Made by a program: the position numbers and the translations under genes | Assembly (NCBI GenBank): GCA_964531785.1 | Contig: CAZHFF010000002.1 | Span: 157,851-221,850 of the forward strand | Direction: 5' to 3' | Origin: an uncultured Candidatus Saccharibacteria bacterium | GTDB taxonomy: Bacteria > Patescibacteriota > Minisyncoccia > Phycocordibacterales > UBA12088 | DNA: 64,000 nt | Notes under the pieces: model-generated | The model's database searches: none | Told to the model about the DNA's origin: nothing | The model's input: only the letters and a program-made list of their open reading frames with translations | Part shown: piece by piece, positions 1 through 64,000 of the stretch | Layout: each line of letters begins with the position of its first letter | Numbering within the stretch: the stretch's first letter is position 1

Positions 1-573
1 CACGCACTCGTTGGGTCTGTGCTCCCGAACTCCGACCCGGTGCATAAGATATCCATCATCTCAAGGGGAAGGGCGGCCGGGTATACGCTCACACTTCCGT
101 TCGAGGATCGACGCATGCAGTCGCGCAAGGAGTTCTATGACGACATCGCAAAGACCTTGGGCGGCTATGTTGCGGAAGAGACCGTGTTTGGCGACCTGAC
201 GACGGGGGCAAGTAACGACCTGCAGGTACTGACCGCGCTCGCGCGGAACATGGTCGCTCGATGGGGAATGAGCGAGAAGATGGGACCACTCGCCTACGAG
301 TCGGACGGCGGCCGGACCATGTTCGGGCCGGGTATTGGCGAGCGTGACTACTCTGATAAGGTGGCGAGTCAGATCGATGAAGAGGTCGAGCGGATCATCC
401 GTGATGCCTATGAACGTGCAAAGGAGGTGATCACGACCCACCGCAAGGCGCTCGACGCCATCGCGAAAAAGCTGGTCGAGGTCGAGACACTAGAACGCGA
501 TGATTTCGAGAAGATACTGATCCTCCACGGCATAGAGCCGAAGAAGCGAGAGGACGATGTCCCTCTTATATAG
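1..573 (+). CDS. ftsH: ATP-dependent zinc metalloprotease FtsH, C-terminal part (5' end outside window)
   Basis: Frame open from base 1. Translation KISIISRGRAAGYTL...TTGASNDLQVLTALARNMVARWGMSEKMGPLAY is typical of the FtsH M41 peptidase C-terminal domain. Confidence 0.9.
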   Translation, partial: HALVGSVLPNSDPVHKISIISRGRAAGYTLTLPFEDRRMQSRKEFYDDIAKTLGGYVAEETVFGDLTTGASNDLQVLTALARNMVARWGMSEKMGPLAYESDGGRTMFGPGIGERDYSDKVASQIDEEVERIIRDAYERAKEVITTHRKALDAIAKKLVEVETLERDDFEKILILHGIEPKKREDDVPLI

Positions 574-633
574 GTGGTGAGTAGAGAAGAACCGCCCACT
601 GGGCGGTTCTTTGGCCAGTGCTCCGGCAAGCGC

Positions 634-1677
634 TTACCCAGCGAGGTGGCGGAGCAGAAAGGGTCCCCGATACACCCATGCGGTATATACCTGGCAAAGA
701 TCGGCCCCGTGGTCGCATGCTGCACGAACATCTTCTGCGGTACTGATACCACCCGAGGCAATGATGACCGACCTGGGGAAGTGCGTACGTACGATGCGTA
801 CGGTGTCGAGCATCAGTGATCGGAGCGGCTTGCCCGAAAGCCCGCCCTTGTCGAACCGTTCACCGTGCTGTCCCCGTACCGAGAAGCGCACTGTAGTGTT
901 CGTCGCGATGATACCTGCTGCGCCATGCTCGAGCGCTTCCGCGACCAGGTGGACCAATTGATCGGGTGTCTCGAGGTCAGGCGAAAGCTTGATGAGCAAG
1001 GGAACGGCAGGTATTGCGTTTTCGCGCGAACCTCGATGTATCGTCGCGATAAGGCGCGGCACCAGGTACGCCAGGTGCTCCTCGTGTTGCAGGGCCCGCA
1101 ATCCCGGAGTGTTCGGGGAGCTCAGATTGAGGACGAAGTACGTTGCCCAGGGTAAGAGCTGCTCGATCACGGCGCTACAATCCTGTTCGACCGCCTCCAC
1201 GTTATTGGCATGCTCCGCGAGCGGACCGATGTTGATCCCAAGCGGAAGCGGCAAAGCAGCATACCCCGCCAGGTTGCGTGCGACAACGCTCACTCCCTGC
1301 GACGGAAAACCCAACCAATTGATGAGCGCTCCATTACCTGGAAGGCGTGCAAGTCTTGGACGCGGGGAGCCGGTCTGTCGGCTTGGCAGCACGGTGCCGA
1401 TCTCAACAAAACCGAACCCAAGTGCACGCAGTATCGTGAGGATGGGCTCACCGTTCTTCACGAAACCTGCGGCCAAACCGACCTGGTGAGGGAAGTTCGC
1501 CCCCAGGGCACAGATCGGGATCGCACTTTTCGGGTGAGCGTGCTGCTCAAGAAGACGCACGAGGGGCGGAACGCGCTCCACAGTACGTAGCAACCACAGG
1601 GCAAGCTCGTGCGCTAGCTCGGGGTCTTCTTTGGTGAATCGATCCACGAGCGGGAACACTACTTTTTCATAGAGCAT
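634..1677 (-). CDS. pyrD: dihydroorotate dehydrogenase (quinone-type, class 2-like)
   Basis: ORF 634..1785. Start moved to ATG 1677 (MLYEKVVFPL), which is preceded by AGGAGG. Motifs LGFGFVEIGTV and NxGFPSQG-like; TIM-barrel DHODH pattern. Confidence 0.85.
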   Translation of the reverse strand: MLYEKVVFPLVDRFTKEDPELAHELALWLLRTVERVPPLVRLLEQHAHPKSAIPICALGANFPHQVGLAAGFVKNGEPILTILRALGFGFVEIGTVLPSRQTGSPRPRLARLPGNGALINWLGFPSQGVSVVARNLAGYAALPLPLGINIGPLAEHANNVEAVEQDCSAVIEQLLPWATYFVLNLSSPNTPGLRALQHEEHLAYLVPRLIATIHRGSRENAIPAVPLLIKLSPDLETPDQLVHLVAEALEHGAAGIIATNTTVRFSVRGQHGERFDKGGLSGKPLRSLMLDTVRIVRTHFPRSVIIASGGISTAEDVRAACDHGADLCQVYTAWVYRGPFLLRHLAG

Positions 1678-1956
1678 ACTACCTCCTGCGGTAATTCTTG
1701 TGCAATCGTACGTACTTTCCCAAACGGCGCAAGTCGGCGCCTGTGGTGTGGGTGATCGGTTCTGTAATAGACCTGATTCGGTCATGGCCAGCGTTCACGG
1801 AGCTTTCACCGTCATTCCCTACGATGGATAGTGTTGATGTACTTCTCCACAAGGGAATGGTGCGTACGGATGGAGGCGAGCACTACAATACAGCGATGGA
1901 GATGTCGGAGGGATATCGCCAACCATTATTAGCAACAGTACGTAATTTGAAAAACT

Positions 1957-4254
1957 ATGCATAAGACCATCAACAAGACCCTGGTTTCCCTGATGTTGTG
2001 CGCGTTCCTCAGCGCCGCATGGGGCACACCACACGCACTGGCGGCGGGTCAAAAGCAGCAAAAGAACGACGTATCGAAGTACGAGACAAGTTCACGTATC
2101 GAGCATACGCGAATGGACGAGCGCCGCGCGCAGGTAGACGAGCGTTTGAAGCGAGCAAATGAACGACTACATGAGCGTATCAGGGCACTCGAGAACCGTA
2201 TCTGTCGGAGCTATGCACAGTTCGAGCGCTTCGGGGTTACGGTACCACTGCCTACGTTCTGTCGTGGCAGCGGTTCAGGATCTGCGCCACAGCTCATCAT
2301 GACCGTGACGCCAAGTTCGGTCGTTGCCGGTGGAACCGCGCAGCTTACGTGGACGAGCGAACATGCCAGTTCTTGTACCGCGAGCAATGGTTGGAGTGGT
2401 ACGCGGCCAACAAGCGGCACCGAACAGGTAGCACCGGCAACCACTACCACCTATACGCTCACCTGTGTCGGGCCCCACGGCACGATCGAAAAGTCCGCCA
2501 TCCTTTCCGTAGAGAAGAACGGTCTTCCGACCCCTACGATCTCGCTCAATGCAGCGCCTTCGAGCGTGGTGAGTGGAGCAAGCACCACGTTGACCTGGGT
2601 AAGTACGCATGCAGCAACCTGCACCGCAAGCGGTGGCTGGAGCGGACCGCGCGCCACCTCGGGTAGCGAGGTCGTAACACCGACCGCGACTACGACCTAC
2701 GAGCTCGCGTGTTCGAACGCAACAGGAACGGCCACCACGAGCGTCGAGGTCGGGTTCATGGAGGCGGTGTCGGTGCCGACAGCTAGCCTTGTTGCAGAAC
2801 CAGCGTTGGTCACGTTTGGCGGGACAAGTACGCTGAACTGGGACTCGCAGCACGCGACCGGATGCATGGCTTCCGGCGCGGCCGACTGGAGCGGCCCGCG
2901 TGCAGCGACCGGTAGTGCACTTGTCACTGTGTTCGCAACGACCACCTATGTGGTCGAGTGTGGGGACGGGGTAAGCAGCTCGACCGCGAGTGCGACCGTA
3001 TCGGTCGTGCCGGTCGCCGTTTCACTTCCGACCGTCACCCTCAGCGCAGATCCTGTCCTGGTGGAAGCCGGAAGTAGTACCACGTTGACCTGGGTAAGTA
3101 CGCATGCAGCAACCTGCACCGCAAGCGGTGGCTGGAGCGGACCGCGCGCCACCTCGGGTAGCGAGGTCGTAACACCGACCGCGACTACGACCTACGAGCT
3201 CGCGTGTTCGAACGCAACAGGAACGGCCACCACGAGCGTCGAGGTCGGGTTCATGGAGGCGGTGTCGGTGCCGACAGTGAGTCTCACGGCCGCGTCGACC
3301 CAAGTCACCGAGGGATCGACCACCACCCTTACCTGGGAGAGCACCCATGCCACAGCGTGCATGGCGTCTGGTGCCGGTGACTTTACCGGGGACCGGGCAC
3401 TTGCGGGACAGGTAGAGGTGACCGTGTCCGCCCTGACGACGTACACGATCACCTGTGGCAATGGGACCGCAACCGCCACCGATTCAGTGACAGTTACGGT
3501 CACCCTGCCAGAGGGCACGGTCCCAACGGTCAACCTCAGCGCACTGCCTTCGTCGGTCGCGTCAGGCGCCACATCGACCCTGGCCTGGAACACAAGTGGA
3601 GCTGATTCATGTGAAGCGCTCCTCGGATGGACCGGTACACGTGCAACTTCAGGCGAGGAGATCGTGAGCGTTACTGGCACGACGACCTATGAGTTGCGGT
3701 GCGAGAACGCGTACGGAACAACAACAAGCAGCGTTGAGGTCGTTGTGGTCGCCGAGGCCGATCCGGTCAGCACCATGCTGATCAGCGAGTTCGTATTCAA
3801 CCCGGCGGGCACAGAACCAGGGAATGAATGGGTAGAGCTCTATAATGGAAGCACCGGCCCCATCGATCTTATGCATTGGACGCTCGCCGATGCAAGCAGC
3901 TCAGACCTGATCGCGACAAGCAGCAAGGTCATTCCTGCCGGCGGCTATGTGGTCATAACCTCAAGTACGACGCTTGCACAAACCCTCATAGCAGGCGGTG
4001 TGGATGCGATCGCGGCTACGTCGAGCATCGGACAGAACGGCCTCAGCAACACAGGTGACGCACTGTTCTTGCGGGACCCTGCGGGTACGCTAGTGGACGC
4101 GGTGAGCTATGGGACGAACACTATGGCGTTCTCCCCGGCACTTTCGATCGCAGGTATGGCAGAAGGCGCATCTTACGCACGCGTACCGGTTACCGTTGAT
4201 ACCGACACCGCAGCTGACTGGGTGATCCTCACGGTACCGACACCGGGCTCGTAG
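1957..4254 (+). CDS. secreted surface protein: signal peptide, coiled coil, six ~82-aa Ig-like repeats, C-terminal lamin-tail domain (LTD)
   Basis: N-terminal hydrophobic signal LVSLMLCAFLSAAWG. Six repeats share the pattern TLxW.S..A..C.ASGGWSG.R..SG...V.P..TTTY.L.C. C-terminus LISEFVFNPAGTEPGNEWVELYN...GDALFLRDPAGTLVDAVSYG matches the LTD pattern. Confidence 0.8.
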   Translation: MHKTINKTLVSLMLCAFLSAAWGTPHALAAGQKQQKNDVSKYETSSRIEHTRMDERRAQVDERLKRANERLHERIRALENRICRSYAQFERFGVTVPLPTFCRGSGSGSAPQLIMTVTPSSVVAGGTAQLTWTSEHASSCTASNGWSGTRPTSGTEQVAPATTTTYTLTCVGPHGTIEKSAILSVEKNGLPTPTISLNAAPSSVVSGASTTLTWVSTHAATCTASGGWSGPRATSGSEVVTPTATTTYELACSNATGTATTSVEVGFMEAVSVPTASLVAEPALVTFGGTSTLNWDSQHATGCMASGAADWSGPRAATGSALVTVFATTTYVVECGDGVSSSTASATVSVVPVAVSLPTVTLSADPVLVEAGSSTTLTWVSTHAATCTASGGWSGPRATSGSEVVTPTATTTYELACSNATGTATTSVEVGFMEAVSVPTVSLTAASTQVTEGSTTTLTWESTHATACMASGAGDFTGDRALAGQVEVTVSALTTYTITCGNGTATATDSVTVTVTLPEGTVPTVNLSALPSSVASGATSTLAWNTSGADSCEALLGWTGTRATSGEEIVSVTGTTTYELRCENAYGTTTSSVEVVVVAEADPVSTMLISEFVFNPAGTEPGNEWVELYNGSTGPIDLMHWTLADASSSDLIATSSKVIPAGGYVVITSSTTLAQTLIAGGVDAIAATSSIGQNGLSNTGDALFLRDPAGTLVDAVSYGTNTMAFSPALSIAGMAEGASYARVPVTVDTDTAADWVILTVPTPGS
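2584..2782 (+). repeat. copy 1 of a perfect 199-bp direct repeat inside the surface-protein gene (Ig-like unit 2)
   Basis: Base-for-base identical to 3079..3277 (offset 495 bp = 165 codons, in frame). Confidence 0.95.
3079..3277 (+). repeat. copy 2 of the perfect 199-bp direct repeat (Ig-like unit 4)
   Basis: Identical to 2584..2782. The flanking bases differ (agc/agt upstream, c/t downstream). Confidence 0.95.
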
Positions 4255-4276
4255 CTTCTCTTGCCCGCTTGCAGCT

Positions 4277-4306
4277 AAAAAAACGCCGGCCCCGGGCCGG
4301 CGTTTT
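4277..4306 (+). terminator. Rho-independent terminator (A-tract, GC hairpin, T-tract; potentially bidirectional)
   Basis: aaaaaaacgccggccccgggccggcgtttt: stem cgccggc/gccggcg followed by TTTT, 23 nt after the stop at 4254. Confidence 0.8.
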
Positions 4307-4342
4307 GCCTTATCACGCGGGGGCGTATATAGTGGTGGCTAA

Positions 4343-4418
4343 GCGCGCATAGCTCAGTTGGTAGAGCGCCGAGCTTATACCTCGGTGGTCCTAGGTTCGA
4401 GTCCTAGTGCGCGCACCA
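4343..4418 (+). tRNA. tRNA-Ile, anticodon UAU (CCA encoded)
   Basis: Hand-folded cloverleaf: acceptor GCGCGCA/TGCGCGC, D arm GCTC-AGTTGGTA-GAGC, anticodon arm CCGAG-CTTATAC-CTCGG (TAT at 34-36), variable TGGTC, T arm CTAGG-TTCGAGT-CCTAG, A73, CCA. Confidence 0.85.
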
Positions 4419-4450
4419 GATGGGTGCTGAGGATGCACGACGTTTGCTGG

Positions 4451-6598
4451 TTATTCAAAGTGCAGCCTAGCACTCTGTCGTGTTACTTGGTCGAAGAGTG
4501 CGGGGTAACTGGATAGCGTCGGGTCTCTGGTAACGATCGCCTGTGCTTCGGTGCGTGCCGCCTCGACGAGCTTAAGATTCTTAAGCGCTTCCATGCCAAG
4601 GTCCGAAAGGCCAGATTGGCTCCGTCCATACAGTTCACCGGGTCCACGTAGCTTCAGATCGAGCTCAGCAAGCTCGAATCCGTTCTTTGCTTTACTGAGG
4701 GCCATGAGGCGACTGTTCTTCTGACCTTCGCTCGTCAGCACGAAGCAGTATGCCTGCTGGCTGCTTCGTACGACCCGACCACGCAGCTGGTGCAGTTGCG
4801 CTAAGCCAAAGCGCTCAGCACCTTCGATGATGATTACGGTCGCGTTCGGTACGTTAACACCGACCTCGACGACCGAGGTTGCTACAAGCACATCGAACTC
4901 GTGCGCAAGGAAGCGACGCATGACCTCCTCTTTTTCCGCTGGTTTCATTTGGCCGTGCAGGACATCGATTCCGTAGCCCTTAAGCTCCTGCCGTTTTAGG
5001 CGCTCTGCCTCAGCAAGCACGGATTTCGTCTGAACAGCCATTTCTTTTGCAGGGTCTGGTTCATCGATGCGTGGACAGATGACGTAGGCCTGTCGTCCTA
5101 GGTCGAGCTCTCGACGCACCGACGTGTACATGGCGGCACGTCCTGTTCTGGGAACCACCTGCGTGATGATGGGTTTCCTCCCGTAGGGCATTTCACTTAG
5201 TACGGTGAGGTCAAGGTCACCGTAGAGGGTGAGCGCCAGTGTCCGGGGAATAGGTGTCGCGGTCATCGAGAGCAGGTGAGGGATCGCACCGTGCTTACCC
5301 ACGAGCGCTTTTCGCTGCGCGGTGCCGAAACGGTGTTGCTCATCGACAATGACGTACGCAAGATCTCTGAAGCGCACGCTTTTTTGTATGAGCGCATGGG
5401 TACCGACGAGCATCGTGATTTCACCAGTTGCCACCCACTTGAGGAGCTGCGCCTTTGACACCCTCGTGCTCCTCACGGGACCCGCCTTCGAGGGGTATTT
5501 TTTGCACCCACTTCCGGTCAGTAGACCGAGCTGTATCGGCATATGACCGAACAGTTCGGTGAACGATTCAAAGTGCTGCTGCGCAAGGATCTCGGTCGGT
5601 GCCATGTACGCCACTTGGTACCGTGCAGAAGGCCGTTCGGGCGGGCTTGCGGTTACTACTGCGTACGCGGTCGTTGCTGCGACCGCCGTCTTCCCGCTCC
5701 CCACATCACCTTCAAGGAGGCGGCTCATGGGTGATGTGGCGGCCATGTCCGCAAGGATATGGTCGATCGCGTGTCGTTGACCCGCTGTCAGCTCGAAAGG
5801 GAGGCGTTCCACGAACAGAAGAGCACGCAGGTGACCCTGTTCTATCGGGACCGATGGTGTCCTGTCGACGCTTGCGCGGGCACGCTGCTTGGCGACCTGG
5901 ATCACGAACACCTCCTCGAATGCGAACCGCTTTCGTGCAACGATCGCATCTTTTTCCTGTTTGGGTTGGTGGAGCATGACCAGTGCTCGGTCGAGAGCAG
6001 GCAAGTGATACTGCAGAAGGATATGTGGCGGTATCGGATCAGCGAGCGTCTGGTGGATCCCTGCGCGCACGAGCTTGGCGATCGCATGGCGGAACCAGCG
6101 CGACGTGATGCCGAGCGTTTCAGGGTATACTGCATACAGCGTTTCCTCTCCGTCTTCGCGGACAAACAGGGATCCGGGACTTCCTGTCGGGAGCTTTGCG
6201 GTGCGCTCGATCTCGGGATTCGCGACATAGAGTGGACCCGCCCCCTCGACCCTTCCTGTGACCTTGACCGACTGTCCGTCCTCGTACATCTTTGCAATGT
6301 ACGGTTGATTAAACCACATGAGCTTGATCTTACCGGTGCCGTCCTCAAGCCAAGCCTCCGCTATCGGCCGCCTCGTCTTCCAGGTCTTGCGTGTCGCTGG
6401 CTTCCGGAGGGTCCCGTAGAGTATGGCGTCAGCGCCACGCTGTACATCAACCACCGTTGTTTGGTTACCAGAGCTTTCGTAGCGCGTCGGGAAGTGGTAG
6501 ACGAGATCGCGGAGCGTCGCGATGCGCAGGCGTTCGAGCGCTCCGCGCTGGCTGTCGGTGAGCCGGAAGTGGTCAGATAGGGGGTCAGCCGGTTGCAT
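4451..6598 (-). CDS. recG: ATP-dependent DNA helicase RecG
   Basis: Wedge/OB N-terminus, helicase motifs GDVGSGKT, DEQHRFG, SATPIPRT-like (SMTATPIPRTL), QLHQLRGRVVR. Start set to ATG 6598 (MQPADPL), which lies 6 nt downstream of a minus-strand TATACT. The longer ORF start at 6676 is less likely. Confidence 0.9.
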   Translation of the reverse strand: MQPADPLSDHFRLTDSQRGALERLRIATLRDLVYHFPTRYESSGNQTTVVDVQRGADAILYGTLRKPATRKTWKTRRPIAEAWLEDGTGKIKLMWFNQPYIAKMYEDGQSVKVTGRVEGAGPLYVANPEIERTAKLPTGSPGSLFVREDGEETLYAVYPETLGITSRWFRHAIAKLVRAGIHQTLADPIPPHILLQYHLPALDRALVMLHQPKQEKDAIVARKRFAFEEVFVIQVAKQRARASVDRTPSVPIEQGHLRALLFVERLPFELTAGQRHAIDHILADMAATSPMSRLLEGDVGSGKTAVAATTAYAVVTASPPERPSARYQVAYMAPTEILAQQHFESFTELFGHMPIQLGLLTGSGCKKYPSKAGPVRSTRVSKAQLLKWVATGEITMLVGTHALIQKSVRFRDLAYVIVDEQHRFGTAQRKALVGKHGAIPHLLSMTATPIPRTLALTLYGDLDLTVLSEMPYGRKPIITQVVPRTGRAAMYTSVRRELDLGRQAYVICPRIDEPDPAKEMAVQTKSVLAEAERLKRQELKGYGIDVLHGQMKPAEKEEVMRRFLAHEFDVLVATSVVEVGVNVPNATVIIIEGAERFGLAQLHQLRGRVVRSSQQAYCFVLTSEGQKNSRLMALSKAKNGFELAELDLKLRGPGELYGRSQSGLSDLGMEALKNLKLVEAARTEAQAIVTRDPTLSSYPALFDQVTRQSARLHFE

Positions 6599-6692
6599 GA
6601 CGAGAGTATAGCACGACCGCCCCGTGCCATTTGACCGTGCAGATGAACTATAGTATAATGAAACTAGTTCGTGCAAAGGAAGGAGGAGCTCT

Positions 6693-6872
6693 ATGGCTCG
6701 ATATCAATGGGAAGCGCGCTGGCACGCGTTCAAGTACAATATGGGCGAAAGCAGAAGAGGGTGGCAGGAGCTGCACCGGTGGGTGATGAACGATGCACAC
6801 TGGTTGGTGCGCGTCGTCGCGGTCTCGTGGCCATTCGGTCTCGTGTTCCTCATGCTCGTCTTTTCGATGTGA
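6693..6872 (+). CDS. small (59 aa) Trp-rich protein with C-terminal transmembrane segment; below the ORF-track size cutoff
   Basis: ATG 6693 is preceded by AAGGAAGGAGGAG (strong SD) and TATAAT at 6652-6657. Translation MARYQWEARWHAFKYNMGESRRGWQELHRWVMNDAHWLVRVVAVSWPFGLVFLMLVFSM. Its stop is 4 nt before the next ATG. Confidence 0.45.
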   Translation: MARYQWEARWHAFKYNMGESRRGWQELHRWVMNDAHWLVRVVAVSWPFGLVFLMLVFSM

Positions 6873-6876
6873 GCCC

Positions 6877-7179
6877 ATGCCTCTCTTGGAAAAGTTGGCC
6901 GCGCTCTGGCGCGTGGCACAGCCGCTCGTCGAAGCCGCCGAGCAGGCAGAGGTCCAGGTGGACCGCATCCTTTCTGACAGTGAGGTGCAACAGGTCATTG
7001 CCGATAACGTGCCGGTCACGGTCACCCCGTACCAGAACGGCGAGCCAATGCTGCGGTACATGGTCACCGCGCGGGGGGATAACCTCAGGGAGACCGTCCG
7101 GGCTGCGCTCGAGATACCGCAGGCAGACGCTATCCACTTTTGCAGCCAGCACGGGCTGATCGTGTATACGCTTACGTAA
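6877..7179 (+). CDS. hypothetical protein (100 aa)
   Basis: In-frame ATG inside ORF 6793..7179 (MPLLEKLAALWRVAQPL...). Immediately follows the small ORF and is followed by a strong hairpin. Confidence 0.5.
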   Translation: MPLLEKLAALWRVAQPLVEAAEQAEVQVDRILSDSEVQQVIADNVPVTVTPYQNGEPMLRYMVTARGDNLRETVRAALEIPQADAIHFCSQHGLIVYTLT

Positions 7180-7183
7180 ACGC

Positions 7184-7222
7184 GCCGGCGAGGGATGCTT
7201 CATGAAGAAGTCCCTCGCCGGC
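7184..7222. terminator. long GC-rich hairpin (12-bp outer stem plus 4-bp inner stem), probable terminator
   Basis: gccggcgaggga tg cttc atgaa gaag tccctcgccggc, starting 5 nt after the stop at 7179. No clear U-tract. Confidence 0.5.
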
Positions 7223-7381
7223 TCACTCGTTTGACATGTCGCTGTGCCACACCTGTGGCAAAGAACGTTCGCCCGTACCCTACCAGCAGATACGGGACGC
7301 CCTCTTTACTACACCAGAGTAACGTGAAATTGTCGTGAAGAACCGTTCGGTCGACTGCAACCGGTGCGGTATACTGGAACC

Positions 7382-7948
7382 ATGCTCTACACACGCAAGG
7401 GAGATGGGGGGACCACAAAAACGCTCGCGACGCGGGATCGAGTCTCAAAGGCCTCGCCCCTACCCGAGGCACTCGGCACGCTCGATGAGCTCAACTCGTT
7501 CCTCGGTGTAGCTCGGGCCGGCGCCGGCCGTTCCGAGCAGGTAGCCGTCGTGCTTGGTGGCAAGAAGGTGCCCCTTACGGCGCTGCTTCGTGAGCTGCAA
7601 GAGAACCTGTTCATTGTGCAGGCCGAGCTCGCTGGGGCGAAGATGCACCTGACCAAACGTAAGGTGACCCGAGCGGAACAGGTGACGGACACGATCGAAC
7701 GGAGCATGCCACCCATCACCGGTTTTTCCATTGCGGGCGGGACCGAGTTGTCCGCACTGCTCGATGTGGCCCGGACGCTCGCACGCAGAGCAGAGCGTCG
7801 AGCGGTCGGGGTGCATGAGTCCGGTCTGCAAAGGCTGTCCCCAATGACGCTCGCGTACCTCAATCGGTTGTCGAGCGTACTTTTCGCACTAGCACGGTAC
7901 GTGAACTATACGACGGGAGTCCTTGAAGAGCGACCCTCGTACCAGTAA
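7382..7948 (+). CDS. PduO-type ATP:cob(I)alamin adenosyltransferase family protein
   Basis: MLYTRKGDGGTT...LGTLDELNSFLGV...EL..RAERR pattern. ATG 7382 lies 6 nt after TATACT (7370-7375). Confidence 0.8.
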   Translation: MLYTRKGDGGTTKTLATRDRVSKASPLPEALGTLDELNSFLGVARAGAGRSEQVAVVLGGKKVPLTALLRELQENLFIVQAELAGAKMHLTKRKVTRAEQVTDTIERSMPPITGFSIAGGTELSALLDVARTLARRAERRAVGVHESGLQRLSPMTLAYLNRLSSVLFALARYVNYTTGVLEERPSYQ

Positions 7949-7961
7949 CATAGAGGTTGCT

Positions 7962-9383
7962 ATGCGATATCTCATGCGGGAACAGGTCAGTATCGGTGTA
8001 GCGCTGCTCACCGTCATGATCGCCACGCTCATAGGCGGCGGCACCGGGGCTTTCTTCGTGCGTGATACCGTGTGGAGCTACACGCTTGCCGTGGCGCCGG
8101 GTGCTCATGGTAAGAGCGAACTTCAGTATGGCGCCTGGCCCGAGCTTGCGAACAGCAGTTTCTTTGAGAACGTGAAGCACCAGTTCCTTGCGGATGCGGT
8201 AAGTTTCGTCGAAGCGAACCTGAGCACGATGCAGATGCGGGTCTATCGCAAGGGTGAACTTGCCGTCGAGGTGCCTATCAAGAGCAAGGGCAAGGAGGGA
8301 AGCTGGTGGGAAACACCGGCAGGCCTCTACCGGGCCGAGGGGAAATCACGCAACCACTTCTCGTCATTCGGGCAGGTGAACATGCCGTACTCGATACCGT
8401 TCCAGGGCAACTTTTTCATACACGGCTGGCCAACCTACGAGGACGGCTCACCGGTCTCGTCGACGTACTCAGGTGGCTGTATTCGACTCGCGGATGAGCA
8501 TGCAAAGCTCGTGTACGACCTTGTTGAGGTAGGCATGCCGATACTCGTGTTCAAAGAGCAGAAGCCCGAGACCTTCTCGTACATGCTCCGTGTTCCGAAC
8601 ATATCCGCGCAGAGCTACCTGGTCGCCGACCTAGACACCAATTTCGTGCTGCTCATCGGCGATGCGCTCGAACCACGCGAAACGAGCGTCGCGGCCAAGT
8701 ACATGACCGCGATGGTCGCGAGCGAATGGCAGAACATCGAGAAAGAAGCGCGTACGAGCGATGTGCCAGACCCGTTAGGCCTTCTCGCTCCGAACACGCG
8801 GTACTCGCTCTACGAGCTGTTCTTTCCGCTTCTCCTTCAGGACTCGGACCATGCTGCCCGTACGCTTGCGGCACACTTCGGTACTGACCGTTTCCTGACG
8901 TTGCTCGAGAAGAAGGCGCGAGCTATCGGCATGACCTCATCCCGTTTTGCGGACCCAGCAGGAGTACTCGGGTACAATACATCTACTGCTGAGGATCTAT
9001 TTCATCTCCTCAAGTACCTGCGGACCAACCGGCCGTTCGTGCTCAATATGAGCGCGGGGACCGTGGACACCCGTACCTATGGAGAGCCGAGGTTCGGGGT
9101 GCTTGCGCCGAAGCATCCCTTCGCAGAAGACGCTACGTTTCAGGGCGGTGCGTATTCGTTCAACCTCGAGGGCGTGACACGGAACACCGGTTCAACAGCT
9201 GCTGTGCCACTTGCTTTCGCCGAGCCTACGGTGCGTAAGCGGGGCCACCATGATCTGGTGACGGTGTTCCAGCAACCTTTTGAAAAAGGCCACCGAGCGC
9301 TCGCGTTCATCGTCCTCGATTCGGAAGATCCGGTCGCGGATACGCGAGCACTCCGGTCGTTCGTCGCACAGATGTACCAGTGA
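7962..9383 (+). CDS. membrane-anchored L,D-transpeptidase (YkuD domain) fused to a degenerate D-Ala-D-Ala carboxypeptidase (S11/PBP5)-like domain
   Basis: YkuD motif FFIHGWP...SSTYSGGCIRLADEHA. The C-terminal half aligns by eye to S11 peptidases but shows SVAAK, SDH and QGG where SxxK, SxN and KTG are expected. Start ATG 7962 follows AGAGG. Confidence 0.7.
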   Translation: MRYLMREQVSIGVALLTVMIATLIGGGTGAFFVRDTVWSYTLAVAPGAHGKSELQYGAWPELANSSFFENVKHQFLADAVSFVEANLSTMQMRVYRKGELAVEVPIKSKGKEGSWWETPAGLYRAEGKSRNHFSSFGQVNMPYSIPFQGNFFIHGWPTYEDGSPVSSTYSGGCIRLADEHAKLVYDLVEVGMPILVFKEQKPETFSYMLRVPNISAQSYLVADLDTNFVLLIGDALEPRETSVAAKYMTAMVASEWQNIEKEARTSDVPDPLGLLAPNTRYSLYELFFPLLLQDSDHAARTLAAHFGTDRFLTLLEKKARAIGMTSSRFADPAGVLGYNTSTAEDLFHLLKYLRTNRPFVLNMSAGTVDTRTYGEPRFGVLAPKHPFAEDATFQGGAYSFNLEGVTRNTGSTAAVPLAFAEPTVRKRGHHDLVTVFQQPFEKGHRALAFIVLDSEDPVADTRALRSFVAQMYQ

Positions 9384-9399
9384 GCTCTTTGTATGGGTA

Positions 9400-9726
9400 T
9401 TACTCAACGTCGGTCGTCGTGGCGGTAGCTTCTTCGGTGAGCTCGGTCGTGCTCGATGCGTCCTCAAGGATCGGCAGTTCCCGGACGATGGATCCGGGCG
9501 GGCGTACGCCCGCGCCCGGTACGGCATCAGGTGCTATTTGATTGCTCGAACGCACGATTTCCTCCATACGTGCCCGTTCTTCAGCGGTCGGGGGTCGAGA
9601 AGGTAGGCTTCCACGAAGCCATCCCTGCCGGTCAGCGTAAAAGTAGAGCCCATAACCAACGAGTCCGAGCAGAAGTACGGATACCATGAGCACGGTCGTT
9701 CGGGGAACCTGGCGTCGGTTCGACAT
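9400..9726 (-). CDS. small single-pass membrane protein, hypothetical
   Basis: MSNRRQVPRTTVLMVSVLLLGLVGYGLYFY... followed by a low-complexity acidic/Thr tail. Minus-strand TATACT (9735-9740) lies 8 nt upstream of the ATG. Confidence 0.6.
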   Translation of the reverse strand: MSNRRQVPRTTVLMVSVLLLGLVGYGLYFYADRQGWLRGSLPSRPPTAEERARMEEIVRSSNQIAPDAVPGAGVRPPGSIVRELPILEDASSTTELTEEATATTTDVE

Positions 9727-9787
9727 ACACGCTCAGTATAGCGTACTTCCTGCGGTCGTGCAGCCGCTTTCGCAGCATGGAGTAGTT

Positions 9788-9820
9788 GTTCATGTTGCGT
9801 TCATGTGTCACTGGTATCCT
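9788..9820 (+). promoter_or_regulatory. tandem GTTCATG boxes (11-bp period) plus -10-like TATCCT; candidate response-regulator-dependent promoter
   Basis: gttcatgt at 9788-9795 and 9799-9806, then 9 nt (counted from the GTTCATG 7-mer ending at 9805), then tatcct at 9815-9820 (context TGGTATCCT). Confidence 0.45.
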
Positions 9821-9826
9821 CTTCTA

Positions 9827-10045
9827 CAGAGTGATCGGGCAATGAGGAGGGTTGCCCCATAGGAAGGAAGAGGTATCTCGTCCTGAAGCGGAGCCGTTAG
9901 CGCTTATGCATCGAAGTGTTACTACTAGTGCACCATAGTATGACCATACCCAGTGATCGTCCATCGGACGACCAGGATCTCGTAGATCGCAAGTGAGCCG
10001 GGGGCCGGGCGTAACGACAACTTACGTGCGGCCCCCGGCGCTTTA
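9827..10045 (+). ncRNA. candidate ~215-nt non-coding transcript (promoter at 9788-9820, ends at an 11-bp GC hairpin)
   Basis: No plausible ORF in the 364-bp divergent intergenic region. Internal hairpins GGGCAA/TTGCCC and TCGTCC/GGACGA. Terminal hairpin gccgggggccg...cggcccccggc (9997-10039) lies where neither flanking gene needs a terminator. Confidence 0.25.
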
Positions 10046-10051
10046 CCGGAC

Positions 10052-10084
10052 CTTCATGCAATCTTCATGATTTTGCGCTAGCAT
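10052..10084 (+). promoter_or_regulatory. tandem CTTCATG boxes (11-bp period) plus -10 TAGCAT; promoter of the RR/HK operon, probable autoregulation site
   Basis: cttcatg at 10052-10058 and 10063-10069, 9 nt, tagcat at 10079-10084, 6 nt, ATG 10091. Confidence 0.5.
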
Positions 10085-10090
10085 AGCAGT

Positions 10091-10771
10091 ATGAGATTGC
10101 TCATCGTTGAAGACGAAGAACGTTTGGCCGAGCTTCTGAAGCGAGGGTTTGAAAAACAGGGTTACGCGGTCGACTGTCTCTATGATGGGGACGAGGCGAA
10201 AAAGCGGATACTCATGTACCGCAACGAGTATGATGCGGTCATTCTCGACCTGATGCTCCCGAACCTGGACGACCTCACGGTTTGCCAGGATGTGCGGAGT
10301 GCTGGGGTGACGATGCCGATCCTGGTGCTCTCCGCACGTGACGAAACAGAGAGCAAGGTGAACCTGCTGCAGAGCGGTGCGGACGATTACGTGCAGAAGC
10401 CGTTCTCGTTTGCGGAACTTGAGGCACGTATCGCCGCGCTATTACGGCGGCCGCAGGAGTCGCTGGTTCTAGAACTGACCTCGCCGGATGGCAGTATCGC
10501 TTTGAACAAACGATCACACACGGTCGCGGTGAGCGGCACCGAGGTTCCGCTCACGTTAAAAGAGTTCATGTTGCTCGAGTATTTCTTGCGCAATCCTAAC
10601 GCAGTGATCGCGCGCGATGAGCTCCTTGAGCACGCGTGGGATTTCAACTATCCCGCTTTTAGCAACACTGTGGATGTCCATGTTAAGAATCTTAGAAAGA
10701 AGTTGGAGAGTACCGCCACCGAGGCGCGTATTGAAACGGTGCGTGGCGTCGGTTACCGATTTGTGGGCTAA
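10091..10771 (+). CDS. OmpR/PhoB-family response regulator (receiver plus winged-helix DNA-binding domain)
   Basis: MRLLIVEDEERLAELL...DAVILDLMLPNLDD...; C-terminus LTLKEFMLLEYFLRNPN...VDVHVKNLRKKL...VRGVGYRF. Confidence 0.9.
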   Translation: MRLLIVEDEERLAELLKRGFEKQGYAVDCLYDGDEAKKRILMYRNEYDAVILDLMLPNLDDLTVCQDVRSAGVTMPILVLSARDETESKVNLLQSGADDYVQKPFSFAELEARIAALLRRPQESLVLELTSPDGSIALNKRSHTVAVSGTEVPLTLKEFMLLEYFLRNPNAVIARDELLEHAWDFNYPAFSNTVDVHVKNLRKKLESTATEARIETVRGVGYRFVG

Positions 10772-11822
10772 GTATCGCTACGATGTCTATACGCGGACTC
10801 GGTGGAACGTGGTCCTGCTCCAAGTGGTGTACGTCGTGGTCATTTTGGGGCTCTTTTGGTTCACTCTGACCCAGGCACATCGTCAGCTGGTCGAGACCAT
10901 GCTCACCAGCATAGCGCAAGTGCTTGCGCGCCCTGAGCAGAATTTGGCTGAACAAATACCGCTGCTCATACGGCAGACAAAAATAGAGAGCCTTGCAGTG
11001 CTCTTCTTCCTGCTCACCTTCGCTGCAACCGCGTTCGGACTCGTGGTGGCGCATATTACCCTCCAGCCGGCTCGGCGCACGCTCGAGCTGCAGAAGAAGT
11101 TTATTGCAAATGTTGCTCACGAGCTACGTACTCCGCTCGCGGTACTCCGTACGAACAATGAGGTCGCTCTGCTTACCGAAGATCCGCCACCCAACCTCGA
11201 ACGCGTCCTGGCGCACAATCTCGAGGAAGTGGAACGCATCACGACCATGCTGAACACACTTCTTTCGTTTAATGAGCTCTACCAGCCCGGACGTCTGAAC
11301 TTTGCCCCGGTTGCGCTGACGCAGGTCCTTGAGCGCGTGCTCGAGTCGCTCGATACCTTTGCACGCGAACGTGGTATCGAGCTTGTGTACAAGCCGTCGC
11401 CGGTTCCAGACGTCGACGGCAATGAGGCAGCGCTCGTGCAGCTATCCGCCAGTCTCATCAAGAATGCGCTCATGTTCTCTCCGCGGAACGCCGGTCGTGT
11501 TGTGCGGGTTGAGGTGGTCGATCGCGGTGATGGGGTCGAGGTCACTGTTGAGGATCAGGGTGTTGGCATGGACGACGAGGAACTGCTCCGCGTCCGTGAA
11601 CCGTTCTATCGTGTTGATAAATCTCGGGCTCGCGCCAGCGGCTCGGTAGGCTTAGGGCTCACCATGGTATCTGAGATCGTACGTATTCATCGTGGCACGC
11701 TGCTCATACGGAGTGCGCTCGGTAAGGGCACCACGGTGACCGTGAGGCTCCCGTCTGCGCGTCATCTGAAGCTGCAAGGGGGATCGTCACCAGCGGAACG
11801 AGCCACTCTGCGCTTTGTATAG
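10743..11822 (+). CDS. sensor histidine kinase (2 TM, HisKA, HATPase_c)
   Basis: H-box FIANVAHELRTPLAVL; G-boxes DQGVGMD and GSVGLGLTMV. Start is uncertain: GTG 10743 or TTG 10761 would overlap the RR stop. ATG 10617 would overlap the RR by 155 nt, so I disfavour it. Confidence 0.8.
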   Translation: MASVTDLWAKYRYDVYTRTRWNVVLLQVVYVVVILGLFWFTLTQAHRQLVETMLTSIAQVLARPEQNLAEQIPLLIRQTKIESLAVLFFLLTFAATAFGLVVAHITLQPARRTLELQKKFIANVAHELRTPLAVLRTNNEVALLTEDPPPNLERVLAHNLEEVERITTMLNTLLSFNELYQPGRLNFAPVALTQVLERVLESLDTFARERGIELVYKPSPVPDVDGNEAALVQLSASLIKNALMFSPRNAGRVVRVEVVDRGDGVEVTVEDQGVGMDDEELLRVREPFYRVDKSRARASGSVGLGLTMVSEIVRIHRGTLLIRSALGKGTTVTVRLPSARHLKLQGGSSPAERATLRFV

Positions 11823-13898
11823 CTACACGTGCTGTAGGTTCGCGCGAACACCAAGGAGTACCTGCTCGATATCAGTAACACTTGCCGGCTTGGTGAGATG
11901 GTGATGGAATCCAGCTTGCAGCGCACGCTCTTTGTCGGAGCTCTGCCCATAGCCGGAAACCGCGATGATCTTCGCGTTCACCTTTTGGTCATTGAGCGCT
12001 CGGGCCACGGCATAGCCGTCCATATCGGGCAGGCCAATGTCAAGCAGTACGACGTGCGGTCGGTAGGTGCGGGCTTGCTCTATCGCCTCCGTGCCGGTAT
12101 GGACCATGCGCGTTGCATATCCCAAGTGTTCGAGCAGCTTCGCCATGCTCACTGCAGCTGCCTCGTTATCATCGACCACAAGGATCCGGCAGTCCCGCTC
12201 CGGTGCCGCGGGAACGGCAGGCATTACCGGGATCTCGGGAAGTGGAGCCTGTACCGTGACTACTTTCGGCAGGAACACGGTGAACGTGCTGCCGAGCCCG
12301 AGTCCTTCGCTCGTTGCTTCGACAGTGCCGCCGTGCATGCCAACGAGCCGTTTGGTGAGCCAGAGTCCGATGCCAAGACCAGTGCCAGCACGTGAGTCCG
12401 CTCCGCCCTGGTGGAACGGTCGAAAGATCGCCTGGAGCTTATCGGCCGGTATACCCTTGCCGTTGTCTTGGACCACGAGGGTCACATCGCCGTTCTCGAG
12501 CGATGCCGCGAGTCGTATGGTGCCGGGTGCCTGGGTGTATTTTACTGCATTAAAGAGCAGGTTGACGAGCACTTGTTCAAGCCGGACCGCATCCACCTCG
12601 AGCCACACATCGGAACCGGGTTGTTCGATGATGAGCCGGTGTCCGGCTGCCTCCAAACTCGGCAGCACCGAGTCCACGGCATGCTTAAGTATGGACTGGA
12701 GCTTGGATCGACCGGTCTTCAACTTGAACTTGTTCCGCGTGATCCGTACAACGTCGAGCAGGTCGTCCAATAGGCGGCGCATCGTTCGCGTTTGCTGTTC
12801 AGCTTGGGTGAGGAGCTCGGTGAGCTCGGGGTCGGTCGTTCGGAGTTTGACCAGTTCGAGCGTGGTGACGAGTGGTGCGAGCGGGTTCCGAAGCTCATGG
12901 GCCAAGATGGCGATGAACGCGTTCTTTGAGTCATTGTCTCGGGCAAGTTGTGCGAGCGATTGTTCAAGCTCAACAGTACGCTTATTGAGCGCCTCAGCGA
13001 CCGTTTTACGCTCTTCGACCAGTGCTGCCATAAGATAGAAGATCGGCGCGATAAGGATCATGAAGAGCTCGGTGGCGAGCAGCTGCGCGCTCAAGCGATC
13101 GGTGTCGAGGTGTTGAAATACTATGCCTACGATACCAAGTACGAACACGGTTACGATCGCATAGACCGTAGCGCGCGCACCTATCCGTAGTCCGATCCAG
13201 AAAAGGACACCGAAAAAGAGATACAGTACCGCGAATACGCTCGACTGTGGTATGGCGGTCCAGAACAAGAGATAGGTCACCAGGAGGAGTGCCGTGCTGA
13301 CGAGCAGGAGTTCAGTCAGCTCGTGCTTGGCGTGGGGTCGGACACCACTTTTCACGAGGCTCGTGATGAGCGGTGTGAGTATCAGCACACTGACGATACC
13401 GCCAGCGCTGAGGCTGATCCAGAGTGCAAGCGGCGTCTCCATGAGTACGCCTGTTGACATTCGGGTGAGGACGGACACGGTCGGCGTGATGAGGGGTGTC
13501 GTGATCGCTACGAAAATGAGCAGCATTGCATCGCGCGTGCTCGCCATTGTTCCTACGAAATTGAAACGCTCTAGTATATAACCACCCAACAGTGCTTGTG
13601 TCGTATAGGCGATACTCACCATGAGATATACGATCGGCGGTAGTCCCGCGCCGCTCATAAAGGTCAACACAAGGAATGCAAGCAGTAGGACCGGCCAGAC
13701 ACCGTAGCCAAGCAGGAACGCTGCCGCGAGTGCGATGCCGGTCGGTGGCCAGATGAACGCGGGGTTCACGTCCAGGCTGAAGTACAGAAAATACCCCAGC
13801 TTACCGCTCACTAGCAGTGCGAGGAAAACCAGGATATAGACGCTGTAGCGCTCGCTCGAGGCGGTCATAGGGAACTGGCGGAAGAGCGATATGAGCAT
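11823..13898 (-). CDS. hybrid sensor histidine kinase: polytopic MASE1-like membrane domain, HisKA, HATPase_c, C-terminal receiver
   Basis: FIWPPTGIALAAAFLLGYG..., H-box FIAILAHELRNPLAPL, DNGKGIP and GTGLGIGLWL, receiver RILVVDDNEAAA...VLLDIGLPDMDGY. Its stop abuts the convergent HK stop (11822/11823). Confidence 0.85.
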   Translation of the reverse strand: MLISLFRQFPMTASSERYSVYILVFLALLVSGKLGYFLYFSLDVNPAFIWPPTGIALAAAFLLGYGVWPVLLLAFLVLTFMSGAGLPPIVYLMVSIAYTTQALLGGYILERFNFVGTMASTRDAMLLIFVAITTPLITPTVSVLTRMSTGVLMETPLALWISLSAGGIVSVLILTPLITSLVKSGVRPHAKHELTELLLVSTALLLVTYLLFWTAIPQSSVFAVLYLFFGVLFWIGLRIGARATVYAIVTVFVLGIVGIVFQHLDTDRLSAQLLATELFMILIAPIFYLMAALVEERKTVAEALNKRTVELEQSLAQLARDNDSKNAFIAILAHELRNPLAPLVTTLELVKLRTTDPELTELLTQAEQQTRTMRRLLDDLLDVVRITRNKFKLKTGRSKLQSILKHAVDSVLPSLEAAGHRLIIEQPGSDVWLEVDAVRLEQVLVNLLFNAVKYTQAPGTIRLAASLENGDVTLVVQDNGKGIPADKLQAIFRPFHQGGADSRAGTGLGIGLWLTKRLVGMHGGTVEATSEGLGLGSTFTVFLPKVVTVQAPLPEIPVMPAVPAAPERDCRILVVDDNEAAAVSMAKLLEHLGYATRMVHTGTEAIEQARTYRPHVVLLDIGLPDMDGYAVARALNDQKVNAKIIAVSGYGQSSDKERALQAGFHHHLTKPASVTDIEQVLLGVRANLQHV

Positions 13899-13984
13899 AG
13901 CGCTGGTGTCGTATCGTGCCCAACAGGTGCCCGTGTTGGCTAACGGATCCGATCATCATAAGCACAGTGAAACCGTGTGCAATC

Positions 13985-14018
13985 CAGTATATCCGAAAAG
14001 TATGAAGACCTCATGAAG
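13985..14018 (-). promoter_or_regulatory. tandem CTTCATG/CTTCATA boxes (11-bp period) plus TATACT; promoter of the hybrid kinase gene
   Basis: Minus strand reads CTTCATGaggtCTTCATActtttcggaTATACT (plus coordinates 14018-14012, 14007-14001, 13990-13985). Same architecture as 9788 and 10052. Confidence 0.45.
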
Positions 14019-14220
14019 AACGACATACATACGCACGGAACGGCGTGGCCGAACGACAGCGGCGCCGTATGGAGCTGGGCCCTTGCCATCGAGCGGTTCG
14101 ACTGCACGGCAAAAAAAGCGTACACAGCTTCAGGTCGGAAGCCTCGATCGGACGTTGGATCCGATCCGAAGGCTCGGCCGGAGCTTTCTGCCCCTCTTTT
14201 TACTCACTCGCTCTGCTCGT

Positions 14221-14244
14221 TGCGGAGGGTGTGGGATTCGAAGC
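14221..14244 (-). repeat. partial duplicate (22/24 nt) of the tRNA-Ser 3' end (T-loop, T-stem 3' strand, acceptor 3' strand, 3 trailer nt)
   Basis: Plus-strand tgcggagggtGtgggattcgaaGc versus tgcggagggtAtgggattcgaaCc at 14379-14402. There is no complementary 5' T-stem, so it is not a tRNA. Confidence 0.85.
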
Positions 14245-14380
14245 TTACAGCTTCAGTACCCTTTGCTGCTCTTTTGGTTCGCTTCGCTCCCAAAACAGCG
14301 TGCAAAGGCTTCGAATCCGTGTCACGCGTTTCTGCGAAACGCTACACATACCCTCTACAGCTCTCATGATGTTCGATCTG

Positions 14381-14467
14381 CGGAGGGTATGGGATTCGAA
14401 CCCATGAGGGGTTTTACCCCCTACCTCGTTAGCAGTGAGGCGCTTTCGACCACTCAGCCAACCCTCC
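14381..14467 (-). tRNA. tRNA-Ser, anticodon GCU (class II, long variable arm; CCA not encoded)
   Basis: Minus strand GGAGGGT-TG-GCT-GAGTGGTCGAA-AGC-G-CCTCA-CTGCTAA-CGAGG-TAGGGGGTAAAACCCCTCAT-GGG-TTCGAAT-CCC... ACCCTCC-G. Acceptor 7 bp; variable stem AGGGG/CCCCT. Confidence 0.9.
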
Positions 14468-14563
14468 GGTACGCCCTTCGCTTGGTCCGTATGGCTACGG
14501 ATGGCCAGCAACATGCGTGTGGCTATCGTACCTTACCCAGCGTTCAGTTTCAATGTGGGGCGT

Positions 14564-15244
14564 TTAGGAGGTGGCGTGCGCGGCGCTTACAAGAAGTACG
14601 TCACGTGCACCGGCAAGCATGAGCGCTTCTCGGGCTGCGTGGAGTGTTGCTCCGGTCGTCACGACGTCATCGATGAGGAGTATGTGTTTTCCCTCCGCTT
14701 TATGACGCTCCGCTACAACGAACGCGCCCCGCACGTTCGCGCTGCGTTTGAGGCGGGAAGTTTGGTGTGCCTGGGGTGCGGTCCGACGGACCCGTGAGAG
14801 TATGTCAGGAGCCAAGGTGAGTCCCGTGTCAGCAAGGTATCGGATCATCGCTACCGCGATACGTTCCGCCTGATTGAAGCCACGCTCCTGTTCGCGGCTC
14901 CGGTGGAGTGGCATGGGGACCACGAGGGTCTCGTGGAAGGCTCCAAACATCCGTCGTTCTGCCAGTTCCTCAGCAAGGTGGGGTGCCAGGACTGCGCCGA
15001 GTAGCAGAGCAGCCCGTTCATGGCCATAATATTTGGCCGCATGAACCACGCTGCGAACCAGATCGTGCTCGAAGGGCAGCGGGGCGATGACCGGCAGCGT
15101 TCGCTCGACGATCGGGGTGACACAGGTCCTTGCCAGTACGTCGACGCTCAAGCTATCGAAACGTCTGAGCCCTCGGTCGCGCGGGAACACTACGTCGAGG
15201 AGGACGCGCGAGAAGCTGTGTCTGGGTCGTGTGAGATTGTCCAT
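14564..15244 (-). CDS. comFC: ComF family protein (ComFC-type phosphoribosyltransferase)
   Basis: C-terminal PRTase motif KHILLIDDVVTTGATL; RGFNQAE motif. Divergent from pilM. Confidence 0.75.
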   Translation of the reverse strand: MDNLTRPRHSFSRVLLDVVFPRDRGLRRFDSLSVDVLARTCVTPIVERTLPVIAPLPFEHDLVRSVVHAAKYYGHERAALLLGAVLAPHLAEELAERRMFGAFHETLVVPMPLHRSREQERGFNQAERIAVAMIRYLADTGLTLAPDILSRVRRTAPQAHQTSRLKRSANVRGAFVVAERHKAEGKHILLIDDVVTTGATLHAAREALMLAGARDVLLVSAAHATS

Positions 15245-15318
15245 AGGTCTGTCGTTTCTTTAGTTGCACACTAGCGGTATACTATAGCGAGCGGAAAAAT
15301 GCAACAGTAATCACCTCT

Positions 15319-16467
15319 ATGTCAATATTCGATCAGGCACGGCAGGCGCTCGAACAAGGTATGTTCAAGAAAGGCTCGCAGAGCGTCCTTGGTGTGGATG
15401 TCGGCTCTTCTGCGATCAAGATCGTCCAGGCACGGAAAGAGAAGGGTATTGCCATACTCGAAACCTATGGGGAGATAGCGCTTGGACCTCATGCGGACCT
15501 TGAAGTGGGTCGCGCGACGAACCTGCCAAGCGAGAAGCTCGCCGTTGCGCTCAAGGACCTGCTCAAAGAGGCGAATGTGACCACGACGAGCTGCGGTGCA
15601 TCGGTCCCGTTTGCCGCGAGCCTTGTCAAGCTCATTGAGATGCCGCCGGTTTCGGCTCAGAAGCTTGCCGCCATGATACCGCTCGAGGCGCGCAAGTATA
15701 TTCCGGTACCCATTGGTGAGGTGCAGCTAGACTGGTTCATCGTGCCCGAAGCGGAACAGAAGTTCTTTGAGGGTGCCCAGAGCGTTGCGGATGCCGAGGA
15801 GCGCGAGCTCAAGAACAAGCTCGTTCTCCTGGTGGCAATTCACAACGAAACATTGCGACGATATACCGACACGCTCAAGCTTGCTGGGCTCTCGCCATCG
15901 TTCTATGAGATCGAGATCTTCTCGAGCATCCGCTCGACCATCGAACGTGGTCTTGCACCGGTCGCCATCATCGATATAGGTGCAGCAACGAGCAAGGTCT
16001 ATGTTGTGGAACTGGGCATCATCCTTGCGTCGCATGTCATTCCCAAGGGCTCCCAGGACGTGACCCTTTCGCTTGCTAACTCAAGCCATGTGAGCATCAC
16101 CAAAGCAGAGGAGGTGAAACGGCAGTCCGGGATCCTGGGCGGAGACGCAGGGAGTCAAATGGCCACGGTATCACATGCGGCAGCGCTCACCATGGAACAC
16201 ATTTTCATTGAGGCACGAAGGGTGCTCCTCGGTTTTCAGAAGAAGCACAATAAGGTCATCACCAAGGTGATCCTCACCGGAGGTGGGTCGACGATGAAGG
16301 GTTTACGCGAGTTTGCGCAGAAGCAGCTCGAGCTTGAAACAGAACTGGCGAATCCGTTCGCACACCTGCAGGCACCTGCCTTTCTTGAGGAGGTGCTCAA
16401 GGAAGCCGGTCCCGATTTCTCGGTCGCGGTCGGCCTCGCCTTGCGTAAGCTGCAGGAGAGCGCGTAG
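15319..16467 (+). CDS. pilM: type IV pilus assembly protein PilM (actin-like ATPase fold)
   Basis: VLGVDVGSSAIKIVQ...IIDIGAATSKVYVV...ILTGGGSTMKGL; first gene of the pilus operon. Confidence 0.8.
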   Translation: MSIFDQARQALEQGMFKKGSQSVLGVDVGSSAIKIVQARKEKGIAILETYGEIALGPHADLEVGRATNLPSEKLAVALKDLLKEANVTTTSCGASVPFAASLVKLIEMPPVSAQKLAAMIPLEARKYIPVPIGEVQLDWFIVPEAEQKFFEGAQSVADAEERELKNKLVLLVAIHNETLRRYTDTLKLAGLSPSFYEIEIFSSIRSTIERGLAPVAIIDIGAATSKVYVVELGIILASHVIPKGSQDVTLSLANSSHVSITKAEEVKRQSGILGGDAGSQMATVSHAAALTMEHIFIEARRVLLGFQKKHNKVITKVILTGGGSTMKGLREFAQKQLELETELANPFAHLQAPAFLEEVLKEAGPDFSVAVGLALRKLQESA

Positions 16468-16537
16468 TGGATAAGTCGTTCGTTGACACCCGGTGGTAGC
16501 CGTATACTAGCAACATCAGGTTACCTGCGCTTATTCT

Positions 16538-17293
16538 GTGGAACCGAAGTTCAATACATCATTCATACCGAAGCAGTCCATGCAGACGTCCACTGCAGGA
16601 CCTGCGGTGTCGAACTATGTTTCGCGACGGACTACGAAAGGGCCCGGGTTCTATATAACCTTTCTCGTGTTCTTCATATCGGTGCTCGTATCGATCGGGA
16701 TGTTCGTGTATACGCGGATCATCGAGGCCAGTATCGAGGATAAGCTCGCCCAGATAGAGCGTGTCCAGGCCGCGTTCGATCCTGCCTCGATGAAGGAACT
16801 CATCCGGGTGGACACCCGTATGAAGTATGCACACCTCTTGATAGACGGCCACGTGACGCCGTCTGAGTATCTACGGCTGCTCGAGCAAATGACGCTCCGT
16901 AATGTCCGTTACGAGTCGCTTTCGTTCAATACAGGGAGCGCTGCCACGAAACCGTCTGCCCAGGCCCTGCCTGAGGCACAGACACCGCCGTCCGTGGTAC
17001 TTACCGGTCAGGCGGCGGATTTCAAAAAGATCGCTCTTCAGGCGGACCAGTTCGCACTGAACGCGGACGTGCGCAACCCGGTGGTCTCTGGGCTCAACAT
17101 AAACTCAGAGAAGCTCGCAGTGTTCAGTGTGACCATGCATATCGATCAGAGGCTCATCTCCTACACTGATGCGCTTCGGAGTGGACGCAGAGCGGTGTCA
17201 CCGACGGCTGTGCCGGTACCAGTTACAACACCAAACCCAACCGAAGCACCAAACGATACTGCCACTACGTCGGAACCGACCGACCAGCCGTAA
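16538..17293 (+). CDS. PilN-like bitopic membrane protein (pilus alignment complex), Pro/Thr-rich tail
   Basis: Single TM (FYITFLVFFISVLVSIGMFVY) followed by a coiled segment. Position between pilM and the pilO-like gene. Assignment rests on context. Confidence 0.5.
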   Translation: MEPKFNTSFIPKQSMQTSTAGPAVSNYVSRRTTKGPGFYITFLVFFISVLVSIGMFVYTRIIEASIEDKLAQIERVQAAFDPASMKELIRVDTRMKYAHLLIDGHVTPSEYLRLLEQMTLRNVRYESLSFNTGSAATKPSAQALPEAQTPPSVVLTGQAADFKKIALQADQFALNADVRNPVVSGLNINSEKLAVFSVTMHIDQRLISYTDALRSGRRAVSPTAVPVPVTTPNPTEAPNDTATTSEPTDQP

Positions 17294-17299
17294 CCCACT

Positions 17300-17854
17300 A
17301 TGAACAAAGTCATCGCACCCTTCCTCTTTATAGCGATCGCCGTCGGTCTGTTCTTTACATATCTCGATCCTGCATACAAAGCGGTGCAGGCGTTACAGCT
17401 GCAGGAGTCGCGTTTGGATAAGGCACTGACCGATTCAAAGAGCTTGCAGGAAAAGCGCGCCTCGCTCCTTAAGCGGTACGCGGATTTTTCGGATAGCGAT
17501 GTTGCGCGCTTGAACAAATTGCTTCCCGACAACGTCGACAATGTTCGACTGGTGATCGATATCGATAGTATCGGGGCTTCGTATAACCTTACCGTGCGCG
17601 ATTACTCCTTCAGTACCGCGGATCAGGGCGGCGAGCAAAACCCGGCGGACGTTCTGGGTATAGCTCGTCTGAGTTTCGGGGTACAGGGAAGCTACCGAGA
17701 TTTCAAAGCATTCCTATTCGACCTCGAATCAAGCTTGCGTCTGGTGGACATCACTTCGTACTCGGTAACCGCAACCCCGTCGGGCCCAACAGCTGAAGGT
17801 GCTCGACCCGGCAACACGTACGTAGTTGCTCTACAGACCTACTGGCTCAAGTAA
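17300..17854 (+). CDS. PilO-like bitopic membrane protein
   Basis: N-terminal TM (IAPFLFIAIAVGLFFTYL), coiled coil, C-terminal alpha/beta region. Assignment rests on synteny. Confidence 0.5.
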   Translation: MNKVIAPFLFIAIAVGLFFTYLDPAYKAVQALQLQESRLDKALTDSKSLQEKRASLLKRYADFSDSDVARLNKLLPDNVDNVRLVIDIDSIGASYNLTVRDYSFSTADQGGEQNPADVLGIARLSFGVQGSYRDFKAFLFDLESSLRLVDITSYSVTATPSGPTAEGARPGNTYVVALQTYWLK

Positions 17855-17865
17855 CGCTCACGACC

Positions 17866-18180
17866 ATGGCACAGCTCGCAAAGTTCAAACCCGTATTCAT
17901 GGCACTCGCCGGTATACTGATACTGTGGGCTATATATACGTTCGGCGGCAACCTGGACCTCAGCGGCGGAGCAGGCCAACATGCCGCGGACATAGAGGCC
18001 CGTACGCAGCAGATCGAGAGCACGATCCTGGCCGAGCTCGATAGGCTTCAGAAAGTGGAGCTCGACGGTCGTTTGTTCGAATCCGACGGTTTCAGGAGCC
18101 TCAAGGACTGGAGCGTACCGCTCGGTGAGCCGGATGTGGGCCGTCCCGACCCGTTCGCACGGTTCGGTACGCAACAGTGA
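17866..18180 (+). CDS. small membrane-anchored protein of the pilus operon (function unknown)
   Basis: N-terminal TM FKPVFMALAGILILWAIYTF; tightly packed between the pilO-like gene and pilB. Confidence 0.5.
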   Translation: MAQLAKFKPVFMALAGILILWAIYTFGGNLDLSGGAGQHAADIEARTQQIESTILAELDRLQKVELDGRLFESDGFRSLKDWSVPLGEPDVGRPDPFARFGTQQ

Positions 18181-18198
18181 TCGTAAGCGCATGTTATC

Positions 18199-20082
18199 GT
18201 GTTAGACCTTCTCTCACTACTTAGATCCAAGCAGGTACTCGATCAAGACCAGGCAGCGCAGATAGAACAGGAAGCGAAGCAGTCACGTCGTTCGGTTGAG
18301 GAACTGCTCGAAGAACGCGGTGTAAATGCTGCGGAGATCCTTGCTGCGAAGGGTGAGCACTGGGAGATCCCCACGCGTACGCTCGGTGACGAGACGGTAC
18401 CATTCGACACGCTCCAGTACATCCCCGAGGAATCGGCTCGTCACTACGCGGTCGTGCCGCTCGCGTATGCCGATGGTGCGCTTGAGGTCGGTATCGTCGA
18501 TCCTGACAATATCGAAGCACTCGATGCCCTGAACTTCATTTCTGCAAAGCGGAACATCCCCTTCAAGGTTTTCTTGGTCTCGGAGTCTGACTATAAACGG
18601 GTGCTCGGCATGTACCAGGGCCTCTCAGGAGAGGTTGGTCAGGCACTGTCGGAACTAGGAGGGAGCGCTGCGATCGAGGATGAGAAGAGTACAGCACTTG
18701 ACCTTTCGAGCGGAGACAGTGACGACCTTGACGAGACGGTTCAGCAGGCAAGCAAGAAGGGTGGGGAACCGGACATGCACGAGGCTGCGCCGGTCACGAA
18801 GATCGTCGCGACGATCCTCCGGAGCGCGGTCGAGGGTCGCGCTTCGGACATTCACATCGAGCCGGAACGGGAGCGTGTCCGGGTCCGGTTCCGTGTTGAC
18901 GGCGTACTGCACCAGTCGCTCGTGCTGCCGATCAAGGTGCAGCGAGCGGTCGTTGCCCGCACGAAGATCCTTGCCGGGATCAAGCTCGACGAGCGGCGCA
19001 AACCTCAAGACGGACGTTTTTCCGCTACCGTGGGCGGCCGAAAGGTCGACTTTCGCGTCTCGACCTTTCCCACGCACTATGGTGAAAAGGTGGTGATGCG
19101 TATCCTTGATTCTGAACGCGGCGTGGTTACGCTCAATGAGCTCGGTATGAACGACTACCAGCTCGAGATGGTCAGGACCGCGATCAACAAGCCGTACGGT
19201 ATGATCCTCATTACCGGACCTACCGGTTCGGGTAAGTCAACGACGCTCTATGCGATGCTCAATGAGGTCGACAAGGACTCACAGAACGTACTGTCGCTCG
19301 AAGACCCGGTCGAGTACAACATGGCGGGCGTATCGCAATCTCAGGTTCGTGCCGAGATCGGGTACACATTTGCCTCCGGACTTCGCAGCGTCCTTCGACA
19401 AGACCCTGACATCATCATGGTGGGTGAGATCCGCGATAAGGAAACGGCCCAGCTTGCGGTGCAGGCAGCGCTCACCGGTCACCTGGTGTTCTCAACACTG
19501 CACACGAACAATGCCGCTGGAGCTGTGCCGCGGTTGATCGACATGGGTGTCGACCCCTACTTGATCGCCCCCACCCTCGAACTCGTGATCGCACAGCGGC
19601 TCGTACGGAGGATCTGCGAGGATTCCGGGCGACGCATCCCTATCACAGGATCCGTCAAGCAAATGATCGATCGACAGTTCGCGGACCTTCCGCCGGAGTA
19701 CCATGACCGCCTGCCGAAAGGTAACGAGGTCCTGGGCATACTTCCGTCGAACACCTGTCCGACCGGTACGCGAGGTCGTCTAGGCGTCTACGAGATGCTC
19801 GAGGTGAACGAAGCGATAGAGCAGGCGATACTTGAGAGTGCCGACGAGACCAAGATGTATGCGATAGCCCGAAAGCATGGCATGCTCACCATGAAGGAGG
19901 ATGCTATCAGCAAGGCGTTCGGCAAGCTCATTCCGTTCGAGGAGGTGGCTGCACTCGGCGGATCGGACCTGCTCGATGTTGAGGAAAAGGCAGCGGAACT
20001 CTCTCCCGAAGAACTAGGAGCGGAACCGGCTTCCGACAATTTGCTCAGTACTACGGACGAGCCTTCTAGCAGCGTCATGTAG
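18199..20082 (+). CDS. pilB: type IV pilus extension ATPase PilB (GspE family)
   Basis: T2SSE N-domain, Walker A GPTGSGKSTT, LEDPVEY, GEIRD, Walker B/His box STLHTN. GTG start. Confidence 0.9.
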   Translation: MLDLLSLLRSKQVLDQDQAAQIEQEAKQSRRSVEELLEERGVNAAEILAAKGEHWEIPTRTLGDETVPFDTLQYIPEESARHYAVVPLAYADGALEVGIVDPDNIEALDALNFISAKRNIPFKVFLVSESDYKRVLGMYQGLSGEVGQALSELGGSAAIEDEKSTALDLSSGDSDDLDETVQQASKKGGEPDMHEAAPVTKIVATILRSAVEGRASDIHIEPERERVRVRFRVDGVLHQSLVLPIKVQRAVVARTKILAGIKLDERRKPQDGRFSATVGGRKVDFRVSTFPTHYGEKVVMRILDSERGVVTLNELGMNDYQLEMVRTAINKPYGMILITGPTGSGKSTTLYAMLNEVDKDSQNVLSLEDPVEYNMAGVSQSQVRAEIGYTFASGLRSVLRQDPDIIMVGEIRDKETAQLAVQAALTGHLVFSTLHTNNAAGAVPRLIDMGVDPYLIAPTLELVIAQRLVRRICEDSGRRIPITGSVKQMIDRQFADLPPEYHDRLPKGNEVLGILPSNTCPTGTRGRLGVYEMLEVNEAIEQAILESADETKMYAIARKHGMLTMKEDAISKAFGKLIPFEEVAALGGSDLLDVEEKAAELSPEELGAEPASDNLLSTTDEPSSSVM

Positions 20083-20121
20083 GCCATGGTACGATAACCG
20101 TATTACGAGCTAGTACACGGT

Positions 20122-20532
20122 ATGAAAGATACAAAAGCAGACAGAGAGCATCGGATCATCATAGTTGACGACGACCAGTTCCTTCTTGATATGTACACGG
20201 TGAAGTTCGAAGAGGCGGGGTATGCGGTGGAAGGTCTGACCGAAAGCAAGGCGGCGCTCGAGCACTTGCGCGCCAATCCAAAGGTGGATGCGCTGCTCCT
20301 CGATCTCATCATGCCACAAATGGACGGTTTCGAGCTCATGCGGACGATCCGAGAAGAGAACCTCATAAGTGACAAGACGGCGCTCATCGTCCTGTCGAAT
20401 CAGGGTCAGGACGTCGACATGGATAATGCGAAACAGTATGGCATAGATGGTTACCTCATCAAAGCGAGCACGGTGCCGTCCGAGGTGCTCTCCTATGTCG
20501 AGCGAGCAATAAAGAAGAAACAGACCAGCTAA
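20122..20532 (+). CDS. stand-alone CheY-like receiver protein embedded between pilB and pilT
   Basis: HRIIIVDDDQFLLDMY...ALLLDLIMPQMDGFEL...IVLSNQ...GYLIK. Confidence 0.85.
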   Translation: MKDTKADREHRIIIVDDDQFLLDMYTVKFEEAGYAVEGLTESKAALEHLRANPKVDALLLDLIMPQMDGFELMRTIREENLISDKTALIVLSNQGQDVDMDNAKQYGIDGYLIKASTVPSEVLSYVERAIKKKQTS

Positions 20533-20543
20533 CCACGAGTACT

Positions 20544-21626
20544 GTGACCGGGAAACCAACAGGGACCAAGAAAGCAGAGATCGATGAGCTTATCCAGATC
20601 GTGCTCGACGAGCGTGCGAGCGATCTGCACATTAACGCGTTCTACAAGCCGATGGTACGGGTGTCGGGTTCGCTCATTCCGCTCACCCAGTATAGCGAGT
20701 TCACTCCCGAGGACTGCGCCCGTCTCCTGGCGCACATGCTCAATGACGATCAGAAGCAACGGTTCGACAAGAACATGGAGATCGATTTTTCGTACCATAA
20801 CGAGGGCAAGAAAGCGCGCTTCCGCGGGAACGGATCGATCCAGCGCGGGGCCATCTCGATCGCGCTCCGGCTCATACCCGGTCAGATACACACGCTCGAA
20901 GAGCTCAAGATACCGGACCAGCTCTATGAGTTCGCGAATCGCCTGCAAGGCTTTTTCCTGGTCGTGGGACCCGTGGGTCAAGGTAAGTCGACGACGCTCG
21001 CGTCAATGGTCGAGTACATCAACCAGACCCGGGCAGAGCACATCGTGACGATCGAGGACCCTATCGAGTACATATACACGCCCAAGCAGTGCCTCATCGA
21101 CCAACGCGAGGTTTCGCTCGATACGAACGATTTTCACACCGCGCTCAACAGCGCGTTCCGGCAGGACGTCGACGTCATCCTGCTCGGCGAGATGCGTGAC
21201 AACGTGACTATTAGTGCAGCAGTGACCGCTGCCGAAACCGGCCACCTCGTGCTCTCGACGCTCCACACCAATAATGCCGCCCAGACGATCGACCGTATCA
21301 TCGACAGTTTCCCCGCGTCCCAGCAGGACCAGATACGCGTTCAGCTGGCGGGTTCGCTTGCGGGCATCTTCTCGCAGCGGCTTGTGCCCCGCATCGCGGG
21401 TGGACTGGTCCCTGCCTATGAGCTCCTGGTCAACACCAAAGCGGTGGCGAACATGATACGCGAGCGGCGCACCCATGAGATCAATACGATGATCGAAACA
21501 GGCGTGGATGAAGGAATGATCAGCATCAACAGCTCGCTCACGGAGCTCATTCGCGCCGGCGAGATCACCGTCGAACACGCGTTCGCCACCTCGTTCGACC
21601 CAAAGGAGCTCGAGCGCATGCTCTGA
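20544..21626 (+). CDS. pilT: twitching-motility retraction ATPase PilT
   Basis: SDLHI..., Walker A GPVGQGKSTT, IEDPIEY, GEMRD, STLHTNNAAQTIDRIID. PilT-type length; lacks the GspE N-domain. Confidence 0.9.
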   Translation: MTGKPTGTKKAEIDELIQIVLDERASDLHINAFYKPMVRVSGSLIPLTQYSEFTPEDCARLLAHMLNDDQKQRFDKNMEIDFSYHNEGKKARFRGNGSIQRGAISIALRLIPGQIHTLEELKIPDQLYEFANRLQGFFLVVGPVGQGKSTTLASMVEYINQTRAEHIVTIEDPIEYIYTPKQCLIDQREVSLDTNDFHTALNSAFRQDVDVILLGEMRDNVTISAAVTAAETGHLVLSTLHTNNAAQTIDRIIDSFPASQQDQIRVQLAGSLAGIFSQRLVPRIAGGLVPAYELLVNTKAVANMIRERRTHEINTMIETGVDEGMISINSSLTELIRAGEITVEHAFATSFDPKELERML

Positions 21627-21717
21627 CACCCAACCTGTGTACAAGTCATGCCGCAGAGGTTCCCGCCCGTTCTATACTGTTCACTAAGAAGCGCGCACGC
21701 CGCTAGCACCACATACT

Positions 21718-22926
21718 ATGCTGTTTGAGTACAAGGTCTTGGACCAATCGGGGAACGAACGCGAGGGTACCATTGACGCGGTGAGCGAGGATGTCGCGAT
21801 CAGCTCGCTCCAACGCAAGGGCTACATCATCGTCAAGATCCGGGACGTTGAGAAGAAGGAGTTCTTCAGCCTGGGCACGACCGTGTTCGAGCATGTTTCG
21901 AACAAAGAGATCGTGATACTCTCGCGCCAGATCGCGACGCTGTTCGAGGCGCAGGTGAGCGCGCTCCGCGTGTTCCGGCTCCTCGGTACGGAAGCGCAGA
22001 ACCCGCTCGTCAATCGCATCCTCAATCAGGTGGCCGACGACCTCCAAGGCGGCTCATCGATATCGAAGGCGCTCTCAAAGCACCCGAAGATCTTTTCGAG
22101 CTTCTACGTCAACATGGTGCTCGCGGGCGAGGAGACCGGCCGGCTCGACCAAACGTTCAAGTACCTCGCCGATTACCTCGATCGAACCTATACCGTTACG
22201 AGCAAAGCGCAGCATGCGCTCGTGTACCCGGCGTTCGTCATTGCAACGTTCATCGGTGTCATGGTGCTCATGCTGACGCTCGTGATACCGAGGCTCACTG
22301 GCATCATCGTTGATTCTGCGATCGAACTCCCTATCTATACGAAGATCGTTATAGGCCTGAGCGACCTCTTCAAGAATTATGGCCTGGTCATTTTCGGGCT
22401 CCTTGCCGCGCTCGTTATTGGCGCCTGGCGCTACGGCGAGACCGAAGCAGGTCGGCGCTACTTCGACCAGCTCAAGGTGCAGACGCCGATCGTCGGCAAC
22501 CTCTACCGAAAGCTCTACCTCTCGCGCATAGCGGACAACCTGAGCACGATGCTCACGAGCGGCATCGCCATGGCCCAAGCGATCGAAATAACCGCCGCGG
22601 TCGTTGAGAACGTGCACTACGAGGATGCGCTCCTTAAGGCGCGTGATGATATCAAGAACGGCGCGGCCGTTTCCAAAGCGTTCGCCGAGCATGAGCAGAT
22701 CCCGGCGATCATGGTGCAGATGATTCGGGTGGGGGAAGAGACCGGCGAGCTCGGGAATATCCTCAAAACCCTGGCGACGTTCTATCAGCGCGAGGTCGAG
22801 CAAGCGGTCGATACCTTGGTTGGATTGATCGAACCCCTCATGATCATTCTCCTTGGAGGTGGTGTTGGTACGCTCATTGCGGCGGTCTTGATGCCGATCT
22901 ACAGCATCACGATGTCGATCCAATAA
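21718..22926 (+). CDS. pilC: type IV pilus inner-membrane platform protein PilC (GspF family)
   Basis: Two GspF repeats (LSRQIATLFEAQVS..., LSRIADNLSTMLTSGI...) and three TM regions. Confidence 0.9.
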   Translation: MLFEYKVLDQSGNEREGTIDAVSEDVAISSLQRKGYIIVKIRDVEKKEFFSLGTTVFEHVSNKEIVILSRQIATLFEAQVSALRVFRLLGTEAQNPLVNRILNQVADDLQGGSSISKALSKHPKIFSSFYVNMVLAGEETGRLDQTFKYLADYLDRTYTVTSKAQHALVYPAFVIATFIGVMVLMLTLVIPRLTGIIVDSAIELPIYTKIVIGLSDLFKNYGLVIFGLLAALVIGAWRYGETEAGRRYFDQLKVQTPIVGNLYRKLYLSRIADNLSTMLTSGIAMAQAIEITAAVVENVHYEDALLKARDDIKNGAAVSKAFAEHEQIPAIMVQMIRVGEETGELGNILKTLATFYQREVEQAVDTLVGLIEPLMIILLGGGVGTLIAAVLMPIYSITMSIQ

Positions 22927-22929
22927 GGC

Positions 22930-23260
22930 GTGGGGACAGGCAGGGGAATGGAGACGACCGGCAACGTCTTCATAGTTCATCATGGACTTCTCAGCCTCGA
23001 AGCATTGCAGAAAACGCCTGAGGTTGTTCTTCTCAGCTACAAGGTCACAAATGATCTTCCAAAGGACGAGCAGTTCGGACTCGTCACTCAAATGCGTCAT
23101 GGCGCTCTATCGCACCCGGCGTCGTAGTTCATCGTGTATCGGTTTTCCTTTCATTCCCATTCTCCCTACCGCGTGACAATGCGCACTACGCTCGAACTTA
23201 TCCACATCGCTAAGCTCGACCACCTGTTAGCCGATGGGCAAACCCGCTACACTATATGCA
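22930..23260 (+). pseudogene. remnant of a four-helix-bundle protein gene (23S rRNA intervening-sequence protein / Avd-like family), truncated and frameshifted
   Basis: ORF 22930..23127 ends ...LLSYKVTNDLPKDEQFGLVTQMRHGALSHPAS*, resembling the family N-terminal half (YK.T..FPK.E.FGLTSQ.RRAAVSIP.N). A later segment in another frame reads TTLELIHIAKLDHL, resembling GSL.ELETQL.IA..LGYL. Confidence 0.45.
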
Positions 23261-23321
23261 TCGTACCGAGCCTCGCGCTCGTTCGCGTTAAAGCCCCTTA
23301 TTATTAGTGTCACTATTCGTC

Positions 23322-23693
<372 letters not shown>

Positions 23694-23715
23694 GGTCGAG
23701 CATTTTTCTGTCATC

Positions 23716-23739
23716 AAAAGGCACCACCCGGTGCCTTTT
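23716..23739 (+). terminator. Rho-independent terminator after pilin 1
   Basis: aaaaggcacc-accc-ggtgcctttt: 6-bp GC stem extended by A/T pairs, with a T-tract. Confidence 0.75.
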
Positions 23740-23782
23740 GATGTGTGTACAGCAACAGTATCTTGCGAGCCATAAAGGCAGT

Positions 23783-24247
23783 ATGATGGGTATCATGTCC
23801 GAGAAACAGGTTCAAGGCTTCACGCTCATCGAACTCCTCACGGTCATGGCGATCATCGGCGTGCTCGCAAGCATCACCGTCGTGTCGCTCTCGGGGAGTC
23901 GGGCGCGTGCGCGGGACGCTGAGCGTGTCTCAGAAGTAGGCACGATCGTCCTTGCTGCAGAGCTGTACCGGGACGCATGCGGTCGGTACCCGGCGAACAT
24001 AACGACTCTCTCAGGGAACAGTGGTTGCCCGAGCGGCATCACCTGGCAGACGTTCATTGGCGCAACGGTACCGGTGCCGCCTGGTGGCGGGAACTATGGT
24101 TATGCGACCGACGGCACAGGTGCGAGCTTTGTAGTCTATGTCAACCTTGAGACAAACGCTCCCGGTCTCGCGGACGACCTTGACGGGACGGTGCTAGGAG
24201 TCTCGTGCGCCGATTCACCAAATCGTACGTACTGCAAAGGGTCATAG
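23783..24247 (+). CDS. type IV pilin (major-pilin candidate 2)
   Basis: ...MSEKQVQG|FTLIELLTVMAIIGVLASITVVSLSG. Start ATG 23783 or 23795. Confidence 0.8.
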   Translation: MMGIMSEKQVQGFTLIELLTVMAIIGVLASITVVSLSGSRARARDAERVSEVGTIVLAAELYRDACGRYPANITTLSGNSGCPSGITWQTFIGATVPVPPGGGNYGYATDGTGASFVVYVNLETNAPGLADDLDGTVLGVSCADSPNRTYCKGS

Positions 24248-24279
24248 TGCAGTTGCCCGGTCATGCCCATTTCTCATTG

Positions 24280-25209
24280 ATGCTCGAACTCACCCATCTT
24301 CTTATTGCGTACCTGTTCCTGCTCGGCACCACCATCGGGAGTTTCCTGAACGTGGTCGTGCTGCGCTACGAGCAATCTACGCCGCTTTCCGGCCGTTCCC
24401 GGTGCCCCTCATGCAATAAGGTCCTCGCCTGGTATGAGCTCATTCCCCTCGTCTCATGGCTCATTCAACGGGGAAGGTGTCGCGGCTGCAACGCACCCAT
24501 TTCCGCCCAGTATCCGCTGGTCGAACTTGCGACCGGTTTCGTGTTCGTCGGGGTTGTCCTAGTCCACGGCGGTGTCTTTGGTGTCCCGGCACCATTCGTA
24601 TTTCTGCCATCGCTGTTGCCGATCGTGCCTGGTTCCGCTTCGCTCTTGTACCTGGCGCTTGGGCTCACGCTCTGGTCGCTCCTCATCGTGGTCACCGTGT
24701 ACGACCTGCGCACCAAGCTCGTGCCTGACCGGTTTTCCTACACCTTTGCCCTGCTTGCGCTCGCGTATAGCTTGCTGCCTGTGGTGGTTGCGTGGTTCAC
24801 GGCCGCACCGATCGTACCTGTGATCGTGCCCGTGCTCCTCATGCATATCGCGGCCGGACCGCTCCTCTTCCTGCCGTTCTTCCTGCTCTGGTACATATCG
24901 GACGGGCGGTGGCTCGGACTGGGGGACGGGAAGCTGGTACTGGGGATCGGCTGGCTCCTGGGTATGTTGGGCGGCTTCTCTGCCATACTGTTCGCGTTTT
25001 GGATCGGGGCGCTCGTTGCTACGGGGCTGCTTGCCTACCAACACGTTCTGGCACGCTTCCAGGCTCGTGCTCGTGGTGAAGGGGGCGCATCGGCGGGGCC
25101 TACCGGGGAGCAGCTGACGCTCAAGAGCGAGATCCCGTTTGCGCCGTTCCTTGTACTCGGTACCGCGATCGTCTACTTCGGCGGGGTAACGATCTTGGCA
25201 CTTTTTTAG
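24280..25209 (+). CDS. pilD: prepilin peptidase PilD (A24 family)
   Basis: SFLNVVVLRYEQ...RSRCPSCNKVLAWYELIPLVSWL..RGRCRGCNAPIS..YPLVEL; polytopic membrane protein with conserved GDGK (GLGDGKLVL). Confidence 0.85.
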   Translation: MLELTHLLIAYLFLLGTTIGSFLNVVVLRYEQSTPLSGRSRCPSCNKVLAWYELIPLVSWLIQRGRCRGCNAPISAQYPLVELATGFVFVGVVLVHGGVFGVPAPFVFLPSLLPIVPGSASLLYLALGLTLWSLLIVVTVYDLRTKLVPDRFSYTFALLALAYSLLPVVVAWFTAAPIVPVIVPVLLMHIAAGPLLFLPFFLLWYISDGRWLGLGDGKLVLGIGWLLGMLGGFSAILFAFWIGALVATGLLAYQHVLARFQARARGEGGASAGPTGEQLTLKSEIPFAPFLVLGTAIVYFGGVTILALF

Positions 25210-25212
25210 ATC

Positions 25213-25818
25213 ATGACCCAGTTTCATGGTTGTCCTACACAGTCCCTGTCACGGTCTGTGCAAAGCAGGGCCCGCTCAGTCGAGTCCCTGCGAGGGTTCA
25301 CGATCCTCGAAGTAGTGATCGTGCTTGCGCTCATGATGCTTATCCTCGGCGTAACGCTCAGGACCGATCGCGCGGCGCAGGGCACGGTCAGGCACCTCAA
25401 TACGACGTACGAGGTGGCGCTCTTCATGCGTGAAGCTCAGGTGCGAGGAACATCGGTCGTGAAGACGGGAGCCGATTTCGACAAGGCGGTCGGGGTGCAT
25501 GCTGCAGCTGGTGCGACGAACGAACTCCTGATGTTCATCGATGGGAACGGTGACGGTAGGTACCAGAGCGGGGAAACGATACTCGACCGATTGACCCTTA
25601 AGGATGCGACCGCGGTAACGGGCTGCGCCGGCACGCTCGCGAGTCCCGGTGCGACCTGTGGAGCGCTCCATATCGTGTTCAAGCGCCCACACCCTGATGC
25701 GCGGATCAGGCTTGGTGCTGGCACGACGATCAATGAGGCCGCGGAGCTCCGCGTGGTCGCGGGCGGTGTGACCCGGACGGTGGTTGTCTACAACACAGGC
25801 CTCATTTCTGTAGACTAG
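25213..25818 (+). CDS. minor pilin / pseudopilin (GspH/FimT-like) with an unusually long leader
   Basis: 28-aa presequence, then G|FTILEVVIVLALMMLILGV. Confidence 0.65.
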   Translation: MTQFHGCPTQSLSRSVQSRARSVESLRGFTILEVVIVLALMMLILGVTLRTDRAAQGTVRHLNTTYEVALFMREAQVRGTSVVKTGADFDKAVGVHAAAGATNELLMFIDGNGDGRYQSGETILDRLTLKDATAVTGCAGTLASPGATCGALHIVFKRPHPDARIRLGAGTTINEAAELRVVAGGVTRTVVVYNTGLISVD

Positions 25819-25847
25819 CATGGTATTCTGTGGGAAAAGCGTGCATC

Positions 25848-27707
25848 ATGACCTTCATTTTCCGTACAATAGAAACAGATCGGCGCGCAGGCTTTTCGCT
25901 CATCGAGGCGCTCATTGCGGTTGGGCTGTTCAGCATCATCGCGGTCATGGCGGTCGGCAGCTTGACGTCGATCATGGACGCCAACCGCAAAGCGCGCGTC
26001 CAGAAGCTCGTCACGAACAACGTTTATGCAGCCGTGGAAAAGATGACCCGCGAGCTACGTGAAAGTGAAGGCATACAGAGCATTGCCGCGAACTCGATCA
26101 CCTTTCTCTATGACGACCAGTTCGTGGGCCCCGTCAGTGTCACTTACTCGCTCAACACGGTGTCGGGGGTGATATACCGGAACGATGGGTCAGGACCGGT
26201 CGCCGTGACCTCGTCCCTTGTTAAGGTGGATGCGCTCACCTTTACCCAGCTCAACCAGAACGTGACCAGTCAACGGCAGGGCGTGCTTATTTCGGTGACC
26301 GGTGTCGCGGGAACAGGAGCCGAAACATCCTCGTTCAGTATCCAGACCGTTATTAGCTCGCGCATACAAGAGTTCGTCGTGCGCGACATGACCGTTTATC
26401 AGACGCCGGCACTCCAATCGTTCGGTTCAAGTATTCCCCTTTCCTCGTTCACTTCCACAAGCTATCAGAGCTCACACAGCACCGAGCCGAAAACAGGCAC
26501 GGTCACCACCTACCCGTCCGGTACCCACCTAACCAACCGCTCAGAGGTACAGATCTGTCCCTTCACCGGTGGAGTGATCGTCGACTTCGAACACGGCAAA
26601 GGCGTACGCTTCACCTTCTCGTCCCAGGATATTGCGGTGAACGATGCGACGGGAAAAGCGCTCGCGGCAGACGCGGTGACCTGTGATTACAAGGTCGATA
26701 CCCAGTGGGATTGGAGCAACTTTCCTACGGAGAAGTACACCGACCGGGTCGACCGTAGGATCTGGCAGCTCTATGAAGGGGTAAGTCCGGTCAGTGGCGT
26801 CTGTGCGAGCTGGAATATGAGCACGTTCCACTGTACGACCTGGACCAGAGAACCCTCGTGTCCGCTCAACACCACCGTACCCGCAGGTACCTACGATATC
26901 CACATCGCGATGTTCGACGAGCACCACTGTGCGACCTGGAGCGGCGACGTATGCACGTCCTGGAAGACCCAAACGAGTTCGCTGCAGAGTCACGAGCGTG
27001 CGAAGCTGCGCCTCTACAGCGCCGCATCCCCCCGACCGATCACGAGAACCTCTGCTTATGTGCTCGAGACCGGCTATTCAATCGATATACCCAGCAATGT
27101 AGCCGGAACGATCACCACGCTTGGCACGGACGTCGCGCTACCAACAATAACTGCGGTCGCGACCTTCCACGACCCGAACTGGGACAACAACGACCGGTGG
27201 CAGAGCGTCTTTGCAGCTTGCGCACAGTTCATCTGCAAGGACCCGGTCGGGGTTGGTTGTAATGCAAGTGGCGGAGGCAGCGGTTCGACCTGCCCTGCCG
27301 GCTTTGTCGAATGCTCGCCGGGCTCTTCGCAGTGTAAGCCGCAGGACGCAGGTGGCATTACGTATTCCTGCTGCAGTGGCGAAGCAAAATATTGTGGCTC
27401 GAACGAGGGTACCTGCTCAGGCTCGGGCGCGAGCGCCCAATGTGCCAGTACGGTAGCAGGGACGTGTGGCGGGAGCACACCGGTCGCGTGTGCCGATCCC
27501 GTGAATCCCAGCAGCACGTACTGCATACCGAACGATGGCACCGCGGCGTTCGGTATCGGCGGCGCACCGGTCTGCTGCGGTAGTGCGGGAAGGCCTGATC
27601 GCTTCTGCCCGACAGGCTATGCATGCTCACCGGACGGTCAGTGTTTCGCTGGAGGTGGTGTCGGCACGGTGACCGGGACTCAGGAGCTGAACACCCAGGA
27701 GTTTTGA
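25848..27707 (+). CDS. giant (about 620 aa) pilin-like protein with cysteine-rich C-terminal module; tip-adhesin candidate
   Basis: MTFIFRTIETDRRAG|FSLIEALIAVGLFSIIAVMAV prepilin N-terminus. By my count the last ~150 residues contain ~19 Cys in C-x(n)-C / CC arrangements. Confidence 0.7.
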   Translation: MTFIFRTIETDRRAGFSLIEALIAVGLFSIIAVMAVGSLTSIMDANRKARVQKLVTNNVYAAVEKMTRELRESEGIQSIAANSITFLYDDQFVGPVSVTYSLNTVSGVIYRNDGSGPVAVTSSLVKVDALTFTQLNQNVTSQRQGVLISVTGVAGTGAETSSFSIQTVISSRIQEFVVRDMTVYQTPALQSFGSSIPLSSFTSTSYQSSHSTEPKTGTVTTYPSGTHLTNRSEVQICPFTGGVIVDFEHGKGVRFTFSSQDIAVNDATGKALAADAVTCDYKVDTQWDWSNFPTEKYTDRVDRRIWQLYEGVSPVSGVCASWNMSTFHCTTWTREPSCPLNTTVPAGTYDIHIAMFDEHHCATWSGDVCTSWKTQTSSLQSHERAKLRLYSAASPRPITRTSAYVLETGYSIDIPSNVAGTITTLGTDVALPTITAVATFHDPNWDNNDRWQSVFAACAQFICKDPVGVGCNASGGGSGSTCPAGFVECSPGSSQCKPQDAGGITYSCCSGEAKYCGSNEGTCSGSGASAQCASTVAGTCGGSTPVACADPVNPSSTYCIPNDGTAAFGIGGAPVCCGSAGRPDRFCPTGYACSPDGQCFAGGGVGTVTGTQELNTQEF

Positions 27708-27728
27708 CCAGCATCACCCTCATCCTGA

Positions 27729-28565
27729 ATGCGCAATGATGCCATGAGTACCGTATTACACGGCAGCAACCGAAGCGAACGCGTGACCATCCGGAGTCGA
27801 GGCTTTACGTTGGTCGAAACGCTCATAGCGCTGTTCGTGCTCACTATCGGCCTCGTGGGGCCGATCGGTCTTGCCTCGAAGACGCTCCGTGCGGGTCAGA
27901 ACGCCGAGGATAAAGTTACGGCGGTATACCTCGCCCAAGAGGCGACCGAATTCGTCAAGAACATTCGGGATAGTAACATCGAGCGAAAGAAAACGAACCC
28001 AGCGGCCGGCTTCCTCGATGGCCTTGGCGCGTGTGTGAATGCATGGTGCGAGGTCGAGACCAGCAAGCCGACACTGCCAGCGGCGCTCACGACGTGTTCG
28101 GGTACCACTGCTGCCGGCTGTTCTCGAAAGTTCAAGTACCACAATAATAAGTATTTTTATGACACGGCGCCCAATACCGACTTTCAGCGTGCGGTGCGTA
28201 TCACGCACAGCGGACACGAGGCTATCGTCGATGTGGTCGTGAGCTACCTCATTCGATCGGTCCCCTATACCGCGACCGTTCGCACGGTCATGTACGATCT
28301 CGGCTCGGCGAGTAGCGTCGCGGTGCCGGTGTGTGGAAATGGTGTGTGCGAGTGGGGCGAGAGCGCAGCCCAATGTCCGTCTGATTGCGGCGCAGGCGCT
28401 TCGGGTGGAGACACAGACAACGATAGCTGGCCTGATGCGGGCGACAACTGCTGGTGCGTCGCAAACCCCACACAGCAGGATAGTGACGGCGATGGCGTGG
28501 GTAACGTGTGCGACTGGGGACATGCGAGTTTCGTCAAATGCTGCAGCGCGAGCTGCGGTCAGTGA
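27729..28565 (+). CDS. minor pilin (PilV-like N-terminus) with C-terminal Cys-rich and thrombospondin-type-3-like Ca-binding repeats
   Basis: SRG|FTLVETLIALFVLTIGLVGP; C-terminus CGNGVCEWGESAAQCPSDC...DTDNDSWPDAGDNCWCVANPTQQDSDGDGVGNVCD. Confidence 0.7.
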   Translation: MRNDAMSTVLHGSNRSERVTIRSRGFTLVETLIALFVLTIGLVGPIGLASKTLRAGQNAEDKVTAVYLAQEATEFVKNIRDSNIERKKTNPAAGFLDGLGACVNAWCEVETSKPTLPAALTTCSGTTAAGCSRKFKYHNNKYFYDTAPNTDFQRAVRITHSGHEAIVDVVVSYLIRSVPYTATVRTVMYDLGSASSVAVPVCGNGVCEWGESAAQCPSDCGAGASGGDTDNDSWPDAGDNCWCVANPTQQDSDGDGVGNVCDWGHASFVKCCSASCGQ

Positions 28566-28573
28566 CCTATAAT

Positions 28574-29053
28574 ATGCAAAGGAACACAGAACAGGGGTTC
28601 GTACTCGTGTACACGCTCGTCTTATTGGTCACGGTGCTGTCTGTGAGCGGTACCATACTGACGATATACCTGAAAGAGCTCAAGCTCTCAACGGTCGGGC
28701 GTGAATCCATGGTCGCCTACTACGCTGCTGAGTCAGGTGCCGAGTGTGCGTTCTATTGGCTCTTGCGGGGGGCCAACTACAACCTGAACGGGCCGCTTAC
28801 GGCGCTCTACGACGACGATGCGAACCCGCTCACCGCTCCTGCGTCCATGCCGGCGACCTGCCTGGGCGTGCAGCCGACCGTGAGCGGCCGGAGCTTCACC
28901 TGGTATGCTTATCCTGGGGATGTGAGCAAGCCGTGTGCCACGGTCGAGGTCGTCTATACGCCGGGGGTACCCACATCCATCAGGGCTCGGGGATACAATA
29001 TATGCACGAACGCTGTCGGGCAGGTGGAGCGAGGTTTCGAACTGACCTACTAG
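28574..29053 (+). CDS. PilX-like minor pilin
   Basis: MQRNTEQG|FVLVYTLVLLVTVLSVSG (PilX_N-like, no Glu5). Last gene of the pilin block. Confidence 0.55.
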   Translation: MQRNTEQGFVLVYTLVLLVTVLSVSGTILTIYLKELKLSTVGRESMVAYYAAESGAECAFYWLLRGANYNLNGPLTALYDDDANPLTAPASMPATCLGVQPTVSGRSFTWYAYPGDVSKPCATVEVVYTPGVPTSIRARGYNICTNAVGQVERGFELTY

Positions 29054-31132
<2,079 letters not shown>

Positions 31133-31182
31133 CACCGCTCTCCCCGTAGAGCAAACAGGCAGAACGTGGTATAGTCATCCCC

Positions 31183-31464
31183 ATGATACGGAGGGAAGAC
31201 GTGCAAAAGCTTGCGGAACTCTCGCTTCTTCGGGTCGACGATGCCGAGGTCGACCGGTTCACGGGCGAGATCGACGCCATCCTGGCGTACGTTTCGGAAC
31301 TTGGTGAGCTTGCTCTCGAGGAAGATGTCGCACAGGTTCCGGACCTCCGGAACGTTATGCGTGATGATGTGGACCCCCACGAGCCTGGCATGTACACGGA
31401 ACGGTTGCTGAACGAGACCCCGCGGCGGCATGGCGATTGGCTGCGCGTGAAAAAGATACTCTAA
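31183..31464 (+). CDS. gatC: Asp/Glu-tRNA amidotransferase subunit C
   Basis: 93 aa; VQKLAELSLLRVDDAEVDRFTGEIDAILAYV pattern; immediately upstream of gatA. Confidence 0.85.
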   Translation: MIRREDVQKLAELSLLRVDDAEVDRFTGEIDAILAYVSELGELALEEDVAQVPDLRNVMRDDVDPHEPGMYTERLLNETPRRHGDWLRVKKIL

Positions 31465-31480
31465 CCATCTGTTACGGTAT

Positions 31481-32899
31481 ATGGATACCAAGTCCCTCAC
31501 GCTCACCGAAGCCCGATCCCTACTCGACACGAGGAAGCTCTCTGCAGTAGAACTTGTGCATGCATACCTCGATGCGATCGCGGCCGATGAGAACAAGATA
31601 CAGGCGTATCTTGAGGTCTTTACAGATGTCGAGGAGCAAGCGCGTTTGGCGGATACACGGCTCGCGCGCGGGGAACGCAGCCCGCTCTTGGGTATACCGC
31701 TCGCGCTCAAGGACAACATCTTGATCGAGGGCAGGAAGGTGAGTGCGGCATCGAAAATGCTCGAGGGATACACGGCTTCCTACGATGCGACCGTCACTAA
31801 AAAATTGCGGGAGCAAGGTGCCGTCTTCCTCGGTAGAACCAACTGTGATGAGTTCGCCATGGGCTCTTCGACGGAGAACAGTGCGTACCAGGTGACCAAG
31901 AATCCGCACGACCTCGCCCGCGTGCCGGGCGGTTCGTCAGGCGGCAGTGCCGCGGCAGTTGCCGGCGGCTTGGCGCTAGTAGCCCTTGGGTCTGATACTG
32001 GCGGCTCCATCCGACAACCGGCTGCGCTCTGCGGTGTCGTTGGGCTCAAGCCCACGTATGGCTCGCTTTCACGAAACGGCTTGATCGCGATGGGCTCCTC
32101 GCTCGATGTTATCGGTCCGTTCGCCCGTACGGTCGAAGATGTGGAAACCCTGTTCACCGCGCTCCGCGGTAACGATCCGCTGGACAGCACGACCGTTCCT
32201 GCTTCGTCACGGTACGCGCTGCCCAAGGACTCGTATACGATCGGTGTACCACGTGCATTCCTCGAGAAAGGGGTCGATGCGGATGTGCTCGCAGCGTTCG
32301 AGCGAGGGCTCCATGCGCTCGAAACGGCCGGGCATCGCGTCGTGGATATCGAGTTGCCGAGCCTTCGGTATGCGCTCGCGGTCTATTACGTGATCATGCC
32401 GGCTGAGGTATCGACGAACCTTGCGCGGTTCGACGGGGTGCGCTACGGACTCTACCATGAGGGTGCGAACCGTATCGATGACTACAAAGAGAGTCGCGGC
32501 ATGGGCTTTGGTAGGGAGGTGCGCAGGCGCATCCTCCTCGGCACCTACGTGCTCTCTTCCGGCTACTATGACGCCCACTATGGGAAGGCCATGCGTGCGC
32601 GAGCGGCCCTTCAGCGTGATGTGCGCGATGTGTTCCGCACGATCGATGCGATCGCGACACCGACGACTCCGAGTCCTGCGTTCAAGCTGGGTGAGAAGAC
32701 GGCGGATCCGCTTGCGATGTACCTTGAGGACGTATTCACCGTACCCGCGAACATCATCGGGGTCCCGGCACTGTCGGTGCCGTGTGGCACAGCGGTGCGC
32801 GAGAACGCGGAGCTTCCGCTCGGTTTCCAGCTCATGGCCCCGTCGCTCCATGAGGCAACGCTCTTCGCGCTCGGTCGCACGGTCATGGACGCCCGGTAA
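31481..32899 (+). CDS. gatA: Asp/Glu-tRNA amidotransferase subunit A (amidase signature)
   Basis: GGSSGGSAAAVA...GSDTGGSIRQPAA amidase signature; KDNI motif. Confidence 0.95.
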   Translation: MDTKSLTLTEARSLLDTRKLSAVELVHAYLDAIAADENKIQAYLEVFTDVEEQARLADTRLARGERSPLLGIPLALKDNILIEGRKVSAASKMLEGYTASYDATVTKKLREQGAVFLGRTNCDEFAMGSSTENSAYQVTKNPHDLARVPGGSSGGSAAAVAGGLALVALGSDTGGSIRQPAALCGVVGLKPTYGSLSRNGLIAMGSSLDVIGPFARTVEDVETLFTALRGNDPLDSTTVPASSRYALPKDSYTIGVPRAFLEKGVDADVLAAFERGLHALETAGHRVVDIELPSLRYALAVYYVIMPAEVSTNLARFDGVRYGLYHEGANRIDDYKESRGMGFGREVRRRILLGTYVLSSGYYDAHYGKAMRARAALQRDVRDVFRTIDAIATPTTPSPAFKLGEKTADPLAMYLEDVFTVPANIIGVPALSVPCGTAVRENAELPLGFQLMAPSLHEATLFALGRTVMDAR

Positions 32900-32958
32900 T
32901 CGTTTTTCGTACACATACGACCGCAACCAATCGGCCCGTTGTGCGCTACAATAGTAGC

Positions 32959-34284
32959 ATGGCCGAGGAAGGTAGCAGTGCGAAGGTGTATACGCTCGAA
33001 GACCTCGTTTTCCTCCTTTTCTTCCTGCTCGTGGTTTCGCATATGCTCGGGCGGATACCGCTCTTCCTTGAAGAGCAGTTCGGTGTGCGGCTGGGTCAGC
33101 AAGAGCTCGGGCTCGCATCGGCCGGTCTTGACCGTGCAACGCCGCTTGGTACGCCGGTCACGGTCGTGAACGGTGCGCCGTTTGCGGAGCGTGCTGGGGG
33201 TCCTCCGAACAGTTCGCTCCTTCCCGGTACTGAAACGACCCTTGAGGACGGACCGAAGACCATCGGACTCAAACGGTACTGGTACGTGCGCGATCCGCTG
33301 ACCGGGCAGGGCGGATGGGTCGAGGAGCGATACCTGGTCAAGAGCGGCGCGAGCGGGTTCGATGCAGCGACCCGTGCAGGTGCCCGGGTGCGCTCGGTCA
33401 TTGACGTTTTGCTCTGGTCCGAGCCTGCAGGTGCCGTGCAGGCTGGGATCATGGCCGCAGGAACGTTAGGTACGCTCCGTGAGGGTCCCGTGCTAGAGCG
33501 AGGTGGGCGGTGGTGGTTCGTTGATCAGGATGATTCTCGTGAGGACGGGTGGGTCCCGGAGAGCGGCCTTGCGCTCGGTGCCGAACCCACGTTCCGGCGG
33601 AACATGCAGGTCGTTGCACGCTACAGCACCGACCTATTCGAACGAGCCGGGGGAGGGCAGACGATCGGCGTTCTTGCGGAGGACGAATCCGGTCGTGTCA
33701 TCGAGGGACCGGTCGAGGTAGGCGGTGCCGCTTGGTGGTACGTCACGAGCCGGAGCGGTCAAGCGGGCTGGGTCCCGGAGAGTGCGCTTACAGAGGGCGG
33801 CGTCCGTGGTTGGCTGCGCGGCGTACTTTTCATCTTTGCCGTCGTTGCGTCCTTACTCACGGTCGTTCTGCTCGCCGGGCTCCTCTATGTGACGTTCCGC
33901 ACCAATCAGATACGCGCGAAAGAAGCACGTCGCATCCGAGACGCGATCCCGAAACGAATGGACGTGTTGAGGAACGAACGATGGGAGCAGGTAATGCGCA
34001 ACGTCAGTTCGGAAAACCCGAACGACTGGCGTCTGGCTATCATCGAGGCCGATATCATGCTCGATGAGCTGGTTACGAAAATGGGGTACCAGGGGAATAC
34101 GCTCGGCGAGAAGCTCAAGCAGGTAACCCGGGGTGACCTACGGTCGCTCGACAGTGCCTGGGAGGCACATAAGGTACGTAACCAAATAGCCCATGCCGGG
34201 TCGGATTTCATCCTTTCAGGGCGGGAGGCGCGTAGGGTGATCGAGCTCTATGGCGAGGTGTTCAGTGAGGTCCGGTACATTTAA
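32959..34284 (+). CDS. membrane protein: N-terminal TM, three SH3b-like repeats, second TM, C-terminal helical domain with an RNxxxH (HEPN-like) motif
   Basis: Repeats end ...GGWVEERYL, ...DGWVPESGL, ...AGWVPESAL. TM VLFIFAVVASLLTVVLLAGLLYV. C-terminus AWEAHKVRNQIAHAG. Confidence 0.6.
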   Translation: MAEEGSSAKVYTLEDLVFLLFFLLVVSHMLGRIPLFLEEQFGVRLGQQELGLASAGLDRATPLGTPVTVVNGAPFAERAGGPPNSSLLPGTETTLEDGPKTIGLKRYWYVRDPLTGQGGWVEERYLVKSGASGFDAATRAGARVRSVIDVLLWSEPAGAVQAGIMAAGTLGTLREGPVLERGGRWWFVDQDDSREDGWVPESGLALGAEPTFRRNMQVVARYSTDLFERAGGGQTIGVLAEDESGRVIEGPVEVGGAAWWYVTSRSGQAGWVPESALTEGGVRGWLRGVLFIFAVVASLLTVVLLAGLLYVTFRTNQIRAKEARRIRDAIPKRMDVLRNERWEQVMRNVSSENPNDWRLAIIEADIMLDELVTKMGYQGNTLGEKLKQVTRGDLRSLDSAWEAHKVRNQIAHAGSDFILSGREARRVIELYGEVFSEVRYI

Positions 34285-34368
34285 GTAATACAAACAGGCT
34301 TGCGTCTTCTGGCAGGCCTACCTGGGCGGTCCGCCGGCACTGGTTTGCCCGTGTATCCCTCAAGCGCG

Positions 34369-34388
34369 AAAAACGACCGCACCGGTCG
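34369..34388 (-). terminator. Rho-independent terminator closing the tRNA-CAU/echo unit
   Basis: Minus strand CGACCG-GTG-CGGTCG followed by TTTTT, immediately after the duplicated tRNA 3' end. Confidence 0.65.
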
Positions 34389-34398
34389 CCTTTCGCTT

Positions 34399-34418
34399 CG
34401 TGTTGCGGGGCCTGGATT
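34399..34418 (-). repeat. perfect 20-nt duplicate of the tRNA-CAU 3' end (T-loop end, T-stem 3' strand, acceptor 3' strand, 4 trailer nt)
   Basis: cgtgttgcggggcctggatt is identical at 34399-34418 and 34619-34638 (offset 220 bp). Confidence 0.9.
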
Positions 34419-34544
34419 CGGGGTCAAGTTGCATCGGTATTCCTTTACGCTTCGCTCAAGTAATACCGTGCACTTCCTCCCCGACCTCGCTTGCTCCTCT
34501 CCGCAGAGTGCGAATCGGAACAAAGCTGCGGTTTGCAAATCCGG

Positions 34545-34569
34545 ACGCGAGCAAAGCAGTTTACTCGCT
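34545..34569 (-). repeat. conserved 25-nt hairpin, copy A (AGCGAGTAAACTGCTTTGCTCGCGT on the tRNA strand)
   Basis: 24/25 identical to 37764-37788 (plus strand), in the same orientation relative to the adjacent tRNA. Stem GCGAG(T/C)AAA/TTTGCTCGC, loop CTGC. Confidence 0.85.
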
Positions 34570-34622
34570 GCCCGCGCCCACGTAACAGGAAAACGGCCTC
34601 ATCAGCCGTTTTCCTTGCCGTG

Positions 34623-34693
34623 TTGCGGGGCCTGGATTTGCACCAGGGCCTCAAGGTTATGAGCCTTGCGAGCTACTACTGCTCTACCCCGCA
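34623..34693 (-). tRNA. tRNA with anticodon CAU (Met, or Ile2 if lysidine-modified); atypical features
   Basis: Minus strand TGCGGGG-TA-GAGC-AGTAGTA-GCTC-G-CAAGG-CTCATAA-CCTTG-AGGC-CCTGG-TGCAAAT-CCAGG-CCCCGCA-A. U1:A72 pair, G at position 55, no GG in the D-loop, CCA not encoded. Confidence 0.65.
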
Positions 34694-34815
34694 GGTGAAG
34701 CTATAGCCTACCACACCAGACCCCGGGGTCGCAACCATCATTTTTTTGCCTTGCGAGCGCATTCCAAATAGGTATGCTGCAAGAGTGCATATATGCACGC
34801 GTCTCTACAGATACC

Positions 34816-36006
34816 ATGTACAAACGAACCGTAGCCTCGTGTTTGCTCCTGTGCCTGACCTGCTTACCCTTGGCACCGCTTCAGGCAGGGCTCTTGGTCG
34901 GCACCAACGAAACGTCCTCGGTCGCGCGTACCGCGCAGCGTGACAGCACGAATGGTCCGTGGGTCATGGCCTACTATGTCGGCTACCACCGCGACCTGCT
35001 CCGCCCTCGTGATATCGACTACAGCCTCATGACCCACATCGTTGTCGGCGGTGTCGGGGTCCGTGCGGACGGCTCGCTCGACGAACATTGGCACGTGAAG
35101 GAGGGTGACGGCAGGGCCATGGCACGAGACGTGCGTCAGCGTGCACATCGAGCGAACGTTCGGGCGCTCATCTGGCTCGGCGGACCGAACGAAGAGGACA
35201 AGCTGCTTGCTGCAACCCAGGACTCGGTACGACCGACGACGGTGAGGAACATTCTCAAGCTCGTGGATGAGCTCGGGTATGACGGTGTCGACATCGATTG
35301 GGAACCGATCCGTAAGCAGGACGAGCCGGGCATACTTGCGCTCGTAAAGGACCTGCGTGCGGCACGTCCGAACCTCATCATCACCTTGCCGGTCAACTGG
35401 GTGCCGACCACCATCATTGCGAAGAAAGACCTCTCCCTGTACCCAAAGCTCGCACAACATGCGGATCGACTCTTTATCATGAGCTACTCCATGGCGGGTC
35501 CTTGGCCGGGTTGGCAGAGCTGGCACGGCAGTGCGCTTACGGGCGATACGTTCGCGACACCAGGCTCGATCAGGAGTTCGGTGCTTGCGTATCGACTCGC
35601 GGGTGTGCCTAAAGAAAAGCTCGGGGTGGGTGTCGGGACGTACGCCACCTGTTGGAAAGCACCGGTCCACACGCCTGGCTCGACGTATCCCGCAGGCTAT
35701 GGTCCGGGCGCGCTTCGTGTGTTGAACATGCGCACGCTCATGGAAGAACACTACGTAAAACGGAACGAACGCTGGGATGCCCGGGCACAGGTGCCGTACC
35801 TGGTCCGTTCAAAGCGTACCGGTTCGGACAGTTGCGGCTTCATCTCGTACGAAAATGAGCGGTCGATACGTCTGAAGGGTTCGTATGTGAAAGAGCAGGG
35901 TCTTGGGGGTGTGATGCTCTGGAACATCGGTACCGGGTACTTTAAAGATGGGCCGAAGGAAACGCGTCATCGCTTACTCGAAGCGCTCTACACTTCGGTT
36001 CGATAG
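34816..36006 (+). CDS. secreted glycoside hydrolase family 18 (chitinase-like)
   Basis: Signal peptide MYKRTVASCLLLCLTCLPLAPLQAG; catalytic motif DGVDIDWE; MSY and WNIG motifs. Confidence 0.8.
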   Translation: MYKRTVASCLLLCLTCLPLAPLQAGLLVGTNETSSVARTAQRDSTNGPWVMAYYVGYHRDLLRPRDIDYSLMTHIVVGGVGVRADGSLDEHWHVKEGDGRAMARDVRQRAHRANVRALIWLGGPNEEDKLLAATQDSVRPTTVRNILKLVDELGYDGVDIDWEPIRKQDEPGILALVKDLRAARPNLIITLPVNWVPTTIIAKKDLSLYPKLAQHADRLFIMSYSMAGPWPGWQSWHGSALTGDTFATPGSIRSSVLAYRLAGVPKEKLGVGVGTYATCWKAPVHTPGSTYPAGYGPGALRVLNMRTLMEEHYVKRNERWDARAQVPYLVRSKRTGSDSCGFISYENERSIRLKGSYVKEQGLGGVMLWNIGTGYFKDGPKETRHRLLEALYTSVR

Positions 36007-36026
36007 GGATACGTCATCGTGCTACC

Positions 36027-36695
36027 ATGGGGAGGTCCATGGTAGAGATGTCCGTTCGCGCGCTCGCGAGGCGCACCTATACACTTTCGGTCGAGCGTGC
36101 ACGTATGCTCGCTCTTTTCGTGGTCGCGTCGGTCGCGGTGAACGGGCTCTTCCGTATGGGCACGCTCCTGGCGAACGATCTGCTCGTCCAGACGTTCCTG
36201 TCGCTCTCGAACCTTGCGGTTTCGGCAGTGCTTGGCCTCGTCGCTACCCGCATCTCGCTCGCTATTGTCCGCGGTGAGTCGTATTCCACAGCCCAGTGGT
36301 TCGACGATCTCGCTGCATTGGTGCCGTATGTGGCAGCAACGCTCATCTACGGTGCGATCGTACTAGCAGGGCTCTGTCTGTTCATCGTGCCGGGCATCAT
36401 CTGGGCGCTTCGGTACAGTCAGTACCGGTACGCACTGCTCGACCTGCAGCTCGGGGTGTTCGAGGCCCTGACGTACAGTGCAGTGCTCACCCGCGGACAC
36501 CTCGGATCACTGCTCGTCATATTCGTAGCGGTCGTACTGTTCAATGTGCTCGGCGCACTCTTCTTCGGTGTCGGTCTCGTGGTGACCGCGGCGCTCAGTC
36601 TGGTAGCTATGGGGGTGCTCTACGACGTGCTGCTCAATGATGAACGGCAGTCGAATAGCAGCCTGCCCACAAACAACGGTCGTACCGACCGGTAA
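36027..36695 (+). CDS. polytopic membrane protein, hypothetical
   Basis: Five to six hydrophobic segments; no recognisable catalytic motif. Confidence 0.55.
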   Translation: MGRSMVEMSVRALARRTYTLSVERARMLALFVVASVAVNGLFRMGTLLANDLLVQTFLSLSNLAVSAVLGLVATRISLAIVRGESYSTAQWFDDLAALVPYVAATLIYGAIVLAGLCLFIVPGIIWALRYSQYRYALLDLQLGVFEALTYSAVLTRGHLGSLLVIFVAVVLFNVLGALFFGVGLVVTAALSLVAMGVLYDVLLNDERQSNSSLPTNNGRTDR

Positions 36696-36747
36696 CCGTT
36701 GTGTCGTCGTTGATAGCTCGGGACGCACATGGTACGCTCTAGCATAC

Positions 36748-36824
36748 GCCGGGGTAGCTCAGGTGGTTAGAGCGAGGGACTCATAAACCCTAGGTCGGAG
36801 GTTCAACTCCTCCCCTCGGCACCA
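36748..36824 (+). tRNA. tRNA with anticodon CAU (Met/Ile2; CCA encoded)
   Basis: GCCGGGG-TA-GCTC-AGGTGGTTA-GAGC-G-AGGGA-CTCATAA-ACCCT-AGGTC-GGAGG-TTCAACT-CCTCC-CCTCGGC-A-CCA. A31:A39 mismatch; G1:C72. Confidence 0.85.
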
Positions 36825-36930
36825 AAGCAGTGCGACGCCGCTTCGGGAACGACACTTCGCGGTACCCGTTTGGAGCGGTCGTGTGCGGGTCGTTGAAGCA
36901 TAGTACCGTTGAAAGCAACTCCTGGTCTCC

Positions 36931-37563
36931 ATGAACGATAGTAGCCCCATAGCACGTGTCATGCACCACCCCTGGTTCGGCGTGGCGAGCAACGTGGCGC
37001 TCGCGCTCGTTTTCACCCATTTTGCGGTACGCCATGTCGCTGCGTACCAGATCGACCCGAATCCGCTCTACCTCATGTACGTCACGATGGAGGCGCTCGT
37101 GGTCGCTTTCGTACTGTCGAGGAAGCAGCCTATCGAACGGAGCGCCCGACCCGCGACGATACTGGCCGCCCTTGCCGGCACCTTCCTGCCGCTCGTGTAT
37201 GCACCAAACGGACAGGTCCTTACGTATACTGTTGGCGTCTTGCTCGGTTTCGTGGGTTCGGCATTCGCGGTGCTCTCGTACCTGTCGCTCAACACCAGTT
37301 TTGGCATCACCCCCGCGCTACGCTCGGTGAAGGAGCGCGGCATGTATGCGTTCGTGCGTCACCCTATGTACCTCTCGTACCTACCGCTCCAGGTCGGGTA
37401 CCTGCTGACCAATTTCTCCGTCTACAATGCCTCCGTGTTCGCGCTGATCGTCGTTGCCCAGCTCACCCGCATACGGTACGAAGAAGCGCTCCTGCTCCGG
37501 GACCCCGCCTACGTGCGATATGCGGCTCGGGTGCGGTACCGTTTGATCCCGTACGTCTACTGA
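36931..37563 (+). CDS. isoprenylcysteine carboxyl / phospholipid methyltransferase family membrane protein
   Basis: GMYAFVRHPMYLSYL...RIRYEEALL motif; 5 TM. Confidence 0.7.
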   Translation: MNDSSPIARVMHHPWFGVASNVALALVFTHFAVRHVAAYQIDPNPLYLMYVTMEALVVAFVLSRKQPIERSARPATILAALAGTFLPLVYAPNGQVLTYTVGVLLGFVGSAFAVLSYLSLNTSFGITPALRSVKERGMYAFVRHPMYLSYLPLQVGYLLTNFSVYNASVFALIVVAQLTRIRYEEALLLRDPAYVRYAARVRYRLIPYVY

Positions 37564-37647
37564 GCTGCCGAACACAGCTACCTGGAACGTGCCTTGCTAT
37601 TTGTCCTTTGCTGTATAATAATGGCGCAACGTAGCGTAGCTACGGAT

Positions 37648-37721
37648 GCGGGTGTAGCTCAGCTGGTTAGAGCGTCCGCCTGTCACGCGGAAGGTCGAGG
37701 GTTCAAGTCCCTTCACCCGCG
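37648..37721 (+). tRNA. tRNA-Asp, anticodon GUC
   Basis: GCGGGTG-TA-GCTC-AGCTGGTTA-GAGC-G-TCCGC-CTGTCAC-GCGGA-AGGTC-GAGGG-TTCAAGT-CCCTT-CACCCGC-G. Confidence 0.9.
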
Positions 37722-37758
37722 CACACGCAAACAGCCCCTCCGGGGCTTTTTGCGTGTG
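37722..37758 (+). terminator. long perfect hairpin immediately after tRNA-Asp (terminator-like)
   Basis: cacacgcaaa-c-agcccc-tcc-ggggct-t-tttgcgtgtg. Confidence 0.6.
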
Positions 37759-37763
37759 CGGTG

Positions 37764-37788
37764 AGCGAGCAAACTGCTTTGCTCGCGT
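37764..37788 (+). repeat. conserved 25-nt hairpin, copy B (AGCGAGCAAACTGCTTTGCTCGCGT)
   Basis: 24/25 identical to the reverse complement of 34545-34569. Followed directly by AAGGGACTTGAA (37789-37800), the exact reverse complement of the tRNA-Asp T-loop/T-stem TTCAAGTCCCTT (37702-37713). Confidence 0.85.
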
Positions 37789-37916
37789 AAGGGACTTGAA
37801 AAGCAGAGCCATGTCGCAAAGCGACAGGCGAGCTCGGGTAGGAGCCACCCGCTAGAATTGGAGCACAGCGACGTGCATCCATAGGTCGTGTACTTATGCT
37901 CGGGTATACTGCAGGT

Positions 37917-38765
37917 ATGAAGGTGCGTACCGTGCAGGAACTGTTCCGTTCGCGACCGACCATCGAGGGCGCCGGTGTTCACCTGCAGCGTGTGTTCGCA
38001 CAGCCTGAAGTACCCAAGTTCGATCCGTTCTTGCTGTTAGACGACTTCGGTTCACGTGATCCTGACGACTATGTGAAAGGTTTTCCCTGGCATCCCCATC
38101 GGGGCATTGAAACGGTGACCTATATGATGTCAGGCGAAGTGGAGCATCAGGACAGTCTGGGGAACCGAGGGGTGATACGCACAGGCGATGTGCAGTGGAT
38201 GACCGCTGGTAGCGGCATCATTCACCAGGAGATGCCCCAGGTTGCCAAGGAAGGCCTCAAAGGGCTGCAGCTCTGGGTAAATCTGCCGAGTACGAAAAAA
38301 ATGACCGAGCCTCGCTATCGAGGCTTGAGCCAAAGGGACATCCCGGTCACTCGGCGGGACGACTGTCTCGTGCGGATCATCGCCGGTACGTGGAACGGAG
38401 TGACGGGCCCGGCAAGTCACCTGCACGTTCCGGTGTCCTACTTCGATGTCGAGCTTAAAGCGGGCGCCCTCTTCGTGGCTGACGTTCCTTCGGAGTACAC
38501 CGTCTTCGTGTACGTGTATGAAGGTATGGCACGCATCGGTGCGCAGCAGGTCGTGGAGGAACAGTACGCTGCGCTCACCAAAGAGGGCGACCGTATCGAG
38601 GTTGCGTCCATGACGGGTCATACGAAATGCATCGTCGTCGCCGGTGAGCCGATCGGTGAGGCGATCGCTTGGGGTGGTCCGATCGTCATGAACACGGAAA
38701 CTGAACTGCAGCAGGCATTCGCAGAGCTCAAGAGCAATACCTTCATAGGCCCCCGGTCGCGGTAG
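37917..38765 (+). CDS. pirin family protein (bicupin)
   Basis: FPWHPHRGIETVTYMMSGEVEHQDSLGN...GDVQWMTAGSGIIHQE. ATG 37917 lies 6 nt after TATACT. Confidence 0.85.
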   Translation: MKVRTVQELFRSRPTIEGAGVHLQRVFAQPEVPKFDPFLLLDDFGSRDPDDYVKGFPWHPHRGIETVTYMMSGEVEHQDSLGNRGVIRTGDVQWMTAGSGIIHQEMPQVAKEGLKGLQLWVNLPSTKKMTEPRYRGLSQRDIPVTRRDDCLVRIIAGTWNGVTGPASHLHVPVSYFDVELKAGALFVADVPSEYTVFVYVYEGMARIGAQQVVEEQYAALTKEGDRIEVASMTGHTKCIVVAGEPIGEAIAWGGPIVMNTETELQQAFAELKSNTFIGPRSR

Positions 38766-38897
38766 TGCGCGCGGCTCGCGTTACGCGAAAACCATCGCTT
38801 GAAGCGGGATCCTTGGCGTACGTGCTCATGTCACGGTATACTCGGCGCAGAAACCCTCAAGAAGGGCACCTTGCACAAGATACACAAGGAATGGATC

Positions 38898-40430
38898 ATG
38901 CAGACCCTACCCCAGGTTGCCATCATCGAACTCGGTTCGCAGTACACGCTCCTCATCGAGCGGGCGTTGCGTGAGCTCGGGTTCCGTTCGGTTATCCTTG
39001 ACCCGAGCCGTGCGGAGCAGTGGCTCCAAGAGCACCATGTGAAGGCGGTGATCCTCTCGGGCGGAGCCGCGAGCGTCTATGACCGTGATGCGCCACAGCC
39101 TCCGTTCGACATTCTGCGGTTGCGTCAGGTTGACGGCGGGCCGATCGCGGTCCTTGGTATTTGCTATGGCATGCAGTGGATAGCTGCACATGAGGGAGGA
39201 ACGGTACGGCCGATCGAGGGGAGTCGTGAGTATGGCGATGCTACGATCCGCGTGAAGGCCCGAGACGGGATCTTCGCTGAAACGCCGACCGACCAGCCGG
39301 TATGGATGAGCCATGGTGACTCCGTTACGGTGTTGCCCGAGGGCTTCACCGAGCTCGCGGTCAGTGATGGTGCGATAGCCGCGATGCAGCGCGGTCTCGT
39401 ATGGGGCGTGCAGTTCCATCCTGAGGTGACCCACACGCCGCATGGCAAGCAGCTCCTCGGGAACTTCCTCCGCCTGGCCGGTTGCGAAACGGACTGGATA
39501 CCCACCTCGATCGTGGAACGTATCAGGGACGAAGCGCGGACGCTGCTCAGGCAAGAACGCGTCGTGTTCGGGTTCAGTGGCGGCGTGGACTCGACCACGG
39601 TCTCAGCGATCCTTGCACCGGTCCTTAGAGACCGACTGCGTGCGGTCGCGATCGACGGAGGGCAGCTGCGTGAAGGAGAGCGGGAGGAGATCGAGCAGCA
39701 TGCCCGGGCAGCGGGCGTGAACCTCGTGATCGTGGACGCACACGAGGAGTTCCAGGCCGTCATGAGGGACACGGTCGATGCAGAGGAGAAGCGACGCAGG
39801 TTCCGGAACGTGTACACGAGTCTCTTTGTACGCGCTGCACGCGAGTTCGGGGCTGCCGCCGTCTTGCAGGGCACCCTTGCGCCCGACCGCATCGAGTCTG
39901 GAGCGACCGGCGGTGCGGTCATCAAATCCCATCATAATGTGGGGCTCGATATGGGTAAGCTGCGTCAGTGGCACCCGGTCGACCATCTGTTCAAGTACGA
40001 GGTACGAGCCCTGGCGCAAGCGATCGGGCTGCCGCCGACCGTTTGGCAACGGCAACCATTCCCCGGCCCCGGACTCTTTGTGCGTGTGGTCGGCGTACCT
40101 GCGACCCTTGCACGACTTGAAATCGTGCGCTGGGCGGACGCGCGTGTCCGCGAGATCCTTGTGCGGCACGGCAGGTACGATGAGCTGGCTCAGCTCGTGG
40201 TCGCCTATGTCGGCGCCCATACCGTCGGGGTCAAAGGAGACGCACGCGTCTATGGCGGTTCGATCGTGGTGCGGGCCGTCTCCACAGCCGATTTTATGAC
40301 CGCTGAGGGGGTATGGTTCCCGAAACCGGTCGTCGACGACGTGAAGCGCGTGCTTACGGCCCACTCGGAGATCGTCCGCGTCTGGTTCGATCCAACGAAC
40401 AAGCCGCCGGCTACGACCGAGCTTGAATGA
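38898..40430 (+). CDS. guaA: GMP synthase (glutamine-hydrolysing)
   Basis: GATase domain (GICYGMQ, QFHPE) plus the ATP-PPase P-loop FGFSGGVDSTT; C-terminal dimerisation domain ...KPPATTELE. Start ATG 38898 follows AAGGA. Confidence 0.95.
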   Translation: MQTLPQVAIIELGSQYTLLIERALRELGFRSVILDPSRAEQWLQEHHVKAVILSGGAASVYDRDAPQPPFDILRLRQVDGGPIAVLGICYGMQWIAAHEGGTVRPIEGSREYGDATIRVKARDGIFAETPTDQPVWMSHGDSVTVLPEGFTELAVSDGAIAAMQRGLVWGVQFHPEVTHTPHGKQLLGNFLRLAGCETDWIPTSIVERIRDEARTLLRQERVVFGFSGGVDSTTVSAILAPVLRDRLRAVAIDGGQLREGEREEIEQHARAAGVNLVIVDAHEEFQAVMRDTVDAEEKRRRFRNVYTSLFVRAAREFGAAAVLQGTLAPDRIESGATGGAVIKSHHNVGLDMGKLRQWHPVDHLFKYEVRALAQAIGLPPTVWQRQPFPGPGLFVRVVGVPATLARLEIVRWADARVREILVRHGRYDELAQLVVAYVGAHTVGVKGDARVYGGSIVVRAVSTADFMTAEGVWFPKPVVDDVKRVLTAHSEIVRVWFDPTNKPPATTELE

Positions 40431-40442
40431 CACCTGTACTAT

Positions 40443-40462
40443 GCCCCGGCTTAAGCCGGGGC
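40443..40462 (+). terminator. GC hairpin after guaA (terminator-like, weak U-tract)
   Basis: gccccggc-ttaa-gccggggc, 13 nt after the stop. Confidence 0.45.
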
Positions 40463-40501
40463 GCTTCGCAGACGAGATGTTTGCTGTGCTAGAATCGTCG
40501 T

Positions 40502-41542
40502 ATGCAGCCCATGATGACACTTCCCAAGCTTCGGAGTGGCGATCGTGTCGCGATCGTATCGCCTTCCTTTGCTGCACCGGGGAAGTGGCCGCACGTCTAT
40601 GAACTCGGCCTTGCGCGTATTCGGGAGGTGTTCGGGCTTCAACCGGTCGAGTTTCCCACGACGAGGAAGATCGGCGCTTCAAAGGAAGAACGGGCACAGG
40701 ACCTTATTGACGCGTTTTGTGACCCGACGATCAAAGCGGTCATCGCATCGCTCGGAGGTGATGACCAGGTGACCTACATCAAGCAGTTGCCCCGTGAACC
40801 GTTCCAGAGCAATCCAAAGCCGTTCTTCGGCTATAGCGACAACACTCATTTTGCGAACCACCTCTGGCTCCTCGGCATCCCCTCGTACTATGGCGGCGCA
40901 GTGCTCACCCAGTTCGCGATGCAGGGAGCGATGGATGAGTATACGGTGCGGTACCTGAGGCACGCGTTCTTTACGGGCGGCGAGGTAGAGCTCGTGCCGA
41001 GCGACTCTTTCAGCGATATCGGGCTCGATTGGGACGACCCGAAGACGCTTGCGCTGCACCGGCCGCACGAACCGAACGAGGGCTGGGTGTGGGATGGGAC
41101 TGACGACGGCGAAGGTGTTACCTGGGGCGGGTGCCTCGAGTCGATCGATGAGCTGCTCCGGCACGGCATACCGACCCCCTCGCTTGGTGATCTTGAACAC
41201 AGCGTGCTCATGACCGAAACCTCGGAGGAGCTGCCTTCGCATGACTACGTGTATCGGGTGTACCGCGCACTTGGTGAGCGCGGCATACTCGCCCGTGTGA
41301 ACGGAGTGCTCGTGGGTCGTCCTAAGGCGCAGGAGATCGGCCGAACGTTCGAATCGTCAGAGCGTGCGGCGTACCGTCAGGGTCAGCAGGAGGTGATCCT
41401 CCGCGTCGTGCGTACCTACAATCCCTCCATACCGGTCGTCCAGAACCTGGACTTCGGGCACACGGATCCGCAGATACCCATGCCCTACGGAAGAAAGGTC
41501 CGCATCGATTCCCATGAACGGCGGATATTCGCGCAGTTCTGA
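40502..41542 (+). CDS. LD-carboxypeptidase (peptidase S66, MccF/LdcA family)
   Basis: LRSGDRVAIVSPS...AVIASLGGDD...GYSDNTH (nucleophile Ser). C-terminal His/Glu region FGHTDP. Confidence 0.8.
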   Translation: MQPMMTLPKLRSGDRVAIVSPSFAAPGKWPHVYELGLARIREVFGLQPVEFPTTRKIGASKEERAQDLIDAFCDPTIKAVIASLGGDDQVTYIKQLPREPFQSNPKPFFGYSDNTHFANHLWLLGIPSYYGGAVLTQFAMQGAMDEYTVRYLRHAFFTGGEVELVPSDSFSDIGLDWDDPKTLALHRPHEPNEGWVWDGTDDGEGVTWGGCLESIDELLRHGIPTPSLGDLEHSVLMTETSEELPSHDYVYRVYRALGERGILARVNGVLVGRPKAQEIGRTFESSERAAYRQGQQEVILRVVRTYNPSIPVVQNLDFGHTDPQIPMPYGRKVRIDSHERRIFAQF

Positions 41543-41652
41543 CGAATGGGCGGCGAACGATCGCCCCTTCCTTCATGAAGTAATTCTCCAGCACGTCGTC
41601 CGTCAAAAAAAATGTAGCGCTCAGTGCGCAGGACTAATACAACAACAAACAT

Positions 41653-42102
41653 ATGACAAAACCCATGCAGAAAACCATTATCGCAGGTACGTTGCTCGCA
41701 CTGCTCCTTGCTGCGGTGTTCGTGGGACTCGGTATTGCCGATGTTCGAGCTGAAACGCGGCCGGACCAGGTCGTAGAACGCTTCTATGGGAGCTGGATCG
41801 CGGCTCGGGCAGCGGGTGAGTCGGGTCCGTTCGACAAGCGGCTCCATGAAAAAAGCACCTACGTAACCACATCGTTCGGACAGGAGATCGCGCGTGCAAA
41901 GGAGAATGGTGAAGATGGCGTGCTCTGCGGGACCGATGATCTCTCGAGTTTCGCAGTTGAACAGATGCTCGAACGTGAGGACGGTAAGAGCGCGTCGGTC
42001 ATTTTTACGGTTAGAGGGGCGGTCGGGCGTGTCGTACTCGTTCCTGACCATAGGTCATGGTGGCGTATCGACGAGGTCGACTGCCAGCGCGTTGGGCAGT
42101 GA
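41653..42102 (+). CDS. membrane-anchored/secreted hypothetical protein, paralog 1
   Basis: N-terminal TM; ...VVERFYGSWIAARAAGE...GKSASVIFTV...WWRIDEVDC. Clear paralogy to 43395..43862. Confidence 0.6.
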   Translation: MTKPMQKTIIAGTLLALLLAAVFVGLGIADVRAETRPDQVVERFYGSWIAARAAGESGPFDKRLHEKSTYVTTSFGQEIARAKENGEDGVLCGTDDLSSFAVEQMLEREDGKSASVIFTVRGAVGRVVLVPDHRSWWRIDEVDCQRVGQ

Positions 42103-42251
42103 TCAGTGTCGCTTACCCGAGCAGCGCTCAAACTTCGGGCGACGTTGATGATGGTACAAGAGCAAGGCGCCGCGACCCTCGGTCTGTTGTGCGAGGCAGG
42201 TGTGTGCTCATCGAGCCTGGTGTCGTGGATGCCGCCTGGTATACTGCTCTT

Positions 42252-42800
42252 ATGCGATGTCCTGCCGACCGTGATCCGATGCGCTCGCTCGTTGCCCAGG
42301 GGCAGTCGCTCGACACGTGCTCGACCTGCGGCGGAGTATGGTTCGATGGCGACGAGCTTGGTGCCGTCGTGAGCAATCTCTCTACGGGCGCGGACGAGAC
42401 GTTTCGCGTATGGAACGATCGTGTCTGGAACGCCGCGCAGTCACATGCAGACGCGACCCCGCGCTGTCCGCGTGACTATACCGACATGCAAAGCCACATC
42501 TTTGCAGGGGACTCGGACGCTCGCACTTGGCATTGTGCGAGCTGTGGCGGCTATTGGTTCACTGGTCAAGATGTGAAGCAGCTCATCAAGTATGTCGAAC
42601 CGAACCGACTCGAGGAGCTGACCGCACTCCTGGTTCGCGAAGAACGAAAGGAGCTTGAGGAGCTTGTGATGAAGATCGCGGAGAAAAGCGCCCCGATCAA
42701 CCTCTATCGTTTTTCTTCCATTCACCCGCTGTTCGTCCTGGTCTATAGCCTGCTTGCCGCTATCGTGCAAGAGCTCGTGCTCACCACTCGACAGCAGTAA
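42252..42800 (+). CDS. double TFIIB-type zinc-ribbon protein with C-terminal TM
   Basis: Two modules: CPxD...CSTCGGVWFDGDEL and CPRD...CASCGGYWFTGQDV. ATG 42252 lies 6 nt after TGGTATACT. The upstream part of ORF 42057 was rejected. Confidence 0.7.
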   Translation: MRCPADRDPMRSLVAQGQSLDTCSTCGGVWFDGDELGAVVSNLSTGADETFRVWNDRVWNAAQSHADATPRCPRDYTDMQSHIFAGDSDARTWHCASCGGYWFTGQDVKQLIKYVEPNRLEELTALLVREERKELEELVMKIAEKSAPINLYRFSSIHPLFVLVYSLLAAIVQELVLTTRQQ

Positions 42801-42827
42801 TAGGTCGCGTTTACCGAGCCGAACCGT

Positions 42828-43325
42828 ATGCGCGTGATCGAGAGCAGTGACCCCCTCCAGGCAGGTTACCGATACGCGATTGTTGCACCGACCGGTCGTG
42901 CGTTTGATCCGTCATTTACGCCTGAACTCACGCCGCGAGCGATGCTCGAACTCGGTGTATTCGACGGTTGGTATTTCGAGGGGTACCACGATGAGTTTCC
43001 CCGCTCCTGGTTCGAGCATGCTCGGTTGGGTACCAAAGGACCCGATATCCGCCTGAACTGTTTCGCTGTCCATGCGAGCCAGTCGCGAGCCGTGTGGCAG
43101 CGGAACGGGTGGATACACCAGGATGACCCGCGCGGGTGGTTCCAGTGGTACTGCCGTTACTATCTGGGCAGGCGGCATCCCGACGACGCACGTCAGATCG
43201 TCCGCTGGAGGGCTGCTGTCCGCCATCGAGCTCAGCTTACGAGACACTGCGGTCCCGGTGAGCTCACCTGCAGGCCGCGGCAGCGCCAAGCGCTCCTCCA
43301 CTGGGCATACGATAGCCGCGTCTAG
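42828..43325 (+). CDS. conserved-looking hypothetical protein, Trp/Arg-rich (no family assigned)
   Basis: NCFAVHASQSRAVWQRNGWIHQDDPRGWFQWYCRYYLGRRHPDDARQIVRW looks like a conserved block. Coding-like composition. Confidence 0.55.
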   Translation: MRVIESSDPLQAGYRYAIVAPTGRAFDPSFTPELTPRAMLELGVFDGWYFEGYHDEFPRSWFEHARLGTKGPDIRLNCFAVHASQSRAVWQRNGWIHQDDPRGWFQWYCRYYLGRRHPDDARQIVRWRAAVRHRAQLTRHCGPGELTCRPRQRQALLHWAYDSRV

Positions 43326-43394
43326 CTCTCTACCTGGTGCGGAGCGGTTGTGAGGCGTGCCACCCATCGTTCCCGCTGGTATACTGGGGTTCCT

Positions 43395-43862
43395 ATGGAG
43401 CATACAAAACGCTACGGTATCCTTGCTGCGGGCATCGCGGTCACACTACTGGTCGCGGCCACGGTGGTCACGGGATTGCTTGATGCGCGCGCGCAGACCA
43501 CGCCCGACGCGGCGGTATCCCGATTCTACATGAGCTGGATCGCAGCACTTCGCCAAGGTGAGGATGTGCCGTACGAGAAGCGCCTGTATCGAAGGAGCAC
43601 CTACGTGAGCGATGATTTCGCGCGCAGCGTTGAGCGGAAGCGCGAGGCCGGTTTGGATGCGGTGCTCTGCATCGGCACGGTGCCTACCACCTTTAGTACA
43701 AAGCCTGCGCGCGTGGGAGAGGAGGGGAAGTCGGCGTCGGTCGAGTTCCAGGTGGATGGCGTGGAAGGACATATCGTACTCGTGCGCGACGCACAGAACT
43801 GGTGGCGCATCGATGAGGTCGACTGTCCGTCTTTGTATGGATCGGACAGGGGCGAGTCATAG
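43395..43862 (+). CDS. membrane-anchored/secreted hypothetical protein, paralog 2
   Basis: MEHTKRYGILAAGIAVTLLVAA...VSRFYMSWIAALRQGE...GKSASVEFQV...WWRIDEVDC. TATACT lies 9 nt upstream. Confidence 0.6.
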   Translation: MEHTKRYGILAAGIAVTLLVAATVVTGLLDARAQTTPDAAVSRFYMSWIAALRQGEDVPYEKRLYRRSTYVSDDFARSVERKREAGLDAVLCIGTVPTTFSTKPARVGEEGKSASVEFQVDGVEGHIVLVRDAQNWWRIDEVDCPSLYGSDRGES

Positions 43863-43869
43863 AGCTGCT

Positions 43870-44187
43870 ATGGTCGATCGTGTCGAGCCTTTTCGCACAG
43901 CGGTCCTTCGGGTCGTGTCAACCATACCCCCCGGTTCCGTGCTTACCTACCAGGAGGTCGCATGCCGGGCAGGTAACCCCAAAGCTGCGCGCGCGGTCGG
44001 CTCTATTCTTCGTACTAACTATGATCCCCAGATACCGTGCCATCGGGTCGTGCGATCTGACGGCACGCCAGGTGGCTACAACCGGGGCAGTGCGGAAAAG
44101 GTCCGGCGGCTCGATGCGGAGGCGAAGGGTCGGCAGCAGGGACCCGATCGAGTTCGACGGTCCTCGTACGGTGTCCCTCGCCTGTAA
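43870..44187 (+). CDS. MGMT-family protein (methylated-DNA-protein-cysteine methyltransferase DNA-binding/active-site domain only)
   Basis: VPPGSVLTYQEVA...GNPKAARAVGSIL..N...IPCHRVV; in the frame of ORF 43612..44187. Confidence 0.75.
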   Translation: MVDRVEPFRTAVLRVVSTIPPGSVLTYQEVACRAGNPKAARAVGSILRTNYDPQIPCHRVVRSDGTPGGYNRGSAEKVRRLDAEAKGRQQGPDRVRRSSYGVPRL

Positions 44188-44276
44188 ATCCTTCATTGCG
44201 CCATGGAGTTTTCATGCAGGTGCGCTACACTGGATGCACACGTCCAGGCGTGCGGTTATCAGTCACCACAACCCCT

Positions 44277-44663
44277 ATGAAAGGCTACATTGCGAACATC
44301 GAGGAACTTACGCTCACGAACGATGCGTACCGAAAGGTGCTCTATACCGCGCGCAACTGCCAGCTGGTCGTGATGCGCATCGAGCCGGGCGATGAGATCG
44401 GGGAAGAGATGCACGAGCTTGATCAGTTCATTCGTGTCGAAGCCGGACGAGGCACGGCAGTGCTCGCTGATGTCGAGCATGAGGTCAGTGACGGAACCGC
44501 GCTCGTCATTCCTGCTGGTCTGTTGCACAACATCATCAATTCGGGTGATGAGCCCCTCAAGCTGTATAGTATTTACGCGCCACCTGAGCATCGTGACGGC
44601 GTGATCCACGCGACCAAGGCGGACGAGGACGAAGAGCACTGGGACGGTGAGACGACCGAGTGA
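44277..44663 (+). CDS. cupin domain protein
   Basis: VVMRIEPGDEIGEEMHELDQFIRVEAGRG...ALVIPAGLLHNIINSG (two His-containing cupin motifs). Confidence 0.7.
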   Translation: MKGYIANIEELTLTNDAYRKVLYTARNCQLVVMRIEPGDEIGEEMHELDQFIRVEAGRGTAVLADVEHEVSDGTALVIPAGLLHNIINSGDEPLKLYSIYAPPEHRDGVIHATKADEDEEHWDGETTE

Positions 44664-44677
44664 CCACGGGCCGCAGC

Positions 44678-45277
44678 ATGAGCAGTCTCGAACCATCGCA
44701 AGGTTTTTCTGGCGTGCTGCTCGCAAGTGCTGCCTTTGCGGTCCTGTTCGGAGCGTTCGAGCTCTTGCCGTATGGGGTCGCGCTCTACCAGTACGTATTT
44801 GACCACGCGCCGCTCCTTACGATCGCTCTCCCATTACTCCTGTGGCCGATACCGCTTGCGCTGTTCGTGCTCGCCGAAGTTTTGCAGAGCAGGGAGCGCA
44901 GTGACCGTGTCAGGCGGGCACTGTTCTTTTTCATGCTCGTCGTCACCTCAGCTGCATGCCTTGCGGGACTCTATGCGGTGGTCGGGTCGCCGCCCGTGCA
45001 TCTGCTCCTGCCGCTTATGAGCGCATGTTACCTGATCTATATCCTGAGGCTATGGCACCAGAACACGCTCGATGAGCGTATGGTCGAGGATGGCCACCTT
45101 TCTCGCGGTGGTCTTGCGGTCGTTGCAGTGGCCGGCACGCTGCATTTTTTGGTGCTCGCCTGGTATGACACTTCGCCGCTCATCCTCTTCACGGTCCTCA
45201 TGTCAAGCGTTCCGGTCGTATCCGAAGCGGTGATCAGTGTCCGGTCGATGCTCCTTGGATACTCGACCGGTTCATAG
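44678..45277 (+). CDS. polytopic membrane protein, hypothetical
   Basis: Five hydrophobic segments. Start ATG 44678, or GTG 44660 overlapping the cupin stop. Confidence 0.5.
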   Translation: MSSLEPSQGFSGVLLASAAFAVLFGAFELLPYGVALYQYVFDHAPLLTIALPLLLWPIPLALFVLAEVLQSRERSDRVRRALFFFMLVVTSAACLAGLYAVVGSPPVHLLLPLMSACYLIYILRLWHQNTLDERMVEDGHLSRGGLAVVAVAGTLHFLVLAWYDTSPLILFTVLMSSVPVVSEAVISVRSMLLGYSTGS

Positions 45278-45322
45278 TCCAGCAAATGTCGGAGTAGCTG
45301 CTACTTCTGGTACACTACAGGC

Positions 45323-46063
45323 ATGAAGCTCATACAGCTCAATGTCGAACGCAGCAAGCATCGCGAGCGGGTACAGGATCTCCTCGCTGCGGAACGTCCC
45401 GATGTCGCCTGTCTCGAAGAGGTCATGGAAAATGACCTCGAAGTACTGTGCGACCGGCTTACCATGCACGCGCTCTTCGCACCCATGACGCGCCTTTCCG
45501 GGTACGAGGTCGAATCGGAAGGTGTGGCCATGGGCGTCGCACTGCTTGCGCGGGAGTCGCTCGTCCTCCGGGGAGAACACTACTATGTGGGAAGTCGAGA
45601 AACGATACCAACCTACCTGAAGAGCGAACCGGATACGCGGAACACCGCGATCTACAAGGTCCTCTTGGTGGGTGAGGTGACGAGCGAACAGGAGCGTTAC
45701 CTGGTAGGTGTGACGCATTTTACCTGGTCACATCAGGGTATCTGTGACGAGGCGCAGCAGCGTACGTGGAATGTGCTCGGACCGCAGATCGCCTCGTATC
45801 CCGCGCTCGTGCTTGCGGGCGATCTCAACATTCCCCGAGCTACGAACGAGCTATACCGCGAGCTGACAGCGCTCATGCGCGACCACGTTCCGCAGGTGAT
45901 CACGAGTACCATGGACCCTGTTCTGCATCGTGCACCGTCCACCGAGCGGCACATGGTCGATTACCTGCTCACCCGCGGTGCGTATGATATCACCGATGTG
46001 CGTATGGTCTGTGGGGTATCCGACCACTGCGCCCTGATCGGGACCGTGCACAAGCGTGCCTGA
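45323..46063 (+). CDS. endonuclease/exonuclease/phosphatase (EEP) family protein
   Basis: MKLIQLNVE...PDVACLEEV...GDLN...SDHCAL. Confidence 0.75.
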   Translation: MKLIQLNVERSKHRERVQDLLAAERPDVACLEEVMENDLEVLCDRLTMHALFAPMTRLSGYEVESEGVAMGVALLARESLVLRGEHYYVGSRETIPTYLKSEPDTRNTAIYKVLLVGEVTSEQERYLVGVTHFTWSHQGICDEAQQRTWNVLGPQIASYPALVLAGDLNIPRATNELYRELTALMRDHVPQVITSTMDPVLHRAPSTERHMVDYLLTRGAYDITDVRMVCGVSDHCALIGTVHKRA

Positions 46064-46096
46064 CAGACTCGTTGCAGTGGGGTATACTGGACCGTG

Positions 46097-46798
46097 ATGA
46101 AACCGGCTTGGCACCATGCCATACTGCCTGCACTTGCACTTACGGTGCTCGCGTTCCCCTACGGAGCGCAGGCGTTCTCTCCCGATGTTGTGGCACGGGC
46201 AGTGCGCGCCTTCTTTCCTGAAGCGCCCCAGATGGTCGCGGTCGCGCGGTGCGAGTCAGGCTTGCGTCAGTATGATGCATCAGGCAGGACGTTGCGGGGT
46301 GGTTGGGGGAACAAGATGATCGGCCTGTTCCAGCTGCATGAAACGTACCACCGCGCGGCGGCACTCGCTCGCGGCTATGATATCGATACGCTCGTGGGGA
46401 ACATACTCTATGCACGCACCCTTTATGCTGCTGAAGGGGTAACACCCTGGAATAGTTCGCGCCACTGCTGGGAACACGCTCCAGAGACCGTCGCACGCGC
46501 TAGCAGCTCGGCTGTTCCTGCGTCCGCGAGCGTCGCTGCCACACCTTCGTCGCTGACCAAAACGCTCCACTTTGGCATGGCAGATCCCGAGGTCCGTGTC
46601 CTCCACGAGCTCCTCGCCAGAGCGGGACACCCGGTCGCTGCCCCCGAAACAGAGAGCATGTACTTCGGAGTGCAGACGTACAAGGCGCTCCATACATTCC
46701 AGTGCGCCCGAGGTATTGCCTGTCTTAGTGTTCCCGAGCTCCGGTCCGGAGCAGGGGTCGTCGACCAGCGCACGAGGGACGTGCTCAGTGCACTTTAG
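46097..46798 (+). CDS. secreted transglycosylase-like (Rpf/lysozyme-like CESG...GLFQ) protein with C-terminal peptidoglycan-binding domain
   Basis: Signal peptide; VARCESGLRQY...IGLFQLHETYH. C-terminus DPEVRVLHELLARAGH...GVQTYKALHTFQCARGI (PG_binding_1-like). Confidence 0.6.
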   Translation: MKPAWHHAILPALALTVLAFPYGAQAFSPDVVARAVRAFFPEAPQMVAVARCESGLRQYDASGRTLRGGWGNKMIGLFQLHETYHRAAALARGYDIDTLVGNILYARTLYAAEGVTPWNSSRHCWEHAPETVARASSSAVPASASVAATPSSLTKTLHFGMADPEVRVLHELLARAGHPVAAPETESMYFGVQTYKALHTFQCARGIACLSVPELRSGAGVVDQRTRDVLSAL

Positions 46799-46854
46799 CG
46801 TGTTGTGCCTTGTGACCACGCCACGCCACCTGGTACACTAAACACTACGTAGCC

Positions 46855-48165
46855 ATGAGCACACAGCGTTACAGCGAAACGGAAGGAGCACCTGCGCGCG
46901 ACTGGAGCGGGGCGATACAGACCCCTCCCGCCCGCGGACAGAGCGCATCACGTGCAACGCAGCCGGTCGATGTATCGCCCGACGCGACGCGACGCATACA
47001 GGAGTTCCTCAATGCAGCGATCGCCAAGAGCGCGTCCGATATCCACATCGAGCCGCGCATGGAATCCCTGCATGTTCGGTTCCGTGTCGATGGCATGCTC
47101 ATCGATTATGCGACGCTGCCGCTCGTCGAGTACGACGCGATCCTGAACGCGTTCAAGGTCCTCGCGGACCTCGACATAGCAACCCGGACGATACCTCAGG
47201 ATGGCCATATCGAGATCGAGGCTGAGCAGGTGGGTGGTGATAATACGGGGTCGAACGCTGGCATGGGCAATCGTCGCTTCTTCGACATCCGTATCTCCAC
47301 GTTCCCGTCGATCAACGGTGAGGTCATCGTCTGTCGTATACTTAACCGTGCGAACACCTTGCGAACGCTCGATGAGCTCGGTATGGATATCGATACGCTC
47401 CAGCGTTTGCGGAGCATGCTGCTCACGAGCTACGGCATGATCCTTATCACAGGCCCGACCGGCCATGGAAAAACGACGACGCTGTACTCGATCATGCAGG
47501 AGCTTCGAAAGGACGGGATCAATATAACGACGCTCGAAGATCCGGTCGAGTTCCACCTCGACTGGCTCCGACAATCGCAGATCAACGAGCCGCGCGGCTT
47601 TACGTTCGAGCGCGCATTGTCCTCGATGATGCGGCAGGATCCTGACGTGCTCATGATCGGCGAGATCCGCAATCCTGAAACGGCAGAGTATGCGGTACGC
47701 ACCGCATTGGTCGGCCGTATCGTCGGTTCGACGATACACGCGCATTCAGCGATCGGTACCATAGCACGTTTGGTCGAAATGGGGGTTCCGAGAAGCACGC
47801 TCGGTCATGCCCTGAACGGCGTTGTTGCGCAACGGTTGGTGAGGAAGCTCTGCGACCGATGCAAAGAACCGTACACCCCGAGCCTTACCCACCTTGCGCA
47901 CTTTGGTCTCAATGAGCGTTCGGGCACGTTCTTCGGAGCACGCGGCTGTAATGAGTGTGACGGAAGCGGCTATGTCGGGCGGACGGGCATCTATTCTGTG
48001 CTCGGTTTTGATGACCAGATCCGGCACATGATCTTTGATGAACGGCCCCTCGAAGAGATACAGCAGACCGCGATCGCGCAGGGTATGAAGACCTTGACCA
48101 TGGACGCGGTCTCTAAGATACTCGGCGGCACTACGACCGTGGAGGAGGCTGCCCGGGTCGTGTAA
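46855..48165 (+). CDS. second GspE/PilB-family secretion ATPase (short form, orphan)
   Basis: SDIHIEPR..., Walker A GPTGHGKTTT, LEDPVEF, GEIRN, tetracysteine CDRC...CNEC. Confidence 0.85.
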   Translation: MSTQRYSETEGAPARDWSGAIQTPPARGQSASRATQPVDVSPDATRRIQEFLNAAIAKSASDIHIEPRMESLHVRFRVDGMLIDYATLPLVEYDAILNAFKVLADLDIATRTIPQDGHIEIEAEQVGGDNTGSNAGMGNRRFFDIRISTFPSINGEVIVCRILNRANTLRTLDELGMDIDTLQRLRSMLLTSYGMILITGPTGHGKTTTLYSIMQELRKDGINITTLEDPVEFHLDWLRQSQINEPRGFTFERALSSMMRQDPDVLMIGEIRNPETAEYAVRTALVGRIVGSTIHAHSAIGTIARLVEMGVPRSTLGHALNGVVAQRLVRKLCDRCKEPYTPSLTHLAHFGLNERSGTFFGARGCNECDGSGYVGRTGIYSVLGFDDQIRHMIFDERPLEEIQQTAIAQGMKTLTMDAVSKILGGTTTVEEAARVV

Positions 48166-48222
48166 CTGGACATTTTCTCAGTGTGTGCCATACTCTATGA
48201 ACGCCAGCGCGCGTTTTTTTAT

Positions 48223-50016
48223 ATGGACATCAGGAACATAGCCATCATTGCCCATGTCGACCACGGGAAGACGACGTTAACGGACGCGATCCTGCGACAA
48301 ACCGGGGCGGTCGGTGACGGTGTCTCGATGGACAGCAATACGCTCGAGCAGGAGCGGGGCATCACTATATATGCGAAGAACGCATCGTGTAGCTATAAGG
48401 GCAGTAAGATAAACATCGTAGATACACCTGGTCACGCTGATTTTGGTTCTGAGGTCGAACGCGTGCTCCGGTCGATCGATTCGGTGCTGCTCGTCGTCGA
48501 TGCGCAAGAGGGACCGATGCCCCAGACCCGTTTCGTACTGAAGAAGTCGCTTGAGCTCGGACACAAGCCGATCGTCATTCTCAATAAGATCGATAAACCG
48601 GCCGCGGATATCGAGCGCACGCACGACCGGGTCTTCGACCTGTTTGCCGAGCTCGGCGCGACCAATGAGCAGCTGGATTTTCCCACGATGCTTGCCATCG
48701 GGCGTGAGGGAATAGCGAAGCGAACCCTCGACGACACATCGACCGACCTTACGCCGCTGCTCGATCTCATCCTCGAGAAAGTCCCCGTTGCTTCGGGTAG
48801 GGACGATGCGTTGCTGCGGGCGCAACCGTTCAACCTGGCCTATGATAATTACCTCGGACGCTTGGGGGTGGTGCGGGTCTATGACGGTGTGCTGCGGCAG
48901 GGTATGGAGCTCATAGGGCAGGGTGGTCTGGGTGTTCACCGTGGCAAGGTCACGAAGCTCTTCACGTTCTCGGGCCTTGCCCGCGTCCCGGTCGAAGAAG
49001 TGCAAGCGGGCGACATCGCGATGCTCGCCGGTCTCCCCAACATCTTCATCGGGGATACGCTCTCGAGCACGTCCGACGTCGAACTGCTCCCGCGTATCGA
49101 GGTGGATGAACCGACGATCGAGCTCTCGTTCCTGGTCAACAACTCTCCATTTGCCGGTCGCGAAGGAAAATATGTCACGAGTCGCCAGCTTCGGGAGCGC
49201 CTGGAGAAGGAACTTGAGGTGAACGTTGGCCTGAAGGTCGAATTCGACCAGGGAGGCGGTGAACGGTTCACGGTCCGCGGGCGTGGGGAGCTCCATATAG
49301 CGATACTCCTCGAGCAGATGCGTCGCGAGGGGTACGAGATGCAGGTATCGCAACCCAAGGTCATCGAGAAACATGAAGGCGGAGTGCGCACGGAGCCGTT
49401 CGAAGAGGTGACCGCAGACGTTCCGCTCGAGTTCCAGGGTGTGGTGATCGAGAAACTCGGGATGCGGGGCGCAGTGCTCGTCTCGATCGAGGAGCACGAA
49501 AACCGGGTCCGTATCCTCATGGAAGGTCCCACCCGCGGGCTCTTGGGTTATCGGAACCAGTTCGTCATGGATACCAAGGGGCAGGGCATACTCGCGACAC
49601 GGTTCGTTGGCTTCAAACCTCATGTCGGCACGATCGACCACCGTGAGGAGGGAAGCATGATCAGCCAGGTCACCGGGAAGACGCTCGCGTTCGCGCTCGA
49701 CAACCTGCAGACGCGCGGGGTGCTCTACCTTGGACCAAATACCGACGTGTACGAGGGTCAGGTGATCGGCAATACGAGCAAGGGTGAGCAGATGACCGTC
49801 AACCCAACGAAAGGGAAGCAGCTCACCAACATGCGCAGTAAAGGTGCTGACGAAGCGATCACCCTCGTTCCGCCACGGCTCCTCACGATCGAGTCCGGGC
49901 TCGAGATCATGGCCGAGGACGAGTACCTGGAGGTCACACCGAGCTCCGTACGACTCAGGAAGCAACACCTGACCGAGCTTGAGCGCGCGAAAGCGAAGCG
50001 TACGGCGGTCGTATAG
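48223..50016 (+). CDS. typA: translational GTPase TypA/BipA
   Basis: [29 protein letters not shown]; EF-G-like domains. Confidence 0.95.
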
Positions 50017-50017
50017 G

Positions 50018-50239
50018 TTAGAGCTTGTCGATGCTCCGGAAGTCCTTCCGGGGAAGGTAGAGGAACAGCAGACCCAGCGCGACACTGAGGAGCGCGGTCT
50101 TCGCAGAGATGCCTCCGAAGATCGCTTGGTCGAATAGGTCGAACATGATCCAGACCCCGCGCCAGACGAGGACGACACCGACCACGGTCGCAAACCGTTC
50201 GAGGAGGTAGCGTTTGCCGCGCTTCATGCGGTGGAACAT
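50018..50239 (-). CDS. small two-TM membrane protein, hypothetical
   Basis: MFHRMKRGKRYLLERFATVVGVVLVW...; minus-strand TAGACT lies 6 nt upstream of the ATG at 50239. Confidence 0.55.
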   Translation of the reverse strand: MFHRMKRGKRYLLERFATVVGVVLVWRGVWIMFDLFDQAIFGGISAKTALLSVALGLLFLYLPRKDFRSIDKL

Positions 50240-50302
50240 ACGCACAGTCTATCACAGTGCACAGCTGGCTCGGCATGGCCTGTCCCATGCTAGTATGAGG
50301 GT

Positions 50303-50710
50303 ATGACCCTCGTCCAGTACGTCTATCTCTACCTCCTCACGGCCCCCGTGTTCTTTGCGATCGACCTTGTATGGCTTGGTCTGGTCGCGCGTGGGTTCTA
50401 CCAGCGTGAGCTCGCCGCGTTCGTTGGCCCAGTCAATTGGACCGCGGCAGTGCTGTTCTACCTCTTGTACATCGTGGGGATCCTGGTGTTCGCCGTCCTC
50501 CCCGGTATACGGGCACAGTCGCTCCTCGTTGCCTGCGCCTACGGTGCGCTCTTCGGGTGTATCGCGTACGCAACCTACGACCTTACGAACCTCGCCACGC
50601 TCAAAGGTTGGCCGCTGAGTGTCACCTTGGTCGACCTTGCATGGGGAACCGTGCTGACCGCTTCCGTCGCGTCGCTTTCGTACCTGTTGGCGGTCCGACT
50701 CGTGCTCTAG
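50303..50710 (+). CDS. DUF2177-like small polytopic membrane protein
   Basis: LTAPVFFAIDLVWLGLVARGFYQRELA... pattern; 4 TM. Confidence 0.6.
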   Translation: MTLVQYVYLYLLTAPVFFAIDLVWLGLVARGFYQRELAAFVGPVNWTAAVLFYLLYIVGILVFAVLPGIRAQSLLVACAYGALFGCIAYATYDLTNLATLKGWPLSVTLVDLAWGTVLTASVASLSYLLAVRLVL

Positions 50711-50711
50711 T

Positions 50712-51491
50712 ATGCTACTCTCCGCAGTCATCGCAGCTCTTCTTGCCGTGTTCGTCTATGTGACGATGTGGTGGTTCGTGTCGCTCGCAGAGAAACGCCT
50801 CGATGTGGCGGATATTGCCTGGGGCTTCGGTATTGCGCTCGTGGCGCTCGTCAGTTTCCTCTTTGCTCCGGTCTACGATGTGCGGCTTCAGCTCATGATG
50901 GGGCTGGTCGTCGTGTGGAGCGCACGGCTCACGCTCCATATCGCAAAACGGCACATGCGCTCGCCCGAGGACGCTCGGTACCGAGCGCTCGCTCGGATGT
51001 GGGGCGCCGGGACACCGCTCGCCTCATACTTCAAGATCTTTCTCTTGCAGGGAAGTCTGATGCTCGTCGTGGGGTACGTGTTCACTCACGCGAGCGTGTT
51101 CGCGGACGGAGCGTTCGGGCCGCTCGCCCTGCTCGGGTTGGTAGTATGGCTCATCGGGTTTACGGTCGAAACGATCGCAGATCGACAGCTACGCATGTTT
51201 CTACGAACGCGCGGGGCGGACGGCCCGCTCATGACGACCGGGCTGTGGCGCTACTCACGTCATCCGAACTACTTTGGCGAGGTCGTGCTCTGGTGGGGCC
51301 TGGGGATCATGGTCCTCTCGCTACCATACGGCTTACTCGGGCTCGTGAGCCCGATCCTGGTGACCTACCTCATCCTGCGTGTTTCCGGAGTTCCGCTCGC
51401 AGAGCGGGAGCTCGCAAGACACCCGGAGTTCGAGTCATATGCGCGGACCACGAGCGTGTTCTTTCCCTTACCACCGAGGGGCGGTGTATAG
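50712..51491 (+). CDS. DUF1295 / steroid 5-alpha-reductase-like membrane protein
   Basis: GLWRYSRHPNYFGEVVLWWG motif. The alternative frame 50768..51523 is Arg-rich nonsense. Confidence 0.7.
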   Translation: MLLSAVIAALLAVFVYVTMWWFVSLAEKRLDVADIAWGFGIALVALVSFLFAPVYDVRLQLMMGLVVVWSARLTLHIAKRHMRSPEDARYRALARMWGAGTPLASYFKIFLLQGSLMLVVGYVFTHASVFADGAFGPLALLGLVVWLIGFTVETIADRQLRMFLRTRGADGPLMTTGLWRYSRHPNYFGEVVLWWGLGIMVLSLPYGLLGLVSPILVTYLILRVSGVPLAERELARHPEFESYARTTSVFFPLPPRGGV

Positions 51492-51544
51492 GGTTGGTTG
51501 TATGCGGACGGCAGGCAGGGTAGCATGTAGGTACGCAGTGGCCC

Positions 51545-51925
51545 ATGTTGAACAAACTTCTCAACCGGTTCAAAAAGATCCTGATCGTCGAGGACGATGT
51601 TGCGCTCAGGTCGGTGCTCGTCGACAAGTTCAGGTCGCGGGGATATAAGGTGGTCGAGGCTGGAGATGCGCGTGAAGCGCTCGCGGTCATGGGCCGGGAG
51701 AAACCACAAGCCGTGGTGCTCGATCTTATTCTGCCGATCAAGGATGGGATATCGCTGCTCGAAGAGCTCCGTGCGACCGGTTTTGTCCAGCCGGTGATCA
51801 TCCTTTCGAACCTGCTCGGTTCCGGTGACCTGCGTGGCGACGCGGAGCGACTCGATGCGAGCTTTTATAACAAATCCGCAACCTCGCTCGATGATATCGT
51901 GCGGGTGGTCGAGGCCAAGCTGTGA
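51545..51925 (+). CDS. stand-alone response-regulator receiver protein 1
   Basis: KKILIVEDDVALRSVL...AVVLDLILPIKDGISLL. Confidence 0.85.
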   Translation: MLNKLLNRFKKILIVEDDVALRSVLVDKFRSRGYKVVEAGDAREALAVMGREKPQAVVLDLILPIKDGISLLEELRATGFVQPVIILSNLLGSGDLRGDAERLDASFYNKSATSLDDIVRVVEAKL

Positions 51926-51928
51926 CGT

Positions 51929-52330
51929 ATGGGATTGCTCGATTTCTTCCAGAAGCCCGCTAAGAAGCTCATTCTGTTGGTCGAGGACGACGTGCCCTTG
52001 CGGCGTTTCATGGCCGATCGGCTCCGTGAGAACGACGTCGATGTGATCGAGACAGGCGATGGCGATGCTGTGCTCAATATCATACGCACGCACCAGCCCG
52101 ATGGTGTCGTCCTTGATATCATGCTTCCCGGCAAGAGCGGTATGCAGATCCTCTCGGAGCTCAGAGAGACCGACAAGGAAACACCGGTCGTGCTGCTCAC
52201 AACGCTCTCAGGCGAAGGGGGCCTGCGTCTAGAGGCGGTGAAGCTCAATGCCGTCTTCCTCAACAAGGCGGACACGTCGCCTGATCGCGTCATCGAGACC
52301 GTGTTACGGCACGTCCTTGCTGAAAGCTAG
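51929..52330 (+). CDS. stand-alone response-regulator receiver protein 2
   Basis: KKLILLVEDDVPLRRFM...GVVLDIMLPGKSGMQIL. Confidence 0.85.
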   Translation: MGLLDFFQKPAKKLILLVEDDVPLRRFMADRLRENDVDVIETGDGDAVLNIIRTHQPDGVVLDIMLPGKSGMQILSELRETDKETPVVLLTTLSGEGGLRLEAVKLNAVFLNKADTSPDRVIETVLRHVLAES

Positions 52331-52331
52331 T

Positions 52332-53018
52332 ATGAGCGATCAGACCGAGCACAGCGTCCTTTTGCTCAAGGTCATCACCCACGACCTGTTATCACCACTC
52401 ACCGCAGCTAAGTGGTATGCAGAACTTCTGACGCAGGGCGGTGTTGCGGCGAGCAAGCACCGGGAGTACCTGCAGGGCATCGCAGATGCTGCGAACCTGG
52501 GAATCTCGATCACGAAGCATGTCCATATTGCCGGCAAGGTGCTCACCCATGCGTACAAGCCAGAGCTATCTTCCCTCATGGTCCCGGCCGAGGTACGCAA
52601 GGCAATACAGGACCTGACCCCCCAGTATGCGCGCCACGGCGTGGCGCTCACCGTGGAGGTCGATGAGGAAGCGCAGGAACGCGTTGCCGATCCCGACCTC
52701 ATTCGCCTCATGGTATGGGCCTGTGCCAAGTACTTCCTCACAGCTGCACCGGCGGGCAGCACGGTCTCGTTCCGTGGTCTTGCGGCGCCTACAGGCGAGG
52801 GCGCCTCGTACACTCTGTTGGTGAGCCTTCCCGGGGTTCCCGATCGCGAGGAGCGCGTCCGTCAGTTCACGAGCCATGAACCTGCAGGGACGCTCGATCA
52901 GGCGTACGTGTTCTCCGAACTCATGCACTCGATAGCCCCGCTCCTGGGGGTTTCGTTGTCACTCGGCAGCCAGGGCACCATGCTTGTTGCCGAAGTGGCG
53001 TTTCCGGCAGCGTACTGA
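52332..53018 (+). CDS. soluble histidine-kinase-like protein with an H-box but a degenerate ATP-binding domain (possible Spo0B/ChpT-type phosphotransferase)
   Basis: VITHDLLSPLTAAKWYAELL (HisKA-like). The C-terminal alpha/beta region lacks recognisable N, G1 (DxGxG) and G2 (GxGLGL) boxes. No TM. Confidence 0.6.
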   Translation: MSDQTEHSVLLLKVITHDLLSPLTAAKWYAELLTQGGVAASKHREYLQGIADAANLGISITKHVHIAGKVLTHAYKPELSSLMVPAEVRKAIQDLTPQYARHGVALTVEVDEEAQERVADPDLIRLMVWACAKYFLTAAPAGSTVSFRGLAAPTGEGASYTLLVSLPGVPDREERVRQFTSHEPAGTLDQAYVFSELMHSIAPLLGVSLSLGSQGTMLVAEVAFPAAY

Positions 53019-53068
53019 CCTGTGCACACCGGCCACAAAGGTCGTCCGTTCTCGAGTATACTGGTCGT

Positions 53069-54637
53069 ATGAGGCGGTATGTCATCGGAGCGTTCGGTGT
53101 CGTTGCGGTCGGTGTCTTAGGGTACCTGGCGTTCTTTCGGAACGAGGAGTCTGCGGCCATGGAGGTGAGCCCCGTCGTTCGCGCGACCGTGCTGCACGTC
53201 GTGAACGTGACCGGCCATGCGGAGCCGATAGAACGGGTCCAGCTTGGTTTTGCGCAGGGAGGCAGGATCAGTCTGCTTCAGGCCAGTGAAGGTGATCGTG
53301 TTGCGGTCGGCGAACTGCTCGGCGCTCTTGAGGGTGGACAGGCACAAGCGCTTGTTGCAGAGGCGGCTGCGCGTGAGGCGCGCGAACGAGCGCTCCTCGA
53401 AGAGGTGATCGCTCCGGCGCGGAGCGTCGATGTTGCGGTCGTGCAGGCCGGGCGAACCCAGGCAAGGACCGCTTTTGCACAGGCAGAACAGAGCGCACGA
53501 ACAGCGCTCGCGCGTGCTCATACGCTTGCCGACGACGCGGTGCGAGAGAAGCTGGACGAACTGTTCCCAGGCGCGGAACACGAGGATTATAGCTTCGGCG
53601 TCCAGTTCGAGTCGGGCACGTCGCTCTATACGTTGACCGCGCTCCGTGAGGCACGCGTGGAGCTCTATGAAGGACGAGCGGCTGCAGAGGTATCACTCAC
53701 CACACTTCGGGAAAGTGCGCGCGCAGAAGCTGACCTCGAAGCGACGCTTTCCCGCGCGCAAGGCGCGCTCGAGTCACTGACCCTGTTCGCCGACCGGGTG
53801 GCGCTTGCGGTCAATCGGTACATCGCATCTGACGCATCCACACAGGCGATCTATACGAGTTACCGGAGTAGGGTGGCCGCAGCGCGTACCGCGCTCTCGA
53901 GCGCACGTGCGGACCTGGTCGCGGCACAGACCACCCTGGTCACGGCAAAAGCGGCGGAACGAGCGGCTGATCGGTCGGTCGAGCAAGTGCTCGGGGCCCC
54001 CAAACAGGCGACCGTAGCGACGGCCGAAGCGTCGCTCCGTGCGGTGCGTGCTGCAGGAGAGACCGCGTCGGCGCTCTTGCGGGAGCGGCATCTCTACAGT
54101 CCACTGCATGGCGTCGTCGGCAAGGTGCTGCGAAAGAAAGGAGAGCTGGTCGGTCCCTATGAACCGGTGCTCGAGATCGTCAATGTGTCCGGCTTTGAAC
54201 TGCTTGCGTACGTGCCTGAGGCCGATATCGCTCGGGTCAAGCTCGGCGACCGAGCGAAGGTCACGTTCGATGCGTTCGGCAATGCGTCGGTGTTCGAGGC
54301 CGAGGTCGTCCGTATCGCCGAGAGCGAAACGTACCGCGAAGGTGTGCCGACGTACAAGACGACGCTCGCGTTTCTAACCCGGCCGTACGACGAGCTCGTG
54401 GTGCGTCCCGGCATGACCGCTGATATCGACATCGAGACTGCGCGTGTCGCTGATGTCCTTGCGGTTCCGAGCCGGAGCGTGCTCTGGCGCGATGGTCAGA
54501 GCGTAGTTCGGGTGGCTGTGGGTCGCGGGTACGAAGAGCGTGCGGTGGAGGTCGGTCTGCGCGGTTCCGAGGGCCTTACCGAGCTTAGAAAAGGGGTGGT
54601 CCTCGGCGAGGATATCGTGCTCTACGTCGACGAATAG
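53069..54637 (+). CDS. HlyD/MacA-family periplasmic adaptor with long coiled coil
   Basis: N-terminal TM, Ala/Arg/Glu-rich coiled hairpin, beta-barrel region SPLHGVVGKV...VRPGMTADIDI. Confidence 0.8.
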   Translation: MRRYVIGAFGVVAVGVLGYLAFFRNEESAAMEVSPVVRATVLHVVNVTGHAEPIERVQLGFAQGGRISLLQASEGDRVAVGELLGALEGGQAQALVAEAAAREARERALLEEVIAPARSVDVAVVQAGRTQARTAFAQAEQSARTALARAHTLADDAVREKLDELFPGAEHEDYSFGVQFESGTSLYTLTALREARVELYEGRAAAEVSLTTLRESARAEADLEATLSRAQGALESLTLFADRVALAVNRYIASDASTQAIYTSYRSRVAAARTALSSARADLVAAQTTLVTAKAAERAADRSVEQVLGAPKQATVATAEASLRAVRAAGETASALLRERHLYSPLHGVVGKVLRKKGELVGPYEPVLEIVNVSGFELLAYVPEADIARVKLGDRAKVTFDAFGNASVFEAEVVRIAESETYREGVPTYKTTLAFLTRPYDELVVRPGMTADIDIETARVADVLAVPSRSVLWRDGQSVVRVAVGRGYEERAVEVGLRGSEGLTELRKGVVLGEDIVLYVDE

Positions 54638-54638
54638 C

Positions 54639-55310
54639 ATGTTGATCGAAGCTTCACAGCTTGCCAAGACCTATGCGGACGGCACAAGGGCACTCCGGGA
54701 AGCAACGTTCTCGATCCAGGCGGGGGAGTTCGTCGCGATCATGGGTCCCTCCGGTTCGGGCAAGTCGACCCTGCTCCACATCTTGGGGTTTCTTGACCCT
54801 CAAACCTCCGGTACCTACCGTTTCGAGGGCGCGACCTGGGAGAGCATGGGTCCTTATGAGCTCGCGCGCCTCAGGAACGAAGCGCTCGGCTTCGTGTTCC
54901 AACAGTTCAACCTGCTGCCCCGCGAGAGCGTGCTCGAGAACATCTACCTTCCCCTGTACTACTCGAGCGTGCCGGCCAAAGCGTGGACCAAGCGTGCTGA
55001 GCAGGCTGCTGGTGCGGTCGGGCTATCCCATCGGCTCCACCATGCGGCACACCTGCTCTCGGGTGGCGAAAAACAGCGCGTGGCGATCGCGCGTGCGCTC
55101 ATCAATGACCCCAAGGTCATCTTTGCCGACGAACCGACCGGGAACCTGGACAGTGCAGCGGGAGAGTCCGTGATGGACATCCTCGGCACGCTGAACCGAG
55201 CGGGTCATACGATCGTGCTCATAACCCACGACGAGGATATTGCCCGGCGGGCGCGCAGGAAGATAGCGATACGGGACGGCGTCGTGGTGACCGACAGCGA
55301 AGAACTATGA
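54639..55310 (+). CDS. ABC transporter ATP-binding protein (MacB/LolD type)
   Basis: [39 protein letters not shown] 54639 lies 1 nt after the adaptor stop. Confidence 0.9.
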
Positions 55311-56551
55311 GGTACAGCAGTGCTATCGATCTTGCGGTTCGGGGTGTGCGAGCAAAACCGTCCCGCACCTTCCTGACGCTCCTCGGGGTGGCGATCGGTG
55401 TGTCTGCGGTCATCATGATTAGTTCGCTCGGCGAGGGAGCTCGGCGTCTCATCACCGATGAGATAAGCGGACTCGGTGCTGATGTGATCGCGGTACAGCC
55501 TGGCCGTGAGCCGACCGGTTTTGCCGACATCGCGAGCGTGTTCTTTGCGAAAACGCTTGACCAGAAGGATATCGATGCGGTCTTGCGGAAAGAGAACGTG
55601 CCGCATGCGCTCGACGCGCAACCTGTGGTGATGGTTCCGGGTGGTGTGAGCTATGGGAACAAAACGTACTATCCCCAGATCGTTGGCGGAAGTGCTGAGT
55701 TCTACCAGGACCTGTTCTCGATCCATCCTCGGGAGGGCGAGATGTTCGGTCAGACGGCCATTCGTGAAAAGGCGGCGATCGCTGTGATCGGGCACAAGGT
55801 CGAGCAGGAGCTCTTTGGTCAGGGCAGTGCCTATGGACAAAAGATCACCATCGGCGGTAAGAAGTTTCGTGTGACCGGCGTCCTGCCGAAGCTCGGTCAG
55901 GTCGCGTTCGCCCAGATCGATGAGATGGTGCTCATACCGTACTCGACCGCGATGGCCTACCTCTTGGGCCAGACCCATTTCAATGAGTTCATCGTGCGTG
56001 TTGATGACCCGAAGAACGTACCGAGGACCGAGCGCGATATCGAGGCGACGCTACGTGAAACGCACGGGCTTGAGGACGGTGAGGATAACGATTTCGTCAT
56101 ACGTACTCCGGCCGCGCTCATGGAGCAGGTCGGCGTGATACTCGGTGCGCTCACCATATTCCTTGTGTCCGTGGTCGCGATCGCGCTCGTGGTCGGTGGC
56201 ATTGGGATCATGAACATCATGCTCGTGTCGGTCGCTGAGCGGACACGTGAGATCGGCCTCAGAAAAGCGGTCGGCGCGACCGACGGCGATATTCTGCTCC
56301 AGTTCCTGCTTGAGGCGACATTGCTCACGCTCCTCGGCGGCGTGGTGGGCATACTCTTCGGCGCGTTCATGTCGTACGTCGCGAGCCTTGCCATCCTCCG
56401 TTTCTCGGAGCTCGAATGGACGTTCGTGCTTCCGCTCGGCGCCACGCTTGGTGCGCTCGTGTTCTCGGTCGTGATCGGCCTCGTGTTCGGGCTCTACCCG
56501 GCGCATAAGGCGTCAAAGAAGAGTCCGATGGAAGCACTTCGTTACGAGTAG
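55307..56551 (+). CDS. ABC transporter permease (MacB/FtsX family)
   Basis: MacB periplasmic domain plus FtsX C-terminal 3 TM (ERTREIGLRKAVGA). 4-nt overlap with the ATPase gene. Confidence 0.85.
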   Translation: MRYSSAIDLAVRGVRAKPSRTFLTLLGVAIGVSAVIMISSLGEGARRLITDEISGLGADVIAVQPGREPTGFADIASVFFAKTLDQKDIDAVLRKENVPHALDAQPVVMVPGGVSYGNKTYYPQIVGGSAEFYQDLFSIHPREGEMFGQTAIREKAAIAVIGHKVEQELFGQGSAYGQKITIGGKKFRVTGVLPKLGQVAFAQIDEMVLIPYSTAMAYLLGQTHFNEFIVRVDDPKNVPRTERDIEATLRETHGLEDGEDNDFVIRTPAALMEQVGVILGALTIFLVSVVAIALVVGGIGIMNIMLVSVAERTREIGLRKAVGATDGDILLQFLLEATLLTLLGGVVGILFGAFMSYVASLAILRFSELEWTFVLPLGATLGALVFSVVIGLVFGLYPAHKASKKSPMEALRYE

Positions 56552-56577
56552 TCGCGAATGCGGGGGATAACGACGGC

Positions 56578-56606
56578 TTGACAGTCCTCGGCCACGAGCG
56601 TATACA
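56578..56606 (+). promoter_or_regulatory. sigma-70-like promoter (TTGACA-17 nt-TATACA)
   Basis: ttgaca 56578-56583, 17-nt spacer, tataca 56601-56606. Confidence 0.6.
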
Positions 56607-56698
56607 GAAGGTATGTTCACCGTAGTATCGGTCAACAAGGTCTCAGTCGTCGCGAAAGCGGCGTGAGCCTTGTGCCCGGGAACCAGTGAGCCACCACA

Positions 56699-56733
56699 CC
56701 CCGAGCCGCAAGGCAGGGGATTTTCAGTTCTTT
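56699..56733 (+). terminator. leader hairpin with GCAA tetraloop followed by a U-rich tract (attenuator-like), just upstream of the SD of the small ORF
   Basis: CCCC-GAGCC-GCAA-GGC-A-GGGG, then ATTTTCAGTTCTTT, then GGAGGG, then ATG 56742. Confidence 0.4.
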
Positions 56734-56741
56734 GGAGGGTT

Positions 56742-56906
56742 ATGATGGAAGATCAAGAGCGCCAAATACGGGAAGAACGGGTCGATGGCCGACAGATCTG
56801 CGCGCGCGTCGTGTTCAGAGAGAACGCAGCGGCTGAACGCGAACGTGCAGCTGGCTGGATGGCGCAGTTGATCGCGCCGGAACAGCAGGTCACCTGCGCT
56901 GAATAG
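56742..56906 (+). CDS. small (54 aa) charged protein, hypothetical
   Basis: GGAGGG SD lies 4 nt upstream. MMEDQERQIREERVDGRQICARVVFRENAAAERERAAGWMAQLIAPEQQVTCAE. Has its own promoter and terminator. Confidence 0.5.
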   Translation: MMEDQERQIREERVDGRQICARVVFRENAAAERERAAGWMAQLIAPEQQVTCAE

Positions 56907-56913
56907 GACCTAT

Positions 56914-56939
56914 GCCGGACCTTCGGGTCCGGCGCTTTC
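56914..56939 (+). terminator. terminator hairpin with TTCG loop
   Basis: gccggacc-ttcg-ggtccggc followed by gctttc. Confidence 0.6.
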
Positions 56940-56979
56940 ATGTGGTACACTCGCATACATCCGAGAACGGTAGAAGACC

Positions 56980-57717
56980 ATGAGCACAAAACCATTTCTC
57001 ATCCTTCAACTGCGTCCCGAGGACGAGGCCGCAGATAATGAGTTCGATGCATTCCTGCACTTCGGTCGGCTCGAAGAGCGTGAGGTCCGCCGGGTGCGCA
57101 TGGAACGCGACGGCATACCGGAGGTGCGTCTCGATCAGTGCGCGGGCGTCATCGTCGGCGGCGGGCCGTACAACGTGAGCGACCGACCGGAGAAGAAGGG
57201 CGCCACCCAAAAGGACGTCGAGTCGAAGCTCCAAGCGCTTCTCAAGCGCATCATTGCTACGGACACGCCGTACCTTGGCGCGTGCTATGGGCTCGGTGCG
57301 CTCACAGCGTCCCTTGGTGGTACGGTCTCCAAAGAACGGTATGGCGAGGAGGTGGGTGCCGTCACGGTCACGCAGACCAAGGAAGGTGAGCGTGACCCGC
57401 TCCTTTCAGGATTGCCGAAGAGTTTTCGTGCGTTCGTCGGGCATAAAGAAGCCTGCCAGAGCGTTCCTCCCGGTGCGGTGCTCCTCGCGTCGTCCCTGAC
57501 GTGCCCCGTACAGATGATCCGCGTGGGCGCGAACGTCTATGCGACGCAGTTCCACCCGGAGCTCGACAGCGAGGGCCTTGCGCTCCGGATCAAGGTGTAC
57601 AAGCATGCCGGCTACTTCAAACCCGAGGACGCGGACACGCTCATAGCGAAGGCGAACAGGGAACAGGTCGAGGTGCCGATGCGCATACTCGAGCGGTTCG
57701 TCGAGCGTTACCGCTAG
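56980..57717 (+). CDS. class I glutamine amidotransferase-like protein
   Basis: PYLGACYGLGAL (nucleophile elbow Cys), ATQFHPELD (His/Glu). Confidence 0.8.
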   Translation: MSTKPFLILQLRPEDEAADNEFDAFLHFGRLEEREVRRVRMERDGIPEVRLDQCAGVIVGGGPYNVSDRPEKKGATQKDVESKLQALLKRIIATDTPYLGACYGLGALTASLGGTVSKERYGEEVGAVTVTQTKEGERDPLLSGLPKSFRAFVGHKEACQSVPPGAVLLASSLTCPVQMIRVGANVYATQFHPELDSEGLALRIKVYKHAGYFKPEDADTLIAKANREQVEVPMRILERFVERYR

Positions 57718-58634
57718 AGCCAATCCCGTTTTCTGAAGTAGTACACGGTACCGAGCATGGCGACTAGAGTCGCAACGAGTATCTCGGCGAAGGCATAGGG
57801 GCTGTGGTCGAACGGCAGGTCGACGTTCATGCCGTAGAACGAGGCGACGATCATCGGAACGGTGAGGATTATCGTGAGGGCTGCCAGGAACTTGATCACT
57901 TGGTTCAGGTTGTTCGTGACGATCGCGGTATACGCGCTGCGCACGTTCTGGATGCTCTTGAGCGTCGTCTTGGTGCTCTCCAAGAGCTGCTGGTTCTCGA
58001 GCTGTGTGTCCTCGATCATGTCGCGGTCATCCTCAAAGAGCTGGAGATAGTTGCCCGAAAGTATGGTCTTCAGTGCTGTGCCCATCGGCGTGAGCGCGTT
58101 CACGAAATCGTTGAGCGCACTTTCGAACATGACGAGTTCCACGATGTCACGGTTACGTATGGTACGTAGGTTCACACGGTTCCTCTGTACATCGCGGCGT
58201 ATGCCGATCAGGTGGTGTCGGTAGTGCAGGTTGATCGCATTGATGAGCTGCAGGAAGAGCTTGGTGCGCTGTGTGGTGACGAGCGGCACCTTGCCATCGA
58301 GATAGCTGTTCAGGAAATCCGGGTGGCGCCGCGATATGCTGATCACAGCGGTCGGCGTGACGACGAGGAGCATCGACGCAGTACTGAGGTCGCTCGTGAT
58401 GTCATCAGGAAAGCGCACGTAGAAGTACGCATTACCTTCCTCGTACTCGAAGCGCGGGACCTCGTACGGGTCGACCGCGTCCTTGAGGAGGTCGAGGTCA
58501 AGTGCGAACGCTGTAGCGACCGTTTCAAGCTCGGTTGGGCTCGGGTCTTCGACATAGACCCACGTGCCGGGGCGCGGCTCTTCGATGCGAGCGAGCGCCT
58601 CCTCTTTGACCGAACGGAAGTAGTAGCGGATCAT
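57714..58634 (-). CDS. corA: magnesium/cobalt transporter CorA
   Basis: C-terminal FYGMNV motif and two TM. Start set to ATG 58634 (MIRYYFRS). Its stop shares the CTAG with the convergent amidotransferase stop. Confidence 0.85.
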   Translation of the reverse strand: MIRYYFRSVKEEALARIEEPRPGTWVYVEDPSPTELETVATAFALDLDLLKDAVDPYEVPRFEYEEGNAYFYVRFPDDITSDLSTASMLLVVTPTAVISISRRHPDFLNSYLDGKVPLVTTQRTKLFLQLINAINLHYRHHLIGIRRDVQRNRVNLRTIRNRDIVELVMFESALNDFVNALTPMGTALKTILSGNYLQLFEDDRDMIEDTQLENQQLLESTKTTLKSIQNVRSAYTAIVTNNLNQVIKFLAALTIILTVPMIVASFYGMNVDLPFDHSPYAFAEILVATLVAMLGTVYYFRKRDWL

Positions 58635-58702
58635 GCCCCCTTTGTACCATACTCCCGAGCGCTGCGGTACCCACGACACGTCGTGCGTGGTACTATCTCC
58701 AC

Positions 58703-59122
58703 ATGAAAGAGATCGTCGCATGCGGTTGCATTCCGTTCCGCAGGTCGCGGACGCGCGAGATAGAAGCGCTCATGATCTTGCGGACCACAGGCTTCTGGGA
58801 GTTCCCGAAGGGCAAGAAGGACCCGGGCGAGACCGATGAGGAAACGGCCCTCCGTGAGCTGAGAGAAGAGACGGGGCTCTCGGGCGAGCTCCTGCCTGAG
58901 GATCCGCTCACTATGACGTACATGTTCGAGCACCATGGGGTCCTGTACCAGAAACGCGTCATCTTGTTCTTCTGCCGGGTGAGCGATGGCTCGGAACCAA
59001 CGTGCGACCGGCGCGAGGTTTCGGATGCCGCATGGCTCTCGCTCGAGTCGCTCGTTGACCGGGCGACCTATCCGGAGATGAAAGCGCTTGCCCGACAGGT
59101 GCACCTCACGCTCGGCGATTGA
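58703..59122 (+). CDS. NUDIX hydrolase
   Basis: Nudix box GKKDPGETDEETALRELREETGL. TACTAT lies 6 nt upstream of the ATG. Confidence 0.85.
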   Translation: MKEIVACGCIPFRRSRTREIEALMILRTTGFWEFPKGKKDPGETDEETALRELREETGLSGELLPEDPLTMTYMFEHHGVLYQKRVILFFCRVSDGSEPTCDRREVSDAAWLSLESLVDRATYPEMKALARQVHLTLGD

Positions 59123-59173
59123 GCGTCACACGATAGTATAGTAGTATGCACATGTTCGGCACAGGCCGAGCAT

Positions 59174-59246
59174 GCCGAGGTAGCTCAGTCGGTAGAGCAC
59201 CCCCATGGTAAGGGGGAGGTCCCGGGTTCGATCCCCGGCCTCGGCT
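59174..59246 (+). tRNA. tRNA-Thr, anticodon GGU
   Basis: GCCGAGG-TA-GCTC-AGTCGGTA-GAGC-A-CCCCC-ATGGTAA-GGGGG-AGGTC-CCGGG-TTCGATC-CCCGG-CCTCGGC-T. Confidence 0.88.
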
Positions 59247-59425
59247 CAGAGAAACGTTGCTCCGGACGTAGCGTACCGCGTGTATAGATCGCCGACGAGC
59301 AGAGAGGCATGCGCTGCGTACGACCCGGGCTACTCCTTCAAATGAACGGGCGTTCATGGTATCCTCCGGACCAGAGGCACCGTTCGGTGCCTAGTTGTTT
59401 GACATGAACAGGGAGCTACGTTCTG

Positions 59426-62400
59426 ATGCTGATACGACTCTATCGTTGTCGCCAAGGCAACGCTGCCGTTGAGGAATGCTTCTACAGCGACCTTGCTTCG
59501 AGCCTTACTCCCGAGCAGATCGAGCTCTTGGAGTGGCTCCTCACCGAGCCGCAAACAACGGTGAGCCACAGGTCCGCTTTCAAAGACGGTGAGGTGATCG
59601 AGATCGGTCCACGACTTTCGGTCGAAACACCGTTTTCATCGAATGCGGTCGCGATCTGCGCCTCGATCGGGCTTCCCGTACGGCGGATCGAACGGTCCGT
59701 TCGCTACAGGCGGGGCCAGGGCCTCGGCGTTTCGGAAGAGCTGTGCGAGGATGAGATCGTTCAGCAGTTCCTCGACCGTATGACCCAGGAGGTCTATCGA
59801 TCCACGCTTACGACGTTCGATACCGGCATACTGCCTGAAGAGGTCACGTTCGTGCCTATCATTGAAGCGGGCGAGCGTGCTCTGCGCGAAGCGAACAAAG
59901 TGCTGGGCCTCGGCATGGATGCGTGGGACATCGCGTACTACACCGCGATGTTCCAGAGACTCGGCCGCAATCCGACCAACGTCGAGCTCTTCCAGATCGG
60001 CAATGCGAATTCCGAGCATAGCCGCCATTGGTTCTTCCGTGGCGAGCAGGTGATCGACGGCGAGGTCATGCCGGAGAGTCTCATGGACCTCGTCCGGGAG
60101 CCGTGGAAGCGGCATCCCGGGAATAGTATCACCGCATTCCGTGACAATTCTGGGGTGATCAGGGGTGCTCACGTGCTCGGGTTTGTCCCACGCACACCGG
60201 GCAAACCCTCCGCATTCGTTCTCTTCCAACTGTTGCAACATCTCACGGCAACTGCCGAGACGCACAACCACCCGACCCTGATCGCTCCATTTTCCGGAGC
60301 GGAGACCGGAGCCGGTGGTCGGATCCGCGACAGCCGGGCGGTAGGCCGTGGTGCTTACGGGCATGCCGGGCTTGCGGGCTACTGCGTTGATAACCTGCAC
60401 ATTCCGGGGTTCCCGATCCCGGGGGAGGATATCGGAGCTGAGTTCAGCTATCGTACTGCGTCTCCGCTCGAAATACTCATCGAGGGGAGCAATGGCATCT
60501 CCGACTACGGGAACAAACTAGGCGAACCGCTCATCGGCGGATTCACCCGTACGTTCGGACAAATGGTGGATGGTGAGCGTCGCGAGTTCCGAAAGCCGGT
60601 CCTCTACAGCGCCGGGTTCGGTCGCATCAACGATATCCATGTCGAGAAACATGCGCCGGAAACGGGTATGGTCCTCGTGCGTATCGGCGGTCCGGCATAC
60701 CGGATCGGGGTCGGAGGCGGTAGCGCATCGAGCATGCTGCACGGGGCACAAGACACCGAACTCGATTTCAAATCAGTGCAGCGCGGTGATGCGGAAATGG
60801 AGAATCGCGTCAACCGGGTTATCCAAGCGTGCGCTGAACTGGGCACGCTAAATCCGATCGAGAGCATCCACGACCAGGGTGCCGGCGGTCCGAGCAACGC
60901 CATCACAGAGCTCATGGAACCTGTGGGGGGCAGGATCGACATCCGTAAGATCAACGTAGGCGATGCCACCATGTCCGTCCTCGAGATCTGGGTCGCCGAG
61001 TACCAAGAGGGGTACGGCTTGCTCGTTCGGCGCGAGCATATCGAGGTGTTCAGATCGATCTGCACACGTGAACGGGTGAACTGCGAAGTGCTCGGGGTCA
61101 TCACCGGCGACGGCAAGGTTGTTGTTGAAGACTCACGTGACGGCACAACACCGGTCGATCTCCCGCTCAGGGAGATCTTGGGGGAGCTGCCACAAAAGCG
61201 ATTCGTATCGGATCGGCCACAGGTCAAGCTTCGACCGCTTGTGATCCCTTTCGGGCTTACGGTCGAAGAGGCGCTTCGGCAGGTGTTCCTTCTTCCTCAG
61301 GTCGGCTCCAAGGGTTTCTTGGTGCGGAAAGTCGACCGCTCCGTCACGGGTTTGGTAGCCAGGCAGCAATGCTGCGGCCCGAACCAGGTTCCGGTCGCGG
61401 ATGCGGCGGTCACTGCGGACAGCTACTTCGCGCTGGGCGGCGTGTTCTCCGGAGCGGCGTCCGCTCTCGGGGAACAGCCGATCAAGATGCTCATCAACCC
61501 GAAGTCCGGAGCACGCATGGCGGTCGCGGAAATGCTCACCAATCTTGCGTGCGTGCGCGTGAGTAAGCTCACGGACGTCAAGTGCCGCGCAAACTGGATG
61601 TGGGCAGCGAAGCTGCAGAACCAGGGAGCGCTCCTCTATGACGCGGCGGTCGCCGTGCGGGACATCATGTGCCAGCTCGGGATCGCGATCGACGGAGGGA
61701 AGGACAGCCTTTCGATGGCGACCGAGCTTGCGGGTGTGCCCGTCGTTGCGCCGGGTGAACTCGTCATCATGGGCTATGCGCCGGTTCCCGATATCACGAA
61801 GGTGGTGACACCGGACCTCAAAGGCAGCGGCTCGCTCGGCGTCATACGCCTGGGGGGTCCGCACGCCAGGCTTGGAGGATCAGCGCTTGCTCAGGCGCTC
61901 GGGCAGCTCGGGGACGAGACACCGGATGTCGATACTGCAGGCGTCGACCTGCTCGGGCGTGCGTGGAGAGGGGTGCAGGAGCTCGTCGAGCAAAAGCTTA
62001 TCTCCGCATACCACGATGTGAGCGATGGGGGGCTTATCACCGCCATTGCCGAAATGTGCATCGCTGGAAACCGGGGGGCGGTGTTGCGCCTGTCGGGCAC
62101 ACTCGACATCTTCCCCGTGCTCTTTGCGGAGGAGGCCGGTATGGTGTTCCAGTATGTTCCTGAGTCACGAGCGCAGATCGAGCTTGTGCTGGAAAAGCAC
62201 GGTGTTCTGTGGGGCAGGCATGTGCACGAGCTTGGCGATGTGGATACCCACCTAGGTGGCAGGCTCCGCATCGAGCATAACGACGAGCAGCTGCTTGACC
62301 TTCCACTCACCGAGCTTCGCCGGTGGTGGGAGGCAACGAGCACAGCACTCGAAAAGCTCCAAGCAAATCGGGAAACCGTTGAGGCTGAAGCGAGGACGTA

Positions 62401-63265
62401 TGGCGAGGTTCGTACGATACCGTATCGAATCTCGTTCACGCCCCAAGCGCCGCGGTTGCGGAAAGGGCGGCGACCTGCGGTGGCGATCATCCGTGAGGAG
62501 GGGACCAATGGCGACCGCGAAATGGCCGCAGCGTGCTATACCGCAGGGCTCGATCCTTGGGACATTACCATGGGTGATCTCCTTGACGGCAGGGTGACCT
62601 CGCTCGAACAGTATCGTGGCGTGATCTTTCCCGGCGGTTTCTCGTTCGCTGACGTGTTCGGCAGTGCGCGGGGCTGGGCGGCGAAGCTGCTGTGGAACCC
62701 CAGTGTGCGGGATCTGTTCGACCGGTTCTATGCACGGCCGGACACCTTTTCGCTGGGGGTCTGCAATGGCTGCCAGCTCATGGCGAACATCGGCTGGGTG
62801 CCCTGGCGTGGTCTTGCTGATGACGTACAGCCTCGGTTCGTCCACAACACCTCGGGGCGGTTCGAGTCACGGTGGGCTGCGGTGAAAGTGTTGCCGACCC
62901 CGTCGATCCTCATGCGAGGCATGGAAGGTTCGATCCTGGGTATCCAGGTCGCGCATGGTGAGGGGCGGTTACTCTTCCCGGACGCAAAGGTCGCGGCAGA
63001 AATCCGGGAACGGCAGCTCGTGCCGCTCGCCTATGTCGACGTGGAGGGGAACGCGACCGAAGCGTATCCGTACAACCCGAACGGTTCGCCCGAGGGATGG
63101 ACGGCGCTCACCTCCCCCTGCGGCAGGCATCTTGCGATGATGCCGCACCCGGAGCGGTGCTACCTCACCTGGCAGTGGCCCTGGATGCCGGAGCAGTTCC
63201 GGAGTCTCAAGGCTTCATCGTGGCTCCAGCTGTTCCAAAATGCGCACGACTGGTGCAACGAGTAG
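59426..63265 (+). CDS. purL: phosphoribosylformylglycinamidine synthase, single-chain large form
   Basis: 1279 aa. N-domain, two AIR-synthase-like repeats (TAETHNHPT, DxG motifs), C-terminal triad GATase (GVCNGCQ, HGEG). Confidence 0.9.
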   Translation: MLIRLYRCRQGNAAVEECFYSDLASSLTPEQIELLEWLLTEPQTTVSHRSAFKDGEVIEIGPRLSVETPFSSNAVAICASIGLPVRRIERSVRYRRGQGLGVSEELCEDEIVQQFLDRMTQEVYRSTLTTFDTGILPEEVTFVPIIEAGERALREANKVLGLGMDAWDIAYYTAMFQRLGRNPTNVELFQIGNANSEHSRHWFFRGEQVIDGEVMPESLMDLVREPWKRHPGNSITAFRDNSGVIRGAHVLGFVPRTPGKPSAFVLFQLLQHLTATAETHNHPTLIAPFSGAETGAGGRIRDSRAVGRGAYGHAGLAGYCVDNLHIPGFPIPGEDIGAEFSYRTASPLEILIEGSNGISDYGNKLGEPLIGGFTRTFGQMVDGERREFRKPVLYSAGFGRINDIHVEKHAPETGMVLVRIGGPAYRIGVGGGSASSMLHGAQDTELDFKSVQRGDAEMENRVNRVIQACAELGTLNPIESIHDQGAGGPSNAITELMEPVGGRIDIRKINVGDATMSVLEIWVAEYQEGYGLLVRREHIEVFRSICTRERVNCEVLGVITGDGKVVVEDSRDGTTPVDLPLREILGELPQKRFVSDRPQVKLRPLVIPFGLTVEEALRQVFLLPQVGSKGFLVRKVDRSVTGLVARQQCCGPNQVPVADAAVTADSYFALGGVFSGAASALGEQPIKMLINPKSGARMAVAEMLTNLACVRVSKLTDVKCRANWMWAAKLQNQGALLYDAAVAVRDIMCQLGIAIDGGKDSLSMATELAGVPVVAPGELVIMGYAPVPDITKVVTPDLKGSGSLGVIRLGGPHARLGGSALAQALGQLGDETPDVDTAGVDLLGRAWRGVQELVEQKLISAYHDVSDGGLITAIAEMCIAGNRGAVLRLSGTLDIFPVLFAEEAGMVFQYVPESRAQIELVLEKHGVLWGRHVHELGDVDTHLGGRLRIEHNDEQLLDLPLTELRRWWEATSTALEKLQANRETVEAEARTYGEVRTIPYRISFTPQAPRLRKGRRPAVAIIREEGTNGDREMAAACYTAGLDPWDITMGDLLDGRVTSLEQYRGVIFPGGFSFADVFGSARGWAAKLLWNPSVRDLFDRFYARPDTFSLGVCNGCQLMANIGWVPWRGLADDVQPRFVHNTSGRFESRWAAVKVLPTPSILMRGMEGSILGIQVAHGEGRLLFPDAKVAAEIRERQLVPLAYVDVEGNATEAYPYNPNGSPEGWTALTSPCGRHLAMMPHPERCYLTWQWPWMPEQFRSLKASSWLQLFQNAHDWCNE

Positions 63266-63283
63266 TCGTACGTAGTTGCTGAC

Positions 63284-63313
63284 CCCCGGCTGTCTTCAGC
63301 CGGGGCCTTTTTT
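63284..63313 (+). terminator. Rho-independent terminator after purL
   Basis: ccccggct-gtcttc-agccgggg followed by ccTTTTTT. Confidence 0.8.
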
Positions 63314-63456
63314 ATGCGTGCTCGCCCATAAGGTGGGGCGGGAGGGAGCGACGTAGGGTGAACAAGCTGGCGTCTATTGGGCGTCGTATTTTGGCGGTGG
63401 TCCCGCACTCGCTTGAGCATACAAGGTTTTTCTGAGATTATGGTCACTATCACGCT

Positions 63457-64000
63457 ATGCAGTACACGCACAGACTCGACCTTGCGGAATTAAAGAGTGG
63501 CACGCCCTGGGCGGAGAGCGCGGCGTTAGCAATCATGGCCGCCTATCCCACGGCGCCTCGGTACACGACGGCCGCGGGCATCAGTCCCTCGGGCGTAGTC
63601 CACTTCGGCAACTTTCGAGATGTCGTGACGGCGCACCTCGTCCGCGAGGCGCTGCGTGCCAAGGGGCAAGATGCACGGCTCATCTTCTCGTGGGACAACT
63701 TCGATCGTTTTCGCAAAGTACCTGCCGGCGTGCCGGAAGCGTTCGCGGAACATATCGGTAAACCGCTCACCAAGGTGCCCGATCCGGTCGGCGGGTGCCA
63801 TGCGTCCTATGCGGAGCATTTCCAAGAACCATTCGTACGCGCCATGCAACTCCTTGGTATCGAGATCGAGTTTCGTGATCAGACGGCGCTCCACGCAAGC
63901 GGTGTGTACGACGATGCGATCCTCCACGCGCTCTCACGGCGAGAGCAGCTCGCGGACATCCTCCTCTCGTTCATGACCGAGAAGGCCAAGGGCGAAAAGG
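63457..64000 (+). CDS. lysS: class I lysyl-tRNA synthetase, N-terminal part (3' end outside window; not in ORF track because no stop is reached)
   Basis: My translation from ATG 63457: MQYTHRLDLAELKSGTPW...TAAGISPSGVVHFGNFRDVVTAHLV...LIFSWDNFDRFRKVP, the class-I LysRS HIGH-region pattern. CACTAT lies 6 nt upstream. The antisense ORF 63526..63927 was rejected. Confidence 0.8.
   Translation, partial: MQYTHRLDLAELKSGTPWAESAALAIMAAYPTAPRYTTAAGISPSGVVHFGNFRDVVTAHLVREALRAKGQDARLIFSWDNFDRFRKVPAGVPEAFAEHIGKPLTKVPDPVGGCHASYAEHFQEPFVRAMQLLGIEIEFRDQTALHASGVYDDAILHALSRREQLADILLSFMTEKAKGEK

Follow-up and report, generated by a model that had tools for sequence, protein, structure and literature searches.

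Integrase-borne islands and prophages that occupy the T-loop sublocation of tRNA genes, together with CIMEs, their non-autonomous derivatives produced by deletion, leave the tRNA intact after insertion, are bounded by a direct repeat that extends from the T-loop as far as the 3' end of the tRNA and can accumulate in tandem at one tRNA. Such T-loop-to-3'-end repeats are reportedly the signature of an integrase in a tRNA gene. Other sequences are associated with tRNA genes in other ways. The Dada DNA transposons of fish include families specialised on particular tRNA genes (PMC8869645), and group I introns are known in the tRNA genes of Patescibacteria, with insertion in the anticodon loop (PMC13011429). 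Here we describe a non-coding cassette of ~110-230 nt, located at the 3' end of tRNA genes, that shares features with several described systems.

The window analysed is a stretch of 64,000 nucleotides from an uncultured Candidatus Saccharibacteria bacterium, and the cassette was found behind three of its six tRNA genes, with one possible remnant in addition. An initial annotation had reported, behind tRNA-Asp, a conserved hairpin followed by an inverted copy of the T-arm. All the sequence features that it listed are present, and the hairpin belongs with the inverted copy in a single cassette. The module behind tRNA-Asp has the following parts.

37648-37721/2, plus strand: tRNA-Asp (GTC), called by ARAGORN and by the Rfam tRNA model (73.3 bits)
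37720-37760, plus strand: near-perfect trailer hairpin of tRNA-Asp, with arms 37720-37738 and 37742-37760 that are 95% complementary
37758-37763, plus strand: antisense segment, 5' half, with GCGGTG, which is CACCCGC of the acceptor 3' strand in reverse complement, minus one base
37764-37788, plus strand: conserved hairpin hp1 (core GCGAGCAAACTGCTTTGCTCGC at 37765-37786), set precisely where the acceptor and T-stem parts of the antisense segment meet
37789-37800, plus strand: 3' half of the antisense segment, AAGGGACTTGAA, exact reverse complement of TTCAAGTCCCTT (37702-37713)
37802-37834, plus strand: first body domain, with stem AGC/GCT, internal loop AGA/GA, stem GCC/GGC and hairpin GTCGC-AAA-GCGAC
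37835-37864, plus strand: last hairpin, 5' half only, including CACCCGC at 37846-37852 (by comparison with the related loci L083 and L108)

The tRNA-Asp gene does not encode CCA and has a promoter-like site upstream (37594-37622, promoter scan). Its trailer hairpin was scored as terminator-like with a T-run, and the terminator scan returned the hairpin at 37733-37747 as an intrinsic terminator (GC-rich hairpin plus T-run); hp1 itself is followed by GTAAGGGAC, without a T-run, and is not among the entries of that scan. The trailer hairpin is also the midpoint of a long imperfect palindrome that links the tRNA tail with its antisense copy. In the fold of 37700-37864 (-89.5 kcal/mol, z = -7.75) these two are paired, and the module adopts a three-way-junction geometry with the conserved hairpin. 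The stretch 37702-37713 is the T-stem 3' strand plus T-loop of tRNA-Asp and its inverted copy is exact, as had been claimed; by our own rough estimate, the chance of a perfect 12-mer inverted repeat in ~150 nt is ~1e-5. The only other copy of hp1 in the window is the one noticed before beside the CAU tRNA, at 34545-34569 on the minus strand with one mismatch, and none of 100 shuffles matched.

Two details of the Asp module are better read differently. GCGGTG had been likened to the 5' acceptor strand but is better described as the 3' acceptor strand in reverse complement, and in relatives the complementarity of this segment runs on into the genomic trailer. CACCCGC, taken earlier as a repeat of the acceptor 3' strand, is found as the same heptamer at the same place in L083 and L108 despite their other acceptor strand, and is there one strand of a conserved hairpin. 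The resemblance to these intact relatives ends at 37864, where the Asp unit is truncated, the 3' half of its last hairpin and the direct repeat being absent. This unit scores 88.3 bits on the covariance model R1, to whose seed it belonged. ARAGORN and the Rfam tRNA model detected no tRNA on either strand at 37758-37864 or 34400-34581. A tRNA-like gene on the opposite strand, with a hairpin between T-stem and acceptor, was rejected because it lacks a 5' partner for the T-stem and was called neither by ARAGORN nor by Rfam, and because the tRNA strand folds better.

The direct repeat that is lost at Asp is present in the two other modules of the window. Their parts, and those of the possible remnant, are listed below.

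34622-34693, minus strand: initiator-type tRNA-Met (CAT) with a C1-A72 mismatch (ARAGORN, Rfam, sequence)
34582-34621, minus strand: trailer hairpin of tRNA-fMet, with arms 34587-34597 and 34605-34615 that are 100% complementary
34532-34579, minus strand: fMet antisense segment interrupted by hp1, with GGGCGCGGGC at 34570-34579, hp1 at 34545-34569 and CCGGATTTGCAAA at 34532-34544
34419-34531, minus strand: body of the fMet unit, two hairpin domains (covariance model and fold)
34400-34418, minus strand: direct repeat of the tRNA-fMet 3' end, AATCCAGGCCCCGCAACAC, starting within the T-loop
34370-34399, minus strand: diverged second copy of the fMet trailer hairpin, 3' of the direct repeat (49-nt direct repeat, 76% identical)
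14380-14467, minus strand: tRNA-Ser (GCT) (ARAGORN, Rfam)
14221-14379, minus strand: third module, of another class, behind tRNA-Ser(GCT) (sequence, fold, match to L099)
36884-36917, plus strand: possible decayed remnant after tRNA-Met 36748-36824, with GTTGAA, then GTACC-GTTG-AAAG-CAAC, then CAACTCCT

The Asp and fMet modules share the same order of trailer hairpin, reverse complement of the acceptor 3' strand, hp1 and reverse complement of T-stem and T-loop. In the fMet unit hp1 carries a U-G variant, and the last antisense piece, CCGGATTTGCAAA, includes the fMet-specific T-loop base G55. This copy lies outside the R1 seed and matched the model at 34480-34579 with 65.9 bits (E = 3e-13); its fold (-83.5 kcal/mol, z = -5.8) is closed by the antisense segment paired with the direct repeat. 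The second trailer hairpin, in which the terminator scan found a terminator-like signal at 34374-34388, is probably the original terminator of the gene. The Ser module has the same layout with another hairpin (14321-14346) in place of hp1, set between the antisense pieces GAGGGTATG (14347-14355) and ACGGATTCGAA (14310-14320); beyond them lie a long hairpin with TACTGAAGCTGTAAGCTTC and, at 14221-14242, a direct 22-nt copy of the tRNA tail with one mismatch. Its body end matched L099 at 93.6%, and its fold (-57.2 kcal/mol, z = -4.96) has the closing helices of the fMet unit. Folding z-scores of the window units thus go from -5 to -8. The earlier view of three tRNAs with customised modules was borne out in this respect, but the hairpins are not invariant, since the Ser-GCT module uses another one and hp1 is dispensable. 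The weaker version suspected after tRNA-Met 36748 is present (GTTGAA at ~36884, CAACTCCT at ~36909) but too short to be told apart from chance, being a sequence-only resemblance, not significant alone, with no match to R1.

Across genomes, we collected 127 copies of hp1 (GCGAGYAAACTGCTTTGCTCGC) from at least 119 genome loci, ~96 of them with Patescibacteria names and 10, possibly misbinned, with names of other phyla (e.g. Burkholderiales, Gammaproteobacteria). A same-strand tRNA was located within 150 nt upstream of 83 copies, covering 16 amino-acid types, and within 400 nt upstream of 91, while no opposite-strand tRNA occurred within 400 nt; across genomes, this linkage is far above chance. 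Furthermore, the 7 nt 3' of hp1 match the T-stem/loop of the adjacent tRNA at all seven positions in 46 of 83 cases (non-cognate pairings, 79 of 6578), and the 8 nt 5' of it match the acceptor strand at all eight in 30 of 83 (non-cognate, 27 of 6578). The matching of modules to their own tRNA, proposed from the window, is therefore true for 16 amino-acid types and more than 100 genomes. All nine pairs of hp1 have changed on both sides among variant copies and are 99.9% paired. The hairpin is nevertheless optional, the tandem units of L083 and L108 having a hairpin-free, unbroken antisense segment. It is also present in other small elements beside tRNA and 5S-like genes.

These numbers make it hardly credible that hp1 is an ordinary REP-like or terminator hairpin whose match to the T-arm arose by chance. 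It is indeed a short, GC-rich, multicopy palindrome and a few copies have no tRNA nearby, but most of these are at contig ends or behind partial tRNA tails. Position and orientation behind tRNAs are strict, the flanks are cognate-specific and no T-run follows. The randomly scattered REP-like repeat that the initial annotation had set against its own proposal is excluded by the same-strand tRNA position and the cognate-matched flanks, and, against what defines REP/BIME sequences, the copies have a fixed neighbour (91 of 127 behind a same-strand tRNA) and flanks matched to it.

On the tRNA strand, a complete cassette comprises (a) the last ~20 nt of the tRNA, completing the gene; (b) a hairpin in the trailer, in most cases terminator-like; (c) an inverted copy of (a) and of the trailer, usually split by hp1 at the acceptor/T-stem junction; (d) two hairpin domains; and (e) a direct copy of the last ~19 nt of the tRNA, starting in the T-loop. 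The direct repeat and the two further covarying hairpin domains had escaped the initial annotation. Beyond the downstream repeat, the flank resembles the original flank of the gene. The repeat lies 100-170 nt after hp1 in 45 of 75 assessable units, most commonly starting at C56 or G57 and with a 5' edge that varies from 0 to 7 T-loop bases; it is missing in the other 30. Several interchangeable body classes exist. GNA tri-loops are common, a hairpin with a GTA loop stands 0-2 nt from the right junction and the left hairpin differs between copies. Paired cells amount to 95-96%, and covariation reaches 0.36-0.40 versus 0.11-0.13 when shuffled (none of 500 shuffles as high) and no more than 0.09 with slid partners. 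In the minimum-energy folds of 55 units the architecture closed by antisense segment and repeat recurs, and in 43 of them the tRNA strand folds better than the opposite one. G-U pairs number 37 and A-C pairs 21. Pairing in the acceptor part, which was not a selection criterion, averages 6.3 of 8 versus 4.65 with shuffled partners.

Such structural evidence sustains the main rival reading, which we consider rather unlikely, namely that the module is a cellular non-coding RNA, co-transcribed with the tRNA and mimicking an acceptor stem stacked on a T-stem. Pairing of antisense segment and repeat would close this RNA, with hp1 replacing the D and anticodon arms and the body replacing the T-loop, and RNase P, RNase Z and the CCA-adding enzyme would process it for some tRNA-linked function. 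The recurrent architecture (with z = -5.8 for fMet and -5.0 for Ser), the acceptor-part pairing, the covarying body stems and hp1, the better folding of the tRNA strand and the excess of G-U pairs all agree with it. So does the position of hp1, exactly where nucleotides 8-48 leave a real tRNA. Many units have no terminator between tRNA and module and must therefore be co-transcribed. On the other side, a strong terminator precedes the proposed RNA, which would go from antisense stretch to repeat, in about half of all units. Besides, many copies are truncated or repeat-less, as the Asp copy of the window, and arrays, interchangeable body classes and an optional hp1 would be unusual in a housekeeping RNA. 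If antisense segment and repeat are both copies of one tRNA tail, their pairing would be automatic, and that covariation is not independent evidence. Actually, where the tail copies differ, the antisense segment matches the upstream tRNA copy and not the partner that this RNA would need.

Antisense complementarity begins at T-loop base 54, covers the tRNA up to its 3' end and extends into the genomic trailer. Where the tail copies differ, it sides with the tRNA-attached copy in 260 instances and in 23 with the downstream repeat (trailer bases included), and it follows the genomic trailer where CCA is unencoded (e.g. L007, L012, L021 and L040). The antisense segment thus derives from the gene or its precursor and not from the mature tRNA, because the complementarity runs into the trailer. 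One subfamily has YGAGAA in place of the T-loop complement. This tracking of the attached copy, including the fMet base G55 that lies outside the downstream repeat, would be expected from an antisense guide acting in cis or in trans on the 3' half of the cognate tRNA or of its precursor, or on the gene. Such a guide, with hp1 as protein handle, would steer processing, cleavage, modification or termination like guide-hairpin-guide RNAs; the three-way-junction geometry and the hp1 copies in small elements near tRNA and 5S-like genes would also fit. We think it improbable, given that a folded tRNA has these target bases tied up in its acceptor and T stems, the T-loop complement can be swapped for YGAGAA, some units dispense with hp1, no partner protein appeared among the ORF families within 3.5 kb of the 119 loci, and the downstream repeat and body would be left without a role.

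The two tail copies also differ in their ends. CCA follows the downstream repeat in 9 of 48 cases and its tRNA-attached partner in 3 of 48, and it is encoded in 25 of 91 tRNAs without a module versus 8 of 85 with one. The repeat and its flank therefore look like the native gene end. The asymmetry in CCA is modest in size. In L001 the duplication spans tail plus terminator (55 nt, one mismatch), and the antisense segment has mismatches to that tRNA. Tandem arrays were found in L010, L025, L033, L083, L099 and L108, and in L083 an additional unit without hp1 stands between the tRNA and the counterpart of the Asp unit of the window. In a single genome, L069 (Ser) and L119 (Asp) have bodies that are near-identical by eye in the alignment and tRNA-matched segments that are different.

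An insert that has an intact tRNA on its near side and repeats the tRNA 3' part on its far side, as in 45 of 75 units and in the fMet and Ser modules of the window, shows the pattern classically left by integrases that enter tRNA genes. Together with the terminator duplicated at the fMet locus, it could suggest that the cassettes are what remained of larger insertions (prophages or integrative elements with T-loop attachment sites) after a later deletion that spared the attachment-site repeats and some adjoining DNA. This is very improbable, as the size is small and uniform and the interior conserved and covarying in more than 100 species, while deletion remnants would have random end points. 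Within 3.5 kb of the 119 loci there is no recurrent ORF family (the largest occurs in 7 of 119) and no recurrent integrase, transposase/recombinase or partner-protein gene. Moreover, there is no sign of a vehicle, as hp1 was absent from 2.9 million viral contigs and a 159-nt unit of L013, taken as representative, from phage and plasmid records.

Searches for known families and for empty sites were negative as well. In the window and 18 loci, Rfam 15 at the gathering threshold gave nothing but tRNA and, away from the module in one locus, a single RNase P, and up to E = 10 on the window no family matched the module. A metagenome scan for the empty fMet site with repeat plus flank gave no matches, BLAST of the post-repeat flanks against other loci returned only further modules, and neither an empty site nor an excised form was found. 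Full-text literature searches, with the hairpin sequence included, found no description of the cassette. A hammerhead-like core seen by eye in the class-B body end (ACUGA...GUAA...CGAA) was discarded for its lack of the invariant G8-A9. A group I intron was rejected, with no Rfam match (window, E up to 10; 18 loci, gathering score) and a site at the T-loop/3' flank. The cassette is not a MITE either, its inverted repeat joining the tRNA tail to an internal segment and not the termini, and its duplication being of ~19-55 nt and not of 2-10 bp.

Our preferred reading, held tentatively, is that the cassette is a miniature non-autonomous insertion element at the tRNA T-loop. It would enter the T-loop of the tRNA gene that it matches, bringing a replacement tail and terminator that would keep the gene intact, and displace the original tail downstream. 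Repeated entry would build the tandem arrays, and decay would leave truncated copies such as that behind the window tRNA-Asp. Copies would look customised because the long hairpin needs the tRNA tail as one arm and, as the other, a stretch that pairs with it. We infer that catalysis must come from an enzyme acting in trans. Several observations go against insertion: the variable repeat edge (0-7 T-loop bases) is unlike one precise cleavage site, the near-identity of the L069 and L119 bodies could reflect gene conversion between old resident copies, the covarying stems and the exact conservation of hp1 across distant classes also fit a selected cellular RNA, and there is no demonstrable step that makes the antisense segment match a new tRNA.

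Bolder versions can be conceived. Either a self-targeting element free of protein genes or a hidden layer of tRNA-tail-mimic RNAs is possible, although taken together we would still lean against the pair. In the former, the split antisense segment, as RNA or single-stranded DNA, would pair with the T-loop-to-3'-end region and direct insertion, being re-templated from the tRNA when a new tRNA type is colonised. In the latter, one RNA would stand behind up to half of Patescibacteria tRNA genes and be handled by the tRNA-end machinery. If one of them were true, it would establish a new class among the genetic elements linked to tRNAs, with relatives using the D-loop at the 5' side.

Patescibacteria genomes are among the smallest and most streamlined bacterial ones, yet they carry these cassettes, with relatives in more than 100 species. 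If mobile, the cassettes would colonise essential single-copy genes harmlessly by rebuilding the gene end while encoding no protein, raising the question of where catalysis comes from and how the tRNA matching is written. If they are functional RNAs, the tRNA genes of a major bacterial radiation would have a partner that had gone unrecognised. On the practical side, they break assemblies (the element coincides with a contig break in 27 of 119 loci), and the partial tRNA copies may mislead tRNA annotation and island finders that rely on tRNA-fragment repeats.

Compared with described systems, the cassette resembles the tRNA-like domain of tmRNA, viral 3' tRNA-like structures, bacterial Y RNA and RNase P external guides in its helix mimicking acceptor and T-stem, while other structure takes the place of the remaining tRNA. 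Unlike them, it copies a neighbouring tRNA of any identity in many versions per genome, has no T-loop and gives no ARAGORN match and no Rfam match to tRNA, tmRNA or others. The ends of IS200/IS605 and PATE, REP/RAYT, integron attC and IS91/Helitron are, like the cassette, non-coding, hairpin-rich and strand-specific, with recognition through intramolecular pairing beside a hairpin, as the cassette's would be. The putative insertion point follows G53-T54-T55-C56, comparable to the target tetranucleotide of IS91, GTTC, and GNA tri-loops are typical of stable DNA mini-hairpins. However, these single-strand elements pair over ~4 nt and not ~20 nt, make no long target duplication and have hairpins conserved at both ends (subterminal in IS200/IS605 PATE); no HUH or integron integrase gene was found near its loci.

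Two guides around a conserved hairpin with one contiguous target are also found in the H/ACA pseudouridylation pocket, the loops of IS110 bridge RNA and the tigRNA of TIGR-Tas (PMC12045711). In the cassette both halves pair with one and the same strand, no target base being left unpaired, and there are no box motifs, 36-nt arrays or adjacent Nop-, Cbf5- or IS110-type genes; identity with TIGR-Tas was rejected because position and architecture differ (PMC12045711). The primer-binding site of retroviruses and LTR elements similarly matches the 3' end of a tRNA by ~18-20 complementary nt that stop inside the T-loop, but in the cassette the complementarity enters the genomic trailer instead of CCA, which rules out a site for the mature tRNA, and no reverse transcriptase gene was seen nearby. 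Dada transposons, although comparable in their specialisation, are eukaryotic and protein-coding, make 6-7 bp duplications and insert in the anticodon stem or nucleotides 8-13, disrupting one copy of a multicopy gene (PMC8869645). With integrase-borne islands the cassette has in common the intact tRNA, the repeat from T-loop to 3' end and the tandem accumulation. No integrase gene lies within its 110-230 nt or recurs in the 3.5 kb around the 119 loci. It differs further in its variable T-loop repeat edge, in carrying an antisense copy of the attachment region within a covarying fold and in occupying at least 16 tRNA types, where an integrase usually uses one site.

The tRNA-Asp(GTC) gene of the window is followed by a conserved hairpin and an inverted copy of its own T-arm, as the initial annotation had it, and both the coordinates and the exact reverse complementarity were confirmed. 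The features of this unit, with those of two further units in the window, are the following.

37648-37721, plus strand: tRNA-Asp(GTC), tRNA gene call
37720-37738 and 37742-37760, same strand as tRNA-Asp: arms of a near-perfect trailer hairpin that scores as terminator-like
37758-37763, same strand as tRNA-Asp: the sequence GCGGTG
37764-37788, same strand as tRNA-Asp: 25-nt hairpin (hp1)
37789-37800: AAGGGACTTGAA, exact reverse complement of the tRNA-Asp T-loop and T-stem 3' strand (37702-37713)
34622-34693, minus strand: initiator-type tRNA-Met (tRNA-fMet), with a copy of the hairpin behind it (34545-34569) in the same relative order as for Asp
14379-14221, minus strand: third unit, behind tRNA-Ser(GCT), with the same layout as the fMet unit

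The GCGGTG, previously likened to the 5' acceptor strand, is present and is better named the reverse complement of the acceptor 3' strand. The Asp-side 25-mer has a single second copy in the 64 kb (34545-34569, minus strand, one mismatch; 0 copies in 100 shuffles). Behind tRNA-fMet the order is trailer hairpin, GGGCGCGGGC, hairpin and CCGGATTTGCAAA, the last being the complement of the unusual T-loop of that tRNA, TGCAAAT. This unit is complete and ends in a direct repeat of the tRNA tail at 34400-34418. At 34370-34418, after the repeated tail, the trailer hairpin occurs a second time in diverged form (49-nt direct repeat, 76% identical), as if it were the displaced original terminator. The Ser unit repeats 22 nt of its tRNA tail directly with one mismatch, has another hairpin (TGTAGCGTTTCGCAGAAACGCGTGAC) where hp1 would stand, and also has a different class of body. 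The sequence behind the tRNA-Met at 36748, proposed as a weaker version of the module, may be a decayed remnant, and is too short to call. The tRNA-Ile at 4343-4418 (anticodon TAT, uncommon in bacteria; CCA gene-encoded) carries no module; a 9-nt antisense match to its T-arm, 49 nt to its 3' side and with one mismatch, is inside the chance rate.

Searching one genome per species with the exact 22-nt core of hp1, GCGAGYAAACTGCTTTRCTCGC, gave at least 119 loci, mostly from metagenome bins; since they were picked by this match, their frequencies are biased toward hp1-containing units. About 96 of the at least 119 carry Patescibacteria (CPR) names (Saccharibacteria, Paceibacterota, Kaiser-, Nomura-, Magasanik- and Kerfeldbacteria, and others), and among the matches listed 13 are unnamed "bacterium" bins and 10 have names of other phyla. 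The ten so labelled are L001, L004, L042, L059, L039, L046, L047, L102, L110 and L113; the first three, with Burkholderiales/Betaproteobacteria labels, share a common compact unit of ~106 nt. Among the matches listed, a same-strand tRNA lies upstream of hp1 within 150 nt in 83/127 copies and within 400 nt in 8 more, an opposite-strand tRNA was found in the 400-nt range of none (0/127), and sixteen amino-acid types bear hp1 units. Copies without such a tRNA are mostly at contig ends, again among the matches listed, where in 27/119 loci a true contig end is no more than 250 nt from hp1, as expected of a multicopy repeat; the element breaks metagenome assemblies.

The flanks of hp1 fit the tRNA next to them specifically. 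A 7/7 match to its T-stem/loop is shown by the 7 nt after hp1 plus 2 in 46/83 copies (79/6578 non-cognate pairings), and an 8/8 match to its acceptor strand by the 8 nt before hp1 in 30/83 (27/6578 non-cognate). The explanation of a REP-like hairpin scattered at random, with flanks unrelated to tRNAs, is thereby ruled out, its probability being practically nil given the cognate flanks and the same-strand placement behind tRNAs. That the antisense segment acts as a guide on the tRNA or its gene is improbable. In one subfamily (L063, L069, L078, L080, L119) YGAGAA stands instead of the T-loop complement, and the T-stem and acceptor complements are still tRNA-matched. The hairpin also occurs in other small elements with bodies unlike those of the 3'-side units (L095, L096, L098, L037, L070), some upstream of tRNAs, whose 5' end they repeat directly as far as D-loop G18-G19; that of L037 lies within a D-loop and that of L070 beside a duplicated 5S-like segment. 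In L018 (~60-215, minus) a 56-nt insertion of two similar hairpins sits in the loop of an hp1 copy, and the direct repeat that precedes is joined to hp1 through a GAGC microhomology, which is also the case in L033.

The complete layout was read from the 170 nt past hp1 in all loci listed. Beyond the T-arm complement come two hairpin domains and then a direct repeat of the last ~19 nt of the tRNA, from within the T-loop, found 100-170 nt after hp1 in 45/75 assessable units among the matches listed. Its 5' edge is most often C56 or G57, but variable. The Asp unit of the window is truncated: its likeness to the intact relatives L083 and L108 ends at 37864, midway in the last hairpin, and no direct repeat of the tRNA tail follows. 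L083, labelled Saccharibacteria, is the closest locus to the window among the matches listed, with gene order around tRNA-Asp in common. CACCCGC (37846-37852), taken earlier to repeat the acceptor strand, is kept at the corresponding place in both relatives despite their other acceptor strands and pairs inside the last hairpin in their minimum-energy folds, so that claim fails. So does that of invariant hairpins shared across tRNAs: the Ser hairpin is different, and tandem units in L083 and L108 lack hp1, their antisense segment being uninterrupted. Among tRNAs of the listed loci without hp1 nearby, 20/89 have an antisense T-arm copy within 260 nt (non-cognate controls, 4.4%), and 10 of these 20 also bear the direct repeat. 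L108 has two complete units of the Asp subfamily (2800-3150 and 5690-6000) with no detectable tRNA upstream, preceded solely by about 8 nt from the end of an Asp-like tail; behind one of them stands another unit, which lacks hp1. In many loci the final hairpin ahead of the direct repeat nearly always has a GTA-type tri-loop (GTA, TGTAA, CGTAG; for example L099 5459-5551, L022 1045-1130, L001 3319-3400), and a GAGCGAAGCGAG-type motif, holding a GCGAAGC mini-hairpin, recurs in terminator-less spacers and at the tip of this hairpin.

Minimum-energy folds of 55 units gave one architecture repeatedly: the two antisense halves pair with the repeat, the 5' one with its acceptor part and the 3' one with its T part, hp1 branches off, and the two body hairpins are enclosed. 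The fMet and Ser units take this fold (z = -5.8 and -5.0). The truncated Asp copy folds otherwise, its antisense segment pairing across the trailer hairpin with the tail of the tRNA itself (z = -7.75). Covariation was scored on 37 aligned 5' domains of one body type (class A), in which one 3-bp stem was a selection criterion and the other body stems were not. Here 95.4% of cells are paired and the score is 0.360, against 0.133 for shuffles (0/500 reach it) and at most 0.086 for slid partners. In the window, the only significant hits of the covariance model built from this alignment are Asp (a seed member) and fMet (not in the seed; 65.9 bits, E = 3e-13); among the matches listed it hits 124 times in 100 loci. 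In a larger model-fitted alignment, which leans toward the structure of the model, 20/20 pairs changed on both sides, including nine of nine in hp1. The stabler fold on the tRNA strand (43/55 units) and the surplus of G-U over A-C pairs (37 vs 21) argue that the folded molecule is the tRNA-sense strand, as RNA or single-stranded DNA. GNA tri-loops and GCGAAGC-type mini-hairpins are frequent and would suit both alike.

Where the tail copies differ (at T-loop bases 54-57 and in the trailer past base 73), the antisense segment sides with the tRNA-attached copy in 260 instances and with the downstream repeat in 23; it is therefore the second arm of one long palindrome, reaching from the tail of the tRNA through its trailer hairpin. 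The main rival, an RNA transcribed together with the tRNA and closed so as to mimic the acceptor and T-stem, appears unlikely, as the antisense segment tracks the upstream tail copy instead of the repeat and many copies are broken. Copying from mature tRNA was rejected, since the complement follows the genomic trailer and not CCA. CCA follows the downstream repeat in 9/48 cases and its tRNA-attached partner in 3/48, and is encoded in 25/91 module-less and 8/85 module-bearing tRNAs among the matches listed; the downstream repeat thus looks like the native gene end. L083 carries an extra unit between the tRNA and the unit equivalent to that of the window, suggesting that arrays grow at the tRNA side. 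Together, antisense agreement, CCA asymmetry and array order favour, as statistical and not direct evidence, insertion into the T-loop with displacement of the original tail.

The units are accordingly best read, tentatively and with slightly more doubt than belief, as a miniature insertion element, non-autonomous and specialised on the T-loops of tRNAs, the gene being kept intact by a carried replacement tail. Such an element would enter the T-loop bringing a tail and terminator, and the original tail would be displaced; customisation to each tRNA would follow because the hairpin needs the tRNA tail as one arm and a partner that pairs with it as the other. Arrays, truncations, several interchangeable body classes and contig breaks at the element speak for insertion, as do a 55-nt duplication in L001 that includes the whole terminator beside an imperfectly matching antisense segment, and nearly identical bodies on tRNA-Ser and tRNA-Asp of one genome with differing matched segments. 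The variable repeat edge is a weak point of this reading, and old resident copies exchanging sequence by gene conversion could look like recent movement. No empty site was found by a metagenome scan with the fMet repeat and flank or by comparing post-repeat flanks with other loci, nor was an excised form, nor an enzyme among ORFs within 3.5 kb of the listed loci. No ORF family recurs within that distance, the largest being in 7/119 loci among the matches listed. That the units are scars of larger islands is very improbable.

Rfam 15 gave tRNA hits alone and no family for the unit, 2.9 million viral contigs contain no hp1, and a full-length unit taken as representative (159 nt, from L013) had no match in phage and plasmid records. 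No published description of the cassette was found in the literature, with the hairpin sequence itself among the queries. The introns known from Patescibacteria tRNAs are group I introns situated in the anticodon loop (PMC13011429), whereas the units described here are at the T-loop and 3' end.
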